Notes: a model not told the origin generated them from the sequence alone. A DNA stretch of 64,000 bases from an uncultured Acidobacteriota bacterium (GCA_963777605.1 CAVZRV010000010.1:539849-603848); one strand, 5' to 3'. Positions 1 to 64,000 are shown, counted from the stretch's first letter. Numbers and translations are program-made.

Positions 1-2
1 CC

Positions 3-1254
3 TGGACGGCACCGCGTCTTTCGCCGGCAGGGCCTTCCTTCGGGCTCGGCGACCGGCTCGGGTTGGCCGGTCCAGCCCACGTTCGTGCGGTCAGTGGCAC
101 CTCCCTTTTCCCGATTCTGGCCCAGCAGTCGATCCGGGAACTGGAGCGAACCCATAGAACGCCGCAGGAGGTCGTCGATTGTGCCACAGTCTCCGCCTTT
201 CAAGAGGACCTGCAAAGTGGATTCGGTGCCGATGCCGACCACCTTAAGTCAACCCGGGACATCGACCGGGTCAGCGGCGCCGGGTTCGGCTGGTACACGC
301 TCGATCCCGGCGAGCACGTCGTCAATGAAGCCGACCACATGAGCCCGACCGAGTTGAAGAGCCGCGCGGAAGACCTGGACTGGAGTCGTCTGGGCAGGTC
401 GATCGAGTCAGTCCGCGCCGATTATTCAGGGAAGACCTTCACGATCTCGGATTCCTTCCAGTTGAGCCCGTCGGACGACGAGATCTGGAGGGCATGGGTA
501 AAGTACGGCCGGGTGATCCGCCACGTCCATGAACTGCACGATCACCTCGAAAAGTGTTTCAGGAAAGACCGCTTCGAACTCGAACTGTCGGTCGATGAAA
601 CCGACTCGGTGACCAGCCCATTCGAGCATTTTCTGGTGGTCTCTGAACTGAAGAGGTTGGGCGTCCGAATCGACAGCATCGCGCCCCGCTTTGTGGGCAG
701 ATTTGAAAAGGGTGTCGATTTTCGCGGCGACCAGGACGAATTTGAGCGTCAACTGGAACGCCACGTGGCGGTCTCCCGGAAGCTGGGCCCCTACAAGCTG
801 AGTCTGCACTCCGGTAGCGACAAGTTCAGCATTTACCCGGCCTTCGCGCGAAACTGCGGTAAGTACACCCATGTCAAAACAGCCGGCACCAGCTACCTGG
901 AGGGCCTGCGCGCGATGACGGAGCTGGATCTGGCCCTGTTCAAGGAGATCCTCGACTTCTCCCGGGCTTGTTATCCGTCCGCCAAGGCCAGCTACCACGT
1001 CTCTGCCGAACTTGCCAACGTTCCCGAGGCTAGCCGCCGTGGACAGTGCGTCAGGGGCACGCCTTTTCGAGGCCAATGATGACGCCCGCCAGGTCTTGCA
1101 CGTCGCCTACGGAGATGTTCTGTGCGCCGAACTCCCGGACGGTCGAAGCCGTTTTCGAGAGCGGCTCCTGCAGGCCCTCGACGCCGGAGAGGAAGTCCAC
1201 TTCCGCTGTCTCGAGGCCCATTTCGAGAGGCACTTTTCGCAATTACGAGGCTGA
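3..1254 (+). CDS. uxaE: Tagaturonate/fructuronate epimerase UxaE (5'-partial, apparent frameshift near 1029)
   Basis: Motifs GLGDRLG, AQQSIREL, FGADADHLK, LSVDET, FEKGVDF, KLSLHSGSDKFSIY and HVKTAGTSYLE are present. The conserved C-terminal DARQVLHVAYG lies in the 1012-1254 frame. Confidence 0.88.
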
Positions 1255-1308
1255 CCGTTCAGGAGTTTTGATCGACATCGGGCGGATGAATCCTTATCCT
1301 AAGGAGCC

Positions 1309-3270
1309 ATGCGCGATCTGACCCGACGGACCTTTCTGTCTTCGGTCGGCAGCTACACGCTGGTTGTCAAGGCGAATCCTTCGTCTGATCCAAACGAACG
1401 GACACACTCCCAGGCGCCTGAACCGTCCGTTCCATCTGCGCCTTCCCGCCCCCTCCGCGGCGAGGAACCTCACATGCGGACGGTGGACCTGAACTGCGGC
1501 GTCCTGGTTGCCGGAGGAGGCCTCGCCGGAGTCTGTGCAGCGATTGCAGCCGCCCGCCACGGAGCCAGGGTCGTGCTCGTCCAGGATCGTTCCCGGCTGG
1601 GAGGAAACTCGAGCAGCGAAGTGCGCATGCACGTTGTCGGCGCGGACACTCACGGCCAGCGCCCGAACTGGCGGGAAGGAGGCCTGATCGAGGAATTCCG
1701 CCTCGAAGATGCCACGCGTAATCCCTATCGGTCGTTCGAACTGTGGGACCTGCTTCTTTACGAGAAGTGCCTCGCAGAGCCCAACCTGACCCTGCTCCTG
1801 GACACCACTCTCTATTCCGTGTTCCGCTCGGAGAACCGGATCCAACAGGCACTGGCCCGCTGCGACAAGAGCGAGCACATCTACCGGATCGCGGCGTCCA
1901 TCTTCTGTGACTGTACCGGAGACAGCCGGCTGGCACTCGAGGCGGGCGCAGAATTTCGCATGGGCCGTGAAGCCAGGGATGAGCTGGGTGAGTCACTCGC
2001 TCCCCTGGAAGCGGACGACCACACGCAGGGATCGAGCATACTGTTCACCGCCCGCCGCCACTCCAGACCGACTACGTTTCGGCCCCCGAGATGGGCCCGG
2101 ACGATCACCCGGGAACAGCTGAAGTTCCGACCGCCCGGAACCGACTCGTGGGAGTACGGCTACTGGTGGATCGAGTTGGGCGGGATGTACAACACCATCT
2201 CCGACAACGAGCGCCTTCGCTTCGAACTGCTCGCCGTCGTCCTGGGGGTCTGGGACTACATTAAGAATTCAGGAGAGTTCCCTTCCAGCGAAAATTGGGC
2301 GCTCGAAACGGTCGGCATGGTTCCCGGAAAGCGGGAGTCGCGCAGGGTGATGGGCGAAATTCTCCAAACTCAGGCCATGCTCGACGGGGGCTGGAAAGCG
2401 ATGACCGACGGAGTCGCAATTGGAGGCTGGAATTTCGACGACCACCCGCCGGGCGGATTCAACGCGTTCGATGTACCGCCATTCACGTCAGTGCCGGTTT
2501 CGGAACCCTACAACATCTCCTTCGGAGCTCTTTTCTCGAAGGACGTCGAGAACCTGATGATGGCGGGCCGCAACATCAGCAACAGTCACGTTGCATTTTC
2601 GTCCACTCGAGTCATGGCGACCTGTGCCTGCATCGGACAGGCGGTCGGAACGGCTGCCGCCGCCTGCGCTCTCCGGAACATCCTGCCTGCGGATATCCGC
2701 AATGATCCCGTCCGGATGAACCACCTTCAACAGGCGCTGTTGCGGGATGACCAGACCATTCGGGGCGTCACCAACCGCGACCGGAGGGACCGTGCATTGA
2801 AGTCCCGTGCCACGGCTTCGAGCACGATTGAGGGTTCCAATCCCGGCAATGTACTCACCGGGCTCACGCGGGATCCGGACGGCGGCTTTTCCAATCGGTG
2901 GGTTGCAGCCATGCCAGAGTCGGCCGGTACTGTGGGGCCGTGGATCGAGCTCAGGTGGGAGGAACCGGTGATCGTCCGTAAAGTCCACCTCACGTTCGAC
3001 TCCGGGTTTGAGCGGGAACTCACCCTCTCGGCGAGCGATCACGTGACCCGCAGGGTCATTCGCGGGCCTCAGCCGGAGACCGTCCGCGACTATACGGTCA
3101 CGGCGGAGACAGAAGATCAGGGGCAGGTTGAACTCTGTTCGGTCACCGAAAACTACCAGCGCCTGCGCCGCCATTCCTTCACGCCGGTTCGGATCCATTC
3201 CCTGCGGGTTCAGGTGCTGGCGACCAACGGCGACTCCCTGGCCCGGATTTACGAGATCCGTTGCTACTAA
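1309..3270 (+). CDS. FAD-dependent oxidoreductase (FAD_oxidored family) with Tat-like signal and C-terminal discoidin/galactose-binding-like domain
   Basis: N-terminal TRRTFL, Rossmann motif VAGGGLAGVCAA, LGGNSSSEVRM, GKRESRR and AGRNIS...STRVMATC; RBS AAGGAG. Confidence 0.85.
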   Translation: MRDLTRRTFLSSVGSYTLVVKANPSSDPNERTHSQAPEPSVPSAPSRPLRGEEPHMRTVDLNCGVLVAGGGLAGVCAAIAAARHGARVVLVQDRSRLGGNSSSEVRMHVVGADTHGQRPNWREGGLIEEFRLEDATRNPYRSFELWDLLLYEKCLAEPNLTLLLDTTLYSVFRSENRIQQALARCDKSEHIYRIAASIFCDCTGDSRLALEAGAEFRMGREARDELGESLAPLEADDHTQGSSILFTARRHSRPTTFRPPRWARTITREQLKFRPPGTDSWEYGYWWIELGGMYNTISDNERLRFELLAVVLGVWDYIKNSGEFPSSENWALETVGMVPGKRESRRVMGEILQTQAMLDGGWKAMTDGVAIGGWNFDDHPPGGFNAFDVPPFTSVPVSEPYNISFGALFSKDVENLMMAGRNISNSHVAFSSTRVMATCACIGQAVGTAAAACALRNILPADIRNDPVRMNHLQQALLRDDQTIRGVTNRDRRDRALKSRATASSTIEGSNPGNVLTGLTRDPDGGFSNRWVAAMPESAGTVGPWIELRWEEPVIVRKVHLTFDSGFERELTLSASDHVTRRVIRGPQPETVRDYTVTAETEDQGQVELCSVTENYQRLRRHSFTPVRIHSLRVQVLATNGDSLARIYEIRCY

Positions 3271-3330
3271 ACTTCCCTTCAGGAGATGCTCTGCCCGGTT
3301 ACGGTAAACTGTGCCTACAAGGAGGGTTCA

Positions 3331-3918
3331 ATGGCAAGCAAGAAGATTCTCATGCTGGTGGGAGATTTCGTTGAAGACTACGAGGCCATGGTGCCTTTTC
3401 AGATTTTGACAATGGTCGGGCACTCCGTTGACACGGTCTGTCCCGGAAAAAAGCCGGGTGAGTCGGTTCGGACCGCCATCCACGATTTTGAGGGCGACCA
3501 GACCTACAGCGAAAAGCCCGGGCACCGGTTTCCGGTCACTGCCGACTTCGACCAGGTGAACGTGGCTGACTACGACGCCCTGGTTGTTCCCGGGGGACGC
3601 GCCCCGGAGTACCTGCGGCTGAACGACCGCCTGATCGAGATCGTTCGTGAATTCTCCGCAGCCGGAAAACCGATTGCTTCCATCTGCCACGGCCAGCAGA
3701 TTCTGGTCACGGCCGGCGTCGTCAGCGGAAAGTTGTGTACGGCATACCCCGCGGTTAAGCCGGATATCGTGCAGGCTGGGGGGCGCTGGGGCGAAGTCAA
3801 CGAAACATTCTCGAACGCCTATGTCGATGGCGGCCTGGTCACGGCCCCGGCCTGGCCCGCTCACCCCGAGTGGATGCGCAAGTTCCTCGAAGTGCTGGGA
3901 TCGAGAATCGACCCTTAG
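3331..3918 (+). CDS. DJ-1/PfpI family protein (glyoxalase/peptidase C56)
   Basis: [18 protein letters not shown] and ICHG nucleophile elbow; RBS AAGGAGG before ATG 3331. Confidence 0.92.
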
Positions 3919-3923
3919 CAGCC

Positions 3924-4760
3924 TTACCTGCGAACCTGCTCCCGGACGGAATGGAGAAAGTCGGTGAGGTGGCCCAGGAACGCTTCCCTGCAGTCCAGAA
4001 AAGGCCAGTGGCCGGCACCGGAGACACCGACCAGGTTGGCACCTGAGGCTTCGAGCAAATCGAGAGAGCGGTGGCCGGCACCGCCGTCGAGTCCCGCCAC
4101 GTAAACTCCAGGCATCGAGAGTCGGGAAAACCGCTCAGCCAGGTCTTCCCGGCTCGAGTACTCGACCAACTCGCGCCCGTTGAGGTGAAATGCCCGGGGA
4201 TCGGCAAACATCAGGCTCGCAAAATAGCTGCGGGCGGCCGGCTCGGCAATGCCCAGTTCAAAGACCCATTCCCGAAAGTCGTTCCAGGAACGCTCGACGA
4301 AACGGGCCTCGTCCGTCGCCGCCGCCTTGCTGCTGAACATGCAGTCCTGAAGGCTGATGTTGCCTTCGATGTTGACGAAACCTTCGAAACGATCTGGGTG
4401 GCGCTCAGTGCAGAGCTGACCGATAACTCCGCCCATTGAGTGGCCGACCAGGATCACCGGGTGGAGTGCCATCTCTTCGAGGATCACACGAACCAGTCCG
4501 GAGAAATCGGCCAGCGTCAGCGGCCTCTCGAGCCACTCCGATCGCCCGTACCCGGGAAGATCAGGCATGACTTGCATCCACGAGGCCAACCGGGGGTCGG
4601 TAGCCAGTGACTCGAAGCAGAGGCTGGACTCCCCGAGCCCGTGGATATAGAGAATTGTCCCAACGGGGACCCTCGGAAGAATCGACTTGACGAAAACCCG
4701 ACTCACTACCGGGTGCGCAACGGAGATCAGCTGGTGGTGAATTGGAAGTGCCCGAAACAT
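3924..4760 (-). CDS. Alpha/beta fold hydrolase
   Basis: IHGLG oxyanion motif, DLPGYGRS, GHSMGG nucleophile and GAGHWP. Start uncertain. Confidence 0.85.
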   Translation of the reverse strand: MFRALPIHHQLISVAHPVVSRVFVKSILPRVPVGTILYIHGLGESSLCFESLATDPRLASWMQVMPDLPGYGRSEWLERPLTLADFSGLVRVILEEMALHPVILVGHSMGGVIGQLCTERHPDRFEGFVNIEGNISLQDCMFSSKAAATDEARFVERSWNDFREWVFELGIAEPAARSYFASLMFADPRAFHLNGRELVEYSSREDLAERFSRLSMPGVYVAGLDGGAGHRSLDLLEASGANLVGVSGAGHWPFLDCREAFLGHLTDFLHSVREQVRR

Positions 4761-7700
4761 CGGCGAGATGCTACCACGCCGAGGAGACGGATAAACTGCT
4801 GGCGTCCGACGAGAGATGAAGACTCCAGGCTGGGAAACCGATCGGTCGACCACGATGATCGCGTCACTTCGCCGGCCGCTGTTCCCAAACCCTGCCCACC
4901 CGCCCAGTTCCGCGCGGTAAAGTCGAGTCCGATACTGAATCGGCTCAACTCAGCGGCAATCGGTGCAAAGCTCCAGATGTGCACTCGGTTGGCTGCCGAA
5001 GAGAGAAAGAGTCGATCACCCTCTGCCCCGAAACAGATCCCGGTGACCGATTGGGGGTCGTCGAGGCGGAGGTTGGCGATCGTCTTGAGAGTAGGGCTTT
5101 CCAGAACCCGTATCGAATTCTGGTCCAGCACCAGGGCGACCAGGTTGCCATCCGGCGAAAAGGCGAGTTTCCCCGGAAGGTTCGAGAACCGGTCGGGTCG
5201 TTTGACCTGGAGTACCTCGTTCCAGGTTTCGGTCTCCCAGAAACGGTATTCTCCGCTGGAACCGGTGGCGAGCAGGTTGCCGGAAGGACTGAACTCGACA
5301 GCGACTGTTCGTTCTCCGGCTAGCAGTTCGGTGATGACGCGGCCGGTATGACCGTCCCAGACGACCGTGCGGTCTCCCCTCCAATTCCCGACCGCCACCA
5401 TCCCGCCCCGCCGACTCACGGAAGGATGGGCGGCTGTCGGAAAGGCGTTCAAGAGAAGCACGCGGGTTCGATCCGCAAGGCTGCGCACCATTGCACGTTC
5501 TCCTCGATGAAAGGAAGCCAGTTGCGTCCGTGACGGATCCACCGCCGCGTAGAAGCAGGATGCGGGCTCCAGAATCTCCGGCTCCAGTGCGGAGGCACCC
5601 CAAGCCGATTCCGGAAGGGTCCAGAGCAAAAGTCCGTCCGATCCGCAGCTGACCAGTTGACGGTCTCCGGACACAAAAAAAAGATCTTTGACAAGTCCCG
5701 TCGAAATCGCGCGGACAGGCTCAGAACCGTCCAGCGTCCGAATCTGGATTCCATCTCCCGCTCCCGACGCGAGCAGGCGCCCGTCGGCCGAGTTGTCGAT
5801 ACAAAGAGGCCCTTTTCCCGTATGTCCATACAAGGTCTGGAAGCTGTCCCCGTGCCGAAGACGCCAGAGACCCAGGTCGCTTCCGCCAACGAAACCAACA
5901 GTTCCGCCGTCCGAGGAGAATCCCAGGGCCTGCTCCTGGAGTTGGATGAGCTGCTCCCCCGAAAAGGCGTTCCAGAGGCGGGACGTCTCGTCCCAGGAAT
6001 AGGTCAGGACCAACGGAAGTCTGGGGTGAAAAGCGAGCTTGACGATCTCTGCCTGGTGCCCGGTCAGGACCGCCGTGGGTCGCCCGGATTCCATCGACCA
6101 GACGAGCGCCCTGGAGGCTCCATAACCCACCGCCAGGTGTTTTCCGTCTCCGCTCCAGTCCAAACAATAGGCCGGGGTGTCTGCTTCAAATTGCCGGACG
6201 ACCGCCCCGTCCGAGCGCCTGAAGACCAGAGTGAGTCCCTCCCGGCTTCCGACCGCCAACAACCGGTCGTCCGGACTGAATCGGATCTGGGTACAAGAGC
6301 CGGTGACTTGCCGCTGAAGCTGCTTCCGGCCCGTCTTCAATTCATAGGTGACCAGGAAGCCGTGTTCATTGGCGATGGCAAGAAGCCTGGAATCCCGTGA
6401 AAACGCCAGCGACGCACCCTGGATGAGACCAGGCAGTTCGAGAATCGGCCGCCCCGTCAAGAGGTCCCAGACCCGCACACAGGCCCCCTCCCAGGAATCT
6501 GCCCGGTGGTACTTCACCGCCAGGTACCGACCGTTGCCGCTGTGCGTCGAAACCCACGGGGCTCCCGGCGGTCCGCTGAGGACGTTCAACAACCTGCCGC
6601 TCCCCGTCTCGCGGATCTCGATGTCGCCTGAAACCAGGCCGAGAGCGTAGCTCCCGCTGCCGGGTTCGAAACTGACCGAGACTGACTCCTCGACAGGCCT
6701 CGGCCAGCGGGAGAACTCCTCCAGGTCGGTGAGCATGGCACTGGCAATCCCCTCGTCCCGCAAGTCCCCGCCAGTCTGGATCTCAGCGGCCTGGGAGAGC
6801 AGTGTCAGAGCCTGCATCCGCCTTCCGGGCGAATGACCGCGACGCAGCGCGGTCGCCTGGGCCAACAGGGCATTGCGCAGCCTCAGGTTGGCCTCCCGTT
6901 CCGACGAACGGGCCTTGACCGCCTGGCGTTCCGCCTCCAGCCGCGCCTGGTCCGCCTCCACGAGACCGATCGTCATCCCCACCACTCCCAGCAGAAGAGC
7001 GCAAAGGGCAATCGCGGCGGCAGCAAGAAACGGGCGGTGCCGCTTCATGAACTTGCCCGCGCGATACAGCGTCCCTCCGGGCCGAACCGACACCGGCTCG
7101 TCGTTGAGGAATCTCTCGATGTCTTGGGCCAGCGAGGTCGCCGAATCGTAGCGATCGATCCGGTCATGTGCCGTCGCCCGGGTCACGATACAGTCGAGGT
7201 CCCCACTCAATTCGGAAACCAGATCCCTGCACGAGGACGAACGGGCCGCAGCAATCGCCTCTCCTCGACGACCCAGATTCAAGAGCCGGGAGCTGGGCAT
7301 AGAGATTCCACCGGACGAGCCGGTCGGCCCTGACCGGGCCTCCCAGCCCTTGTCGTTGGAAAGATCCCAGGGCAGCACACCGACCAGGAGTTCGTAAAGC
7401 ATCACGCCCAGCGAATAGATGTCGGACCGGGTATCGATGTCCAGGCCGGTCCGGTCCGCCTGCTCCGGGCTCATGTAGGCCGGAGTTCCAATAACAGCCT
7501 GGCTCTGAGTCAACTCCAGGTCTTCGGACAGCTTCGGGCCAATCGCCTTGGCTATCCCAAAGTCGATGACCTTGGGAACCGGCCGGCCGTCCTGCATGGC
7601 GACGAGAACGTTTGAGGGCTTCAGATCCCGATGAATGACTCCCTTCTGATGAGCGTGCTGGACAGCCCTGCAGAGCGTGATCAAGAGGATCAGGCGATCA

Positions 7701-8209
7701 CGGACCGAAAGACGATTCTGATCGCAATAGCGGGTGATCGGGATCCCCTCGACCAGTTCCATAACGAAGTAGGGTCGTCCATCCGGTGCCTCACCCGCGT
7801 CGAGCACCTTGGCGATGTTCGGATGGTCCATCACCGCCAGCGCCTGCCGCTCCGCTTCGAAGCGCGCAAACACCTGCTTCGAGTCCATGTCCTGGCGAAC
7901 CAGCTTGAGAGCCACCCTGCGGCGGACCGGAAAGCGCTGTTCGGCCTCGTAAACCACTCCCATGCCCCCCTCGCCCAGAACCCGGACCGGCAGGTAGGGA
8001 CCGATAGGACGCATTTCGGAATCGGGTTTGGGAACGAGGCCTGAAAGGCTCACCTCATCCGCTATTCGATGGGCTTCGAGCAACCGCCGGATCCTCTCCT
8101 CCAAGGCGGGATCATTCTTGCAGGCGTCCGCTATGAACCGGTCCCGTTCGTGTAGGGGACAGACCAGACACGCTTCAAAGATTTCTCGTTCGCTGGAGTC
8201 TCTCAACAT
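4727..8209 (-). CDS. Membrane-anchored Ser/Thr protein kinase with C-terminal WD40 beta-propellers
   Basis: LGEGGMGVVY, VALK, IHRDLKPSN, DFGIAK and GTPAYMSPEQ; TM helix; many WD40-like repeats (GHQAEIVKLAFHP, FSPDG). Confidence 0.93.
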   Translation of the reverse strand: MLRDSSEREIFEACLVCPLHERDRFIADACKNDPALEERIRRLLEAHRIADEVSLSGLVPKPDSEMRPIGPYLPVRVLGEGGMGVVYEAEQRFPVRRRVALKLVRQDMDSKQVFARFEAERQALAVMDHPNIAKVLDAGEAPDGRPYFVMELVEGIPITRYCDQNRLSVRDRLILLITLCRAVQHAHQKGVIHRDLKPSNVLVAMQDGRPVPKVIDFGIAKAIGPKLSEDLELTQSQAVIGTPAYMSPEQADRTGLDIDTRSDIYSLGVMLYELLVGVLPWDLSNDKGWEARSGPTGSSGGISMPSSRLLNLGRRGEAIAAARSSSCRDLVSELSGDLDCIVTRATAHDRIDRYDSATSLAQDIERFLNDEPVSVRPGGTLYRAGKFMKRHRPFLAAAAIALCALLLGVVGMTIGLVEADQARLEAERQAVKARSSEREANLRLRNALLAQATALRRGHSPGRRMQALTLLSQAAEIQTGGDLRDEGIASAMLTDLEEFSRWPRPVEESVSVSFEPGSGSYALGLVSGDIEIRETGSGRLLNVLSGPPGAPWVSTHSGNGRYLAVKYHRADSWEGACVRVWDLLTGRPILELPGLIQGASLAFSRDSRLLAIANEHGFLVTYELKTGRKQLQRQVTGSCTQIRFSPDDRLLAVGSREGLTLVFRRSDGAVVRQFEADTPAYCLDWSGDGKHLAVGYGASRALVWSMESGRPTAVLTGHQAEIVKLAFHPRLPLVLTYSWDETSRLWNAFSGEQLIQLQEQALGFSSDGGTVGFVGGSDLGLWRLRHGDSFQTLYGHTGKGPLCIDNSADGRLLASGAGDGIQIRTLDGSEPVRAISTGLVKDLFFVSGDRQLVSCGSDGLLLWTLPESAWGASALEPEILEPASCFYAAVDPSRTQLASFHRGERAMVRSLADRTRVLLLNAFPTAAHPSVSRRGGMVAVGNWRGDRTVVWDGHTGRVITELLAGERTVAVEFSPSGNLLATGSSGEYRFWETETWNEVLQVKRPDRFSNLPGKLAFSPDGNLVALVLDQNSIRVLESPTLKTIANLRLDDPQSVTGICFGAEGDRLFLSSAANRVHIWSFAPIAAELSRFSIGLDFTARNWAGGQGLGTAAGEVTRSSWSTDRFPSLESSSLVGRQQFIRLLGVVASRRCFGHFQFTTS

Positions 8210-8382
8210 TTGTCCAGAAACCCTGGTTATTGCGACGGACCTGTTTCACATGGTTGAGCAGGAAGCAGGTGGGAACAGTCAGATTAGTCAAGGAATATAA
8301 CAAGAAAGCAATTACTGGACAATCTATTTCTCTTTGTGGAAACGTTGGGACAGAACGGCAGCCATTGACGGTCAGCCTTGGT

Positions 8383-8940
8383 TCAGGCCCCTTTCATATG
8401 GGTCAGAAGCCAGGCCCGTGCGTACAGCCAGTCTCGCTTGACCGTAGCCGGAGAAATCCCAAGGATCTCAGCGGTCTCCTCGATGCTGAACCCTCCGAAA
8501 TAGCGCAACTCCACAACCTGGACCAGCCGCTGATCCTCGGCTTCTAAAGCCTTTAACGCTTCGTCCAGCGCAAACAGGTCCAACTGGCGGTCGTCCGAGG
8601 CGACGGCCAGTTCATCGAACGTCATCTTGTTGACAGCCCCTCCGCGCTTCAGCGCAGCCCGTGACCGGGCGTAGTCGATGAGGACTCTCCGCATCGCCTT
8701 GGCAGCCGCACCGAAAAAGTGGCGCCGGTTCTCCCAACGGGGTTCACCTTCGAACAGCCGAATAAATGCCTCATTGACCAGCGCGGTCGGCTGGAGAAGG
8801 TGCCCGGGTGATTCCCGCTTCATCAGGATTGCCGACAACCGCCGAAGCTCCGAGTAGAGCGCGTTGATCAAACGGTCGAAGGCCTCCCGATCGCCCTGGT
8901 TCACACTCTCGAGAAGTTGTGTGATGTTGTTTTCAGTCAC
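8383..8940 (-). CDS. ECF RNA polymerase sigma factor (TIGR02999-type, kinase-associated)
   Basis: ITQLL..V..GDREAFDRL, LQPTALVNEAFIRL, RRHFFGAAAKAMRRVLIDYAR and VELRYFGG...TVKRDW; probable GTG start. Confidence 0.92.
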   Translation of the reverse strand: MTENNITQLLESVNQGDREAFDRLINALYSELRRLSAILMKRESPGHLLQPTALVNEAFIRLFEGEPRWENRRHFFGAAAKAMRRVLIDYARSRAALKRGGAVNKMTFDELAVASDDRQLDLFALDEALKALEAEDQRLVQVVELRYFGGFSIEETAEILGISPATVKRDWLYARAWLLTHMKGA

Positions 8941-9091
8941 GCTGTATTCTTTCTCCGAAGCAGGTCCAGCCGGGATCAGGTGAGGGGTTTTCCTGACTCT
9001 ATTCCCAAATTCCGAGAAAGTGAAGCTCCGGTGAGCCTCCAGTCGCTGATTCTCCGCACGTAGATACAGAAGGCAAAAAGGAGGTTCACGC

Positions 9092-9852
9092 ATGAAAGAT
9101 TCAAAGGGCTCACTCAATCGGCTGGCGACATTCATCTATGGGGTCGTCTGCTACATCATCTTCTTGGGGACGTTTCTTTACCTGATCGGATTTGTCTCCG
9201 GATATCTCGTTCCCAAGACTCTCTCGTCAGGGTCGTCGGACAACCTGGGACTCGCAGTCGTAATCGACGCGCTCCTGCTCTCACTGTTCGCTGCCCAACA
9301 CAACGTGATGGCGCGGCCGGAGTTCAAGAAGTGGTGGACGGGCATCGTGCCGCCTGCCACCGAGCGCAGTACCTTCGTCCTGCTCTCCAGTGCGAGCCTG
9401 ATCCTGATGTTCGTGTTCTGGTCGCCGCTTCCCACCGTCATCTGGAGCCTCGAGGGCGGCCTGGCGTACTGGCTGGTTAGCGCCACGGCCGCAATCGGAT
9501 GGATCGTGGTCTTGCTCTCGACCTTTTTGATCAACCACTTCGATCTTTTCGGGCTGCGCCAGGTTTATGGCCGCCTCACCGGCACGGACCGCAGCAGTCG
9601 CCCGTTCAAGACGACCGGACTGTACAAGTACGTTCGCCACCCACTGATGCTGGGGTTTCTCATCGCTTTTTGGGCGACAACCACGATGACGATTGGGCAC
9701 CTCCTCTTCGCGGGCTTTCTCACCCTGTGGGTGCTGGCCTCAATCCAACTCGAGAAACGGGACCTGGAAGCTTTCCACTGGGAGATCTATCGCGTCTACA
9801 AAAAGCGGGCCCCATGATTCTCACGCTAAAAGGTCCTTCCGGACGGCACTGA
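9092..9852 (+). CDS. mddA: Methanethiol S-methyltransferase MddA-like (ICMT family), apparent frameshift near 9812
   Basis: FAAQHNVMARPEFKKWW, ERSTFVL, INHFDLFGLRQV and YVRHPLMLGF. The usual 'PMIL' tail lies in another frame just at the 9817 stop. Confidence 0.82.
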
Positions 9853-10151
9853 ACAACCACGCAGAGACGTCTCCGTCTCTGACGGGACATTCCGGGGAGT
9901 AATGAAATGTTGTCAGGGATCAACGCGAGATCAGACGGGCCCAGTCCCGTCTGACTGAATCTGCTTCGGCGGACGAATGCGCTTTCACTCCAGGACCGGC
10001 AGCAGAAACTCTTCCCGGTAGCGGCCGTCCGCCGACTTCCTGAACTCGGTCAGACCTGTCCAGCAGGTCCGGTCCAGAATGCTCAGACGCTCGAGAACTC
10101 GACACGATCGTTGTGCTTGTTCCCTCGTCGATATCCCACTAAACTCCAGCC

Positions 10152-11048
10152 ATGTCTCGCAAAAACGTCCCGCTGCTTCTCATCGTGTTCGTTCCGCTGT
10201 TGTTGTCCTCGCTCCTGGCTGCCCAGAGCAAGGAGCCCACTACGATCCTCATCTGGCCTGACGGAGCTCCCGGGGCGGTCGGGGACGAGGACGTGGACCG
10301 GCCCACCCTGACTCTCTATCCGGCCGACCCGGCGATCAACACCGGAACGGCTGTCGTCATCTGCCCGGGCGGAGGGTACGCCATGGTGGCCATGGACCAC
10401 GAAGGCCACCAGTTTGCCCGCTGGTTCAATTCAATTGGGGTCTCGGCGTTCGTGTTGCGCTACCGGTTGGGAATGCGATACCACCACCCGGCGCCGCTTC
10501 AGGACGTCCAGCGGGCGATCCGCTACGTCCGGGTTAACGCTGCCGACTGGGGAGTCCAGCCAGACAGGATCGGAGTCATGGGGTTTTCCGCCGGTGGCCA
10601 CCTCGCCTCCACTGCAGGGACCCACTTCGACAGTGGGGACCCGAGCGCCCAGGAGCCCATATCCCGCGCATCCTGCCGGCCCGACTTCATGATCCTGGGG
10701 TATCCGGTGATCAGCTTCACGACAGAGTACACCCACCAGGGTTCCAGGAGACATCTGCTGGGCGACAACCCCGATCCTGCACTGGTCGAGTCACTGTCCA
10801 ACGAGTTGCAGGTTGCCAGCGATACTCCGCCGACATTCCTGGTCCACGCGGACGATGACCGGGGAGTCCCTCCGGAAAACTCGATCCTGTTCTACCTGGC
10901 CCTCAAGAAGGCCGGGGTCCCGGCCGAACTCCACATCTATCGGAAGGGCGGTCACGGGTTCGGGCTCGCTCCCCAGGACGCAATCCTGGGCTCCTGGCCC
11001 GGAAGACTGCGCGACTGGTTGCTGGGGACGGGCCTGCTCCGCCGCTAG
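10152..11048 (+). CDS. Secreted alpha/beta hydrolase (carbohydrate esterase, acetylxylan/feruloyl esterase-like)
   Basis: Signal peptide, ICPGGGY, GFSAGGHLA, HADDD and GGHGFG. Confidence 0.88.
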   Translation: MSRKNVPLLLIVFVPLLLSSLLAAQSKEPTTILIWPDGAPGAVGDEDVDRPTLTLYPADPAINTGTAVVICPGGGYAMVAMDHEGHQFARWFNSIGVSAFVLRYRLGMRYHHPAPLQDVQRAIRYVRVNAADWGVQPDRIGVMGFSAGGHLASTAGTHFDSGDPSAQEPISRASCRPDFMILGYPVISFTTEYTHQGSRRHLLGDNPDPALVESLSNELQVASDTPPTFLVHADDDRGVPPENSILFYLALKKAGVPAELHIYRKGGHGFGLAPQDAILGSWPGRLRDWLLGTGLLRR

Positions 11049-11152
11049 TTTCCAGCGGGGGACGAACCGGTCAACAACGCCGGTCCCGAGAATGAACTTT
11101 CTGTCTTCGTCATTCGTATTCAAAGCAGAGTGGAAACAAGAGCGAGGAAACC

Positions 11153-12352
11153 ATGACGAAGAAACGAAAGCGGCGTTGGACATTTCTAATATTGGTCATT
11201 CTGTCGATTTCGATCGCGACCTTTGTTTACAGCCAGATGAAATCCGAGCCGATCATGATCGACTCATCTCTGCTGGCTTCAGTAGAGCGCGGAGACCTGG
11301 CCCGTTCCGTCGTCGCAACGGGGTTCATCGAACCGATCTCGAACAAGATCGAGATCCGCTCGAAAGCCAGCGGAATCGTCAAGCAGGTACACGTGGACGT
11401 AGGCGACGTGGTGGCACCGGGCGATCTGCTGATCGAACTCGATCGCGATCAGCTCGAGGCACAGCGGCGTGAAGCGGATGCCAACCTGGTGGCGGCGCAG
11501 GCCGACGTCAAGGCGGCCCAGGCCGAGTTGGAGCGCTGCCGAATCCTGGCTGAAGCCTATGACGTCGAACTGGCTCGCAACAACCACCGGCGCAGCATCG
11601 AGCTCCTGGAACAGAAGCTGATCTCGCAGTCAGCTTTTGACGCAACCGCCGGGAAGCTTCAGGAAGCTCTGAACCGGCAGCGGGCAGCAGCGGCGTCCAT
11701 AGGAGTCGCGCAGGCCTCCATCTCGCAGAAGCAGGCCCAGGTGACCCAACTGCAGGCAGCCATTGACCGCATCCGGGAAGAGCTTTCCTCTACCAACATT
11801 CGCTCTCCCATTCACGGAATCGTCCTGTCCCGCAACGTGGAGGTTGGAAGTGCAGTCTCGTCGATTCTGACAATGGGCGCCGGCGCAACCACGGTCCTGG
11901 CCCTGGGTGACATGCAAGCAGTCTACGTTAAAGGCAAGGTCGCCGAGAACGACATCGGCAAGGTGACGGTCGGACTGCCTGCCCGGATCACGGTAGAGGC
12001 TTACAAGGACAAGGTTTTTCACGGCAAAGTTTACAAGATCGCCCCCCTCGGGGCCGAGGAAGACAACGTGACCTCGTTCGAAGTGCGAGTTTCGGTCGAC
12101 AACCCGGAGGGCCTCCTGCTCGCCAATATGTCGGCCAACGCCGAGATCATCCTCGAAGAGCACACCCAGGTCCTGACCATTCCGGAAGCGGCCCTGATCT
12201 ACGACAAGGATCGCAACAGTTTCATCGAACTCCCCGACTCCAGCGTTCCCTCGGGCCGGCGCAAGGTGGCGGTCAAGCTCGACATCACCACCGGGACGCG
12301 GGCCGAGGTCGTGGACGGGCTCACTGAGGGCGACCAGGTCATCCTCCAGTAA
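11153..12352 (+). CDS. Efflux RND/MacA-type periplasmic adaptor subunit
   Basis: N-terminal TM, lipoyl halves (SKASGIVKQVHVDVGD; IRSPIHGIV), coiled-coil hairpin and GLTEGDQV end. Confidence 0.9.
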   Translation: MTKKRKRRWTFLILVILSISIATFVYSQMKSEPIMIDSSLLASVERGDLARSVVATGFIEPISNKIEIRSKASGIVKQVHVDVGDVVAPGDLLIELDRDQLEAQRREADANLVAAQADVKAAQAELERCRILAEAYDVELARNNHRRSIELLEQKLISQSAFDATAGKLQEALNRQRAAAASIGVAQASISQKQAQVTQLQAAIDRIREELSSTNIRSPIHGIVLSRNVEVGSAVSSILTMGAGATTVLALGDMQAVYVKGKVAENDIGKVTVGLPARITVEAYKDKVFHGKVYKIAPLGAEEDNVTSFEVRVSVDNPEGLLLANMSANAEIILEEHTQVLTIPEAALIYDKDRNSFIELPDSSVPSGRRKVAVKLDITTGTRAEVVDGLTEGDQVILQ

Positions 12353-12370
12353 CAGGGTGTCAGGAGAGGT

Positions 12371-13648
12371 ATGTCCGTGAGCATCTACTCCCGTTTCAAG
12401 GTTTCTCTGCAGCAGGCGGCGGCCGAACTCTGGCGCCACAAGCTGCGGACCTTCCTGACCATGTTCGGCATTGGGTGGGGCATCTGTGCCCTGGCCCTGA
12501 TCAGCGCTTCCGGCGAAGGTTTTCGCCAGGGACAGCGCAAAAATTGGGCGCAGATGGGAGATCGCATCGTGATGGTCTTTCCCGGACGGACCGAGCTGCA
12601 GGCTGGGGGAAGGAGGGCCGGCCGGGACATCAGGATGTACCAAAGCGACGCGGCCGTGATTCGTGAACAGTGCCCTCTCGTCACCCAGGTCGCAGGCGAA
12701 GTGAAGAATTGGGGCGTCGCCATGGAGAGCGACTTCAACGCGGGGCAGTTTCTCGTCCTTGGAGTTGACCCGGACTACCTGGAGCTCCGCAATCTTCCCG
12801 CGGCCCAGGGTCGGAACATCAGCTGGAACGACGTCCAATCCCGGTTCCGGGTCTGCGTGCTCGGGGACTCAGTGCGCAAGCAGCTCTTCGCCGATCGCAG
12901 CGACGTTGTCGGCAGTCAGGTTCGGATCAACGGCTTCCGGTACCAGGTCATCGGGCTGATGAGCGAAAAGAACCAGAACAGCAGTTACGACGGCTGGGAC
13001 AACGACAAGGTGCTGATCCCCAATACGGTTCTTAGGTCCGACTGTCCCCCCTCTCGGGCCGTAGCCGTGGAAGGTCGGGTCATGAACCTGATCTACCGCC
13101 CCCTCTCCGTGGTGCAGTGGGAAAAGGCCCAGCAACAGGTCCGCGGCGCCCTGGCCCGCGTTCATAATTTCGATCCTCGAGACAAGGCTGCCGCTCCGAT
13201 GTGGGACACCATCGAAACCGCTGCGATGTTCGACGGGATCTTCCAATCGCTGGGCTGGTTTCTCGGGGCGGTCGCGCTGGTTACGCTCAGCCTGGGTGGA
13301 ATGGGCGTCATGAACACGATGATGACCTCGGTCATCGAGAGAACCTCCGAGATTGGCCTCAAGAAAGCGATGGGCGCCACTTCACGGCGGGTCCTGCTGG
13401 AGTTCTTCCTCGAAGGGGCCCTGCTGGCCGGAATCAGCGGGGCTGTCGGAATCCTGCTGGTCTGGGGCCTGGCCTCCATTGTGAACTCTCTGCCGATGCC
13501 GGCCTTCTACTCGGGACTTCCCCTCTCGGAGGGAATGATCCTCAAACTGGTCCTGGTCCTGGGTGCCGTGACCATCCTCTCGGCCTTGCCCCCAGCCTGG
13601 CGGGCCGCCCGGATGGCCCCGGTAGAAGCTCTTCGATTCGAAAAATGA
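12371..13648 (+). CDS. ABC transporter permease (MacB/FtsX family)
   Basis: KLRTFLTMFGIGWG, ERTSEIGLKKAMGA and PAWRAARMAPVEALRFE. Confidence 0.92.
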   Translation: MSVSIYSRFKVSLQQAAAELWRHKLRTFLTMFGIGWGICALALISASGEGFRQGQRKNWAQMGDRIVMVFPGRTELQAGGRRAGRDIRMYQSDAAVIREQCPLVTQVAGEVKNWGVAMESDFNAGQFLVLGVDPDYLELRNLPAAQGRNISWNDVQSRFRVCVLGDSVRKQLFADRSDVVGSQVRINGFRYQVIGLMSEKNQNSSYDGWDNDKVLIPNTVLRSDCPPSRAVAVEGRVMNLIYRPLSVVQWEKAQQQVRGALARVHNFDPRDKAAAPMWDTIETAAMFDGIFQSLGWFLGAVALVTLSLGGMGVMNTMMTSVIERTSEIGLKKAMGATSRRVLLEFFLEGALLAGISGAVGILLVWGLASIVNSLPMPAFYSGLPLSEGMILKLVLVLGAVTILSALPPAWRAARMAPVEALRFEK

Positions 13649-14907
13649 GAACGCGCACGCTTCTTCAAAACGCTCTCGACGCTGTCTTCGCCAACAAGCG
13701 GCGAACGGCCATTACGATTGTCAGCCTGGCCTGGGCGGTGGCGTCGTTCCTGGTCCTGATGAGTTACGGTCAGGGCTTCGATGTCGCCCTGCACTCCGCC
13801 TTTCGGTCGGTTGGGAAGGACCTCATCATCGTTGGCTCCGGCCAAACCAGCGAACAGGCGGGCGGGATGCGATCGGGCCGGAAGATCGTCCTGGAGCGGG
13901 ATGACGTCGATGCCATCCGGGAGAGCTGCCCGTTCGTTGGCGGAATTTCGCCGGAGATCATGCGCGACGCCGCTATCGTCTACGGGACCCGCCAGAAAGA
14001 GTACATGCTTCGGTCGGTGATCCCGGAGTACCAACGCATTCGCAACCTCCAGATCGTGCAGGGAAGGTGGCTGACGGGAGACGACGAACTCTATGCCCGC
14101 AGAGTGGCGGTCATTGGATCGAAGGTGGCGAGCGAACTCTTTGGCGCGCGCCCTCCGGTCGGCGAAGAGATCACCGTCAACGGAGTCCAGTTCACGGTGA
14201 TCGGGACTCTCGAAACGAAGGTTCAGCTCGCCAACTACAACCGGCCGGACAACGAGTGCCTTTTCATCCCGTACCAAACGATGCAGCTGTTCCAATCCAT
14301 CCGCTATCCCGAGCTGATTGTTTGGACTCCCTCGATCCCCGAGGTTCGGGATCGCGCCATCAAGCAAGTCCGCTCGACGCTTGCCGGGATTCACCGATTC
14401 TCGCCAACCGATGAAAAGGCGGTCTTCATCATGGCCTTCAGCCAGTTCACCAGCATCATCGACGGCATGTCGCTCGCGCTGAACGCCCTGCTCATCTTTA
14501 TCGGCCTGGTTACCCTGGGTATCGGGGCGGTCGGGTTGGCCAACATCATGTTCTCGGCAGTCATCGAGAGGACCCGCGAGATCGGCGTTCTGAAAGCACT
14601 GGGCGCGCGACGAAAAACCATCCTGGCTCAGTTCCTCTGGGAATCGGTCTTCGTGGTCCTCATAGGAGGAACGATCGGGGTATTTCTGGGCGTTGCAATT
14701 GCCTACTCGGTCGGTTCTCTGCCCTTCATGGGTGTCATGCTCGGGAAGGAACTCTCCGAGAAATACGGGCGGATTCACTTCGAGATCTCCGCGCTTTCCG
14801 TGGCCGTCTCGCTGGGAGTCCTCTTCGCAGTCGGACTGATCGCCGGCATGCTGCCGGCCATCCGGGCTTCCCGGCTCGACCCGGTCGAGGCACTCCATTA
14901 TGAGTGA
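13645..14907 (+). CDS. ABC transporter permease (MacB/FtsX family)
   Basis: ATGA overlap with the upstream stop; ERTREIGVLKALGA and PAIRASRLDPVEALHYE. Confidence 0.92.
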   Translation: MRTRTLLQNALDAVFANKRRTAITIVSLAWAVASFLVLMSYGQGFDVALHSAFRSVGKDLIIVGSGQTSEQAGGMRSGRKIVLERDDVDAIRESCPFVGGISPEIMRDAAIVYGTRQKEYMLRSVIPEYQRIRNLQIVQGRWLTGDDELYARRVAVIGSKVASELFGARPPVGEEITVNGVQFTVIGTLETKVQLANYNRPDNECLFIPYQTMQLFQSIRYPELIVWTPSIPEVRDRAIKQVRSTLAGIHRFSPTDEKAVFIMAFSQFTSIIDGMSLALNALLIFIGLVTLGIGAVGLANIMFSAVIERTREIGVLKALGARRKTILAQFLWESVFVVLIGGTIGVFLGVAIAYSVGSLPFMGVMLGKELSEKYGRIHFEISALSVAVSLGVLFAVGLIAGMLPAIRASRLDPVEALHYE

Positions 14908-15082
14908 GGTCCGACGTGTCGCACCTGTCCGACCAGCCTGCCTGGCCCGGACGGTCTGGTTTGGGTTCTTTCCCGGCGACGCCTGATTTGTAATAGACTG
15001 TCCTCTTCGGAACCCGCACGTGTTGCATTGACTCTGGTCACGGAACGCCGAGGACGGCGCTTCGATTTCCCTGGTACTTAAC

Positions 15083-16888
15083 ATGGATACGCAGTCGAAT
15101 ATCAGGAATTTCTGCATCATTGCCCACATCGATCATGGCAAGTCGACCCTTGCCGACCGGATTCTGGAAGATACCGGGACCGTCGAATCCCGCCGAATGC
15201 GCGAGCAGTTGCTCGATCAGATGGACCTGGAAAGGGAACGCGGCATCACGATCAAGATGGCGGCGGTCCGGCTCTACTACCGGGCGGACAACGGCGAGAT
15301 GTATGAATTGAACCTGATCGACACGCCGGGTCACGTCGATTTTACCTACGAAGTATCCCGAAGCCTTGCTGCCTGCGAGGGCGCGATCGTGGTCGTCGAT
15401 GCCGTCCAGGGGGTAGAGGCGCAGACTCTGGCCAACGTCAATCTCGCCATGAATCAGAAACTGACCCTGGTTCCGGTGATCAACAAGATCGACCTTCCGG
15501 CGGCCAGCCCGGACCGGGTTCGAGCCGAGATTGAAGAGAGCCTGATGATCGAAGGTCACGAGGCGTTGCTTGCATCGGCCAAACAGGGGATCGGCATCCA
15601 CGAGATCCTGGAGGCGATCATCGAGCGCGTTCCTCCTCCGGCGGGCGAACCGGATGCACCGTTGCGTGCCTTGATTTTTGACAGCCACTTCGACCCCTAC
15701 CTCGGAATCGTCGCCTACGTTCGCGTGATTGACGGAGAGCTCGAGGCCGGCACGAGAATCCGGATGATGGCCTCGGGATCCGTGGCCGAGGTCGCCGGTG
15801 TCGGAGTCTTCGCTCCTGCAATGAGGGCTTGCGACCGACTGACCGCCGGCCAGGTCGGCTTCGTCCATGCCGCAATCAAGGAAATCGGCCTGTGCCGCGT
15901 GGGGGACACGATTACCGAACACGCCAGGCCGGCCAGCAAACCGCTTCCGGGCTACAAGCAAATCAAACCGATGGTGTTTTGCGGGCTCTACCCGGTGGAC
16001 GGAGACCGGTTCTCCGACCTGCGGGAAGCACTCTCCAAGCTGGAACTGAACGACGCAGCCCTCAGATTCGAGGCGGAGACGTCGGCTGCGCTCGGTTTCG
16101 GGTTCCGCTGTGGGTTCCTCGGCCTGCTTCACAGCGAGATTATCCAGGAACGTCTGGAACGCGAGTTCGACCTGGAACTGGTCGCAACAGCTCCCTCGGT
16201 CGTCTACAACGTGCGGACCAAGAACGGCGAAGAACAAATGGTGGACAACCCGGCTCACTGGCCGCCGCTGGGCGACATTGAAGCCGTCGAAGAGCCCTAT
16301 GTAAAGGCCGTGATCTTCACCCCCAACGACTACGTCGGTGCGCTCATGGAGCTCTGCACCGAGCGCCGGGGTGAGTTCGTCACCATGGAATATGCCACCA
16401 CGGAAAGGGTCATGCTGACTTACCAGCTCCCGCTCGCCGAGATCCTGCTCGACTTCTTCGACACGCTCAAGAGCCGCTCACGAGGCTATGCGTCGTTCGA
16501 CTACGAACTTTCCGGCTACCGTGAGAATGCTCTCGTCAAGCTCGACATCCGCATCAACAACGAACCGATTGACGCGCTCAGCTTCATCAGCCACCGCGAC
16601 AAGGCCTACTACAAGGGCAAGGCCCTGGTGAGCCGCCTGCGTGAAGTCCTGCCGAGACAACTCTTCGAGATTCGAATTCAGGCCGGAATCGGCTCGAAGA
16701 TCGTCGCCGCCGAACGGATTCAGGCCCTGCGAAAGAACGTTCTGGCCAAGTGCTACGGGGGAGACATCACCCGGAAGCGGAAGTTGCTCGAGCGCCAGCG
16801 CGAGGGGAAGCGCAGGATGAAGTCGGTGGGCCGGGTGGAGATTCCCCAGGAGGCCTTCCTCAGCGTCCTGCGCGTCGGCAACGAGTGA
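15083..16888 (+). CDS. lepA: Translation elongation factor 4
   Basis: [47 protein letters not shown] and [14 protein letters not shown]. Confidence 0.98.
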
Positions 16889-16897
16889 CGGAGCAGC

Positions 16898-18622
16898 TCA
16901 AATCATCCCGGCAGTGCGGACCAGGTCGATCAGAAGATACCCGCCCTGGACGTTTCGGACTCGATCCCATCCCCGGTTCATCAGAATTCGCTGAGCGACG
17001 TAACTCCGGTACCCACTGCGGCAATGGACGACCACGTCGCGGTCTCTCGGCACCTCTTCGAGGCGTCCCCGCAGTTCGTCGAGCGGAATGTTGACGGCCA
17101 CGTCGAGGTTTCCTTCCGAGTACTCCGGAGGCGTCCGGACGTCAAGTACGAACGGCGGCTGCTCGCCGGACAGTTCCTTCATGAGTTCGAATGGAGTAAT
17201 GGCGGGCATTACGGCTCTCCGGATGTTTGCTCCTGCAAAACCCACCATGATCGGAACATCTTTGGCCGATCCCACCGGCGGGGCGTAACAGAGATCGAGT
17301 TGCTCCAGGTCTTCGACCGTCATCTTGCCCGAGATGGCAGTGGCCAGCACATCCACCCGCTTGTCGACGCCCTTGCCTCCAACCCCCTGGGCACCGAGAA
17401 TCCGACCGGAATCAGCATCGTACAGGACCTTCAAAAAAAGCGGCTCGGCATTCGGATAGTAGCCCGCGTTACTGGCCCCGAACATGTAAGCGATCTCGTA
17501 AGACACGCCCCATTCCCGCGCGCTCCGCTCACTCAGGCCAGTGACCGCCGCAAGACAGTCACAGACCCGCACCACGGCGGTACCCAGGACACCCGAAAAA
17601 GAGAGCCGCTCCGAATGGTCTTCCGGGGCGCCCAGGAGATCGAGGGCCGCATTTGCCCCCGCAACGCGCCCCATCTTGTTGGCCGGTCCGGCCAGTGGAA
17701 TGTTGACCGGCTTGCAGAGCACCAGGTGGTTGACTTCGCAGTTGTCACCGGCCGCGTAGATCCCCGGAATGCTGGTCCGCTGCCGGGCGTCCACCTTGAT
17801 TGCGCCCGTGGTACCCAAGTCGATTCCGGCGTCCCCGGCCAGCTGGACGTTCGGCCTGACTCCCAGCGCCTGAACCCCGATGTCGAACAGGACCTCACGG
17901 CCCGATTCGGTACGGGCCACGGTCGTCCCTTCGATTTCGACAATTTCGGCAATCGCGTCTCCGAGAAACACATCTGCCCCTTCACTCTCGAGGGCGTGGC
18001 GAAGCTGCAAAGCGACCTCGGGGTCCAGACCCGACATCACCTGGTTAGCCTTCTCGACAACGGTCACCTTGAGACCGAGCAGGGCCAGCTGTTCGGCGGT
18101 TTCGAGGCCGATGTACCCACCCCCCATGACGAGAGCCCGGCAACCGGCATCGGGGTGGCAGGCGCGGGCCGCCAACTGGTCGAGGTGGGAAAGGATCGAA
18201 TCGACGTCGGGAACGGTCCGTACCGTGAAAATGTTGGCACGATCCAGTCCTGGGATCGGCGGCTTGATGGCTACCGTTCCGGTGGCGAGAATGAGTCGAT
18301 CGTACTCGACCGTCTCCTCATTCCCGTCGCTGTCGCTGACCGTCACCGACTGTCCGGCCGGATCTACCAACAAGACCCTGGTGTGTACCCGAACGTCGAT
18401 TCCGAAACGACGTGAGAAGTCGACACGATCGGTTACAAAGAGCCGCTCGCGCCGGTTGATTTCCTGGCCGACATAGTAGGGCAGTCCGCAGTTAGCAAAG
18501 CTGATATAGGGCCCCGCTTCGAAGATGACAATTTCCAGCTCTTCACTGGTTCGCCGGGCCTTGGCGGCGGCCGAGGCTCCGGCTGCGACACCCCCCACCA
18601 CCAGAAGTCTTTTCCGTGACAT
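16898..18622 (-). CDS. CoA-disulfide reductase-rhodanese fusion (Npsr/CDR-RHD type)
   Basis: GGVAAGASAA, SFANCGLPYY, GGGYIGLE, LCYAPP and C-terminal rhodanese DVRTPPEY...HCRSGYRSY. Confidence 0.92.
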   Translation of the reverse strand: MSRKRLLVVGGVAAGASAAAKARRTSEELEIVIFEAGPYISFANCGLPYYVGQEINRRERLFVTDRVDFSRRFGIDVRVHTRVLLVDPAGQSVTVSDSDGNEETVEYDRLILATGTVAIKPPIPGLDRANIFTVRTVPDVDSILSHLDQLAARACHPDAGCRALVMGGGYIGLETAEQLALLGLKVTVVEKANQVMSGLDPEVALQLRHALESEGADVFLGDAIAEIVEIEGTTVARTESGREVLFDIGVQALGVRPNVQLAGDAGIDLGTTGAIKVDARQRTSIPGIYAAGDNCEVNHLVLCKPVNIPLAGPANKMGRVAGANAALDLLGAPEDHSERLSFSGVLGTAVVRVCDCLAAVTGLSERSAREWGVSYEIAYMFGASNAGYYPNAEPLFLKVLYDADSGRILGAQGVGGKGVDKRVDVLATAISGKMTVEDLEQLDLCYAPPVGSAKDVPIMVGFAGANIRRAVMPAITPFELMKELSGEQPPFVLDVRTPPEYSEGNLDVAVNIPLDELRGRLEEVPRDRDVVVHCRSGYRSYVAQRILMNRGWDRVRNVQGGYLLIDLVRTAGMI

Positions 18623-18756
18623 GTTCGACACCTCTCAATCGGCTCCGTGGCAAAGTGCCAGGAGACGTCCCGGATTCTATCCGTCGCGCGGAATCCTCTT
18701 CAACCTGAACCGGGGTTCCCACACAGCACGGACTTTCATGAGAAAATCAGCCAGGA

Positions 18757-19944
18757 GTGATTATCGAGGGTGCTTTCGCAATATATATCCATGTTCCGAT
18801 ATGCGCCCACAAGTGCTACTACTGTGACTTTCATTCCCGACCTGTTGAACCGACCGACCGAAGCCGTTACCTGAAAGCTCTCTGCAACGAGATTCGCAAC
18901 ACTCCCTACAAGGACTCCCGCGCCTGCACGCTTTTCCTGGGAGGCGGCACCCCCTCTGAGCTGACCGGCGACGAAATCGAACGGATCGTCCGGGCACTGG
19001 AGGAGAGCTTTGTCTTCGATTCAGAAGCCGAGTGGACGATCGAGTGCAACCCGGGGACGGTGAGTCCTGCATCCTGCGACCGCTTCCTCGAGCTGGGTTT
19101 CGACCGGGTCAGCATGGGTGCGCAGTCCTTCCACAATCATCACCTGAAACGACTGGGGCGGATCCACTCCGCCAGTGACATCAGCCGGGGTTTCGACTGG
19201 TTCAGGGGCGCGGGATTCGAAAACATCAGCCTGGACCTGATGTTTGGTATTCCGGACCAGACCCGGAGAGAGTGGAATACCGATCTCAAGAAAGCGATCG
19301 AACTCGGCCCGGAGCACATGTCGCTCTACAGCCTCTCGATCGAGCCTGGGACTCCGTTCGGACATCTTGTCGAGGTCGGCAACCTGCAGCAGTCTGATGA
19401 CGACGTCATCGCCGATATGTACGAGACGGCGATGGACGTCACCCTGGCCGCCGGGTACCACCAGTACGAAATCTCTAACTACGCCCTGCCCGGCTACGAG
19501 TGCACCCACAACCTCTCGTACTGGTCCAATTCACCATACCTCGGATTCGGAGTGAGTGCCGCTTCGTATTGCAACGGAGTTCGCTGGACCAACACCTACG
19601 ACTGGAACGCCTATTTCAAGGCTGCCGAAACGGGCCAGGTACCCCGCTTGAGCGTGGAGCGGCTCGACTGGAACCTGGCGCTCGGCGAGGAAGTCATGCT
19701 GGGTCTGCGGACAAGCCGGGGAATCTCCACTTCTCGCCTTTCCCGCAAGTACCGCTGTGACTTCGAAGGGCTCTTCCGGTTCTCCATCGACTTCTTGACC
19801 GAGCAGGACTTGCTGGCGCGAGAGGGCGATCAGCTGAGGCTGACTCGGCGAGGCCGCCTGCTTGCGAACGAAGTCTGCAGGGAATTCCTCGACTCCGCAC
19901 GCCGTCTGGATGGCAGCGCGGAACGCCCCCCGGCCAACGAGTGA
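18757..19944 (+). CDS. hemW: Radical SAM heme chaperone HemW
   Basis: YIHVPICAHKCYYCDF, GGGTPS, YEISNYA and HNLSYW (HNxxYW marks HemW). Confidence 0.9.
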   Translation: MIIEGAFAIYIHVPICAHKCYYCDFHSRPVEPTDRSRYLKALCNEIRNTPYKDSRACTLFLGGGTPSELTGDEIERIVRALEESFVFDSEAEWTIECNPGTVSPASCDRFLELGFDRVSMGAQSFHNHHLKRLGRIHSASDISRGFDWFRGAGFENISLDLMFGIPDQTRREWNTDLKKAIELGPEHMSLYSLSIEPGTPFGHLVEVGNLQQSDDDVIADMYETAMDVTLAAGYHQYEISNYALPGYECTHNLSYWSNSPYLGFGVSAASYCNGVRWTNTYDWNAYFKAAETGQVPRLSVERLDWNLALGEEVMLGLRTSRGISTSRLSRKYRCDFEGLFRFSIDFLTEQDLLAREGDQLRLTRRGRLLANEVCREFLDSARRLDGSAERPPANE

Positions 19945-19977
19945 GGCTCCCCGGAGCAGCACGATCGGGGGCCCGTT

Positions 19978-20985
19978 TCAGACCCTCACGGTAACCTGGT
20001 GAATCCCGGTGGATCCTGAAGGAAACACCCCCGAGTAACCCTCCTCCTGACGCCTCCCGGCCGCATCGACGACCCGCGCCGACAAAGTGTATTCACCGGT
20101 CGACTTCGGAACCCAGTCGAATGTCCACGTGCTCCAGGCATTGGGTCGAGGTGGCTCTCCAAGAACGGCCCGGTGCCAGGTCTCGCCATCGTCGCTGACC
20201 TCGATCCTCCCGGCCGGCGCGGCACCACAAAATGCCACCCCGCTCACCTGGTACCGGCCGGCCGCCTGCCGGCGCGCCGAGTCAATTCGTGCCGTCATGT
20301 GAATAGAGCACTCGTCGCACCAGCCCCGGCGTTCCCAGTAGCCCGGGTCTTCTTCAGAAACGACGATCTTCTCGAGCCAGCGCGGCTGTTTCATCCCGTA
20401 TCTACCGGGGATCAAAACGCGCAGCGGATAGCCGTGCGCAGGAGGAATGGGTTCGCCGTTCATCTCGTAGGCCAGCAGAGTCTCCGGGTCGATAGCATCC
20501 GAGAGGGGAATGCTGGAATAGAAACCGTCCATCCCGTAAAACGTTGCAAACAGTCCCTTCGCTCGTCCGCCCAGCACCGGCTCGATTACCTGGCGTAGCG
20601 AAACGGACGTCCACTCCGCGTTCCCCATTCCTGTTCCGCCGACTCCGTTGCCGACGCAGACCAGGGTCCTCATTTCACGTTGCACCGCCAAGGATCGAAT
20701 CTGATCCAGGCTCATCGATTGCTTTCCGCCCGGCCCTTCCAGGAGCAGGCGAAACTCAGCCGGATCAATTTCGGGACGGAAACCGGGGCGAATCGAGACC
20801 GAGAAGAAGGACTGATTCGGCGTCACATAATTGGTTTCCCGCTGGGCAACAGGTACGGGTCGAAACTTCCACCACCGGTACGCATAGATGGCTCCGATGC
20901 CGGTCACAGTGAAGGTGATGAACCTCCGTCTCAGCACCGCTCGCCGGTTTCGTTTCCGTTCTTCCTGAAATTCGAAAAGCGCCAT
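19978..20985 (-). CDS. Molybdopterin-dependent oxidoreductase (sulfite oxidase family)
   Basis: TPNQSFF, TLVCVGN Mo-ligand Cys, AYEMNGEPIPPAHGYPLR, GRYGMKQPRWL and GYWERRGW; N-terminal RRRF plus TM segment. Confidence 0.88.
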   Translation of the reverse strand: MALFEFQEERKRNRRAVLRRRFITFTVTGIGAIYAYRWWKFRPVPVAQRETNYVTPNQSFFSVSIRPGFRPEIDPAEFRLLLEGPGGKQSMSLDQIRSLAVQREMRTLVCVGNGVGGTGMGNAEWTSVSLRQVIEPVLGGRAKGLFATFYGMDGFYSSIPLSDAIDPETLLAYEMNGEPIPPAHGYPLRVLIPGRYGMKQPRWLEKIVVSEEDPGYWERRGWCDECSIHMTARIDSARRQAAGRYQVSGVAFCGAAPAGRIEVSDDGETWHRAVLGEPPRPNAWSTWTFDWVPKSTGEYTLSARVVDAAGRRQEEGYSGVFPSGSTGIHQVTVRV

Positions 20986-20987
20986 GG

Positions 20988-21657
20988 TCAGAGGATGAAG
21001 GTGGCCGCCTGTTCCACGGATTTCTTCTCGAGGACCGGGACCTGCACTCCTTCAGCGGGATATCCCACAGGAAACAGTATATAGGGCCTCTCGTTTCCAG
21101 GCCGGTCAAGTATCTCCCTTAGAAAGCCCATCGGGCTCGGAGTGTGAGTCAGGGTGACCAACCCCATCTGGTGAATCGCAGCGATGAAAAGACCGCAGGC
21201 GATTCCGACGCTCTCCTGGACGTAATAGTTCTTTCTCCTGCCGCCGCCGGAAGTCACGCGATAGGACTCGGCGAACACCACCACCAGCCAGGGAGCGGTT
21301 TCGAGGAACGGCTTCTTCCAGTCGGTTCCCAGAGGAGCCAACTCTTCGAGCCACTCCTCGGGCATGCGGTGCTGATAACTTTCCTGCTCCTCCTTCTCCG
21401 CCGCCTTCCCGGATCCGCTGTTTTACTTCGGGATTGCCGACGGCTACGAAGTGCCACGGCTGACAGTTGGCACCCGAAGGGGAACTGATCGCCGTCCGGA
21501 TCGCCAACTCGATCAGATGGCGGGAAACCGGTCGGCTGGAAAACTCCCGGACGCTGCGTCGCCGTAACATCGCGGTCTGAAATGAAACCGCCCTCTGCTC
21601 CATTTCTTCGATGGAGTACTCCTGGAACTCGAGCGCCTGAAACAAGGTCCGGCCCAT
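20988..21657 (-). CDS. Iodotyrosine deiodinase-like nitroreductase (frameshift near 21405)
   Basis: RRRSVREFS and SPSGANCQPW. Removing one base at GAAGGCGGCG gives AAEKEEQESYQHRMPEEWL..LGTDWKKPFLETAP, followed by TLTHTPSPMGFL. Confidence 0.85.
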
Positions 21658-21659
21658 GG

Positions 21660-22706
21660 CTACCTCCCGGCCGGAGCGACCGGCTCTTCCAGCAACTTGA
21701 TGGTGCCCTTGTCGGCATCGACCTCGGCGAGAATTCCCTCCGGCAGCGTCCACTTCTCGGGGATGTGCCCGATCATGGCGCCCTGCCAGGCCGGAACCTT
21801 GAGGGGAACCAGGTGATCGTCGAATACCTGCTCCAGGGTCAGCGAGCCATAGCCGGTTCCCGGCGAGCAGTCGGTGCACTTCCCGATCACGACCGCAGAG
21901 ACCTTCTCGAGGATCCCGGCAAGCCCCAACTGAGTAAGCATCCGGTCAATCCGGTAGATGTCTTCATGCACGTCTTCGAGAAACAGGACTGCGTTGTCCC
22001 AATCGGGAAGGTAGGCAGAACCGATAATTGCGGAAAGTACCGTCAAGTTTCCACCCAGGAGACGCCCGCGGGCCCTGCCGGGAAAGATTGTCTCCACCCG
22101 GTCGGCGACCTGTGTCAGGTTGTTACCCAGTCGAGTCGGATTCGAATAGAGGACCGCTTCGCCCTCGAACAAGACCTTCCTGACGTAGTCCACGGAGTAA
22201 CTGTTCCAGGGGCCAAGGCCGATCGGCCCGTGAAAAGTAACCAGCCCGGTCCGGGCGTGAATGCCCAGAAGTAGAGCGGTGACGTCGCTGTAACCCATAA
22301 TGATCTTGGGGTTGCGGGCGATCGTGTCATAGTCGAGCAAGGGCAATATACGGGCACACCCCCACCCCCCCCGCACGGCGACCACACCATCGATCGATTC
22401 ATCGGCGAACTGGGCATTGAGGTCGGCGGCGCGTTCCTCGTCCGTACCCGCGAGGTACCCGTAGCGATCGAGGACGTGCTCACCCTTCTTGACTTTGAGG
22501 CCGAGCGCTTCCAGGCTTTCGACCACGATCTCCACATCGGACCGCAGGAAAGTCGCGCCCGCGGGATTGACAATCGCCACCCGGTCCCCGGCTTTAAGCC
22601 GGCGTGGCTTGATGACCGGACGTGAAGCCGCCTGCCCTTGAACCAGGGCACTTCGCAGCCCGAAGCCGGCCACACCCGCCGAAGCAAGAAAAGAACGTCT
22701 GTTCAT
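21660..22706 (-). CDS. LD-carboxypeptidase (S66) with Tat signal
   Basis: MNRRSFLA, RGGWG, GYSDVT, GGNLTVL, LFLEDV and IGH. Confidence 0.92.
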   Translation of the reverse strand: MNRRSFLASAGVAGFGLRSALVQGQAASRPVIKPRRLKAGDRVAIVNPAGATFLRSDVEIVVESLEALGLKVKKGEHVLDRYGYLAGTDEERAADLNAQFADESIDGVVAVRGGWGCARILPLLDYDTIARNPKIIMGYSDVTALLLGIHARTGLVTFHGPIGLGPWNSYSVDYVRKVLFEGEAVLYSNPTRLGNNLTQVADRVETIFPGRARGRLLGGNLTVLSAIIGSAYLPDWDNAVLFLEDVHEDIYRIDRMLTQLGLAGILEKVSAVVIGKCTDCSPGTGYGSLTLEQVFDDHLVPLKVPAWQGAMIGHIPEKWTLPEGILAEVDADKGTIKLLEEPVAPAGR

Positions 22707-22863
22707 AGCTCTTTCATCTCCTATCCATTTCCACCCAAGTGGTCCGTTCCCGAAATTCGAAACCTGAAAGTCTGAATCAACTACGATCAAAACAACTTTT
22801 CGGGAACTTTTCCACGTTCCGTACGTGAAAAGAATAAATAGCCATTCCTCCTGGAACAAATCT

Positions 22864-23613
22864 ATGAGTCAATCCAACCTGCTTGAAACGCTGGATCGAT
22901 CTGATCGAATCTGGCATTTGAGCCGAACTGGGCTCCTCGAAGGCCTGGGACCTGAGGATCTGGAAGCCGTGATCCTCCACCTTGAAGACCGTGTCTACGC
23001 CGAAGGCCGAGTGATCTTCAATCCGGGCGAATCGGCTCAGACAATCTACTTTCTCAACCGCGGCTCGGCACGGTTGTCTCTGGTGCCGGACGACCACCGG
23101 GAGAAAACGGTCGAAATCCTCAAAGGAGGGGACGTTTTCGGAGTCGAGGCGATGAGAGAGTCCGGCCGCTACGAGGTCCGCGCGGAAGCCCACGAAGAGA
23201 GCTGGATTTCGCTGCTTCCCAGACAGGACTTCATTCAACTGGCCGGTCGCCACCCTGCCCTCTGCAACAACCTCATTCAACTGCTTCTCGAGAAACTGGC
23301 CCATGCCCATGATGAAATCAAGGCGCTCTGTTTCCTCGACATCGAACAGCGCCTGATCCAGGCTCTCCTGCGACTGGCACGCAAGCATGGCCATCGGCTG
23401 GCAAACCGTAACAACATGGTCCGGCTCCAGCTCCGGCTCTCCCACGACTACCTGGCACGCCTCACCGGTGCCAACCGCCCCTATCTCTCCAACATCATGT
23501 CCAGCCTCAGAAAACAGGGCTTGATTCAATACCAGAGAAAGCACCTGCTGATCGACTTCGACGCGCTCAATTCCCAAGCCCGGTCCGGTGCCCAGGTCGG
23601 CCGCGTAGATTGA
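22864..23613 (+). CDS. Crp/Fnr family transcriptional regulator
   Basis: cNMP-binding domain (IFNPGE, GGDVFG) and C-terminal HTH (LSHDYLARLTGANRPYLSNIMSSLRKQGLI). Confidence 0.9.
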   Translation: MSQSNLLETLDRSDRIWHLSRTGLLEGLGPEDLEAVILHLEDRVYAEGRVIFNPGESAQTIYFLNRGSARLSLVPDDHREKTVEILKGGDVFGVEAMRESGRYEVRAEAHEESWISLLPRQDFIQLAGRHPALCNNLIQLLLEKLAHAHDEIKALCFLDIEQRLIQALLRLARKHGHRLANRNNMVRLQLRLSHDYLARLTGANRPYLSNIMSSLRKQGLIQYQRKHLLIDFDALNSQARSGAQVGRVD

Positions 23614-23647
23614 CCCAGGCCGGAGCTTTGTGTTGCCATGAGCAGGC

Positions 23648-24430
23648 GTGTTGAAATCAAGCTTCCGCCTGCTGCTGGTTGGGTCGCTCGCTCTTGTTGG
23701 GGGGTGTGTCCGTCACCGGATTATTGAATCCGCCGCAGATCACCAAGTCGGGAACTCGCTCGTTCAAACCGTTCTCTACCGTGCCGAGGGCTCCGATTTG
23801 CTCCTTCTGAACCTGCACGAGAACGAACACACTTCGGTTGAGGCAGGACTACACCTGATCCGTCGCAAGGGTGGCGAGGTACTCATGCTGCGTCACTCCG
23901 GAAAGCGGATGATCTCGTTTCACTTCGACAACCGGCCGTTCGAGTTCGATCCGAACCGGATGTTCACGGACGGGGGAGCCCAAAAGACCCTTTCGGCCGA
24001 GTCACCGGCCCCCGAAGGAGCAATCCGCATAGTACGGAACTTCGCGACCAACGTCCTGAACAGCTACCATCTCAACCGGCAGTCCATCATCGTGACGCTG
24101 CACAACAACAGCGAGGGTTCCTACTCAGTTTTGAGCTACCTCCCCGGGGGTGAGTACGAACTCGATGCTTCCCAGGTCTACGTCAACCGAAGGCGCGACC
24201 CGGACGATTTCTACTTCGTCACCACAAAGGCATTCTTTGACGGATTGAAAGACAGGGGCTTCAACGTGGTCCTTCAGAACAACCGTTTTGCCACCGACGA
24301 TGGTTCCCTGTCGGTATTGGCCGGGTTGAAGGGAATTCCCTACGTAAATGTCGAAGCCCAACTAGGGCACCTGAAGGAACAGGAAAAGATGCTGGGCGCC
24401 GTCTTCAAGCTGATTTCCAGCCGAGAGTAA
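23648..24430 (+). CDS. Putative lipoprotein with zinc-carboxypeptidase/deacylase-like motifs
   Basis: Lipobox-like LVGGC; LHENE, DPNRMF, LHNN and NVEA resemble M14-like motifs. Function uncertain. Confidence 0.6.
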   Translation: MLKSSFRLLLVGSLALVGGCVRHRIIESAADHQVGNSLVQTVLYRAEGSDLLLLNLHENEHTSVEAGLHLIRRKGGEVLMLRHSGKRMISFHFDNRPFEFDPNRMFTDGGAQKTLSAESPAPEGAIRIVRNFATNVLNSYHLNRQSIIVTLHNNSEGSYSVLSYLPGGEYELDASQVYVNRRRDPDDFYFVTTKAFFDGLKDRGFNVVLQNNRFATDDGSLSVLAGLKGIPYVNVEAQLGHLKEQEKMLGAVFKLISSRE

Positions 24431-24436
24431 AGGTAT

Positions 24437-25372
24437 CTATCGGATCGAGGCTGCCACACGATCCTGTTCGGCCCGAAGCTGAGGGTCTTCCCGGACACCA
24501 TCCTTCAACTCCATGAAGTCGGGGCGCAGATCCTTCACCGAACGGGATCGATCGAACGTCACCAGCAGGTCACCCAGGTAACGGCCCCTCTCGATCGAAG
24601 AGAGAATGACGCTCGACCCCACCTGGAACGGCCGGTAGCGGACAAAACGCTTCTCCGTGGTGATGATCAAGTCGATCCCCTCGACCGACTGGGCCAGTTT
24701 GACAATCGGTGAGTTCGGGGGGATCTGTTGGGAGGGGCGAATCGTGTCCCAGAGGAGGATGACCAGGTCGGCCTTCTTGCGCAGATCCGGCATCACTGCC
24801 CGAACCGCTTCGACCGGGTCGAGGGCCCGAAAACCCGAGTTGGGCTTGACCAGCATAGGGTCAACCAGCCCGAGGAAGCCGATTCGGACCGCTCCTCCTT
24901 CGACTCCGACCAAGGGCACATCTTTGATCAGAAAACGCCCGGGCACCGGAATTCCTGCCTCCCTGGGCTCGAGGTTCGTCGAAATGAGGCGGTCCCGGAC
25001 GGCCTTGCTTTCGGAAAGTTGCGGCCACCAGTAGAGATCATCCGAACCCAGGTTCATGGCCGTGATCGGAATCCGCTCCAGGCTCTCCTCCATGAGTTGA
25101 TTCACTGCTTCGGCGCTCGGCCCGGGACTCTCGAAGTAGTTACCCGCATCGATTTGCAGCAGAGGGCCTGCCCAGGTCTCCAAGATCTCTGAGGTGTATC
25201 CAACCCGCCGGGCCAACCCTCCATCTGGGCCTCCGGCACAGCCGCAAGGTTCGAACGTGCCCTGGACGTCACCCGTAAAGAGAATCCTGACCGCGGTCTC
25301 CGAAGAGTCCTTGCCCGAAGCAAACCCTGCGGTCGCCACAAATAGAACGGTTACTCCTATCCACTTGAGCAT
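24437..25372 (-). CDS. Secreted UshA/5'-nucleotidase-like metallophosphoesterase-fold protein with CxC motif
   Basis: Signal peptide, ILFTGDVQGTFEPCGCAGGPDGGLARR, IDAGNYF, NLGSDDL and GRYLG. Confidence 0.75.
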   Translation of the reverse strand: MLKWIGVTVLFVATAGFASGKDSSETAVRILFTGDVQGTFEPCGCAGGPDGGLARRVGYTSEILETWAGPLLQIDAGNYFESPGPSAEAVNQLMEESLERIPITAMNLGSDDLYWWPQLSESKAVRDRLISTNLEPREAGIPVPGRFLIKDVPLVGVEGGAVRIGFLGLVDPMLVKPNSGFRALDPVEAVRAVMPDLRKKADLVILLWDTIRPSQQIPPNSPIVKLAQSVEGIDLIITTEKRFVRYRPFQVGSSVILSSIERGRYLGDLLVTFDRSRSVKDLRPDFMELKDGVREDPQLRAEQDRVAASIR

Positions 25373-25423
25373 CACAAGTTCAAAGATGAGACAATGTCGC
25401 CGAAGTCGCACGAGGGTTAGTTG

Positions 25424-26170
25424 ATGGCACGAATTTCCGATCTTCGATTCAAGCACCGCCTGTTCATGAAGACCTACCGCTACCGGGCCGCCGATTGGGG
25501 AACTGGTTCGAAGCTGAACAAACCTCTCTCGGAATGCCGCATCGCGCTGGTGACGACTGCCGCCCTCTACCGGGACGACCAGGAGCCTTTTGACGAAGAA
25601 TTCAAAGGCGGGGATTTCTCCTACCGGATCATCTCGAGCGACACCGACCTCGATACCCTGCGGATCGGTCATCGAAGCAGTGCCTTCGACCACTCCGGGG
25701 TGGAAGCGGACAAGAACCTGGCCCTTCCCATTCACCGATTCCAGGAACTCGTGGAGCGGGGCCGAATCGGTTCTTTGAACCACCGCCATTTCAGCTTCAT
25801 GGGATCGGTCTCCGCTCCCGGCCGATTGGTTTCGAAGACAGCCCCTGAGGCCGCCGAACTTCTCCACCAGGATGGTGTCGATGCCGTGTTTCTGACACCA
25901 GTCTGACCGCTCTGTAATCAGTCCGTTGGACTGATCCAGGGCGCTATCGAGAAAGCCGGAATTCCCACCGTCTCGATCTCACTGCTCCGAGAAGTCACCG
26001 CGAAAGTAACTCCGCCCAGGGTTCTTTTCGTCGATCGACCGCTTGGCTACCCACTCGGCACTCCGCACAATGCCGGCGACCAGCACGAGATTATCGCGGC
26101 AGCCCTCGAAGTGCTCGAGTCGTCTGGTCCCCTGCCGCTCTTCGTGGAGTTCGAATCCGCACGGCGGTGA
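25424..26170 (+). CDS. Selenoprotein of the glycine/betaine/sarcosine/D-proline reductase B family (PrdB-like size); Sec codon at 25904-25906
   Basis: KPLSECRIALVTTAA, GDFSYRII and DGVDAVFLTPV-TGA-PLCNQSVGLIQGAIEKAGIPTVSIS..PPRVL. The frame stays open to TGA 26170. Confidence 0.88.
25904..25935 (+). promoter_or_regulatory. Bacterial SECIS-like hairpin
   Basis: ATCAGTCC-GTT-GGACTGAT is a perfect 8-bp stem whose G-first loop lies 18 nt after the in-frame TGA. Confidence 0.75.
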
Positions 26171-26607
26171 GAATCTGGCGGCCGGTTGCGGCTCGCACTG
26201 GCGCCATTCCAACTACCGGGGTGAAACTCACCGCTTCGCTTCCAATCCGGGGAATATTTCCAGCCCCGGAGAAAGCAGGGCCGGACAAAGCCTTGATTGT
26301 GTACGGCCGGAAACGCCTGTTCGGTGCCAAGGTTGTTGACGACAGTGGCAGTATCACTGGTTTTCGGTCTGGTGAACCCTGCATTGGCGGCGCTCGCGGT
26401 TGACCTGTCGCCGACCGAAACAACAGCGGGTCTTCTGAAGCGCCGGTTGCAACGCCTTCAGTACAGCTGACCGTCGGACGCGTTTGATCGGTCCGGCCCC
26501 GCCAATCCTGTCAGACCTGTTGGACTTACCGGAATTGTTCGACCGCTTCCCCAATCGTGTATCCTTGGGCAAAAGGTGGGCAACCCCAGGAAGGAGACCG
26601 CAGTCTG

Positions 26608-27351
26608 ATGCAGGTTTTGTGTTTCGAGAGTGATCCCTTCGTCCCAACGCGAGAGGTCGTGCTGGAACTGCAGGGGGTCCCCAAGACAGGAAAGATCTCG
26701 CCGCAATCAGAGGCGCTTCTGGCGTCGGCACTGGAAGAGGTCGACGGCCTGGCCGAACCGAAGGCCGTTTATCGACCCGTCAGCGAGGAAGATTTTGCCG
26801 CGGTCTACGCCGGAGAGGGAGTCAACGAGCACCCCAATCCTGTCGACGAAATCTTTCCCCGTGCCGGGCGACTCGCCCTATTCGCCCTGACCCTCGGGCC
26901 GGTCATCAGCGACCGGATAACAAGCCTGTTTCGCGAAGGGGACTTTGCCCTGGGATACATGCTCGATTCGGTGGCGTCGGTGATGGCCGAGCAGGTCGCC
27001 GACCGGGTCGAGGCACACTTCGAGGAAGCATTGGAACGGAACGGCCTGCCTGAGCGTTCCAGGGCAGTCATGCGATACAGCCCGGGATACTGCGGCTGGG
27101 ACTTGTCGGGCCAGCGCAGCCTGTTTCAGTTCCTGGACCCTGGACGAATCGGCATTACGATCAACGAAAGTTGCCTGATGACGCCAATGAAGTCGGTCTC
27201 CGGGGTCATGATTGCGGGTGAGCCGGAGATTCACTATTTCGAGAACGACTACCGCTTCTGTAGGGAATGCCGAACCAAGACCTGTCGGGGGAGGATCCGG
27301 GCGCTGAAAATGCGCTTTGAGCCGGGTTTCGTCTGGCCCCACCGGTACTGA
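26608..27351 (+). CDS. Vitamin B12-dependent methionine synthase activation-domain protein (stand-alone)
   Basis: FALTLG, LDSVAS, RYSPGYCGWDL, IGITINESCLMTPMKSVSG and C-terminal CxxCxxxxC; RBS AGGAG. Confidence 0.85.
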   Translation: MQVLCFESDPFVPTREVVLELQGVPKTGKISPQSEALLASALEEVDGLAEPKAVYRPVSEEDFAAVYAGEGVNEHPNPVDEIFPRAGRLALFALTLGPVISDRITSLFREGDFALGYMLDSVASVMAEQVADRVEAHFEEALERNGLPERSRAVMRYSPGYCGWDLSGQRSLFQFLDPGRIGITINESCLMTPMKSVSGVMIAGEPEIHYFENDYRFCRECRTKTCRGRIRALKMRFEPGFVWPHRY

Positions 27352-27385
27352 CTCGCCATAATTCCACTCCGACGAAAGGATCCTT

Positions 27386-27841
27386 TTACCCGTAGGAGTG
27401 CGGTTTCTTCTCCGGATCGTATGTAACCAGCGTCTTGTAGCTGTCCGTCAGGCGTTCGCGGACGAAGGCAGCCAGGCGTCGATAGAAGGTGAGGCCTTCC
27501 GCGGGAACCTCTTCCAGCAGCTGGTTCATCTTCACACCCTCGATCCGAAACACGGTGGCATGGGTCAGGCACTGGGCCGACGCCGTGTAGGAACTGGGGC
27601 CCAGCAAGCTGGACCAACCGAAGACGTCTCCGGGGCTGCGAACCGTCTTGGCGACCGTCCCCGATTCCCCGACCGCAATCCGGATTCGCCCTTTCTCGAG
27701 GATGTAAAGGGAGCGGGCGACTTCGCCCCGACGGAAGATGTAGTCCCCTTCCTTTAAACAGCACTCTTCCCCGAGTTCGAAAACCCGGTCACGAAGTTCC
27801 GGCTGCATTTCGTCGAACAGATAAGATCGTTTTACGAACAT
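27386..27841 (-). CDS. Cyclic nucleotide-binding domain protein
   Basis: IFRRGE, LYILEKG, PGDVFGWSSL and YTASA; 12 bp downstream of fhs. Confidence 0.85.
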   Translation of the reverse strand: MFVKRSYLFDEMQPELRDRVFELGEECCLKEGDYIFRRGEVARSLYILEKGRIRIAVGESGTVAKTVRSPGDVFGWSSLLGPSSYTASAQCLTHATVFRIEGVKMNQLLEEVPAEGLTFYRRLAAFVRERLTDSYKTLVTYDPEKKPHSYG

Positions 27842-27853
27842 CTCCGCTTCCTC

Positions 27854-29617
27854 CTAGAAAAGCCCGGTTACCTTGCCCGTCTCGACATCGACATCGACCC
27901 GGCGGAAACCCGGATTGGAGCCGGTGCCCGGCATCAGGCTGATCGTTCCGGCGCAGGGACACAGGAACTTCGCACCCGAATAGATCAGCACGTCGCGGAT
28001 CGGCAGAATCCAGTTTCTCGGGACTCCTTTCAGAGCCGGTTCGTGACTGAGACTCAGGTGTGTCTTGACCATCAGTGTCGCATAGCCTTCGTAGCGCGGG
28101 TCGGATTCCAGCATCTTGGCCTTCTCCAGGGCCTCGGGCGACCAGGCTACGCCGTCGGCTCCGTAGATCTCCTGGGCGATCGTCTCCACGCGGTCCCGCA
28201 GCTTCATTTCCATTGGGTAGAGAAAACGAAAATCGGTGTCCTCCTCGCAGGCATCCAGCACGGCATCCGCCAGTTCCAGCGCACCTTCCCCACCTTGAGC
28301 CCAGTGGTCGCTGAGTGCACAGCGGGCCCCCGCCTGTTCCACGGCATCGCGAACCATCTTGACCTCGTCCGGCGTGTCGGAAACAAATCGATTGATGCAC
28401 ACAACCGGGTTGATCCCCGACCTGCGGACGATTTCCAGGTGGTGGAGCAGGTTCGGCAATCCCTGCTCCACCAGTTTCAGGTTCTCGGAGCGGTACTCCT
28501 CAGGAAGGCTGATCCCCGGAACCACCCTCGGCCCTCCGCCATGCATCTTGAGCGCCCGGATCGTCGCGGTGAGCACCGATACGTGGGGTTTGAGCCCGCT
28601 GTAACGGCATTTTACGTTCCAGAACTTCTCGAACCCAATATCCGCACCGAAGCCGCTTTCGGTTACGTGGTAGTCAAAGAGCTTCAAGCCGACGCGATCC
28701 CCGATGATCGACGACTGCCCCACGGCGATGTTGGCGAAGGGACCGGCGTGCACCATGACCGGCTGATACTCCGCCGTCGAGCAGAGGGTCGGATTGATGG
28801 CGTTCCTCATCCAGGCACACATTGCCCCTGCCACCTCGAGGTCGGAGGTCGTCACGGGATTTCCGCGCTTGTCAAACGCGAGGGTAATCTCTCCGAGACG
28901 CTTCCGCAGGTCGGGGAGATCGTTGACGATCGAGAGGATCGCCATCAACTCGGAACTGACCGCGATTCCAAATTTCGATTGCATCATGAAACCGTCGAAG
29001 CGTGCCCCGATGCCGACAATGACGCTCCTGAGCGCCTGGGCACAGAAATCCATGATCCAGCCAAACTCCACTCGGGTCGGGTCCACATCGAGACGGGACA
29101 TCCCGGTGAGGCGCATCAACTGCTCGTCCGAGTAGTTGCGCTCGTGCTGCATTCTCGCCGTCAGCGCCACCATGGCCAGGTTGTGGGCATTCATGATGTC
29201 GTTGATGTCCCCCGTCAATCCCATCGAGAATTCGGTCATGGGAACCAGCAGCGCGTTGCCGCCACCGGCTGCGGTCCCCTTGATGTTCATGGTCGGACCT
29301 CCCGATGGCTGCCTGAGGCAGCCTCCGACCCGCTTTCCGCGCATCCCCAAACCCTCGAGCAGACCAAGCGAGGTGGTCGTCTTGCCTTCTCCAAGGGGGG
29401 TGGGGGTGACAGCCGTGACTTCGACATACTTTCCGTCGGGCCTGCCTCCGAGGCGTTCCATGATGCGCAGGAAGTCAAGCTTGCTGACCCGCCCCATGGG
29501 AATGACTTCGTCTCGTGCAAGTCCCAGTCGATCGCGCCATTCGTCGGACCGGGGCATGTTGGGTTCGGCCGCTTCCGAGATCTCCCAGTCGGCCATTTTC
29601 GTGGGATCGTACGGCAT
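27854..29617 (-). CDS. fhs: Formate--tetrahydrofolate ligase
   Basis: [45 protein letters not shown] and KTHLSLS. Confidence 0.96.
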
Positions 29618-29945
29618 GGCTTTCTCCTCTCGAATGGACCTCGCGCAGTGATTCGCAGCGAGATCGCGTTGGATGACCAGCGGTCCCCTACCGTGACTCC
29701 CCTATTCCAGCACGCCGCCACAGGAAAGAAAAGGTGACACGCACCAATTCCGGTCCTAAGGGCCCACAAACAAAGGATTCCTTACCAAGGCTGGCACCAA
29801 TTACCAGGATGGCGACGAGGGACCAGCAATCTAAAGAGTGGGGATCAGAAACCGGTACGGCGACAGGGAGAAGCTTCACCGCAGCGCCGCAGAGTGCGCC
29901 AGGGTTTCGCGGAGAGTAAAACCAACCGAAGAACGAGAGTGAAAG

Positions 29946-30023
29946 TGGCGTCCCCAGGGGGATTTGAACCCCCGTCGCCGCCGTGAAAGGGCGGTGTCCT
30001 AGGCCAGGCTAGACGATGGGGAC
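29946..30023 (-). tRNA. tRNA-Glu (anticodon TTC)
   Basis: Reverse complement reads GTCCCCATCGTCTAGCCTGGCCTAGGACACCGCCCTTTCACGGCGGCGACGGGGGTTCAAATCCCCCTGGGGACGCCA: cloverleaf, TTC anticodon, CCA end. Confidence 0.96.
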
Positions 30024-30130
30024 GCTCTCGATGAAGGCGGCATTCTAGCAATTTTGTCCGACCAAGTCCAGCGCGGGTGGAAAGGGCAAGACTGGATAGA
30101 CAACGAGAAGTCGTTCACAATACGGAATCC

Positions 30131-31105
30131 ATGAAACCGGCAAAGATTCTCTCAATCGGCCCCTTACCGCAGAATGTCATCGAACGCTTCTCAGACCGCT
30201 GGGAGGTAGCCTGGGTTCCGGATTCATCCCGGGAGGAAGTCCTCGAAGCCGTCGGCCCGGACGTCGTCCTGATCATCGCCCGCGGATCGGTAATGCTCGA
30301 TGGCGTCATCATGGACCGGGCTCCTAACCTGAAAGCGATTGCCCGAACCGGGGTCGGCTACGACACGGTTTCCATCGAAGACGCTACCGCCCGCAAATTG
30401 CCGGTTCTCTACACCCCGGGCGCCATGACCAAAGCGGTCGCCGAATTGGCCGTCGGCTTCATGATCGGAGCCTGCAAGCGGCTTACGTTCTGGCGAGAGG
30501 CGCTGGAGAAGGGAGACTGGGATTCGAGATACCGGACGATGAGCCGGGATCTACAGGGAGCGACGCTGGGAATCATCGGCTACGGAAGGATCGGACGCCA
30601 GGTCCGGCGACTGGTTCGGCCGTTCGAAATGACGGTCCTGGCTAACGACCCCTACATCGACCATGACGCTTTGAGCGGTGAGGAGGTAGAGTTCGTCGAT
30701 CTCGAAGAAATCCTCTCCCGATCATCGATTGTTACGCTTCACGTTCCTCTGACCGAAGAGACCCGGGCCCTGATCAACCGGCGCAACATTTATCGCATTC
30801 AACCCCGAAGCATCCTGATCAACACGGCTCGCGGCTCGGTGATCGAAGACCTCGATCTTCTGGTTGACGAACTGGAGAGCGGGCGACTGGATACGGTCGC
30901 ACTCGACGTGTTCCCGGACGAGCCACCCCCGGCCGGTCACCCGATCTTCAAACACTCCCGCGCCCTGCTCACCGGGCACGTGGCGGCGCGGACTCCGCTG
31001 GCCCAGAAGGGAATCCTGGAAACCATGATTCACGACTCCCTCGCAGTCCTGGAGGGGAGAAAGCCCCGGCTCAAGAATGTCGTAAATCCGGAGGTATTCT
31101 GCTAA
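30131..31105 (+). CDS. D-isomer-specific 2-hydroxyacid dehydrogenase (SerA-like)
   Basis: RTGVGYD, GIIGYGRIG, LHVPLT, INTARG and LDVFPDEP. Confidence 0.92.
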   Translation: MKPAKILSIGPLPQNVIERFSDRWEVAWVPDSSREEVLEAVGPDVVLIIARGSVMLDGVIMDRAPNLKAIARTGVGYDTVSIEDATARKLPVLYTPGAMTKAVAELAVGFMIGACKRLTFWREALEKGDWDSRYRTMSRDLQGATLGIIGYGRIGRQVRRLVRPFEMTVLANDPYIDHDALSGEEVEFVDLEEILSRSSIVTLHVPLTEETRALINRRNIYRIQPRSILINTARGSVIEDLDLLVDELESGRLDTVALDVFPDEPPPAGHPIFKHSRALLTGHVAARTPLAQKGILETMIHDSLAVLEGRKPRLKNVVNPEVFC

Positions 31106-31137
31106 CTGGCAGGATTGTCTGCGGTTCTTCCTGGCCT

Positions 31138-31462
31138 GAAACTTCATTTGGGATGAGTTCCTGGTTCCTGGTTTCTCGTTCCTGGAGGGAGAGTAATCCA
31201 GGCAGCCGTGCCCTGGTATGGCGGCCGGGCAGCTTGCCCGGCGGAATTGAACATTCTCAATCCAGGATTCTTGATTTCCGGTTTGTTCTGAAACAGTCCG
31301 CCATCGGGGCTGAATCGCACTTTCAGTGCTGCATTGCCCTCTCGGCTCCCATTCCCCGGGCGTTGCCGACAGGCTGAAAATGACCCTGCGCCGTTGGCGT
31401 GCTCATCTGGCGATGCTCCACCAGTTTCACTCTTTGAATGGTCTCCGCGGCGCGGAGAGGGC
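31138..31462 (+). repeat. ~325-bp hairpin-rich dispersed element, copy 1
   Basis: Near-identical (about 20 differences by eye) to the reverse complement of 56545-56868. Confidence 0.92.
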
Positions 31463-31553
31463 AGGACTTGAAACTCCCGCCGTTGAGGACGAAACTGGTA
31501 TTGCACAGCAACCTGAAACCGACACTGGAGTGAATCCGACGGGGGACCTGACG

Positions 31554-32393
31554 ATGCCTGCGTTGAATGTTGAGAAAGTACTCTGTCCTGTTGATTTGAG
31601 TGAGATTTCCGGAGCGGTTCTGTCCTGGGCGGGCATGGTGTCGTGGTCCTTCAGAGCCAATCTGACCGTTTTTCACGCCGACTGGTTTGAACTGCCGCCC
31701 TACTTTACCCATTCGCAGATCGAGGAATTGAGCCGGCAGTCCGAGGCCGAGCGGCAGTTTCTGGTTGAATCCCTGCGTGCTCTGGTGAAGGAGAGAATCA
31801 GCCCGGAAGTGATGACATCGGTTGAGGTTGGCAAGGGACATGCCATCGAGTTGATCGACGAGATCCTGGTCCGGGACCAGCCCGACCTGGTGGTGCTGGG
31901 AAGCGAGGGCCGGACCGGAATTTCGCGCCTGATGATGGGCTCGGTGGCGGAAAACGTGGTCAGGTCGGCCCACTGCCCGGTTCTGGTTGTCCGTTCCATG
32001 AGTGTGCCCTCATCAGTGGAACGGGTCCTCGTCCCGGTTGACTTTGATGACCGGTCCAGGGAACTCGTGGAGATCGCCGCCGAGATTGCGGGGCGGTTCG
32101 GTGCCGAAATGATCGCTCTCCACGCTTCGGAGCAGGCGTCTTCGGAGTCAGAAGACCAGCTCTGCTCCTTTATTCCGGCTGCGAGCCGGGATCATTGCCG
32201 GGTGCGGGAACTGGTGCGGCAAGGGGATTTCGCAGAGCAGATCGTCCTTGCGGCGCGGGAGGAAGAAGTGGATCTCGTGATCGTTCCGGTTCGGCGGCAG
32301 ACCTTTCTCGAGTTCACAACGATGGGTGGGGAGACGGAACGGGTGATCCGCCACTGCAGCCGGTCGGTACTCACCGTCCCATTTCACGGGTAG
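31554..32393 (+). CDS. Universal stress protein (tandem USP domains)
   Basis: KVLCPVDLS, DLVVLGSEGRTG..GSVAENVVRSAHCPVLVV, and a second domain RVLVPVDFD. Confidence 0.92.
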   Translation: MPALNVEKVLCPVDLSEISGAVLSWAGMVSWSFRANLTVFHADWFELPPYFTHSQIEELSRQSEAERQFLVESLRALVKERISPEVMTSVEVGKGHAIELIDEILVRDQPDLVVLGSEGRTGISRLMMGSVAENVVRSAHCPVLVVRSMSVPSSVERVLVPVDFDDRSRELVEIAAEIAGRFGAEMIALHASEQASSESEDQLCSFIPAASRDHCRVRELVRQGDFAEQIVLAAREEEVDLVIVPVRRQTFLEFTTMGGETERVIRHCSRSVLTVPFHG

Positions 32394-32411
32394 GGATGTG
32401 AAGGTTCAGGC

Positions 32412-33581
32412 TCAGGACGCCAGGGCCTGCTCGAGATCGGCGATCAGGTCGTCGGGGTCTTCGATTCCGAGGGCGAGCCGGATCAGGTTGTCCCGGATCC
32501 CGAGGGCCTCCCTCCGATCCGGTTCCAGTTCCCAGAAGCTCATAAGGGCGACATGATCGACCAGCGTCTCGACCCCGCCGAGGCTCGGTGCCAGCCGGGG
32601 GATTCGGAGGCGATCCACAAACCGGGTTGTCTTCTCAAAGTCGCCGTCGATCAGGAATGTGACGACGCCTCCGAAACCGGACATCAGCTCTGACGCCACC
32701 CCGTGGTCGGGGTGTGAAGGGAGTCCCGGGTAGAAGACCTGCAAGATGCGGGGATGGGATTCGAGAAACCGGGCCACCTTGAGTCCGTTTGTATTGTGCC
32801 TCTGAACCCTCAGGTCGAGTGTCTTCAGGCCGCGTTCGAGCAGAAAAGCCGTGTTCGGATCGCAGATCCCGCCCAGGGTCATCAGGAACTCCCGGACCGG
32901 GTCGATTAACTCGGCACGACCCGCGATCACACCCGCGATCAGGTCGTTGTGACCGCCGAGATATTTGGTGGCCGAATGGGTGACGATATCGGCTCCAATC
33001 TCCAGCGGACGGAAGTTGACCGGGGTGGCAAAAGTGCTGTCTACGACGGTCACTACACCACGGGCCCTGGCAACTTCCACCAGGCGTCGAACGTCGAGGA
33101 CACGGAGATAAGGGTTAGTGGGTATCTCCGAAAAGATCAGCCGTGTTTCGGGACGGATCACCGACTCGACCGCCGCCATCGAAGGCTCTACCAGGTCCAG
33201 TTCTATTCCGAACTTGCCCAGAAAGTAGCTGAAGTCCCGGGTGCGCCGGTAGGAGTCGCTCGTGAGGATGAGGCGATCTCCGGATTTGAGGTACCACAGA
33301 AAAAGAGTCGTGACTGCCGCCATTCCGCTGCCGAACAACTGTGCCGACTCGGCCCCTTCCAGGGCAGCGAGGCGGGCTTCCACGGCGTTCACGGTCGGGT
33401 TCCCCATTCGCCCGTACTCGGGTTGCCGCCGATCCGACCGCCCTTCCATGAAGGCCTTCAGTTCTCCCGTTGAGGAAAACGAAAAGGGGGCCGAGTGAAC
33501 GATGGGAGGGGTCACGGATCCTTCGGTGTGGTCGCGCCGGGAGCCGGAGTGCACGCAATCGGTCGAATTGATCTTTCCCAT
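32412..33581 (-). CDS. PLP-dependent cystathionine gamma-synthase/trans-sulfuration enzyme
   Basis: [38 protein letters not shown] and SLGGVETL. Confidence 0.92.
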
Positions 33582-33651
33582 GGAAGCACTAATGATAGCA
33601 GGAGTCGCGTTGGGCCTGCGTTTCACCACCCTTGATGAGCGCCCCTCAGGT

Positions 33652-34662
33652 TTAACCTTTTGCCGACCTGGATGCGGCGGCCAGGATCTCGGTTGGGGTG
33701 GCGGTGCCGGTCATGCCGATCTTCTGCACAGTCACGGACGCGGCCAGCACCGCAAGTTGGGCGGCGTCACGTGGATTGGCTCCTGCCGCGAAGGCGGACC
33801 CGAGGGACGCACTGACGGTGTCGCCGGCTCCCACCGTGTCGATCGGCCCGCGAACCGGAATCGCACCGACACGGCACGGGCTGGTCCCGTCGTAGAAGTG
33901 GATTCCTTCGGCTCCCGCGGTCAGGAAGACGGTCCGGCCGGTCTTTCCGTACAAGAGTTTCAGTAAATCCGGAAGCGTATCAGTGCCGGGAAAGAGGGCC
34001 CGGGCTTCCGCCAGGTTCGGTTTGATCATGACGTTGCGAAACCGTCCAATATAGTTCCGGGAATCGGCAAGAACTGAAATCTGGCTGCTGGTTGCGCCCA
34101 ATTCACTCAGGTGATTCCGAACCGCTTCCGTCAAGACTCCGCAATTCTCCTCCTGGACCTGGTCAAGGGCGATGACCGAGCCTCCGTCTTTGACGGCCTG
34201 GTCGAGGGCGGTCATGATCGCACGCTCCAACAACTGGTCGGTCGGGACCCGGTTCTTGATATCGAAGCGTTCTCCTTCCACTCCGGGACCTTCTCCGTCA
34301 CGGAACATCGGCTTCGTGTAGACCGGAGTGAGCCGGTCGGATGCCGTCAAGAGGCCGGTGGTGTCTACACCCATCGATTTCAGGGCGCGCCTCAGCTCGA
34401 AGCCGGCGCCGTCGTCGCCGGTAAACCCGATTGCGCGAATCCGGCCAACCCCGAGAGCGACCAGGTTGTTGACCACGGTGCCGGCTGCCCCTGGGAAGGC
34501 CCGAACGGCGGAAACCTGGTTCGACCGGAGCCCGGTTTCGATCGACAATTCGGCGAGGCCGTTTTCAACCGTCCAGTACTGGTCGAGGAAGAAATCTCCG
34601 ATGACCGTGACCGTGGCCTGGCCGAGTTGCCGGATTATGGCGTCGATTCGGTCGACATGCAT
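33652..34662 (-). CDS. PfkB family kinase (RfaE/HldE domain I-like)
   Basis: VIGDFFLDQY, PGAAGTV, IKPN and DTVGAGDT. Confidence 0.88.
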   Translation of the reverse strand: MHVDRIDAIIRQLGQATVTVIGDFFLDQYWTVENGLAELSIETGLRSNQVSAVRAFPGAAGTVVNNLVALGVGRIRAIGFTGDDGAGFELRRALKSMGVDTTGLLTASDRLTPVYTKPMFRDGEGPGVEGERFDIKNRVPTDQLLERAIMTALDQAVKDGGSVIALDQVQEENCGVLTEAVRNHLSELGATSSQISVLADSRNYIGRFRNVMIKPNLAEARALFPGTDTLPDLLKLLYGKTGRTVFLTAGAEGIHFYDGTSPCRVGAIPVRGPIDTVGAGDTVSASLGSAFAAGANPRDAAQLAVLAASVTVQKIGMTGTATPTEILAAASRSAKG

Positions 34663-34667
34663 GATTT

Positions 34668-35642
34668 TCAGCCACCTGCCGAAAGCCGGTTAACCCATCG
34701 ATAGAGGCCGGGAAAGGTCTCCCGGTGCTCGCCGCGGACGTAGTAACTCTCTCCTCCGTCCCGAACGGTGCGCACCAGCAGTGTCTTGAAGGGGCGAAAA
34801 TAGTAGCGAGGATCGCCTCGCGGAGGTTCAGAGTCGAGATCATTGCCGAGTTCCACCAGGTCGAATACGGCCGTTGTGAAATGGCGGATCTGCCGACCCT
34901 CCTGGCGGGCGACGTTGCGGGCCATGGAGAGGGCCTTGAGAAACACTTCCGGACCCATGACGGCAGTGCCGAAATTGAGCAGGACCCCACCCTCCATCGA
35001 TGTAACCGACTGAGCGAAGACCAGGAAATCATGGTAGGACGCTCGCCCGACCGCACCCCCATCGCAGTCGGGATGCTCATGGATGATGTCGTAGCCGATG
35101 CCGATGTGCGCGGTGGCCGGGACCCCGAGGCGGTAGGCGCCTGCCAGGACACTGATGTCCCGGTTCGGAAAATCGCCTTCCTGGATCGCCTTCCCGATTG
35201 TCTCCCCGAAGCCCGCATGTTCCGCTGCGGCCTCAACGGCGATCCGGTTCAATCGGCCGGTTTCCTTCCAGAGGCCAAACTGACCCACCTGAATGTAATC
35301 GGCAACACTCTCGGTGGTCGCGCCAATCAGGGCCATCTCGAAATCGTGAATGGGCCCGGCGCCGTTCATCGCAACGTGAGTGATCCAGCCATTCTCCATC
35401 ATTCGAATCAGGTATCGGGCGACCCCGGCGCGCAGCAAGTGAGCCCCCATCATCAGAATCACGGCTGAACCCCGTTCTCGGGCTGCCAGAATCGACCGGG
35501 CAATCCGGCGAAGGGTATCGTCTTCGGGAACGGGCCGGTCTTCCAGATCCATCACCGTGTCGAGGCCCAGCAGGTTTCTCCGTTCGGACAGAGGCAGCAA
35601 CTCGAGCCGGGTGCGATCGAACGTTGGATAACGGCTTGGCAT
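34668..35642 (-). CDS. Uncharacterized deoxyhypusine-synthase-like fold protein
   Basis: MMGAHLLRAG, AMNGAGPIHDFE, IGYDIIHEHP, GTAVMGPEVFLKAL and GEHRETFP. Confidence 0.7.
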   Translation of the reverse strand: MPSRYPTFDRTRLELLPLSERRNLLGLDTVMDLEDRPVPEDDTLRRIARSILAARERGSAVILMMGAHLLRAGVARYLIRMMENGWITHVAMNGAGPIHDFEMALIGATTESVADYIQVGQFGLWKETGRLNRIAVEAAAEHAGFGETIGKAIQEGDFPNRDISVLAGAYRLGVPATAHIGIGYDIIHEHPDCDGGAVGRASYHDFLVFAQSVTSMEGGVLLNFGTAVMGPEVFLKALSMARNVARQEGRQIRHFTTAVFDLVELGNDLDSEPPRGDPRYYFRPFKTLLVRTVRDGGESYYVRGEHRETFPGLYRWVNRLSAGG

Positions 35643-35644
35643 GG

Positions 35645-36442
35645 CTACATCCTCAATTCTGCAAGGATCGAATCGATTTCCCGGAAGTCGGCCACGATCA
35701 GGTCGGCACCCGCTTCGGTCAGGCGCCGCTTCTTCCATTCGTCATAGCCCGCCCTGTTCTTCTCGTCACTGGCAACCCCGACGGCAGTCCCGCCTACCTT
35801 CTTGGTCTCCTCGATTTCAACGTAACCGTCCCCGAAAGCAACCAGTTCATGGCCTCCCAGGCTTTCTTCCGTCAGCAGCCGGTCGATGATTTGTCGCTTG
35901 GAAAAGGCGTGGTAATCGTCCAGGGCCCCAAAAACTCGATCGCCGAAATAGGTCTCGAGTCCAAGGAGGCGGACTTCTTTGCGGACAAACTCCAGATCGG
36001 TGCCGCTGGCCAGGTAGAGATCGACGTCGCGGTGCCGCAGTGCCTCCAGGATCTGGTACGATCCGGAAACGAGCCAATCCTCCGGCCCGCAGCGGCCCGT
36101 TTCCAGGCCCTCCAAGCGATCCCGGATCACCATCCAGAGTCGGTCATGGTATTCCCGCTTGTAGACAAGTGGATCCAGCGGGCGGCCCCCACGGGACTCG
36201 ATTTCCTTGGCCAGCCGGATCATCTGGTAGATGGTCTGCTTGCCGGTCAGGCGGGCGACGTATTCGGCGACGTAGTCACCGAGCTCGTTCGGGTCGAGGC
36301 CTGGTTCGACCTCCAGGAGGGTCTCGACCATGAAGTTGATCATGATCGCCTGCCATCCTTCCCGGATGAGCGAGAGAGTCCCGTCAAAGTCAAAAAGTGC
36401 AGCTCGAACACGAACTTCCGGAACAGGGCGGATTCTGATCAC
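35645..36442 (-). CDS. HAD family hydrolase
   Basis: FDFDGTLSLIREGWQ, LASGTD and FGDGYVEIE. Confidence 0.88.
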   Translation of the reverse strand: MIRIRPVPEVRVRAALFDFDGTLSLIREGWQAIMINFMVETLLEVEPGLDPNELGDYVAEYVARLTGKQTIYQMIRLAKEIESRGGRPLDPLVYKREYHDRLWMVIRDRLEGLETGRCGPEDWLVSGSYQILEALRHRDVDLYLASGTDLEFVRKEVRLLGLETYFGDRVFGALDDYHAFSKRQIIDRLLTEESLGGHELVAFGDGYVEIEETKKVGGTAVGVASDEKNRAGYDEWKKRRLTEAGADLIVADFREIDSILAELRM

Positions 36443-36531
36443 AGGACCTTCCAGTCTTCGAAGCCGGTATTCTAACAGGAGCCGTGTCCGGGTGTTCGAT
36501 CCGGTCCCTGAAGGCGTTAGGATAGGGACAT

Positions 36532-37317
36532 ATGGCTAAAGACGACAATGAAAAGGAAAACGCGTTTTCACGATTGGAGTATCGGCGTTACGTGGCATGG
36601 TCAACCCGGATCCAGCGCGAGGCGCCGCTAATTCTCGACACACTGAACCGGACTGCTGAACGGAAGGTCCTGGATCTTGGATGCGGAACGGGAGAGCACT
36701 CCCGTTTCCTGGCCGGTGAGGGCTTCGAAGTGGTGGGGGTGGACCGCTCGGAGACACTGTTGGCGCAGGCTCAGGCCGAGCCCGAGTCCGCCGGGGTGCA
36801 GTTTGTGCACTGCGACCTGCGGGATCTTTCCGGTCTCGAGTTCGGCCGGTTTGGAGGGGCCATCTGCCTCGGAAACACCCTGGTGAACCTTCGCGAGGAG
36901 TCGGACCTGGAGCGATTTGCCCAGGGCCTCTCCGGGTCGCTCGTGCCGGGTGGCCGAATTCTGATTCAGATCCTCAACTATTTCGGTCTTCGCGAACGCA
37001 AGGTTCGGCACCTGCAATTGAATTTTCTGGAGGACGAGGGCGGGGAACGGGTCTTCCTTCGGATGATGCAGTACCTTCCCGAAGGATTGGTTCGCTTCTA
37101 TCCGGTGACTCTCAAGCTCGACCCGTCCGCTGAGCAGCCGGTTGAGCTCGTGCATGCTCGTGCCGTGGAGTTGCGCGGATGGGAACTGGGCGAGATCAAG
37201 CCGATCCTGGAACGCAATGGGCTTCGTGTTGTGCGCGTGCTGGGTGACATGGTGGATGCGGCCTTCGACCCGGTCAATTCGAGCGACCTCGTGGTGATCG
37301 CAGAACGCCCGGCTTGA
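36532..37317 (+). CDS. Class I SAM-dependent methyltransferase
   Basis: VLDLGCGTGEH and CLGNTL (glycine/sarcosine N-methyltransferase-like). Confidence 0.88.
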   Translation: MAKDDNEKENAFSRLEYRRYVAWSTRIQREAPLILDTLNRTAERKVLDLGCGTGEHSRFLAGEGFEVVGVDRSETLLAQAQAEPESAGVQFVHCDLRDLSGLEFGRFGGAICLGNTLVNLREESDLERFAQGLSGSLVPGGRILIQILNYFGLRERKVRHLQLNFLEDEGGERVFLRMMQYLPEGLVRFYPVTLKLDPSAEQPVELVHARAVELRGWELGEIKPILERNGLRVVRVLGDMVDAAFDPVNSSDLVVIAERPA

Positions 37318-37401
37318 GGTTCCGGTTGATCTTGCCCCCGGCGCCGGACGACAGTAAGATCGTGGAAGTCAACTACATGTATTCCAGGGAGAAAGAGTGA
37401 C

Positions 37402-38316
37402 ATGATCAAAGAACTTAAGAGGCGTGAATTTCTCAAGGTCTCCGGCGCCACTGCGGTGGCGGGTGCGGTTGCGGCAAGTTCGCCCCTCCTCGCGCAGGCC
37501 GGAAAACCGAAACGGCGCTTCAAAAAGACTCTCAAGTACGGAATGGTGAAGGAGAACCTGTCGATCGCGGACAAGTTCCAGCTGCTCAAGGATCTGGGCT
37601 ACGATGGTGTCGAACTGGACAGTCCCAGTAAACTCGACCCGAAGGAAGTTCTTCGAGCTCGAGATAGCGTCGATTTTCCGATCCCCAGCCTGATCGACTC
37701 GGTCCATTGGAGCAAGACCCTTTCCGATCCCGATCCCAAGGTCCGCAAGGAAGGGCGCGAGGGACTGGAGTTTGCCTTGCGCCAGGCCGCCGAGTTTGGG
37801 GCAACCACCGTTCTGCTGGTTCCGGCCGTCGTCAATGCCGAGGTCCCCTATGACGTTGCCTACGGGCGATCCCAGAACGAGATCCGAAAAGCAATCGACG
37901 TTGCCGAAGAGACCGGTGTCAAGATCGCCCTGGAGAATGTCTGGAACCAGTTCCTGTACAGCCCGCTGGAGATGGCGCAGTATATTGACGAACTGGACAG
38001 CCCCTTTGTTGGTTCCCATTTCGACGTCGGAAATGTCGTCAATTTTGGCTGGCCGGAGCACTGGATTCGAGTCCTCGGTTACCGGATTCTCAAGCTCGAC
38101 ATTAAGGAGTACAGCAAGGAAAAGCGGGACAAGGAAGGACCGTTCGCCGGCTTCGACGTCAAACTGGGCGATGGAAGCATCAACTGGCCATCGGTGCGGG
38201 ATGCGCTTGAACAGGCCGGTTACGAGGGTTGGGTCTCGGCCGAGGTCCAGGGCGGGGACCGGATCTGGCTCAAGGAACTCTCGGAGCGGATGGACCGGGT
38301 TCTCGGGTTGACCTAG
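37402..38316 (+). CDS. Sugar phosphate isomerase/epimerase (AP_endonuc_2 TIM barrel), Tat-exported
   Basis: KRREFLK signal, ALENVWN, HFDVGN and KLDIKEY. Confidence 0.88.
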   Translation: MIKELKRREFLKVSGATAVAGAVAASSPLLAQAGKPKRRFKKTLKYGMVKENLSIADKFQLLKDLGYDGVELDSPSKLDPKEVLRARDSVDFPIPSLIDSVHWSKTLSDPDPKVRKEGREGLEFALRQAAEFGATTVLLVPAVVNAEVPYDVAYGRSQNEIRKAIDVAEETGVKIALENVWNQFLYSPLEMAQYIDELDSPFVGSHFDVGNVVNFGWPEHWIRVLGYRILKLDIKEYSKEKRDKEGPFAGFDVKLGDGSINWPSVRDALEQAGYEGWVSAEVQGGDRIWLKELSERMDRVLGLT

Positions 38317-38346
38317 CCCGAAATTCGTCCGGGGATTTCGAATGGA

Positions 38347-38432
38347 AACGCCAAGTCGCAAAGAGCGCAAAGGCTCTATTGCTGTGAAAACCAAGAGAAT
38401 ATTCGCGTTCTTGGCGCCTTGGCGCCTCGGCG
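38347..38432. repeat. Imperfect palindromic intergenic element built of CGCCAAG-like units
   Basis: The arms ACGCCAAGTCGCAAAGAGCGCAAA and TTCGCGTTCTTGGCGCCTTGGCGCC are complementary. Confidence 0.65.
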
Positions 38433-38500
38433 GGTGACGCTCTCTCTCGGCAAGTTCCACTTCTTGTGTGAACTCCGCGGTGAGGGGTTCGGATCAGACT

Positions 38501-39772
38501 ATGGAATGGTCAGTGCGGCTCGCTTACGGGCAATCCGGTCTGACGGTGGCTTTGCCGTCGGAACGGACGACGGTTATTGAACCCCGCTTTGCGCGTGGGC
38601 TGAATGACGAAATTGGAGCTCTGAGGGATGCTCTGCGGCACCCGATTGGAGTGTCGCCGTTGAACTGTCTCGTCAGCAGTACCTCCCGGGTGGCCATCTC
38701 CATCTGCGACGCCACCCGGGCTATCCCAACGCGGCGCATTCTTCCGACCATTCTGGATGAACTCGCCCACGTTCCGCCGTCGAACGTCAGGATTCTGGTC
38801 GCGACCGGGACCCACCGGGGAACGTCGGAAGCGGAACTGGACCGCATTGTGGGCTCGGAGATCCGGTCCCGCTATCAGGTTCTTGACCACGATTGCCGGC
38901 GAAACGACGAACTCGAGTGGCTGGGCAGAACCGACCGGGGCACCCCGATCTGGCTGAATCGCCACTGGCAGGAGGCGAACGCGCGGATTACGGTGGGATT
39001 CGTGGAGCCGCATTTCTTTGCCGGCTTCAGCGGTGGACCGAAATTGGTGGCCCCCGGACTGGCGGGACTCGAGACGGTCATGGCGCTGCACAGTGCCCAG
39101 TTGATTGCGGACCCTTTTTCGACGTTTGGGGAGATCGAACGGAACCCGATCCATTCTGAGATCCGAGAAATTGCGAGACGCTCCGGTGTCACGTTCAGCG
39201 TCGATGTTTCGATCAACCGGGACCGGGAGATCACCGGTGTTTATGCCGGAGACCTGTTCACCGCCCACGCGCAGGCCTGTAAATACGTCAAAGCCTCCGC
39301 CATGCAACCGGTCGGCGAGCCTTTCGACATCGTCGTGACGACGAACAGCGGCTATCCGCTCGACCTGAATCTCTACCAGTCGGTCAAGGGGATCGCGGCG
39401 GCCGCTCGGATTGTGCGGGAGCGCGGAACCATAATCTGTGCGGCGGAGTGTTCGGACGGGCTCCCGGATCACGGCTCGTACGGAGAAATTCTCGCGACTT
39501 GCGGGAGTCCCCGGGAGGTCCTGGACCTGGTGATGAGCCCGGGCTACTCGCGGCAGGACCAGTGGCAGGCGCAGATACAGGCGCAAATTCAACTCGGCGC
39601 CGACCTGTATGTCAAAGCGGACGGGCTCTCGGACGAACAGTTGGAACGAGCTCACGTGAAGCCGGTTGCCGACATTGAGGCACTGATCAGTCGAGAACTG
39701 GACCGGCTGGGGCCATCGGCCCGGATTTGCGTTCTCCCCGAGGGGCCCCAGACAATACCCTACCTGGACTGA
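38501..39772 (+). CDS. larA: Nickel-pincer-dependent lactate racemase LarA family protein
   Basis: DATR, ATGTHR, EPHFFAGFSGGPK, GYPLDLNLYQSVKG, DQWQAQ and LPEGPQTIPY. Confidence 0.9.
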   Translation: MEWSVRLAYGQSGLTVALPSERTTVIEPRFARGLNDEIGALRDALRHPIGVSPLNCLVSSTSRVAISICDATRAIPTRRILPTILDELAHVPPSNVRILVATGTHRGTSEAELDRIVGSEIRSRYQVLDHDCRRNDELEWLGRTDRGTPIWLNRHWQEANARITVGFVEPHFFAGFSGGPKLVAPGLAGLETVMALHSAQLIADPFSTFGEIERNPIHSEIREIARRSGVTFSVDVSINRDREITGVYAGDLFTAHAQACKYVKASAMQPVGEPFDIVVTTNSGYPLDLNLYQSVKGIAAAARIVRERGTIICAAECSDGLPDHGSYGEILATCGSPREVLDLVMSPGYSRQDQWQAQIQAQIQLGADLYVKADGLSDEQLERAHVKPVADIEALISRELDRLGPSARICVLPEGPQTIPYLD

Positions 39773-39782
39773 AGGAGTTCAC

Positions 39783-40685
39783 ATGACAACGATGACGCGA
39801 CGTGGTTTTCTGGGCACGGCAGCCGCCCTGGCGACGGTGCCTGTCATTCTGGGGGCTGATCGGGCGAGGCCCGTGTGCGTTTTCTCAAAGCACCTGCAGT
39901 GGCTCTCATATGAAGAAATGGCCGAGCGGGTGGCCGAACTGGGATTTGACGGGGTGGACCTGACGGTCCGGGCCGGGGGTCACGTCGAGCCCGCGAACGC
40001 CATCAGGGACCTGCCTCGGGCAGTGAAGGCCATCAAGGAACGAGGACTGGCCGTTCCCATGATGACCTCCGACATCACCACCGTGAACGAGACCTCGCGG
40101 GCGACGCTGGAGACGGCGGCCGAGCATGGGATCCGGTTCTATCGGCTCGGCTATTACCAGTACTCCAGGGACAAGTCACTCGACGACAGCCTCGCAGAGA
40201 TCAGGCGGCAACTGGGTGCCCTGGCGGAGCTGAACGAGAAGTTGAGGATCTGTGGAGACTACCAGAACCACGCGGGCGAAGGATATTTCGGGGCTTCGAT
40301 CTGGGATCTCTGGTTTGCCACGCGCGACCTCGACTCTCGCTGGATCGGAAGCCAGTTCGATCTCCGCCACGCGACGGTGGAGGGAGCGATGGCCTGGCCG
40401 ATCGATCTCCGCCGTGTTATGGACCGGGTGCACACTGTCGTAGCCAAGGACTTCCGATGGACCGACGACGGAACCGTCGCGAACTGCCCGCTGGGAACAG
40501 GATTGGCCGATTTTCCGCGGTTCTTTGATATCGTCGGTCGCACCGGTGCTCCTCTGACCGTTCACTACGAGTATCCCCTCGGCGGGGCCAACGAAGGGGC
40601 GCGGAAATTGACCGTTCCTGCCGAAACGGTACTCGGCGCCATGCGCCGCGACCTGGCAGTCGTCCGCAAGTGGCTGGCCGCCTGA
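39783..40685 (+). CDS. Sugar phosphate isomerase/epimerase TIM barrel, Tat-exported
   Basis: TRRGFLG, FSKHLQW, DLTVRAGGHV, YQNH, KDF and HYEYPL. Confidence 0.88.
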   Translation: MTTMTRRGFLGTAAALATVPVILGADRARPVCVFSKHLQWLSYEEMAERVAELGFDGVDLTVRAGGHVEPANAIRDLPRAVKAIKERGLAVPMMTSDITTVNETSRATLETAAEHGIRFYRLGYYQYSRDKSLDDSLAEIRRQLGALAELNEKLRICGDYQNHAGEGYFGASIWDLWFATRDLDSRWIGSQFDLRHATVEGAMAWPIDLRRVMDRVHTVVAKDFRWTDDGTVANCPLGTGLADFPRFFDIVGRTGAPLTVHYEYPLGGANEGARKLTVPAETVLGAMRRDLAVVRKWLAA

Positions 40686-40707
40686 TCTCGGTTCGCCGAG
40701 TTCGAAT

Positions 40708-43074
40708 CTATGGTTCGCCGACGATGACGGGAAAGCTGATCGTCGTGGAACAGCCGGCGACGTCGATAGCCTTCAGCTTCACCTGGGCTCGCCCCGCCGC
40801 CCCCTCCGGTACCTCGAAGTCGAGCCGCGAGCGGACCGAGTAAAGAGAGGATCCGATCTCGAGATTCGTCGAGGTATCCACGTCGAGCGCTTCCAGTTCC
40901 GAGAGGTCCCACTCCACGTCGCTGATGCCATGCCGCATGCCGCCCAGGGGACTCAATTCCTCGGTGTTGTCCCAGAACACGAGCTGGATGCTGCTCGGGT
41001 CCTGAGGAAGAAGCGCGAGAGGTCCGAGTTTTCGAGGGTCCGGATTCCAGGACACCAGGGACGGGCCGCTGTTCCCGTCGCAGCTATCCTGGGTGACCGA
41101 AATCCCGTCGAACTGCGCACTTGGCGGCTGGCTCTCGACTGCAGCCAGATAGCGGAGATTGAAGTCTCCGAAAATGGCAAAGGTGATGATCGGCTGGTCG
41201 GAGGTGATGCGCAGGTGACCACCCACCTGGGTGAAACCGGGGCCGAAGTAGGTCGGCGTGTTGAGCAGGCCGACGCTCCGCATCCCGGGTCCCAGAGTAA
41301 GGTCGGCGCTGGCCGTCTCCTGTCCGGTCTTCCCGAATGCTTGCACCAGCGTGATGGGCCGTCTCATCGCCGTAATTGAGAATCGCCAGGCCGGTGAAGA
41401 TCCGGAGCGGGTCGGACTGGGCGACCTGGAGGAGCAAGGTGTCCTCGCTTCCGCGCCCGAGCAGGGGGAGCACCGAGAGGTAGGAACCATCCTTCGCTCC
41501 GAAGGCGATGGCTCCCAGCACCGCGTACTGACCACTCTCAGCCGACGGGTTCATCTCAATTTCGACGTGCCCGGTGAGCAGAGTACCGGCCGGTGGGTCC
41601 AGCGAGAGCAGCTCGGACAGGTTCTGTGACAGGAGACCATGGCTGGCCAGCTGGAGTGCGGCCTGGCCGAGCAGGGTTCCATCGTCGCCGTACGCACGAA
41701 GTCGTGCATCGACCACTTCGTCTTCCAGGTTGAGCAGACTCAGTTCGCTGTCGGCTTCCTGGGAGACCAGGAAGTGGGGAGCATAGAGGTGCTTGGAACG
41801 GGACGGCGCGACGGCAGCCAGGGAACCGAGGGCGTTCCGGTCGGAGAAGACGGCCAGTGCCTGGACGCCTGCGGTCGACGAGATCCTCACGTAGCTTCTG
41901 TCGGGGCGCTGCGCCGTGTCCAGCAGGGTGGCGAGCGGCCCGGAGAGGAATCCGGGGCTCGTCATGCGGACTGTGCGTTCGGCCAACCGGTTGCCCTCGG
42001 TGTCGAAGAGCGCCCAGTTCCACGTCCTGATCGAGGGTGGACGTGGACCGGAACAGGTAGACCTGAGTGTCGGCGGTGGTGCCCTGACGGGCAACCGGGA
42101 TGTAGAGCGTATCCGCCTCCACCAACTGTCCCCCGACGCCGTCCAGTCGTCCTGAGATCGTCGTCACCCAGCATGAAGAATCCCTGCAGGGCGCCGACAT
42201 TTCCTTTCGCAACCATCATGGCTTCCGGCTCGGTCGGGATTTGCAACGAAGGCGCTTTGGCCGTTTCGCGGTGATCAATCCCCGGTCTTCGATGTGAACC
42301 GCTTCACCCGACGTCGAATAGGTGGTCGTCTTTGCGCGGTTGGGGGGATTGGACGGGTTGGCCAGGGCGATCCCGACAAAAGCTGCCTGTTTCACCGGCC
42401 GCTCCCTGGGCAGGCGTAATGGGTGGTTCGAGCCGGAGTGGAGAGACTACCGGTTGAGTCAGTGTCACGTCGAGGCGGGGCCTGAGCTCAGGCTGGGTCG
42501 AGTCACCCGAGTAGAGGGTCAGGTAGCCGGAGGCATCGGGTCCTTCAGGGGCGCGCAGTCGAAGCTGAAATCGGGTCCGGTCTGTCTCAAAGACAAAATT
42601 GATCAGAGCGGTCACGTCGATCCGGTACTCGTAGGCGGAATTCCCGACCTGGATCCCCGATGCGGCGGTGGCCAGGGGAGTGATCGACCAGTCGGACGAG
42701 TCGAGATTCAGCCCGTAATCGACCAGTTCCGCGGTCAGCGTGATGGCTGGAGGTTCGGCAACGCTGCTGTTGGAGGTCTGGTAGATGAAGAGTTCAGCCT
42801 TCGCGATCTGCCCCTCTCGGACGCTCGCCAGATCAAAGGACAGAAAGCTCCGAAACTCGCCACAGCTGTCCGCCGGGTCCTTGCCCACTTGCAGGTCCGA
42901 AGTGGTGTTCGTGGGAGCCGGCGCGCAAACCACCCCCGGTGTTGGAACCGTTGCGATGTAGCCATCCAGTTGCGGATTGGAGAACAGGGTTATCAGGCGA
43001 GATTCGGCTGGCAGACGTTGACAGTTGAAGACAATGATCAGTGCGCCGAACACGAGGAGTCTTGATCGTGACAT
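40708..43074 (-). pseudogene. Large secreted beta-sandwich repeat protein broken by several frameshifts
   Basis: Signal peptide and DNRLRE-like N-domain (RSFLSFDL..AELFIY) at 42304-43074. Coherent fragments continue in shifting frames (LQGFFMLGD, LYIPV, LYAPHF, FTGLAILN, GGHLRITSDQP) down to 40708. Confidence 0.65.
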
Positions 43075-43284
43075 GGGAATGCCCCCTTCTTCAATCCTCC
43101 CCCAAGGATCGGCTTTCGTTCGGTGACGATTGTAACTTCTTTCTGTTTTGATTGTCCCGTCGAAAAGATCAGGCTAATATCGAACACCGGTTATCTCCAC
43201 ATTCGGATCAACAGGTAGCCCTGTGCCGGGTCCCGGCTCCGTTGGAGCTTCGATCCAGCCTGGAAATTTTGCGAGGTAAGAAAG

Positions 43285-44235
43285 ATGAAAGCGTTCACCC
43301 TGGGCCGGAGATCGGTTCTCAAAGCCGCCGCAGCGGCGATCCCCTCTCTGGCACTGGTCTCATCCGGTTGGGCCTCTGCGAGGAAGATGAAGATCGACCT
43401 TTCCTGTGGTGCCATCGGTGTCAGTGCTGATCTCAACGAAGCCATCGACCTGGCGGCAAGGCATGGCTTCGAATCGGTCACCCCGGACGGCGGTGCGCTA
43501 TTGGCGGCCGGCGACGACGGGATTAAGCGGTACCTGGACAAGATTGCCGAACGGCAACTGGTCTGGGGTACGGCCGGCCTCCCGGTGGAGTTTCGGCGTG
43601 ACGCGGATCGTTTCGGCGCTGATCTGTCCAGGTTGCCGGCGCACGCTCGTGCGCTGCAGAACGCGGGCGTCAGCCGTGTCGGCACCTGGATCATGCCGAG
43701 CCACTCCGAACTGACCTACCTGAAGAACATGCGGCAGCACGCGGTGCGGCTGCGCCAGGTGGCCCGGATTCTCGACGACCACGAACTGCGCCTCGGACTC
43801 GAATACGTGGGACCGCGGACGTCGCTGGTCGCTGCCCGGTATCCCTTCGTGCACACCATGGCGGAAATGAGGGATCTGCTTGGCGAGATCGGGATGAAGA
43901 ACGTCGGCTTCGTGCTGGACAGCTGGCACTGGTATACGGCCCAGGAGTCGGAGGCGGATCTGGAGAGCCTCAAGAACGAGGAGATCGTCTCGGTCGATCT
44001 GAATGACGCGCCCGACGGGATCAAAGTGGAGGAGCAGATGGACTTGACCCGTCGCCTGCCCTGTGCCACAGGCGTGATCGATGTGAAGACGTTTCTTTCC
44101 GCACTCGTCGATGCGGGCTACGACGGCCCGGTTCGCGCAGAGCCGTTCGACGCGAGTCTCAAGTCGTTGTCGAAGGACGAGGCGGTTGACAGGACGGCAG
44201 TTGCCATGAAGAAGGCATTCGCCCTGATCAGCTAG
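43285..44235 (+). CDS. Sugar phosphate isomerase/epimerase TIM barrel, Tat-exported
   Basis: GRRSVLK, LGLEYVGP, LDSWHWY, DLNDAP and YDGPVRAEPF. Confidence 0.88.
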   Translation: MKAFTLGRRSVLKAAAAAIPSLALVSSGWASARKMKIDLSCGAIGVSADLNEAIDLAARHGFESVTPDGGALLAAGDDGIKRYLDKIAERQLVWGTAGLPVEFRRDADRFGADLSRLPAHARALQNAGVSRVGTWIMPSHSELTYLKNMRQHAVRLRQVARILDDHELRLGLEYVGPRTSLVAARYPFVHTMAEMRDLLGEIGMKNVGFVLDSWHWYTAQESEADLESLKNEEIVSVDLNDAPDGIKVEEQMDLTRRLPCATGVIDVKTFLSALVDAGYDGPVRAEPFDASLKSLSKDEAVDRTAVAMKKAFALIS

Positions 44236-44321
44236 GCGGCGCAGAGCGGCGATAGGCCGTTTCGACAGATAGACAGGTTGCAGGGGAAAGCGAGGACGAG
44301 ACCGAAAGAGGGAGGTATTGA

Positions 44322-45818
44322 ATGGGACAGGCTTCATTGCTGAGGATGATCTTCGTAGTCGGGCTGGTATCGGCGGGGTGTTCCATGACTCCTGATCTTG
44401 GCCCCTGGTTCGAGCGCGCTTCGGACGTAGGAGTCGTGAGCGAGGCCGGAACGACGAGCTTCGATCCCGAGACTGGCGACTACGTACTCAGCGGCTCCGG
44501 AGACAATATCTGGGCTACTTCGGATGCCTTCCACTATGCCTGGTGCCGGCTGGAGGGGGATCTCCGGCTGGAGGCGGAAGTGGAATTCCAGGGCGAAGGG
44601 GGAAATCCTCACCGGAAGGCGGGGTGGATGGTCCGCTCGGGGCTCGAACCGGACGACCCTTACGTCGATGTCGCTGTTCACGGGGACGGCCTGATCGGGA
44701 TGCAGTTTCGACGCCGAAAGGGGGCTGAGACCGAAGAATACCGTGCCGTCTCGACCGCTCATGCCCTGGTTCGGCTGGAACGGACCGGCGAGCTCTTCAG
44801 CCTCTCGGTGATCGGCCCAGACGGAAGCGAGGAACCAGTCGGAGCGCTGCTCCTGGATCTTCCTTCGAATCCATATGTCGGACTGTTCATCACCTCTCAT
44901 GACAACTCCCGCACCGAGTCGGTGCGGTTCAAGCGGCTCGCCCGGGAAAATCGGGTTCCTCTTTCGGACGAAGAGCGAGTGACCGAGAGTACCCTCGAAA
45001 CCTTCGACCTGGAATCTGGAAAACGCCAGGTCGTGCATCGGAACGAGGGTCTCTTTGAGGCACCCAACTGGACTCGCGACGGGACGGAGTTCTTGTTCAA
45101 CAGCGATGGCAAGATGTACCGACTCCCGGTCTCCGGAGGCGAATTGACGCAGCTCGATACCGGTACCGCTGTCCGTTGCAACAACGATCACGGATTCTCG
45201 CCGGATGGAAAGTGGCTCGCGGTCAGTCACGCGCCGGAGGGACAGTCCTTGATTTACGTACTCCTATCCGAGGGTGGCGAGCCCCGGCTCGTAACCCGGC
45301 AGGGGCCCTCTTACTGGCACGGCTGGTCCCCAGACGGCAAGACGCTCGCCTACTGTGCCGAGCGTGAGGGTGAATTCGACATTTACACCATCCCGGTCGG
45401 AGGCGGACAGGAAACCCGGCTCACCTCGGCTCCGGGCCTGGATGACGGACCCGACTATGCGCCGGACGGGAAGTTCATCTACATCAACTCGGAGCGAAGC
45501 GGATTGATGAAGATCTGGCGGATCTCGCCTGACGGCAAGATCCAGGAACAGGTCACCTTCGACAACGAGTTCGCCGACTGGTTTGCCCATCCCTCTCCGG
45601 ACGGGAAGCAGTTCGTGTTTTTGTCATACGACCGTTCCGTCAAGGGACATCCGCCGAACCGCGAAGTCCTGTTGCGGAGCATGCCCATGGATGGAGGGAA
45701 TCCCACGGTGCTCACCCACCTGTTCGGAGGCCAGGGAACCATCAACGTCCCTTCCTGGTCCCCCGATTCAAAACGCTTCGCGTTCGTGAGCTACCGGAAA
45801 ATCCTGCCGGGATGGTGA
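44322..45818 (+). CDS. TolB-like (PD40 repeat) lipoprotein with N-terminal beta-sandwich domain
   Basis: Lipobox VSAGC, HRKAGWM, EAPNWTRDG, CNNDHGFSPDG, SYWHGWSPDG and GGQGTINVPSWSPD. Confidence 0.85.
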   Translation: MGQASLLRMIFVVGLVSAGCSMTPDLGPWFERASDVGVVSEAGTTSFDPETGDYVLSGSGDNIWATSDAFHYAWCRLEGDLRLEAEVEFQGEGGNPHRKAGWMVRSGLEPDDPYVDVAVHGDGLIGMQFRRRKGAETEEYRAVSTAHALVRLERTGELFSLSVIGPDGSEEPVGALLLDLPSNPYVGLFITSHDNSRTESVRFKRLARENRVPLSDEERVTESTLETFDLESGKRQVVHRNEGLFEAPNWTRDGTEFLFNSDGKMYRLPVSGGELTQLDTGTAVRCNNDHGFSPDGKWLAVSHAPEGQSLIYVLLSEGGEPRLVTRQGPSYWHGWSPDGKTLAYCAEREGEFDIYTIPVGGGQETRLTSAPGLDDGPDYAPDGKFIYINSERSGLMKIWRISPDGKIQEQVTFDNEFADWFAHPSPDGKQFVFLSYDRSVKGHPPNREVLLRSMPMDGGNPTVLTHLFGGQGTINVPSWSPDSKRFAFVSYRKILPGW

Positions 45819-45901
45819 GAACCGGAGACTGAAAACCGGAGACGGGAGACAGAAAGGAATTGTACAGGCTTCTATGACTGCTGCATTCTTCCTCCTGTCT
45901 C

Positions 45902-46669
45902 CTAGCCTGAAAACCAGAGCTTGATTGCGAAGATGATCACGGCGGCTGTGACTACCCGCTTGACCCAGGCGTGGCCCTTGAGCACGGCGAGGTGAACTCC
46001 CAGCAACCCTCCGGTCGCGTTGCCGGCACCGAGGACCAGTCCAGGGACCCAGACGACCCAACCCTGGTAGATAAAGACGGAAAGCGAGAAGATCGTAAAA
46101 ACGAGAATCCACACGATCTTGATGGCGTTGCCCCGAACCAGGTCGAGCCCGGTCGCGGTGGACAATGCCAGCACGAGGAATCCAACACCGGCCTGGACGA
46201 AGCCTCCGTACACTCCCACGCAGAAGAATGCAATCGGCATTAGGATGTGCCTGGTCCAGGAAAAGCCGGTTGTTGGCTGTGCCGGTTTGTCTGACTTGTG
46301 GCGCTTGACCGGGTCCCAGAGGGTCCACAGTGAAATGGCCACCATGAAGAATGCCAGCAGCCTCTGAAAGGCGGCATCGGAAATCTCCAGGGCTGCCCAT
46401 ACTCCAACCAGGGACCCGAGGCAGGCAGGGACGAGGCCGACAGCCAGGTAGTCCCAGGGAATGACTTTCTTGCGATGAAAACTCCACGACGCCCCCAGGT
46501 TTTGAAAGACGATGGCCAGTCGGTTAGTGGCATTCGCCATTCCGGCCGGAAGTCCGACGAAGATCAGAACCGGGAGAGTCAGGAACGATCCCCCGCCGGC
46601 GAGAATGTTGACGACGCCGGCGGCAAACCCCGTGCAGAAAAGAAGTCCGTATTCCAGTGGTGTAATCAT
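45902..46669 (-). CDS. Sulfite exporter TauE/SafE family membrane protein
   Basis: AGGGSFLTLP, ANATNR and YGGFVQAGVG. Confidence 0.9.
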   Translation of the reverse strand: MITPLEYGLLFCTGFAAGVVNILAGGGSFLTLPVLIFVGLPAGMANATNRLAIVFQNLGASWSFHRKKVIPWDYLAVGLVPACLGSLVGVWAALEISDAAFQRLLAFFMVAISLWTLWDPVKRHKSDKPAQPTTGFSWTRHILMPIAFFCVGVYGGFVQAGVGFLVLALSTATGLDLVRGNAIKIVWILVFTIFSLSVFIYQGWVVWVPGLVLGAGNATGGLLGVHLAVLKGHAWVKRVVTAAVIIFAIKLWFSG

Positions 46670-46847
46670 GAGGTCCCAGAAGGCGGGCGAACCCTGGCCC
46701 GCTCTTGACCCGACCCGGTGTGCTCGTCTCCCTTCGTATGAGTCTGTTCAATCCCGATTCGGGCCCTCATAATTAAAACACTCGGCGATGGGTAGCGGAA
46801 CCGCAATGTGGAAAGCTTTTTGAGCAACCAGGAAAGGGAGCATCGAG

Positions 46848-47951
46848 ATGATTGAGGACCTCGGATTCAAACCCGACCTGCCGTGCGACCGGGACGTGCC
46901 GATCGCCTGCGTCGGAGCCGGTTTCATCATGGCGGACTGCCACCTGGTCTCCTACCGCCAGGCAGGATTGAACCCGGTCGCCATCACGGCACTGGATCTC
47001 GACCAGGCCCGACAGGCAGCGGAACGGCACCGGATTCCGGCGGTCTATCCAACGCTTCGGGAACTTCTGGCCGACACGGACGCCGAGGTGCTGGACATTG
47101 CCGTTCCTCCGGACGTCGAACTTGCAGTAGTCCGGGAAGTGGCGGAAAACCAGCGAAAGATTCGCGGAATCCTGGCCCAGAAGCCGCTGGGTGGGAACAT
47201 CGACGAGGCCCGCGAGATTGTCCGTGTCTGCCGGGAGGCCGGGATCGTCCTCGCCGTCAACCAGAATATGCGTTACGATCAGTCGATCCGTGCCTGTAAG
47301 ACTCTGCTTCGGGAAGGAGTTCTGGGCGAACCGGTTCTGGCGACGATCGAAATGAGGGCGATCCCTCACTGGATGCCCTGGCAGGAACGGCAGGGCTGGT
47401 GCACGCTTCGGATCATGTCGATTCACCACCTGGATACTTTTCGATATTGGTTTGGAGACCCCAGTCGGATTTTTGCCAGCACCCGGAGCGACCCCCGGAC
47501 TCGTTTCGAGCATTCCGACGGGATCTGTCTCTATATCCTCGAGTACGACTCGAACGACCTCCGGGCCAGTGCGTGGGACGACGTTTGGGCCGGGCCCGCT
47601 CGTGAGGGGGCAGCGGCCGACATTGGAATTCGCTGGCGGGTGGAAGGAACCCGGGGGATGGCCCGCGGAACCATCGGCTGGCCCAGTTACCCGGAGCGCC
47701 GGCCCAGCACGCTCGACTACACGACGGTTGAAGACGATGGCCGGTGGCACCAGCCCCGGTGGGACGAAGTGTGGTTTCCCGATGCGTTTCTCGGGCCGAT
47801 GGCGGAGTTGCTGATCGCGCTCGAGGCCGGGACCACCCCCTCGATTGCGGGAGAGGACAATTTGCGGACGATGTCCCTGGTGGAAGCGGCCTATGCCTCC
47901 GCGGCGTCGCACCGGGCAGTCGACCCTTCGGATTGGTGGAAGGAGAATTGA
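46848..47951 (+). CDS. Gfo/Idh/MocA family oxidoreductase
   Basis: VGAGFIM, DIAVPP, LAQKPL, VNQNMRY and IHHLD. Confidence 0.9.
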
Positions 47952-47952
47952 G

Positions 47953-48783
47953 ATGGAACTCGGCCTGATCAACAGCGCATTCGCCCAGGTGGGCATGGAC
48001 TTTGAGCTGGGAATCCGGAAAGCAAGGGAAATCGGTTTCGACACCATCGACATCTTCACGGAAGCCTGGGGTATCTCCAGGGAGGAAGTCGAGCGGATCA
48101 AGCGCGTTTGCGCGGAAAATGAGCTCCCGATTGTGTCGCTGCCGGTTTGCTCCCTGGGTATCGCCGATTTCAACGAGCCGGTCCGGAGGTTCCACGTCGA
48201 TCGGACCAAGTCCTACGTTGACCTGGCCGGAGCGCTGGAAGCGCGAAATGTGCTCTACGTAATGGGTGAGTACATCTGGCAAAAAGAGGTCATCAAGCCG
48301 GAAGATCAGTGGGCCTGGGCGGTCGAAGGCACTCGGGAGATCGGGACCTATGCGGCGGAAAAGGGAGTCGAGATCGCTGTCGAACTCGAACCCTTTCGGT
48401 TGTCTCTGGTGAACAACGTGGAGTTGATGGCTCGGTTTATCGAGGAAGTAGACAGCCCCGCGGTCTACGCCAACATCGATGTCAGCCACGTCGTCCTGGC
48501 CGGAGACCCGCCTTCTTCACTGCAGCGGTTGAAGGGCTTGGCGCATCACGTCCACCTCTCCGATTGTGACGGAAAGGTTCACGGCGATCTCCCGCCGGGC
48601 CAGGGGGTGATCGATTTCATTCCCTATCTGGAGGCGATTCGGGACCTCGACATTGAGGGAGTGGTGAGTATCGAACTGGAGTACTGTCCCGAGCCTGAAA
48701 AGATCGTGGAATGGGTCACGGGCGCCTATCGGACCACCGCCCGGCTGATGGATCAGGCGGGTTTGCGAAGCCTCAAAGAATAA
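47953..48783 (+). CDS. Sugar phosphate isomerase/epimerase TIM barrel (cytoplasmic)
   Basis: ELEPF, NIDVSH, HVHLSDCDGKVHGDLPPG and SIELEY; starts 1 nt after the oxidoreductase. Confidence 0.88.
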   Translation: MELGLINSAFAQVGMDFELGIRKAREIGFDTIDIFTEAWGISREEVERIKRVCAENELPIVSLPVCSLGIADFNEPVRRFHVDRTKSYVDLAGALEARNVLYVMGEYIWQKEVIKPEDQWAWAVEGTREIGTYAAEKGVEIAVELEPFRLSLVNNVELMARFIEEVDSPAVYANIDVSHVVLAGDPPSSLQRLKGLAHHVHLSDCDGKVHGDLPPGQGVIDFIPYLEAIRDLDIEGVVSIELEYCPEPEKIVEWVTGAYRTTARLMDQAGLRSLKE

Positions 48784-49639
48784 TCAGGAGCATTCCGAGC
48801 AACATCACGGCCGCAGCCGGAATCCGGGATTTGAAAGAACCCTCCCGAAAGACGACGACCCCAATGACTGCCGAGAGGAGGCCACCGGTTCGCTTGACCG
48901 CCTCGACGTAGGAAACCAGGAGTTCGCGGTAGGCGTAGAATTGAGAAAGCACCGCGACCCCGGCAATCAGGGCGGCGCCGGCAAGAAGAAGGTAGCTCCC
49001 CCGGTTCGGCGGTGGATGATTTCCCTTTCTCGACTCGGGACGGATAAGGATCACCAGGGCCAGAAGGAGCGCGCTGAAAAGGCTCATCGAGAACCCGAGT
49101 AGAGCCTCAGATCCATGGGAGATTGCAATCTTGTCGAGGGATGTCGTCAGCCCCCAGATCAGGGCCACTACGAGCATCCTCCAACTCCCCGGTTCGCGAA
49201 GCGGCGCCGTCACCAGCCGCAACAGATCACGGGACCGGTCGATGTGAAGCAGGACCCCTCCCGCGACGACCAGGGCGATGCCGACCCAGCCTCGGGGCGA
49301 CGGCATTTCCTCCAGCAGGGTGAGGGCGACCAGGGCCGACACCAGGGGAGTGAACCCGAGGTACGGGATCGTCAGCGAGAGAGGAGAGAGGCTGACGGCC
49401 TGGACGTAGAGCAGCGAAGTGATCGTGAAGGTCACGGCCTCCGCCAGGGCAATTGTCACGAAGACCGAGTCGAACCGTGGGATCCCTTCGACGGCGAGTG
49501 CCAGGGAAAGGAAAATCGCAGCACCAAGGTTGATGCCGATAACCACGCGGGCCGCTCCGATCCGGGTCCCCAGGATCTTTCGGAGGACGTCGAGGGCTAC
49601 AAAACTGAGTGAAGCGGTGGCCGCGAATATGAGTCCCAT
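48773..49639 (-). CDS. EamA/DMT family transporter
   Basis: About 10 TM helices; SPLSLTIPYLGFTP and YVEAVKR. Confidence 0.85.
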   Translation of the reverse strand: MGLIFAATASLSFVALDVLRKILGTRIGAARVVIGINLGAAIFLSLALAVEGIPRFDSVFVTIALAEAVTFTITSLLYVQAVSLSPLSLTIPYLGFTPLVSALVALTLLEEMPSPRGWVGIALVVAGGVLLHIDRSRDLLRLVTAPLREPGSWRMLVVALIWGLTTSLDKIAISHGSEALLGFSMSLFSALLLALVILIRPESRKGNHPPPNRGSYLLLAGAALIAGVAVLSQFYAYRELLVSYVEAVKRTGGLLSAVIGVVVFREGSFKSRIPAAAVMLLGMLLIIL

Positions 49640-49669
49640 GGTGGTTCAATGCCCGGGTGCAGACGCCCT

Positions 49670-50710
49670 TCAGCCGGAGCTGGCTTCGGTCGACAGGATG
49701 ACTTTACCGATGTTGCTTCGCTGGTGAATCCGCTCGTGGGCAGCGACAGCCCCACCCGCGGTCAAGGGGAAGACCCGGTCGATCACGGGCCGGAGGCGGC
49801 CGGAGGCGGTCAGGGCCAGGATTTGGTCAAAGGCGGCGGCGACTTCGGCGCGGCGGCTTTCGAGGTAACCGAGGTGGAATCCGAATACCCCCACATTTCG
49901 CCCCATCAGGGAGAGCGGCCGGAAAGCGGGAGTCCGCCAGAGGGCGAGCAGAGCCGACAGCGGCCGCCGTTTCATGCCAGGAGCCGCGGATGAAAGCCCA
50001 AATGAAATGATCCGTCCCAGAGGAGCCACGAGTTCATATCCCTTCTTGAGGGTTTCGCCTCCAACCCCGTCCAGGACGACATCGACGCCTCTTCCCGATG
50101 TGGCCTCCCGGACTACCTGGGAAAAGTCCTCGGAGCGATAGTTAATCGGATGCTGGGCCCCGATTCCCCGCAGGAATTCGACCTTGTCCTGGGATCCCGC
50201 CGTCGCGAACACCTCGCAGCCGGTGCCCAGGGCCAGCTGGATCGCGGCCGTTCCCACGCCGCCGGCACCTCCCTGGATCAGGACCGATTCTCCGCTGCGG
50301 ATGTTCCCCATGTTGTAGAGGCAAAACCAGGCGGTGAGAAAATTAACCGGGATGGCGGCCCCGTCCACGAAAGGAACCTCTTCAGGCAGTATTCGCACAT
50401 GGTTTTCGGAGACGCAAACCGCTTGAGCGTACCCGCCGAACCGGCTCAGAGCCACGACGCGGTCCCCCGGTTGGAAGCGTCCGCAGTTTGGGCCCAACTC
50501 GTCGACCGTGCCCGAGACCTCGAATCCTGGAACGTAAGGTAGTTGCGGGGTTTCGGAATAGAGTTTGAGCCGTTGCAGAAGGTCGGCGAAGTTGACTCCG
50601 GAAGCCGACACCCGGATGCGCACTTCTCCCGGACCGGGGCTGGGAAGGGGAAGCTCCCGTTCTCTCAGGCAATCAGGGGATCCATAGCGCTCGATCACAA
50701 TCGCCCGCAT
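49670..50710 (-). CDS. MDR-family NADPH:quinone oxidoreductase (VAT-1-like)
   Basis: GVNFADL, PGFEVSG, GGAGGVGTAAIQ and NIGKVIL. Confidence 0.9.
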   Translation of the reverse strand: MRAIVIERYGSPDCLRERELPLPSPGPGEVRIRVSASGVNFADLLQRLKLYSETPQLPYVPGFEVSGTVDELGPNCGRFQPGDRVVALSRFGGYAQAVCVSENHVRILPEEVPFVDGAAIPVNFLTAWFCLYNMGNIRSGESVLIQGGAGGVGTAAIQLALGTGCEVFATAGSQDKVEFLRGIGAQHPINYRSEDFSQVVREATSGRGVDVVLDGVGGETLKKGYELVAPLGRIISFGLSSAAPGMKRRPLSALLALWRTPAFRPLSLMGRNVGVFGFHLGYLESRRAEVAAAFDQILALTASGRLRPVIDRVFPLTAGGAVAAHERIHQRSNIGKVILSTEASSG

Positions 50711-50891
50711 AGCAGGCACTAGACTAACAGACCAGAATTGATCCGGGCAGAGGTCTGAGTGTGCAAAACTGAAGACGTATAATGGATGAGACCCTCAGCG
50801 ATGACTCCAACGCTCGCGCGTGGAAGCAGGGTTCCGAACGGGAGCAACTCGATCCCGCTTCGGCCCGAAGCCCCATCGGAAGGTGAAAACC

Positions 50892-51983
50892 ATGGCAATC
50901 AGTAACGTCGTGCCCGCCAGATACTGGCATCGTCTTGACGACGGGCGGATTCAATGCGATCTCTGTCCCCGGTTCTGCAGGCTACACGACGGTCAGCGCG
51001 GTCTCTGTTTCGTTCGGAAGTCGGAACGGGGAGAACTCGTCCTGACGACCTATGGACGATCGAGCGGTTTCTGCATCGACCCGATCGAGAAGAAACCATT
51101 GAATCACTTCTACCCCGGAACGTCAGTGCTCTCGTTTGGGACGGCCGGGTGCAACCTCGCCTGCAAGTTCTGTCAGAACTGGGATATCAGTAAATCGCGC
51201 CGGCTGCAGACCCTTTCCGACCGGGCTGCTCCCGACGCCATCGCCCGGGCCGCCGCACACTACGGGTGCCGGAGCGTCGCCTATACCTACAACGACCCGG
51301 TTATCTTTCTGGAGTACGCCGTGGACGTTGCGCAGGCGTGTAGGGAGTTGGGCATCCTGAATGTCGCGGTCACGGCCGGATACATCTGCGAACAGCCGCG
51401 ACGTGAGTTCTTCGCCGCCATGGACGCGGCAAACGTCGATCTCAAGGCCTTTTCCGAAGATTTCTACTGGAAACTGGCTAATGGCCATCTTCAGCCGGTC
51501 CTCGATACACTCCTCTATCTTCGTCACGAGACCGACGTTTGGTTCGAAATCACGACCCTTCTGATCCCGGGCCAGAACGACTCGGAACCGGAAGTCGAAT
51601 CAATGACCCAATGGATCGTCGATCGACTCGGTCCCGATGTCCCTCTCCACTTCTCTGCCTTTCACCCCGACTGGAAGATGCTGGAGTACCGTCAGACTCC
51701 CGCCGCGACACTTCAGAAGGCACGGACTATTGCAATGCGCAACGGGCTTCGCTACGTTTACACCGGTAACGTACACGACGTGGATGGACAGAGTACCTAC
51801 TGCCACGGCTGTGGACGGGTTCTGGTGGAACGGGACTGGTATCAGCTGGGTCAGTGGAACCTGGATCGAAACGCAACCTGTCGTTACTGTGGCACACGGT
51901 GCTCGGGGCGTTTTGAGGCGGTGCCGGGAACCTGGGGCAGTCGCCGCCTGCCGGTCCGGATGAGCGACTTCAGCGCGTCCTGA
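50892..51983 (+). CDS. amrS: AmmeMemoRadiSam system radical SAM enzyme
   Basis: CDLCPRFC, DPIEKKPLNHF, GCNLACKFCQNWDIS, YTYNDP and YVYTGNVHD. Confidence 0.93.
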   Translation: MAISNVVPARYWHRLDDGRIQCDLCPRFCRLHDGQRGLCFVRKSERGELVLTTYGRSSGFCIDPIEKKPLNHFYPGTSVLSFGTAGCNLACKFCQNWDISKSRRLQTLSDRAAPDAIARAAAHYGCRSVAYTYNDPVIFLEYAVDVAQACRELGILNVAVTAGYICEQPRREFFAAMDAANVDLKAFSEDFYWKLANGHLQPVLDTLLYLRHETDVWFEITTLLIPGQNDSEPEVESMTQWIVDRLGPDVPLHFSAFHPDWKMLEYRQTPAATLQKARTIAMRNGLRYVYTGNVHDVDGQSTYCHGCGRVLVERDWYQLGQWNLDRNATCRYCGTRCSGRFEAVPGTWGSRRLPVRMSDFSAS

Positions 51984-52017
51984 ACCGGTTTACTGTGCCT
52001 TCAGATTTGAGGAACCC

Positions 52018-53037
52018 ATGAAAAGCCGTGACCGAATTCTCCAGTTCATCAATGGGAAGCACGTTGACCGGCTGCCTTTCATGCCGATCACCATGATGTT
52101 TGCCGCCGACCAGATCGCAGCCCGCTACGGGGAGTACGCTGCCGACTACCGAGTTCTCGTGAAAGCTCAGATCGCCACCGCCGAGAAGTACTCAATCGAT
52201 TACGTTTCAGCCATTTCCGACCCGGGCCGGGAGGCCGCCGACTGTGGCGCGCGGATCAACTACTTCGACGATCAGCCTCCGGCGATCGACGAAGCCCACG
52301 CACTCCTCAGCAACAAGGATCACCTGGCCGGACTGCAGGTTCCCGATCCCGCGACCGGGCGTCGCATGAGCGATCGCCTTGCCGCAGTCGCAGCACTCAA
52401 ACAGCAAGTCGGGGACGAACTGCTCGTCGAAGGCTGGATCGAAGGACCCTGCGCCGAAGCGGCCGATCTGCGCGGGATCAACAACCTGATGCTCGACTTC
52501 TACGACGATCCTCCCTTCGTTCGTGACCTCTTCGAGTTCGTCGTCGAAATGGAATTGAAGTTCGCCCAGTCTCAGGTTGACGCCGGCGCGGATCTCATCG
52601 GGATCGGGGATGCCGCGTCGTCACTGGTCGGGCCCCGGGTCTATGGCGACTTCATCTGGGACTTTCAGAACCGGCTGGTCCAGGGTGTCCAGCAAATGGG
52701 CATCCCCGTACGCCTCCATATCTGCGGAAACACTCGCCCCATTCTCGGCGGAATGGGACGTCTCGCCTGCGAAATAGTTGATCTCGACTATCCCTCGCCC
52801 ATGATCGAAGGACGAAAGGCGATGGGTCCGGATCAGGTCCTCCTCGGAAACATCAATCCGGTTGAGACGGTTCTGAACGGTTCGCCGGAGGTCGTCCGGT
52901 CCGCGCTGGAGCAGTGCTGGCAGGAAGCCGGACCACGCTATATCGTGGGCGCTGGATGTGAAATTCCCCGCGGTACTCCGTCCGAGAATTTCCTCGCCAT
53001 GACTGAATTCGCCCGGCAGCACAACGCGAACGGGTGA
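52018..53037 (+). CDS. Uroporphyrinogen decarboxylase family protein (MtaA/CmuA methylcobamide methyltransferase-like)
   Basis: EAADCGA, LHICGN, GNINP and GAGCEIP (Zn-binding H-x-C...C). Confidence 0.85.
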   Translation: MKSRDRILQFINGKHVDRLPFMPITMMFAADQIAARYGEYAADYRVLVKAQIATAEKYSIDYVSAISDPGREAADCGARINYFDDQPPAIDEAHALLSNKDHLAGLQVPDPATGRRMSDRLAAVAALKQQVGDELLVEGWIEGPCAEAADLRGINNLMLDFYDDPPFVRDLFEFVVEMELKFAQSQVDAGADLIGIGDAASSLVGPRVYGDFIWDFQNRLVQGVQQMGIPVRLHICGNTRPILGGMGRLACEIVDLDYPSPMIEGRKAMGPDQVLLGNINPVETVLNGSPEVVRSALEQCWQEAGPRYIVGAGCEIPRGTPSENFLAMTEFARQHNANG

Positions 53038-53053
53038 GTTCGAATCCCTCTTT

Positions 53054-53069
53054 GGTGACATGAGTCACG
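53054..53069. promoter_or_regulatory. CRP-like operator
   Basis: GGTGA-catgag-TCACG matches TGTGA-N6-TCACA at 8 of 10 positions and lies upstream of the HDOD gene. Confidence 0.4.
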
Positions 53070-53118
53070 GTAGCCTGGTTGGAGCCTGGGGTTAAATGCG
53101 TTCTGAGGTTTGGAAACA

Positions 53119-53997
53119 ATGGCACAATTTAGCGCACACGCACACGCACACGCATCCCCGCAGCCGAGCAGGACGTCCGTCACGATGCACGTCGATCACT
53201 TTCCACCGCTTCCAGAAGTAGCCTGGAAGGTGCTCGAACTGACTTCGGATCTCTACCTGGGCGTTAATCAGTTGTCGGGGGTAATTTCCCGGGATCAGAC
53301 GCTGACCGCGAGGATTCTGAGAATCTCCAATTCGGCCTACTTTCAGCGTTGCCGAGAGGTGAAGACGGTGGAGCAGGCGATGACGGTTCTCGGAAACGGC
53401 CGCATCCGCGGTATCGTGGTCGCCGCCTCCCTGGGCGGGATCCTCTATCGGACGCCGATGGGACGTTCGCTATGGCAGCATGCTCTGGGCGTCGGAATGG
53501 CGGCGAGGGACCTGATTGAACGAATGCCCGGGATGGATCCCGAGGAAGCCTTCGTAGCCGGCCTGCTTCATGACATCGGAAAAGGACTCTTCGATTGCCA
53601 GCATCCCGAGCTTTTTGTCCAGGCGGTCTCCCTGTCCTGCGCCGATCCGGAACTCTCTACCTGTGAGGCGGAAGCGCTGGTCCTGGGCCTGGATCACGTT
53701 GAGGCAGGAGAGCAAGTGGCTCAGTCCTGGAACCTCCCCGAGTCGATCACGGCAGCAATCCTCCATCACCACGATCCGGATAACGGAGGGGATCACGTCC
53801 AACTCTGTGCCGCGGTGAGTCTGGCCGATCTCTGCTGCCTGCAGGTCGGAATCGGCCCGGTCTCGAAGCCGGAGGTGGATCCCCTTGATTCCGTGGCGGC
53901 GCGCCTGCTCGGTATAGACTCCGGGGAGTTCGAACAACTCCAGCAGCATTTCCTGGAGAAAATGGATCGCGATCGGGCGCTTTTCGGATTCCAATAG
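53119..53997 (+). CDS. HDOD domain protein
   Basis: PPLPEV, DQTLTARILRISNSAYF, AGLLHDIGK and WNLP..I..AI.HHH. Start may be 53185. Confidence 0.9.
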   Translation: MAQFSAHAHAHASPQPSRTSVTMHVDHFPPLPEVAWKVLELTSDLYLGVNQLSGVISRDQTLTARILRISNSAYFQRCREVKTVEQAMTVLGNGRIRGIVVAASLGGILYRTPMGRSLWQHALGVGMAARDLIERMPGMDPEEAFVAGLLHDIGKGLFDCQHPELFVQAVSLSCADPELSTCEAEALVLGLDHVEAGEQVAQSWNLPESITAAILHHHDPDNGGDHVQLCAAVSLADLCCLQVGIGPVSKPEVDPLDSVAARLLGIDSGEFEQLQQHFLEKMDRDRALFGFQ

Positions 53998-54042
53998 AGC
54001 CATTGAAAAATCTCTCTCCCCGGGGGAAACTGGCAAGCGATC

Positions 54043-56445
54043 ATGGAAAAAGCCAGTTGCCGTCATCGTCGTCTCGAGCCGTCGGAATTACGCGCCGTTT
54101 GTGATCCCGCCGAACTGAAATTCTCCACCACCGCCGATCTCGCTCCGCTTGATGGAATCATTGGGCAGGAACGCGCTTTGAGGTCGGTTCAGTTCGGGCT
54201 GGCCATGCGGAGCTTCGGCTACAACCTGTACGTGGCGGGGAGCCCCGGGACTGGCAAGAAGACGTTGACCCGGCTTCTGGTCGAGGAGATTGCCCGAAAA
54301 GAGCCCACCCCAAACGATATTTTCTACATTTACAATTTCGAACGGCCGGAACGGCCGAAGGCGATTGAGGTGCCTCCAGGGGTAGCCTCTCGGTTCCGCG
54401 CCGACATGGCCCGACTGGTTTCCAATCTCCAGGATGAGATCCCCAAGGTGTTCAAAAGCGAAGACTTCGAGACCCGGAAGAACGAAATCGTCCAGTCCTT
54501 CCAGGAGCACAGGGGAAAGCTGATCGAACACCTCCAGGAGCAGGCCCGGGCCCATAATCTCACCGTGAAGTCGGCTGGTGCCCAGATTCTCAGCCTCCCC
54601 GTCCGCGATGGACGGGAACTGACGCCTGAGGAGTACGAACAGCTGTCGGATGCCGAGAAGGAAGAAATCCAGAAGAACCAGAGGGACCTCGGCGAAGAGA
54701 TTCAGGAGGTCTACAAGCAGATCCGACAGCTGCAGATTGAGATCCAGGAACGGTTGGGCGAACTGGAGCGAACCGTTGCCTTGATCGCCTCGGGTTACTA
54801 CCTGGACGAACTGCGCTCCCGGTACTCCGAGTATGGAAAGATTTGCACCTACCTGGACGCCGTCCAGCGGGACATCGTGGACAAGATTTCAGACTTCCTG
54901 CCGACCGAAGAGGAATCAGACGACTCCGATCCGTCGGGAGACAAGCCAGCCGACCCATTCAAGCGCTACCACGTCAACGTGATCGTCGACAACTCCAAGC
55001 AGGAGGGGGCTCCCGTGATCGAGGAGACCCACGCGATCTTCCGAAATCTGATCGGGTATTCGGAGAAAGAAGTGCGGATGGGGACGCTCTACACCGACTT
55101 TACTATGCTCAGGGCCGGGTCGATCCTGCAGGCGAATCACGGATACCTCATTCTCGACATGGTGGACCTGCTCGCCACCCCGCTGGCCTGGGATTCGCTC
55201 AAACGGGTCCTGCAGGACGGGGAGGTGATCATCCAGGAGCCGGCGGAGCAGCACGGCCTGGTGGCGTCCCTGGGGCTACGTCCCGAACCGGTCCCCGTCG
55301 ATCTAAAGGTGATCGTTCTGGGGAGTTCGGACATTTACAACGCGCTTTACCGGGTTGACGAAAGCTTTCAGAAACTGTTCAAGATCCGTGCCGAGTTCGA
55401 CACTGTGATGCGAAAGGACGATGGCCACCTCGACAAGTACGCCCGCTTTGTCCGGACCCTTTGCGAGAAGGAAGACCTGAGGCACTTTGATCGGGACGCG
55501 GTCGCGGTTCTCGTCGAGTACGGTTCGCGGATGGTATCCGATAAGACCCGGTTGACCCTGCGCTTCAGCGATGTGGCTGACCTGATCCGGGAGTCGGCCC
55601 ATTGGGCTGGTGTGGCCAAGAAGGACTATGTTGGAGCCGAAGAGGTCCGAAAAGCCATCGCCGAAAGGATCTTTCGGTCAAATCTCTACGAAGAGCGGAT
55701 CCAGGAGATGATCGACGAAGGTTCGATTCTGATTCAGTGCGCCGGGGAGGTGGTCGGTCAGATCAACGGGCTCTCGGTTTACCAGGTAGGGGACTACTCA
55801 TTCGGAAAGCCGACCCGGATCACGGCCGAGGTAGGAGTCGGCACCGAAGGGATCATCAACATTGAGCGGGAGGCCCACATGAGTGGGAGCATCCACGACA
55901 AGGGCGTCCTCATCCTGAGCGGGTACCTCAATGGAAAGTACGGGTCCACCCATCCCCTGAGCCTCAACGCGAGCATCTGCTTCGAACAGTCCTATTCCGG
56001 CGTTGACGGAGACAGTGCCAGTTCCACCGAGTTGTACGCGATTCTGTCCGCTCTCGCGGAGGTTCCCCTGAAGCAGAACCTGGCCGTCACCGGGTCGATC
56101 AATCAGAAAGGGGTAATCCAGCCAATTGGTGGGGTCAACGAGAAGATTGAGGGATTCTTTGCTTCCTGCAGGGCGTCCGGCCTGACCGGGGACCAGGGCG
56201 TTGTCATTCCGCATCAGAACGTGCAGAGCCTGATGCTGTCCCAGGAAGTGATCGACGCCGTCGGTGGGGGCAAATTCCACATATTCGCTATCGAGGATCT
56301 GGACGCGGGGATTGAGCTCCTGACCGGAATGACCGCTGGCGAGCGCCAACCGGACGGAACCTACTCCGAGGGCAGCATTCACGCCCTGGTCCAACGCCGA
56401 CTCGAGGGAATGGCCGAAATAGTCCGCCACCACCGGGGAGCGTAA
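54043..56445 (+). CDS. Lon-like ATP-dependent protease (AAA_32 plus Lon_C)
   Basis: IGQERA, GSPGTGK, ANHGYL, FEQSYSGVDGDSAS (Ser) and GGVNEKIEGF (Lys). Confidence 0.92.
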   Translation: MEKASCRHRRLEPSELRAVCDPAELKFSTTADLAPLDGIIGQERALRSVQFGLAMRSFGYNLYVAGSPGTGKKTLTRLLVEEIARKEPTPNDIFYIYNFERPERPKAIEVPPGVASRFRADMARLVSNLQDEIPKVFKSEDFETRKNEIVQSFQEHRGKLIEHLQEQARAHNLTVKSAGAQILSLPVRDGRELTPEEYEQLSDAEKEEIQKNQRDLGEEIQEVYKQIRQLQIEIQERLGELERTVALIASGYYLDELRSRYSEYGKICTYLDAVQRDIVDKISDFLPTEEESDDSDPSGDKPADPFKRYHVNVIVDNSKQEGAPVIEETHAIFRNLIGYSEKEVRMGTLYTDFTMLRAGSILQANHGYLILDMVDLLATPLAWDSLKRVLQDGEVIIQEPAEQHGLVASLGLRPEPVPVDLKVIVLGSSDIYNALYRVDESFQKLFKIRAEFDTVMRKDDGHLDKYARFVRTLCEKEDLRHFDRDAVAVLVEYGSRMVSDKTRLTLRFSDVADLIRESAHWAGVAKKDYVGAEEVRKAIAERIFRSNLYEERIQEMIDEGSILIQCAGEVVGQINGLSVYQVGDYSFGKPTRITAEVGVGTEGIINIEREAHMSGSIHDKGVLILSGYLNGKYGSTHPLSLNASICFEQSYSGVDGDSASSTELYAILSALAEVPLKQNLAVTGSINQKGVIQPIGGVNEKIEGFFASCRASGLTGDQGVVIPHQNVQSLMLSQEVIDAVGGGKFHIFAIEDLDAGIELLTGMTAGERQPDGTYSEGSIHALVQRRLEGMAEIVRHHRGA

Positions 56446-56544
56446 TTCCGCAACCGGAGACAGAATTCAGGAGACAGGAGCCGTGCCTCCGAGTGTCTGG
56501 GGAAGGTCGCTGATCCAGGAGAATGACTTGTCCAGGTGAGCGGG

Positions 56545-56868
56545 GCCCCTCCGCGCTGCGGAGATCATCCGCAAAGTGAAACCGGTGGAGCATCGCCAGA
56601 TGAGCGCGCCAACGGCGCAGGGTCATTTTCAGCCCGGCGGCAACGCCCCGGAAATGGGAGCCGAGACGGCAATGCAGCACTGAAAGTGCGATTCAGTCCC
56701 GGTGGCGGACTGTTTCAGAACAAACCGGAAATCAAGAATCCTGGATGGAGAATGTTCACTTCCGCCGGGCATGCTGCCCGGCCGCCATACCAGGGCACGG
56801 CTGCCTGGATTACTCTCCCTCCAGGAACGAGAAACCAGGAACCAGGAACTCATCCCAAATGAAGTTTC
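56545..56868 (-). repeat. ~325-bp hairpin-rich dispersed element, copy 2 (inverted)
   Basis: Reverse complement of 31138-31462. Confidence 0.92.
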
Positions 56869-56952
56869 TAGTTCAGCCCCGCCCCGGGGATCTTTGCAGC
56901 TTCGCGCTGGAAAACGCGCCCGTCGTTGAAGGTCCAGGCCACCCCGTCAGGG

Positions 56953-57120
56953 TCAGTGAACTTGGTCCGGGGGCTCACCGTCGTCCGAGTTTTGAAGCTG
57001 CCGCGTGAAATGCTTGTAGAGGACCCAGGCGACAAAGAAGGAGACCCCAAAAATCACCGCCGGGATGATGTACCCGAGGACAGGACTCCCGATTCTCGGT
57101 AGTTGCTGCAGCAGTGTCAT
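56953..57120 (-). CDS. Small single-TM membrane protein (55 aa)
   Basis: Strong RBS GGAGGAG; MTLLQQLPRIGSPVLGYIIPAVIFGVSFFVAWVLYKHF. Confidence 0.65.
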   Translation of the reverse strand: MTLLQQLPRIGSPVLGYIIPAVIFGVSFFVAWVLYKHFTRQLQNSDDGEPPDQVH

Positions 57121-57254
57121 CGGATTACTTCTCCTCCCTTCCTGACCGCTTTTTCCTCTTGTTGTAGTAAACCCAGGCACAAATTAGACCGGCCAGGGAG
57201 AACAGGTACGAGACACTCATTCCAATTACAACGGCCAAACCCTGATCCATCGCG

Positions 57255-57545
57255 TCAGTCCTCCCAGCGTTGAATCTGTTCCAGTTCACGAAGGTAGCGG
57301 CGCTGCTTCCGTTCGTACTCTGCCGAAAGCGTCTTCAGCTTGGGGTCGATCACCCAGAAGATGACCGCCGTGATCACGATCCCGACTCCGAGCAGGATGA
57401 ACCCGATCGGAAGCAGAAACAGGCTCATCGCCAGCCCCATCATGATCAAGATGTAGCTGAAGGGTGACAGTACGATCGCAATCCAGTCCTCCTTGGTCCA
57501 CTCATCAGCCTCATGAGGAGTCCAATCCCGTCGAATCCAGCTCAT
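57255..57545 (-). CDS. Small 2-TM membrane protein (MSWIRRDWTPHEADEWTKED...), in frame with the upstream SSS permease in this assembly
   Basis: Has its own RBS GAGGTGGA and a TGA-A-ATG junction at 57549-57543. Confidence 0.6.
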   Translation of the reverse strand: MSWIRRDWTPHEADEWTKEDWIAIVLSPFSYILIMMGLAMSLFLLPIGFILLGVGIVITAVIFWVIDPKLKTLSAEYERKQRRYLRELEQIQRWED

Positions 57546-59174
57546 TTCAGTCCACCTCTCTCGCCTCGCCTCGGCCTCGGCCATCAAGTCGATCTCCTCA
57601 ACCGCCTGCAGCAAGCCGCGGCGCTCCGCTTCCCGCTTGACCGGGCCCCAGAACCCGATCGGCCGGGTCTGCACGTAGATCTTGACCAGCTTGTCCATGT
57701 CGTCGGGCTTGGTCAGCAGGGTGATCGGAAAATAGATCAATCCGACCAGAAACATCAGCAACCAGAACTGGATGTAGTCGGGCAGGTCGGGAAGAATTCC
57801 GTAGGCCGGAAGAATCCAGACGACCAGCCAACACACCCCCAGATTGGCCACCCAGGCCGACAGGTAGCCCCAGGAATTGAATCGCCACCAGATGACCTGG
57901 AGAATGTTGGGAAGCCACGTCCCCGCCACCATCAGCCAGAGCGCGAAAAGCAGCCACTTGGTGACGTCTTCGCCAATCATGAGTCCAAAGAAGAAGGAGC
58001 CCAACAGAACGACGACGGTCATCAGTCGTCCGAACAAGACCACCTGTTTCTCGGTTGCCTGGGGATTCAGGTAGTGGTGGTAGATGTCGCGAGTCGCATA
58101 CATGGATCCCAGGTTGAGGACCCCGGCGATCGTCGAGATGTGAATCGCCAGGATAGCCGCAAAGAAAAACCCCACCATGCCGACGGGAAAGGTCTCAAAC
58201 CCGATTCGAAACCACGCCAACTGGTAGTCGGACTGGCTCTCCATGTTCGGGAAGATGACTACAAACGATAAGACCGCCAGTGCCCAGATCGAGTTGCGGA
58301 CAATGACCGCGGCTGTCCCCCACCAGATACTGTAGGCGGCATCCCGGACGCTGCGTGCCGACTGAATTCGCTGCGCTTCGACGAACCAGTCGAAGTGAGT
58401 AGCCATCCCGAAGCCCCCGATGAAGGGGACGGCAACCATCGTGAGCAGCCAGAGCACCGGGAACTCCCCTGAAGCCCAACCGGTGAAGTGAAATGGGTTG
58501 AGCATCCAGGACTTGCCCATCGCATCGAGACGCGCCACGATTTCGGTCGGGCCTCCCGCCGCTATCGCTCCCCAGACCGAGACCAGGATGATCACCAGGA
58601 ACATCGTGATCCCCTGCTGGACATCGGCGATGATGACGCCCCAGTAGCCGGCCGCGATCACGTAGAGGCAACAGAGGCTGGAAAACAGGACCAGTCCCCA
58701 CCAGATCGGCCAGCCGAATGCGTACCGGCACACGTTACCCATCGCGATGCCGACCCATCCGGCGATAAACATGCACATGGCGAACTGCCAGCCAGCCAGC
58801 CAGCCTCTCAGCAGTTCCGCCCCGAGGCCACTGAAGCGGAGCGTCTGCCACTCGGCCTGGGTTCCAGCGAGCGATCTTCTGAAGATCTTGGTCGAGACCC
58901 AGGCGCTGACCGCGCACCACCCGGCGAAGAGCGAGTACCACAACCCTCTCAACCCGCCGGCGTAAACCCATCCCGAGAACCACATCGGGGTGTCGGTGGC
59001 AGTATGGGTCGCAAAATTGGAGATCGCGGGGAGCCACCAGGGGAGACCGCGACCGGCAAGGAAGAAGTCCGACTCGGACCGCTTCCCGAGCCGGTAGAAC
59101 ACGGCTCCGCAACCGATCATTAGAATGAGATAGGAGAAGGTCCAGAAGTAGTCCAGCCAGCCGAATTGAACCAT
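57255..59174 (-). CDS. Sodium:solute symporter (SSS) family permease; native stop probably near 57547
   Basis: FFLAGRGLPWW, ATDTP, QRIQSARS, HISTI and WWRFNSWG; 13 or more TM helices. Confidence 0.88.
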   Translation of the reverse strand: MVQFGWLDYFWTFSYLILMIGCGAVFYRLGKRSESDFFLAGRGLPWWLPAISNFATHTATDTPMWFSGWVYAGGLRGLWYSLFAGWCAVSAWVSTKIFRRSLAGTQAEWQTLRFSGLGAELLRGWLAGWQFAMCMFIAGWVGIAMGNVCRYAFGWPIWWGLVLFSSLCCLYVIAAGYWGVIIADVQQGITMFLVIILVSVWGAIAAGGPTEIVARLDAMGKSWMLNPFHFTGWASGEFPVLWLLTMVAVPFIGGFGMATHFDWFVEAQRIQSARSVRDAAYSIWWGTAAVIVRNSIWALAVLSFVVIFPNMESQSDYQLAWFRIGFETFPVGMVGFFFAAILAIHISTIAGVLNLGSMYATRDIYHHYLNPQATEKQVVLFGRLMTVVVLLGSFFFGLMIGEDVTKWLLFALWLMVAGTWLPNILQVIWWRFNSWGYLSAWVANLGVCWLVVWILPAYGILPDLPDYIQFWLLMFLVGLIYFPITLLTKPDDMDKLVKIYVQTRPIGFWGPVKREAERRGLLQAVEEIDLMAEAEARRERWTEMSWIRRDWTPHEADEWTKEDWIAIVLSPFSYILIMMGLAMSLFLLPIGFILLGVGIVITAVIFWVIDPKLKTLSAEYERKQRRYLRELEQIQRWED

Positions 59175-59302
59175 CGACCCTCCTTACCACACGGCCGGCA
59201 ATGGGATGGATCGCGCCCGCCGTGTTTCTTATCATGGCCAAACACCTGTAAAACGTCTACGCCGTAAGTCGAATTTCTTTGTGATTGTTTCACTGTGGCA
59301 CT

Positions 59303-59411
59303 GTGGCACGGCCGTCCCGGCCGTGCCCACCGAAACGCCAAGGATAAATCAAAAGCCTCTTATCCCCGGTCAGGATCTTCCCTTGGTCACAGGCGCGGAC
59401 GCCTGTTCCAC
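59303..59411. repeat. REP-like inverted doublet
   Basis: GTGGCACGGCCGTCCCGGCCGTG (59303-59325) and inverted CACAGGCGCGGACGCCTGTTCCAC (59388-59411), each a GTGG-footed hairpin. Confidence 0.65.
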
Positions 59412-59474
59412 TCTCTTCCACCTCTTGATCCCATGGCAGGTAGTTGCTACGTTCGTCGGGACTGGAAATCGACA

Positions 59475-60389
59475 ATGAGCATTCTTTGTTTCGAGAGTGG
59501 TGGAACCAAACTGGTGGCGGCCGCAGCAGACAGGCGGGGGCAAATTCTCGAACGGATCATCGAGCCTCGCAAGCCGGAGCAGCAGGCCATGGACACGCTC
59601 GGGGTGCTGGCGGCTTTGGGACGCAGGCTTTCCCGGCACAAGTCATTCGAAGCCATCGGATTCGGCTTCGGGGGAACAGTCCGGCGCAGCGACGGGCGCC
59701 CTCTCCACTGTTATCACGAGGAAGGGTGGGGAGAAATCGACGCAGTCGCGATCCTCGAGAAGGAACTCGGACTTCCCGTGTTCATTGAAAACGACTGCAA
59801 CCTCGCAGCCCTGGCGGAGGCCTGGGCGGTCGATGACGGTCCCCCCGGCTGCCTGCTCTACGTCACCCTGGGGACTGGCGTCGGGGGAGGAGTCGTTCGG
59901 TCGGGCCGACTCCTCCAACTCGGCGACGCCGGAGAAGCCGAAATTGGGCACCTGGTCGTGGAACCCAATGGTGTTCCCTGCCCCTGCGGCAATCGGGGGT
60001 GCCTGGAAATGTACTGTTCCGGCCCCGGCCTGGAACAGCTGTCTGAATCGCTGTTGGGAACCAGACTCAGCGCTCCTCAAATCATGGAGGGGTTCCGGCG
60101 ATCGGAGGAGCCGGCGGTACGCGTCGCTGAGCGGTCGGCAGAATTGTTGGCGGCAGGGCTTGCGGCCTGCGTCAACCTGTTCGCCGCTGAAAGAGTGGTC
60201 CTGGGCGGTGGAGTGATGAGCGGCAATCAGCCCTACCTGGAACTCGTCCGGAGCAGAACGATGCCTCTCGTATTCCCCCCGTTCCGGACGAACCTGCGGG
60301 AAATCGGACTCACACGGTGCGGAGCCGACGTCGTCTGCAGAGGAGCGGCTCTTTTCGCGATCCAGAACCTGGACTCGGATGCCGGGTAG
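59475..60389 (+). CDS. ROK family sugar kinase
   Basis: ESGGTK, ENDCNLAAL, TLGTGVGGG, EIGH and CPCGNRGCLE. Confidence 0.92.
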   Translation: MSILCFESGGTKLVAAAADRRGQILERIIEPRKPEQQAMDTLGVLAALGRRLSRHKSFEAIGFGFGGTVRRSDGRPLHCYHEEGWGEIDAVAILEKELGLPVFIENDCNLAALAEAWAVDDGPPGCLLYVTLGTGVGGGVVRSGRLLQLGDAGEAEIGHLVVEPNGVPCPCGNRGCLEMYCSGPGLEQLSESLLGTRLSAPQIMEGFRRSEEPAVRVAERSAELLAAGLAACVNLFAAERVVLGGGVMSGNQPYLELVRSRTMPLVFPPFRTNLREIGLTRCGADVVCRGAALFAIQNLDSDAG

Positions 60390-60478
60390 GACGGGGGAGA
60401 GCGGTTCTCGGCCCCTCCGGTGCCCCGGGATCTGTCGCTGGGGGAGGAGACGGCAAATCCCGGGGGTCGCGGAAAGGG

Positions 60479-61490
60479 TCAGTTTGCTGCCGGATCGCGA
60501 CTCCAGCGGCCGTAATGGTGCACGGGCAGCGACGTCAGCACCCGGCCGGTCTGGAGAAGACCAATAGATACAATACCTTCGGACTCGGTTTCGACCTCGA
60601 GCACGCCCTGTAAGTCGCCCGAAGTGTCGAAGATTTCAGTAACGAACCGGGCCAACTGGGCACCCGCAGCCAGGTCAACAACCTTCTCCTGGACCTGGGC
60701 ACCGGTGGTATCGCGCAAGCGCAACCTGACTTTGGCGGGTTCGGCACCGGTGTTAACCACTGCAATTCCCGTGTTCACGCCGCTGGAGACCTGTACCGGA
60801 AGCAGCGTGGTCAAGAACTCTTCCGGTGAGTAGCGGGACGGGCGAACGGCAACCTGGGTCGCGACGTTCCCGGCATTATCGGTGATCGTGTAGTAGGCGG
60901 ATGCCATCAGGTGGCCACCCCGTTCCAGTTTCCTGCCGTCCATGTATCCCCAGTCGGACGCTGCAGTGCCCGAACTGCTCGACCGGTCATCGACTTCAAC
61001 CAGGATCCACCCGTTCGCCAGTGCGCCGTCCCGGGAGATTTCGAGGAACTGAACCTGGGAAGCACCCAACGAGAAGGAATACTCAGACGTGGAGGACGCC
61101 GTTGATGGTCACCTCCAGGGGGTCGCCGGTGTCGGAAAAGAAAGAGACTCGGCCAGCCGTTGTGCACTCGCCGGGGGACAGCCAAGAGAGCCGGAGGGGG
61201 TTCCCCAGGTTTGCCAGGATCAGCGTCGTCGTTACGTTGCTCCCCACGGCAAACTGCGGGAGAACGAGATTGCTGTTGATCGCGTGATCGCCCCAGCCGT
61301 AGCCGCCTTCGCCCTGGCTGCCGTCGCCAGGCTGGCCGCCCTGGTCGCTTCCGCCCTGGTCATTCCCGTTGACGGACCCGTTGGACCCACCCGGCATTCC
61401 CGGGCCGCCCGCACCCTGGCCCGCAACCGGAACCGCACCAAGCACAAAAACCAGCAAAAGCGTGATGAAGATGAAGTAAATTCTTCGCAT
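60479..61490 (-). CDS. Secreted protein with Gly/Gln-rich linker and beta-sandwich repeats (frameshift near 61093)
   Basis: Signal peptide MRRIYFIFITLLL and LVLPQFAVG..TTTLILAN. Removing one C at GGCGTCCTCCACG joins it to TSEYSFSLGA...NTGIAVVN. Confidence 0.7.
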
Positions 61491-61544
61491 TTTCAGCCTT
61501 TCTATCGCTTGTGCCGGGTTGCCAGTCATCACACTTCTCCCTTA

Positions 61545-61560
61545 AGCAACTTGCGGGCCA
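61545..61560 (-). promoter_or_regulatory. Sigma-54 (-24/-12) promoter candidate
   Basis: The minus strand reads TGGCCC-GCAAG-TTGCT (GG-N10-GC), about 55 nt upstream of ATG 61490. Confidence 0.5.
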
Positions 61561-61727
61561 AACCTGGCAGGCCCAATTTGCGGGCGATCGGTCAGTCTCG
61601 ACTCCACGGAGGAGGGTCAGTTCGACACAAGCCAGAGTCACGGTGTCCCACTTCGGGGGAGGAATACCGCTTCCGCCTGCTATGGTACGATCCGCCTGCC
61701 GAAACCGCGACAAAGCCGTCTGCCACG

Positions 61728-63137
61728 ATGAACATCTATCTCCTGACTCTGATTACCTACGGAATCGGGCTTCTTCTCCTGGGACTCTATCTTTCCCGCT
61801 CCGTCAACCGCTCACGGACCTTCTTCGTCGCCGATCGCCGGCTGGGTCCCGGCCTGATATTCGCTACCGTCCTGGCGGCAAACATCGGCGCCGGGTCTAC
61901 GGTAGGAGCGGCAGGCCTGGGCTACAGCCTGGGACTGTCCGCCTGGTGGTGGGTTGGGTCAGCGGGACTCGGCTCCCTGATTCTCGCCTTCACTGTCGGC
62001 CCGAAGATCCGCAGGCTCGCCGCCCGGCACGACTTCCTTACCGTTGGGGATTTTCTCGAACAGCGATACGGCGTCAGCGTGCGGGCTTCGATCGCTGTAA
62101 TCCTCTGGTTCGGAACGCTGGCCATTCTGGCCGGACAGCTGATCGCTTTTGCTCGGATCCTGGAGGTTGTGGCTGATTCCAGCAAGGCCACCGGGTGCCT
62201 GATTGGAGGAGTCGTCGTTCTCGGCTATTTCACGGCAGGTGGACTCAAAGGGACCGCCCGAATCAACCTGGTTCAACTCTGCGTCAAGGGAGTCGGATTC
62301 TTCCTCGCCATTCCCTACACGCTGGCTGCGGTCGGAGGCTGGTCCGGTCTCGAAGCCCGGTTGGCCCAAAATGGACACGGCGCCGATTTCGTTTCCATTA
62401 CCGGCTCGGGCTGGTCCCACGTGCTCCCCTACGTCATCCTTCTCGCCCCCTCTTTCATCGTCTCCCCGGGGCTTCTTCAAAAGGTCTACGGAGCCCGAGA
62501 CGACCGGGCGGTTCGGGTCGGAGTCGGGGCCAACAGCTTAGCGCTCTTCCTGTTTTCCTTTATTCCGGTGGGCCTGGGTATGGCCGCAGCGGCCCTCTAT
62601 CCCCAGCTGAAGGCCGGGGAACTCGCCCTGCCCACGGTCATCACGCTCGTTCTGCCGACCTGGCTGGGAGCCCTCCTGCTCGCGTCGGTCTTCTCGGCGG
62701 AGATCAGTTCCGCGGATGCCATCCTCTTCATGCTCTCCACTTCCCTGACCCGCGATCTCTATCAACGCTTCTTTCGACCCGATCTTGACGATAGCCAGGT
62801 CCTGCGAGCCGGCAGGATTCTGGCCGTCGTCTCGGGACTGGCCGGGATCGCCGTGGCGATGCTGCTGGAGAGCGTGATCGACGCACTTTCCATTTTTTAC
62901 AGCCTCCTCTCGGCATCGCTGTTCGTGCCGGTTCTCTTCGGACTCTACCGGGCAACCCCCGGCGTCAAGACCTGCCTGTTGGCTATCATCGCCTCGATCG
63001 CCGCGACACTGGCGACTTCCCTGGCGACCGGAGGAACCGGCTGGGGACCGCTCTCGCCGACGGCTATCGGGATAGTCGTCTCCGCCGTTCTCTTCCTGGC
63101 TGCCCTCCGTCGCGGTGGAGATATCCGAATGGAGTAG
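61728..63137 (+). CDS. Sodium:solute symporter family permease
   Basis: FFVADRRLG, AANIGAGSTVGAAGLGY, LLQKVYGARD and AEISSADA. Confidence 0.9.
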   Translation: MNIYLLTLITYGIGLLLLGLYLSRSVNRSRTFFVADRRLGPGLIFATVLAANIGAGSTVGAAGLGYSLGLSAWWWVGSAGLGSLILAFTVGPKIRRLAARHDFLTVGDFLEQRYGVSVRASIAVILWFGTLAILAGQLIAFARILEVVADSSKATGCLIGGVVVLGYFTAGGLKGTARINLVQLCVKGVGFFLAIPYTLAAVGGWSGLEARLAQNGHGADFVSITGSGWSHVLPYVILLAPSFIVSPGLLQKVYGARDDRAVRVGVGANSLALFLFSFIPVGLGMAAAALYPQLKAGELALPTVITLVLPTWLGALLLASVFSAEISSADAILFMLSTSLTRDLYQRFFRPDLDDSQVLRAGRILAVVSGLAGIAVAMLLESVIDALSIFYSLLSASLFVPVLFGLYRATPGVKTCLLAIIASIAATLATSLATGGTGWGPLSPTAIGIVVSAVLFLAALRRGGDIRME

Positions 63138-63185
63138 AATCGATCTCGTCGCGGCTCGAAACTTCGATGCCGGGGGAAACGGACG

Positions 63186-63959
63186 ATGATTCCAACCTTG
63201 CTCCTTTGGACGCTGGTCATGGCGTCGGCATTGCAGCCTGCCGAATCAGAACTCTCCCGGCTGCTTCCCCAGAACCAGAAGGCCCCGGGGAAGAGTCAAC
63301 TCCTGTTCGCCGAGAATGCCAACCGTTCCCGGTTTGTCTACACCGGCACGGACGGAGTAATCGAGTACTGCCTCCAACCCGGAAAGGACTTTTGGGGAGC
63401 CGCGATCGTCAAGGTCAACCGCATCCCGGTGGCTACCATCCTGGACGGCGCCGCCCCCCGCTTCGACTCGCCCATCGAAGCCGTTCGGTTCCTTGGACGA
63501 TGGGCTGAGGGAGACACTCTCCATGCTGAATGGGCGGTTCGGCTCGTCGGGCGCGAGCACCAGGTGGAAGGCACCCTGCAACTCATCGGCGAATCGATGG
63601 TGGTGGGCTACGCTTCGCCGACCGCCCCCCTTCTCGGGGTGTCGTTCGGCCCCACCCAGAGCATGGCCGGCATGGAAGCTCGACTTGAATCATCACAACC
63701 GGGCACCCGCTGTTCAGCACAACTCGTGATTCTGACCGGCATCAAGACGCTCTATGTCTCCATCATTCCGGGTTCAGGGACCGAGTGGAACTGGAAGTCC
63801 GGATCATCAAGATCGGGTGTCGAAAAATCGGCCGATTCCACACTCGCCGCGATTCGCACGGATGACGCCCAACCACGGACCAGCATTCGCTTTTTCCTCA
63901 CCTTGTCACCGGCAAAGGAGAAGGTTCTACCCCCTCGATGCCAGCCCGATACGAACTGA
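63186..63959 (+). CDS. Hypothetical secreted protein
   Basis: 257-aa ORF with signal-peptide-like N-terminus; no family recognised. Confidence 0.55.
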   Translation: MIPTLLLWTLVMASALQPAESELSRLLPQNQKAPGKSQLLFAENANRSRFVYTGTDGVIEYCLQPGKDFWGAAIVKVNRIPVATILDGAAPRFDSPIEAVRFLGRWAEGDTLHAEWAVRLVGREHQVEGTLQLIGESMVVGYASPTAPLLGVSFGPTQSMAGMEARLESSQPGTRCSAQLVILTGIKTLYVSIIPGSGTEWNWKSGSSRSGVEKSADSTLAAIRTDDAQPRTSIRFFLTLSPAKEKVLPPRCQPDTN

Positions 63960-64000
63960 CTCCGCCCTGGGGGCGGCGGCGCTTCGGGAGGAGCTTACGA

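Follow-up and report, generated by a model that had tools for sequence, protein, structure and literature searches.

The repeated element found in the 64,000-nt window (the whole stretch of DNA analysed, positions 539849-603848 of contig C10 in the 6.73-Mb, 53-contig assembly G000) is probably a gene-less miniature derivative of an IS110-family insertion sequence (IS) residing in the same genome, and would have been moved in trans by the recombinase of that IS. Both window copies belong to a repeat family, referred to as C330, whose copy number, ends shared with the IS, flank pattern and arrays of units were observed directly, as were bridge-RNA homology and the covariation of guides with ends in the wider set of units. 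C330 is thereby probably selfish DNA of a kind already described, and a new RNA gene is unlikely.

A repeat search of the window returned one long inverted pair, 31138-31460 and 56546-56868, with arms of 323 nt that are 94% complementary, and pairwise alignment of the two copies gave sharp edges of similarity at both limits of the arms. An earlier sequence-only reading of this DNA, which had described inverted copies of ~325 bp and ~94% identity, is borne out on this point. The hairpins it named are all present in the window copies, its TTCCTGG tandem units are found as a run of GTTCCTG-type heptads, and neither terminal inverted repeats nor a transposase were detected in or beside either copy, as it had stated. 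Of the several differences it had assigned to hairpin loops, two were located there (gcT/gcA in CCGGGCA..TGCCCGG and Ggc/Agc in the last hairpin). The limits of copy 1 were set from the inverted-repeat arm at 31138-31460 together with an alignment of 30-32 genomic copies. The features are as follows, the strand of a copy being the transposase sense of the parent IS.

31133-31465, minus strand: C330 copy 1, 333 nt; its left end (LE) is position 31465, its right end (RE) position 31133.
30077-31105, plus strand, and 31554-32393, plus strand: neighbouring genes for a D-2-hydroxyacid dehydrogenase and a universal-stress-protein (Usp); copy 1 is intergenic.
31131-31132, minus strand: CT, the core dinucleotide of copy 1 where its RE meets the flank, which is AG when read in the direction of the IS; the sequence runs CT-GGCCTGAAACTTCA.
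31133-31146, minus strand: RE terminus of copy 1, one mismatch to the consensus GACYTGAAACTTCA (plus-strand reading), common to the IS and all unit families.
31138-31144: TGAAACT, the RE arm of the 7-bp subterminal inverted repeat, inside the RE terminus of copy 1.
31157-31185: GTTCCTG-type heptad run, 1 to about 6 units per copy (alignment columns 38-80).
31193-31244: double-hairpin module of ~50 nt, CCAGGCA..TGCC(C)TGG plus GGCCGGGCA..TGCCCGGC.
31422-31465, minus strand: LE terminus of copy 1, 44 nt, a homologue of IS left-end nucleotides 1 to 43.
31423-31429: AGTTTCA, the second (LE) arm of the subterminal inverted repeat, in the LE terminus of copy 1.
31442-31458: LE hairpin TCTCCGC-ggc-GCGGAGA, whose sequence varies between copies while pairing is kept.
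31466-31475: RE-like flank ACTTGAAACT, abutting the LE of copy 1; presumed left-target sequence, CT core not intact.
56541-56874, plus strand: C330 copy 2, 334 nt, with the LE at 56541 and the RE at 56874.
54043-56445, plus strand, and 56953-57180, minus strand: neighbouring LonB-like protease gene and 75-codon ORF; copy 2 lies in this convergent intergenic region.
56539-56540: core AG directly before the LE of copy 2; flank CCAGGTG.
56541-56584, plus strand: LE terminus of copy 2, hairpin CTCCGC-gct-GCGGAG, LE block with 3 mismatches.
56860-56874, plus strand: RE terminus of copy 2, departing from the consensus at two positions; next come core AG (56875-56876) and an LE-like G-rich relic (56877-56890).

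Most C330 copies open with CT-GACYTGAAACTTCA, copy 1 instead with CT-GGCCTGAAACTTCA. The LE terminus of copy 1 is the only long stretch common to C330 and the IS; the LE block matches it at 31424-31440 with 0 mismatches, and the adjoining 31465-31478 fits the RE motif with 2 mismatches. Copy 2 has the core at both junctions, copy 1 at the RE junction only. Because the two copies are 6% apart and their junctions are damaged, both are probably immobile relics. The 75-codon ORF beside copy 2 comes after a sodium:solute symporter gene. The ~50-nt double-hairpin module occurs also alone and in other mini-element families, with 63 blastn-short matches in the genome, 33 of them outside the full-length copies of four families.

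The element had been taken to exist in two copies; in the genome there are instead 30 copies that reach 80% of full length, spread over 14 contigs (mean identity to the family consensus 91.6%), plus 15 partial copies. A genome-wide BLAST for copy number and ends, proposed by the same reading, was informative: a 401-nt query around copy 1 gave 64 matches in a genome search and 104 blastn HSPs, of which 32 extend over 250 nt or more, with shared boundaries. In the alignment of genomic copies, C330 starts with CT-GACYTGAAACTTCA and ends with a conserved G-rich block followed by CT-GACYTG. The copies are dispersed with the same precise boundaries, and solitary units also keep both ends precisely.

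A 16-mer containing GACYTGAAACTTCA occurs 137 times at up to 2 mismatches, frequently at spacings of ~152, 330, 415 and 1652 nt, and 51 stretches between neighbouring motifs fell into five families: A415, B152, C330, D415 and a 1652-bp unit. Counting only copies that reach 80% of full length, A415 has 41, B152 15, C330 30, D415 7 (97.3% identity) and the 1652-bp unit 4 (99.8%). Full copies of the repeat families sum to ~32 kb, ~0.5% of the genome, and left-end blocks number ~236 genome-wide against 19 in a reversed-sequence control.

The full C330 element is absent from 40 related genomes, which belong to other genera of its family or order; heptads and the 50-nt double hairpin alone were found in them, the latter five times in genome G014. 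Nor did they yield an orthologous empty site: the dehydrogenase gene is matched there at 65-73%, with no Usp gene adjoining. A metagenome pattern scan returned 0 matches for a 27-nt C330-specific word and 2 for a 23-nt left-end motif, both at contig ends. Four DNA runs from soil and salt-marsh yielded short related contigs only, one of which spans the left junction (31028-31178), and their contigs included no piece skipping the element. In one soil-metagenome contig, C330 position 31443 is joined head to tail to 31135; an array or a circle is a possible source.

The 1652-bp unit, which has the same ends, encodes a protein of ~458 aa with the Pfam domains DEDD_Tnp_IS110 (1.1e-20) and Transposase_20 (5.6e-10). 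The IS621 transposase (PDB 8wt6) is the sole solved relative of this recombinase, and a distant one (E 2.4e-5). The IS gene has its stop codon within reach of the right end, which it overlaps, while its start codon lies behind a non-coding left end of 275 nt. The transposase is antisense to the window plus strand of copy 1, formerly proposed as the structured strand. Apart from the four matches of the 1652-bp unit, the genome has no IS110-type gene; these four form two tandem pairs, one on C8 (332129-335433) and one on C24, within head-to-tail arrays of 10-14 units. C24 is a second haplotype of the C8 locus, being collinear with C8:328060-340592 at ~92-93% identity in unique flanks and 99.5% in the IS, so that the genome proper may have only two IS copies. 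The two arrays differ in unit number, which may in part reflect faulty assembly, as one C8 unit contains a 161-nt poly-T. Of 76 genomes of the order, 16 possess the recombinase clade (G000 and the unpublished G018 included), against 0 of 15 other genomes of the family. C330 copies are 84-94% identical and the IS copies 99.8% alike.

The cassette-like look of the arrays had also raised an integron-cassette reading. Integron cassettes are marked by imperfect inverted core sites at the cassette end (attC) and an integrase nearby. This reading was dropped, the array recombinase being of the IS110 type.

Comparison of consensi showed that the IS and the four non-coding families have an identical opening 16-mer and a common closing block of ~42 nt; the portions that all families have in common with the IS measure ~14 nt (right end) and 43 nt (left end). 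In local alignments, the IS left end matches C330, A415 and B152 over positions 0-43 only, and D415 over 0-225. The shared left-end piece consists of a G/C-rich start, a hairpin and TGAAACT, whose inverted counterpart AGTTTCA near the right end completes the 7-bp subterminal inverted repeat. Relatives of the IS were aligned from a Bryobacterales MAG (57-58% protein identity, 6/6 copies), a Planctomycetota MAG (51%, 6/6 copies) and four genomes of the window's order (G043, G029, G065 and G056; 52-64%). Across 51-64% protein identity, and in unrelated flanks, their left ends open alike, with a G/C-rich start, a hairpin and CATTC..GAAAC. Because distant ISs in unrelated flanks start with this same architecture, the 43-nt module is, on these alignments, part of the IS and not a host repeat.

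In IS110 elements, the left target guide and the left donor guide are the 5' sides of the two bridge-RNA loops (Durrant et al. 2024, PMC11208160, in the portion bearing on guides). Nine left ends of ~138 nt (that of our IS, two D415 variants, G056, G043, G029, G065, Bryobacterales and Planctomycetota) were aligned, giving 29 predicted pairs, 9 of which show compensatory changes. In all 7 ISs the 5' side of loop 1 corresponds to the left-junction DNA and the 5' side of loop 2 to the right end. The IS left end thus carries a predicted bridge RNA, the loop guides of which follow the left-target/left-donor rule of Durrant et al. The guide words, read by eye from the sequences, are these.

Our IS: loop 1 AAGTCAGCC, loop 2 AAGTCAG.
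Bryobacterales: loop 1 AAGCCAGTC, loop 2 ACACCAGC.
Planctomycetota: loop 1 GAGCCAGTC, loop 2 CAGGTCAG.
G056: loop 1 GGATTAGT, loop 2 AGGTCAG.
G043: loop 1 ATCTCAGCC, loop 2 AGCTTAG.
G029: loop 1 AGGTTAGC, loop 2 CAGCTTAG.
G065: loop 1 CAGGTTAG, loop 2 CAGGTTAG.

An AG common to all stands before the point of divergence, as expected of a 2-nt core (CT when read from the opposite strand). A search by eye for the right target and right donor (3') guides, as reverse complements of core plus right flank, did not find them. Left target and left donor are one and the same word in two cases, our IS and G065. The target guide therefore fits the element's own right end, so that a resident right end with its core becomes the preferred landing site, and this accounts for the head-to-tail stacking of units. 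A count lends this weak support: right ends abutted by the LE of another unit match the target guide exactly (T-type) in 32 of 66 cases, against 24 of 83 for right ends not so abutted (Fisher p 0.017, with array copies being non-independent). An anchored logo of the target left half is circular by construction and is not counted as evidence.

D415 is, by homology to the IS left end, a transposase-less unit keeping the bridge RNA. Its donor guide differs from that of the IS, and so do its ends: the IS donor guide AAGTCAG goes with T-type IS ends CTGACTTG in 4/4 copies, and the D415 donor guide AGGTCAG with C-type D415 ends CTGACCTG in 7/7. Among the 17 C330 copies with a recognisable start, 11 have C-type and 6 T-type right ends. 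A covariance model built from the nine left ends (138 positions, 29 pairs) was searched against the window and 32 loci; included among these were both arrays, 28 copies of C330 and numerous copies of A415 and B152. The model gave 16 matches at E <=1, all of them to the IS, D415 or one 62-nt fragment, and no match in the window or in the 28 C330 copies; over the whole genome it gave 12 matches, all in arrays on C8, C24, C21 and C51. C330 as a bridge RNA in its own right was rejected on this model and on the left-end alignment, which stops at position 43.

The flanks of C330 also point to the IS. Directly after the LE, 23 of 30 copies have CT[GAC]A[CTA], as against 8.7% of random 18-nt windows, and 15 of 30 have CTGAC (1.4% at random). 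The LE abuts the right end of another element in 14 of 30 copies, and the word CTNAN is present in 11 of the other 16. These statistics partly reflect array membership, array copies not being independent. The flanks fit the loop-1 guide AAGTCAG(CC), as for insertion at the IS target-loop sequence; the junctions of the window copies are degenerate. A search of the flanks of 93 copies in the assembly, second-haplotype contigs included, revealed no empty site, all 71 of 71 paired matches running repeat-to-repeat within arrays.

An alternative, compatible with a mobile element, is that the ~270-nt body of C330 is a functional structured RNA riding on IS110 ends and read from the copy-1 plus strand. 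There is precedent in the Ssr9 small RNA (ssr9) of MITEPpu9, the MITE-like element that accompanies ISPpu9, as given in the relevant part of PMC12288879, and the C330 consensus does fold as a chain of hairpins in RNAalifold. On 28 copies the plus strand folds at -73.8 kcal/mol with no compensatory pair, the other strand at -58.7 kcal/mol with 7 compensatory pairs, which include 3 of the LE hairpin's 4. Within the body, 98% of cells are paired on the plus strand, in a structure that RNAalifold chose on this very alignment, and yet double-sided changes affect 0 of 70 pairs; the covariation score, 0.070, does not exceed the shuffled mean of 0.072, and 421 of 500 shuffles reach it. In the LE hairpin, double-sided changes affect 3 of the 4 pairs (CG16/UA7, GC12/CG11 and GC23/CG2; 21 cells), a score that 0 of 500 shuffles attain and of which slid controls fall far short. 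The 236 left-end blocks of the genome contain many different yet palindromic hairpins. The only covarying part of C330 is therefore the LE hairpin, which belongs to the transposon end common to all families. The strand-specific conservation of structure claimed earlier is not upheld on these 28 copies; covariation across additional copies, on which that reading had staked itself, is absent from the body and present only in the LE hairpin.

The high-frequency variants, CG15/UG12, GU16/AU12 and UA14/UG13 among them, are all wobble-compatible on the plus strand. Stem transitions, scored on a consensus-only structure, keep pairing 46:25 on the plus strand versus 33:42 on the other, and stem variants seen in at least 2 copies do so 18:10 and 7:19, respectively. 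Against this, variants in at least 2 copies keep pairing only 14:10 at consensus Watson-Crick pairs. Furthermore, the copy-1 plus strand is G+T-rich (T 83, A 50), allowing more G-U pairs from composition alone, the consensus minimum free energy is nearly equal on the two strands (-136.9 and -136.6 kcal/mol), and the overall transition spectrum is symmetric. The wobble-compatible excess is better called a weak lean than a demonstration; the mobile-element reading would explain it (46:25) through base composition and in no other way. Nor is there an orientation bias relative to flanking ORFs as delimited by a crude ORF caller: the upstream gene is co-oriented in 17 of 30 cases, and sites are convergent in 12, divergent in 6 and co-directional in 5 and 7. 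At the gathering score, Rfam has no match on C330, the sole match in the window being a tRNA at 29949-30023; array locus L031 gave two chance-level matches only (E 0.39 and 0.69). The Rfam scan recommended earlier thus agrees that no known family matches C330, and with no body covariation, no orientation bias and no full copy in the 40 related genomes, the proposal of an undescribed structured RNA finds little support. We regard an RNA function of the cargo as unlikely.

It could also be argued that the shared ends are a host REP-like landing pad targeted by IS110 elements, the units having been amplified by other means and not being IS derivatives. IS110-family elements do land in REP sequences, as the pertinent section of PMC12288879 reports for ISPpu9, and the bridge-RNA target guide does fit the sequence at unit boundaries. 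However, the 43-nt module belongs to the distant ISs described above (Bryobacterales and Planctomycetota, 6/6 each; G043, G029 and G065), and D415 has a 225-nt homologue of the IS left end with both guide loops. The donor guide, too, matches and covaries with unit ends (7/7 and 4/4), and solitary units have both ends at exact boundaries. A landing-pad origin is accordingly very improbable.

Still less credible is that C330 is REP/BIME-like or IS200/IS605-derived and was moved as single-stranded DNA by a Y1 (HUH) transposase, notwithstanding its richness in hairpins, the 9 Y1_Tnp matches in the genome and a Y1 gene (C7:1122670-1123122) lying inside a repeat unit that resembles the interior of A415, a sister family, at 78-82%. 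The 1.5 kb around each of 8 Y1 loci contain nothing similar to C330, A415 alone having been matched, at one locus; the ends of C330 are IS110-type ends, and its RE has no hairpin. Of the non-autonomous element moved in trans that had been suggested, the RNA-guided form thus stands, both ends being those of the IS110 family, and the HUH/Y1 form falls. Separately, the resemblance of the A415 interior to repeats around one Y1 locus is an observation on A415, not C330.

A small-protein gene in the spanning open frame of 108-120 codons on the transposase-sense strand (31144-31506, minus; 56536-56862, plus) was rejected and has next to no probability: the frame stays open for at least 98 codons in 21 of 30 copies, but substitutions over the 30 copies show no codon periodicity (299/286/253 by codon position), indels of 1 and 2 nt are commonest (13 of 25), and there is neither a common start codon nor a Pfam family.

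A miniature derivative of an IS110-family IS has a close counterpart in MITEPpu9 (ssr9 module), which belongs to ISPpu9 of Pseudomonas putida KT2440 and is present in 8 copies, circles having been shown for ISPpu9 (Pares-Guillen et al. 2025, PMC12288879, in the part of the paper devoted to it). Like MITEPpu9 as described there, C330 is gene-less, is flanked by sequences resembling IS110-family left and right ends, and lacks terminal inverted repeats and a target duplication; in both cases units are found beside a transposase gene and alone elsewhere, and trans use of the IS transposase has been proposed. In contrast to the 8 copies of MITEPpu9, at least 4 unit families and more than 200 left ends stand here against 2-4 transposase copies, and the D415 family has a copy of the bridge RNA. 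ISPpu9 targets REP sequences, whereas the target guide here fits the element's own right end, with head-to-tail pile-up as the expected outcome. Moreover, the circles of ISPpu9 were shown experimentally, while C330 is known from sequence alone.

With respect to the IS621/IS110 group as characterised in the pertinent parts of Durrant et al. 2024 (PMC11208160; PDB 8wt6), our IS has the same kind of DEDD recombinase, with DEDD_Tnp_IS110 and Transposase_20, a long non-coding left end and hardly any right end, a two-loop RNA with left target plus core and left donor plus core on the 5' sides, and a 2-nt core at both junctions. It differs in that its recombinase is only distantly matched by IS621, that the subterminal inverted repeat is 7 bp long (2-3 bp in the group) and that the target and donor left halves are one sequence. 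The window element, unlike IS110-group elements, has neither recombinase nor bridge RNA. Tandem non-coding units and tandem whole-IS duplications beside IS110 transposases have been reported (n = 468 and n = 437; bioRxiv 10.64898/2026.08.14.744561, in its available portions). The present arrays resemble those in that non-coding units and tandem IS copies adjoin an IS110 transposase; they differ in that what the target guide matches here is the right end together with the core. In the available portions of that preprint we found no mention of dispersed solitary or bridge-RNA-only units, and a full-text search of the literature, supplements aside and with papers represented in part, retrieved no paper on bridge-RNA-only units or self-targeting arrays.

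Trans-mobilisation, circle formation and which bridge RNA serves which copy are deduced from these comparisons, and the following scheme is conditional on them. C330 would keep only what is needed in cis, namely the terminal ~14 nt on the right and the terminal 43 nt on the left, around an unrelated, hairpin-rich cargo of ~270 nt without a bridge RNA of its own. The bridge RNA would be supplied in trans, from the IS or from 415-nt D415 units. Recombinase and bridge RNA would join the two ends into a circle, which would be inserted beside RGTC-AG. With a target guide matching the element's own right end, new copies would tend to land behind resident copies, building head-to-tail arrays. That C330 is active with the present IS would be an extrapolation, since C330 copies are old, at 84-94% identity against 99.8% for the IS.

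More tentatively, and with considerable doubt, these elements may form a three-tier RNA-guided mobilome on one recombinase locus, made up of the tandem IS pair as source of the enzyme, D415 satellites and more than 200 cargo-only minis such as C330. On such a reading the D415 donor loop would have drifted (AGGTCAG for AAGTCAG) to suit the commoner C-type right ends. If true, the system would behave as a cassette platform, on which small non-coding cassettes are piled up and rearranged, and a bridge-RNA-only satellite re-aiming a shared recombinase would amount to natural trans-programming.

For annotation, a repeat family of this genome is accounted for, and caution is advised against naming its hairpin chains RNA genes. 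For the IS110 field, C330 would offer a natural example of trans-mobilisable donors cut down to ~14 + 43 nt, which bears on the minimum cis sequence that a bridge recombinase requires of its donor. The parent IS would add a bridge RNA whose coinciding target and donor left halves lead to self-stacking arrays, and D415 would add copies of the bridge RNA that have parted from the recombinase gene and whose donor guide changes in step with the ends of the D415 family itself.

The gene-less mini element of about 330 nt (C330) contains two modules that also occur outside it, and the flank of its second copy in the window holds a sequence loosely like a left end. The features concerned, with a tRNA gene of the same stretch, are as follows.

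31157-31185: run of GTTCCTG-type heptads, found in the same region of other C330 copies
31193-31244: double-hairpin module of about 50 nt
56877-56930, minus strand: left-end-like flank, just upstream of the right end of copy 2
29949-30023, minus strand: tRNA gene (Rfam RF00005, 58.3 bits), a short way upstream of the dehydrogenase gene

The heptads number from about one to six units among C330 copies, and similar runs give short matches in several related genomes (G010, G006, and G036). The double-hairpin module recurs at 33 other genomic places outside the four non-coding unit families (e.g., contigs C30:18257 and C29:480601 of the same assembly, G000) and occurs five times in the relative G014. 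It is also part of mini elements that are shorter, at about 130 nt, and have the same right and left ends. There may be further uncatalogued unit families beyond the four. The flank at 56877-56930 bears a loose likeness to the left-end module and terminates in CCCCGGGGCGGGG, followed by the CT core; it may be the relic of an older unit that once served as a landing site.

At locus L129 a transposase gene lies inside a repeat unit.

L129:2850-4650 (G000 C7:1121850-1123650; region): Y1 (IS200/RAYT-like) transposase gene, 150 aa

The unit is one of several hairpin-rich repeats, each about 400-475 nt long, which resemble the interior of the A415 unit family at 78-82%. It therefore appears that the cargo of an IS110-type mini element is here a Y1-type one.

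The array locus at C8:328060-340592 is present as a second haplotype on contig C24 (13.8 kb). Identity between the two is 92-93% in the unique flanks and 99.5% in the IS copies. Unit order is identical in both arrays, with D415 and A415 units more numerous on C24. This pattern suggests that units have turned over recently, or that co-assembled strains have exchanged the IS. Within one A415 unit of the C8 array lies a perfect run of 161 T (L031:3293-3453, G000 C8:331792-331952), adjoining a 62-nt bridge-RNA fragment. The run probably stems from an error in assembling or scaffolding a collapsed repeat.

Two further genomes of the order carry related ISs (L128, G065 C3; L127, G029 C29), which are likewise flanked by right-end-like and left-end-like sequences of further units. 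Since the target and donor guides of the G065 IS are identical, this IS clade may be characterised by self-stacking arrays.
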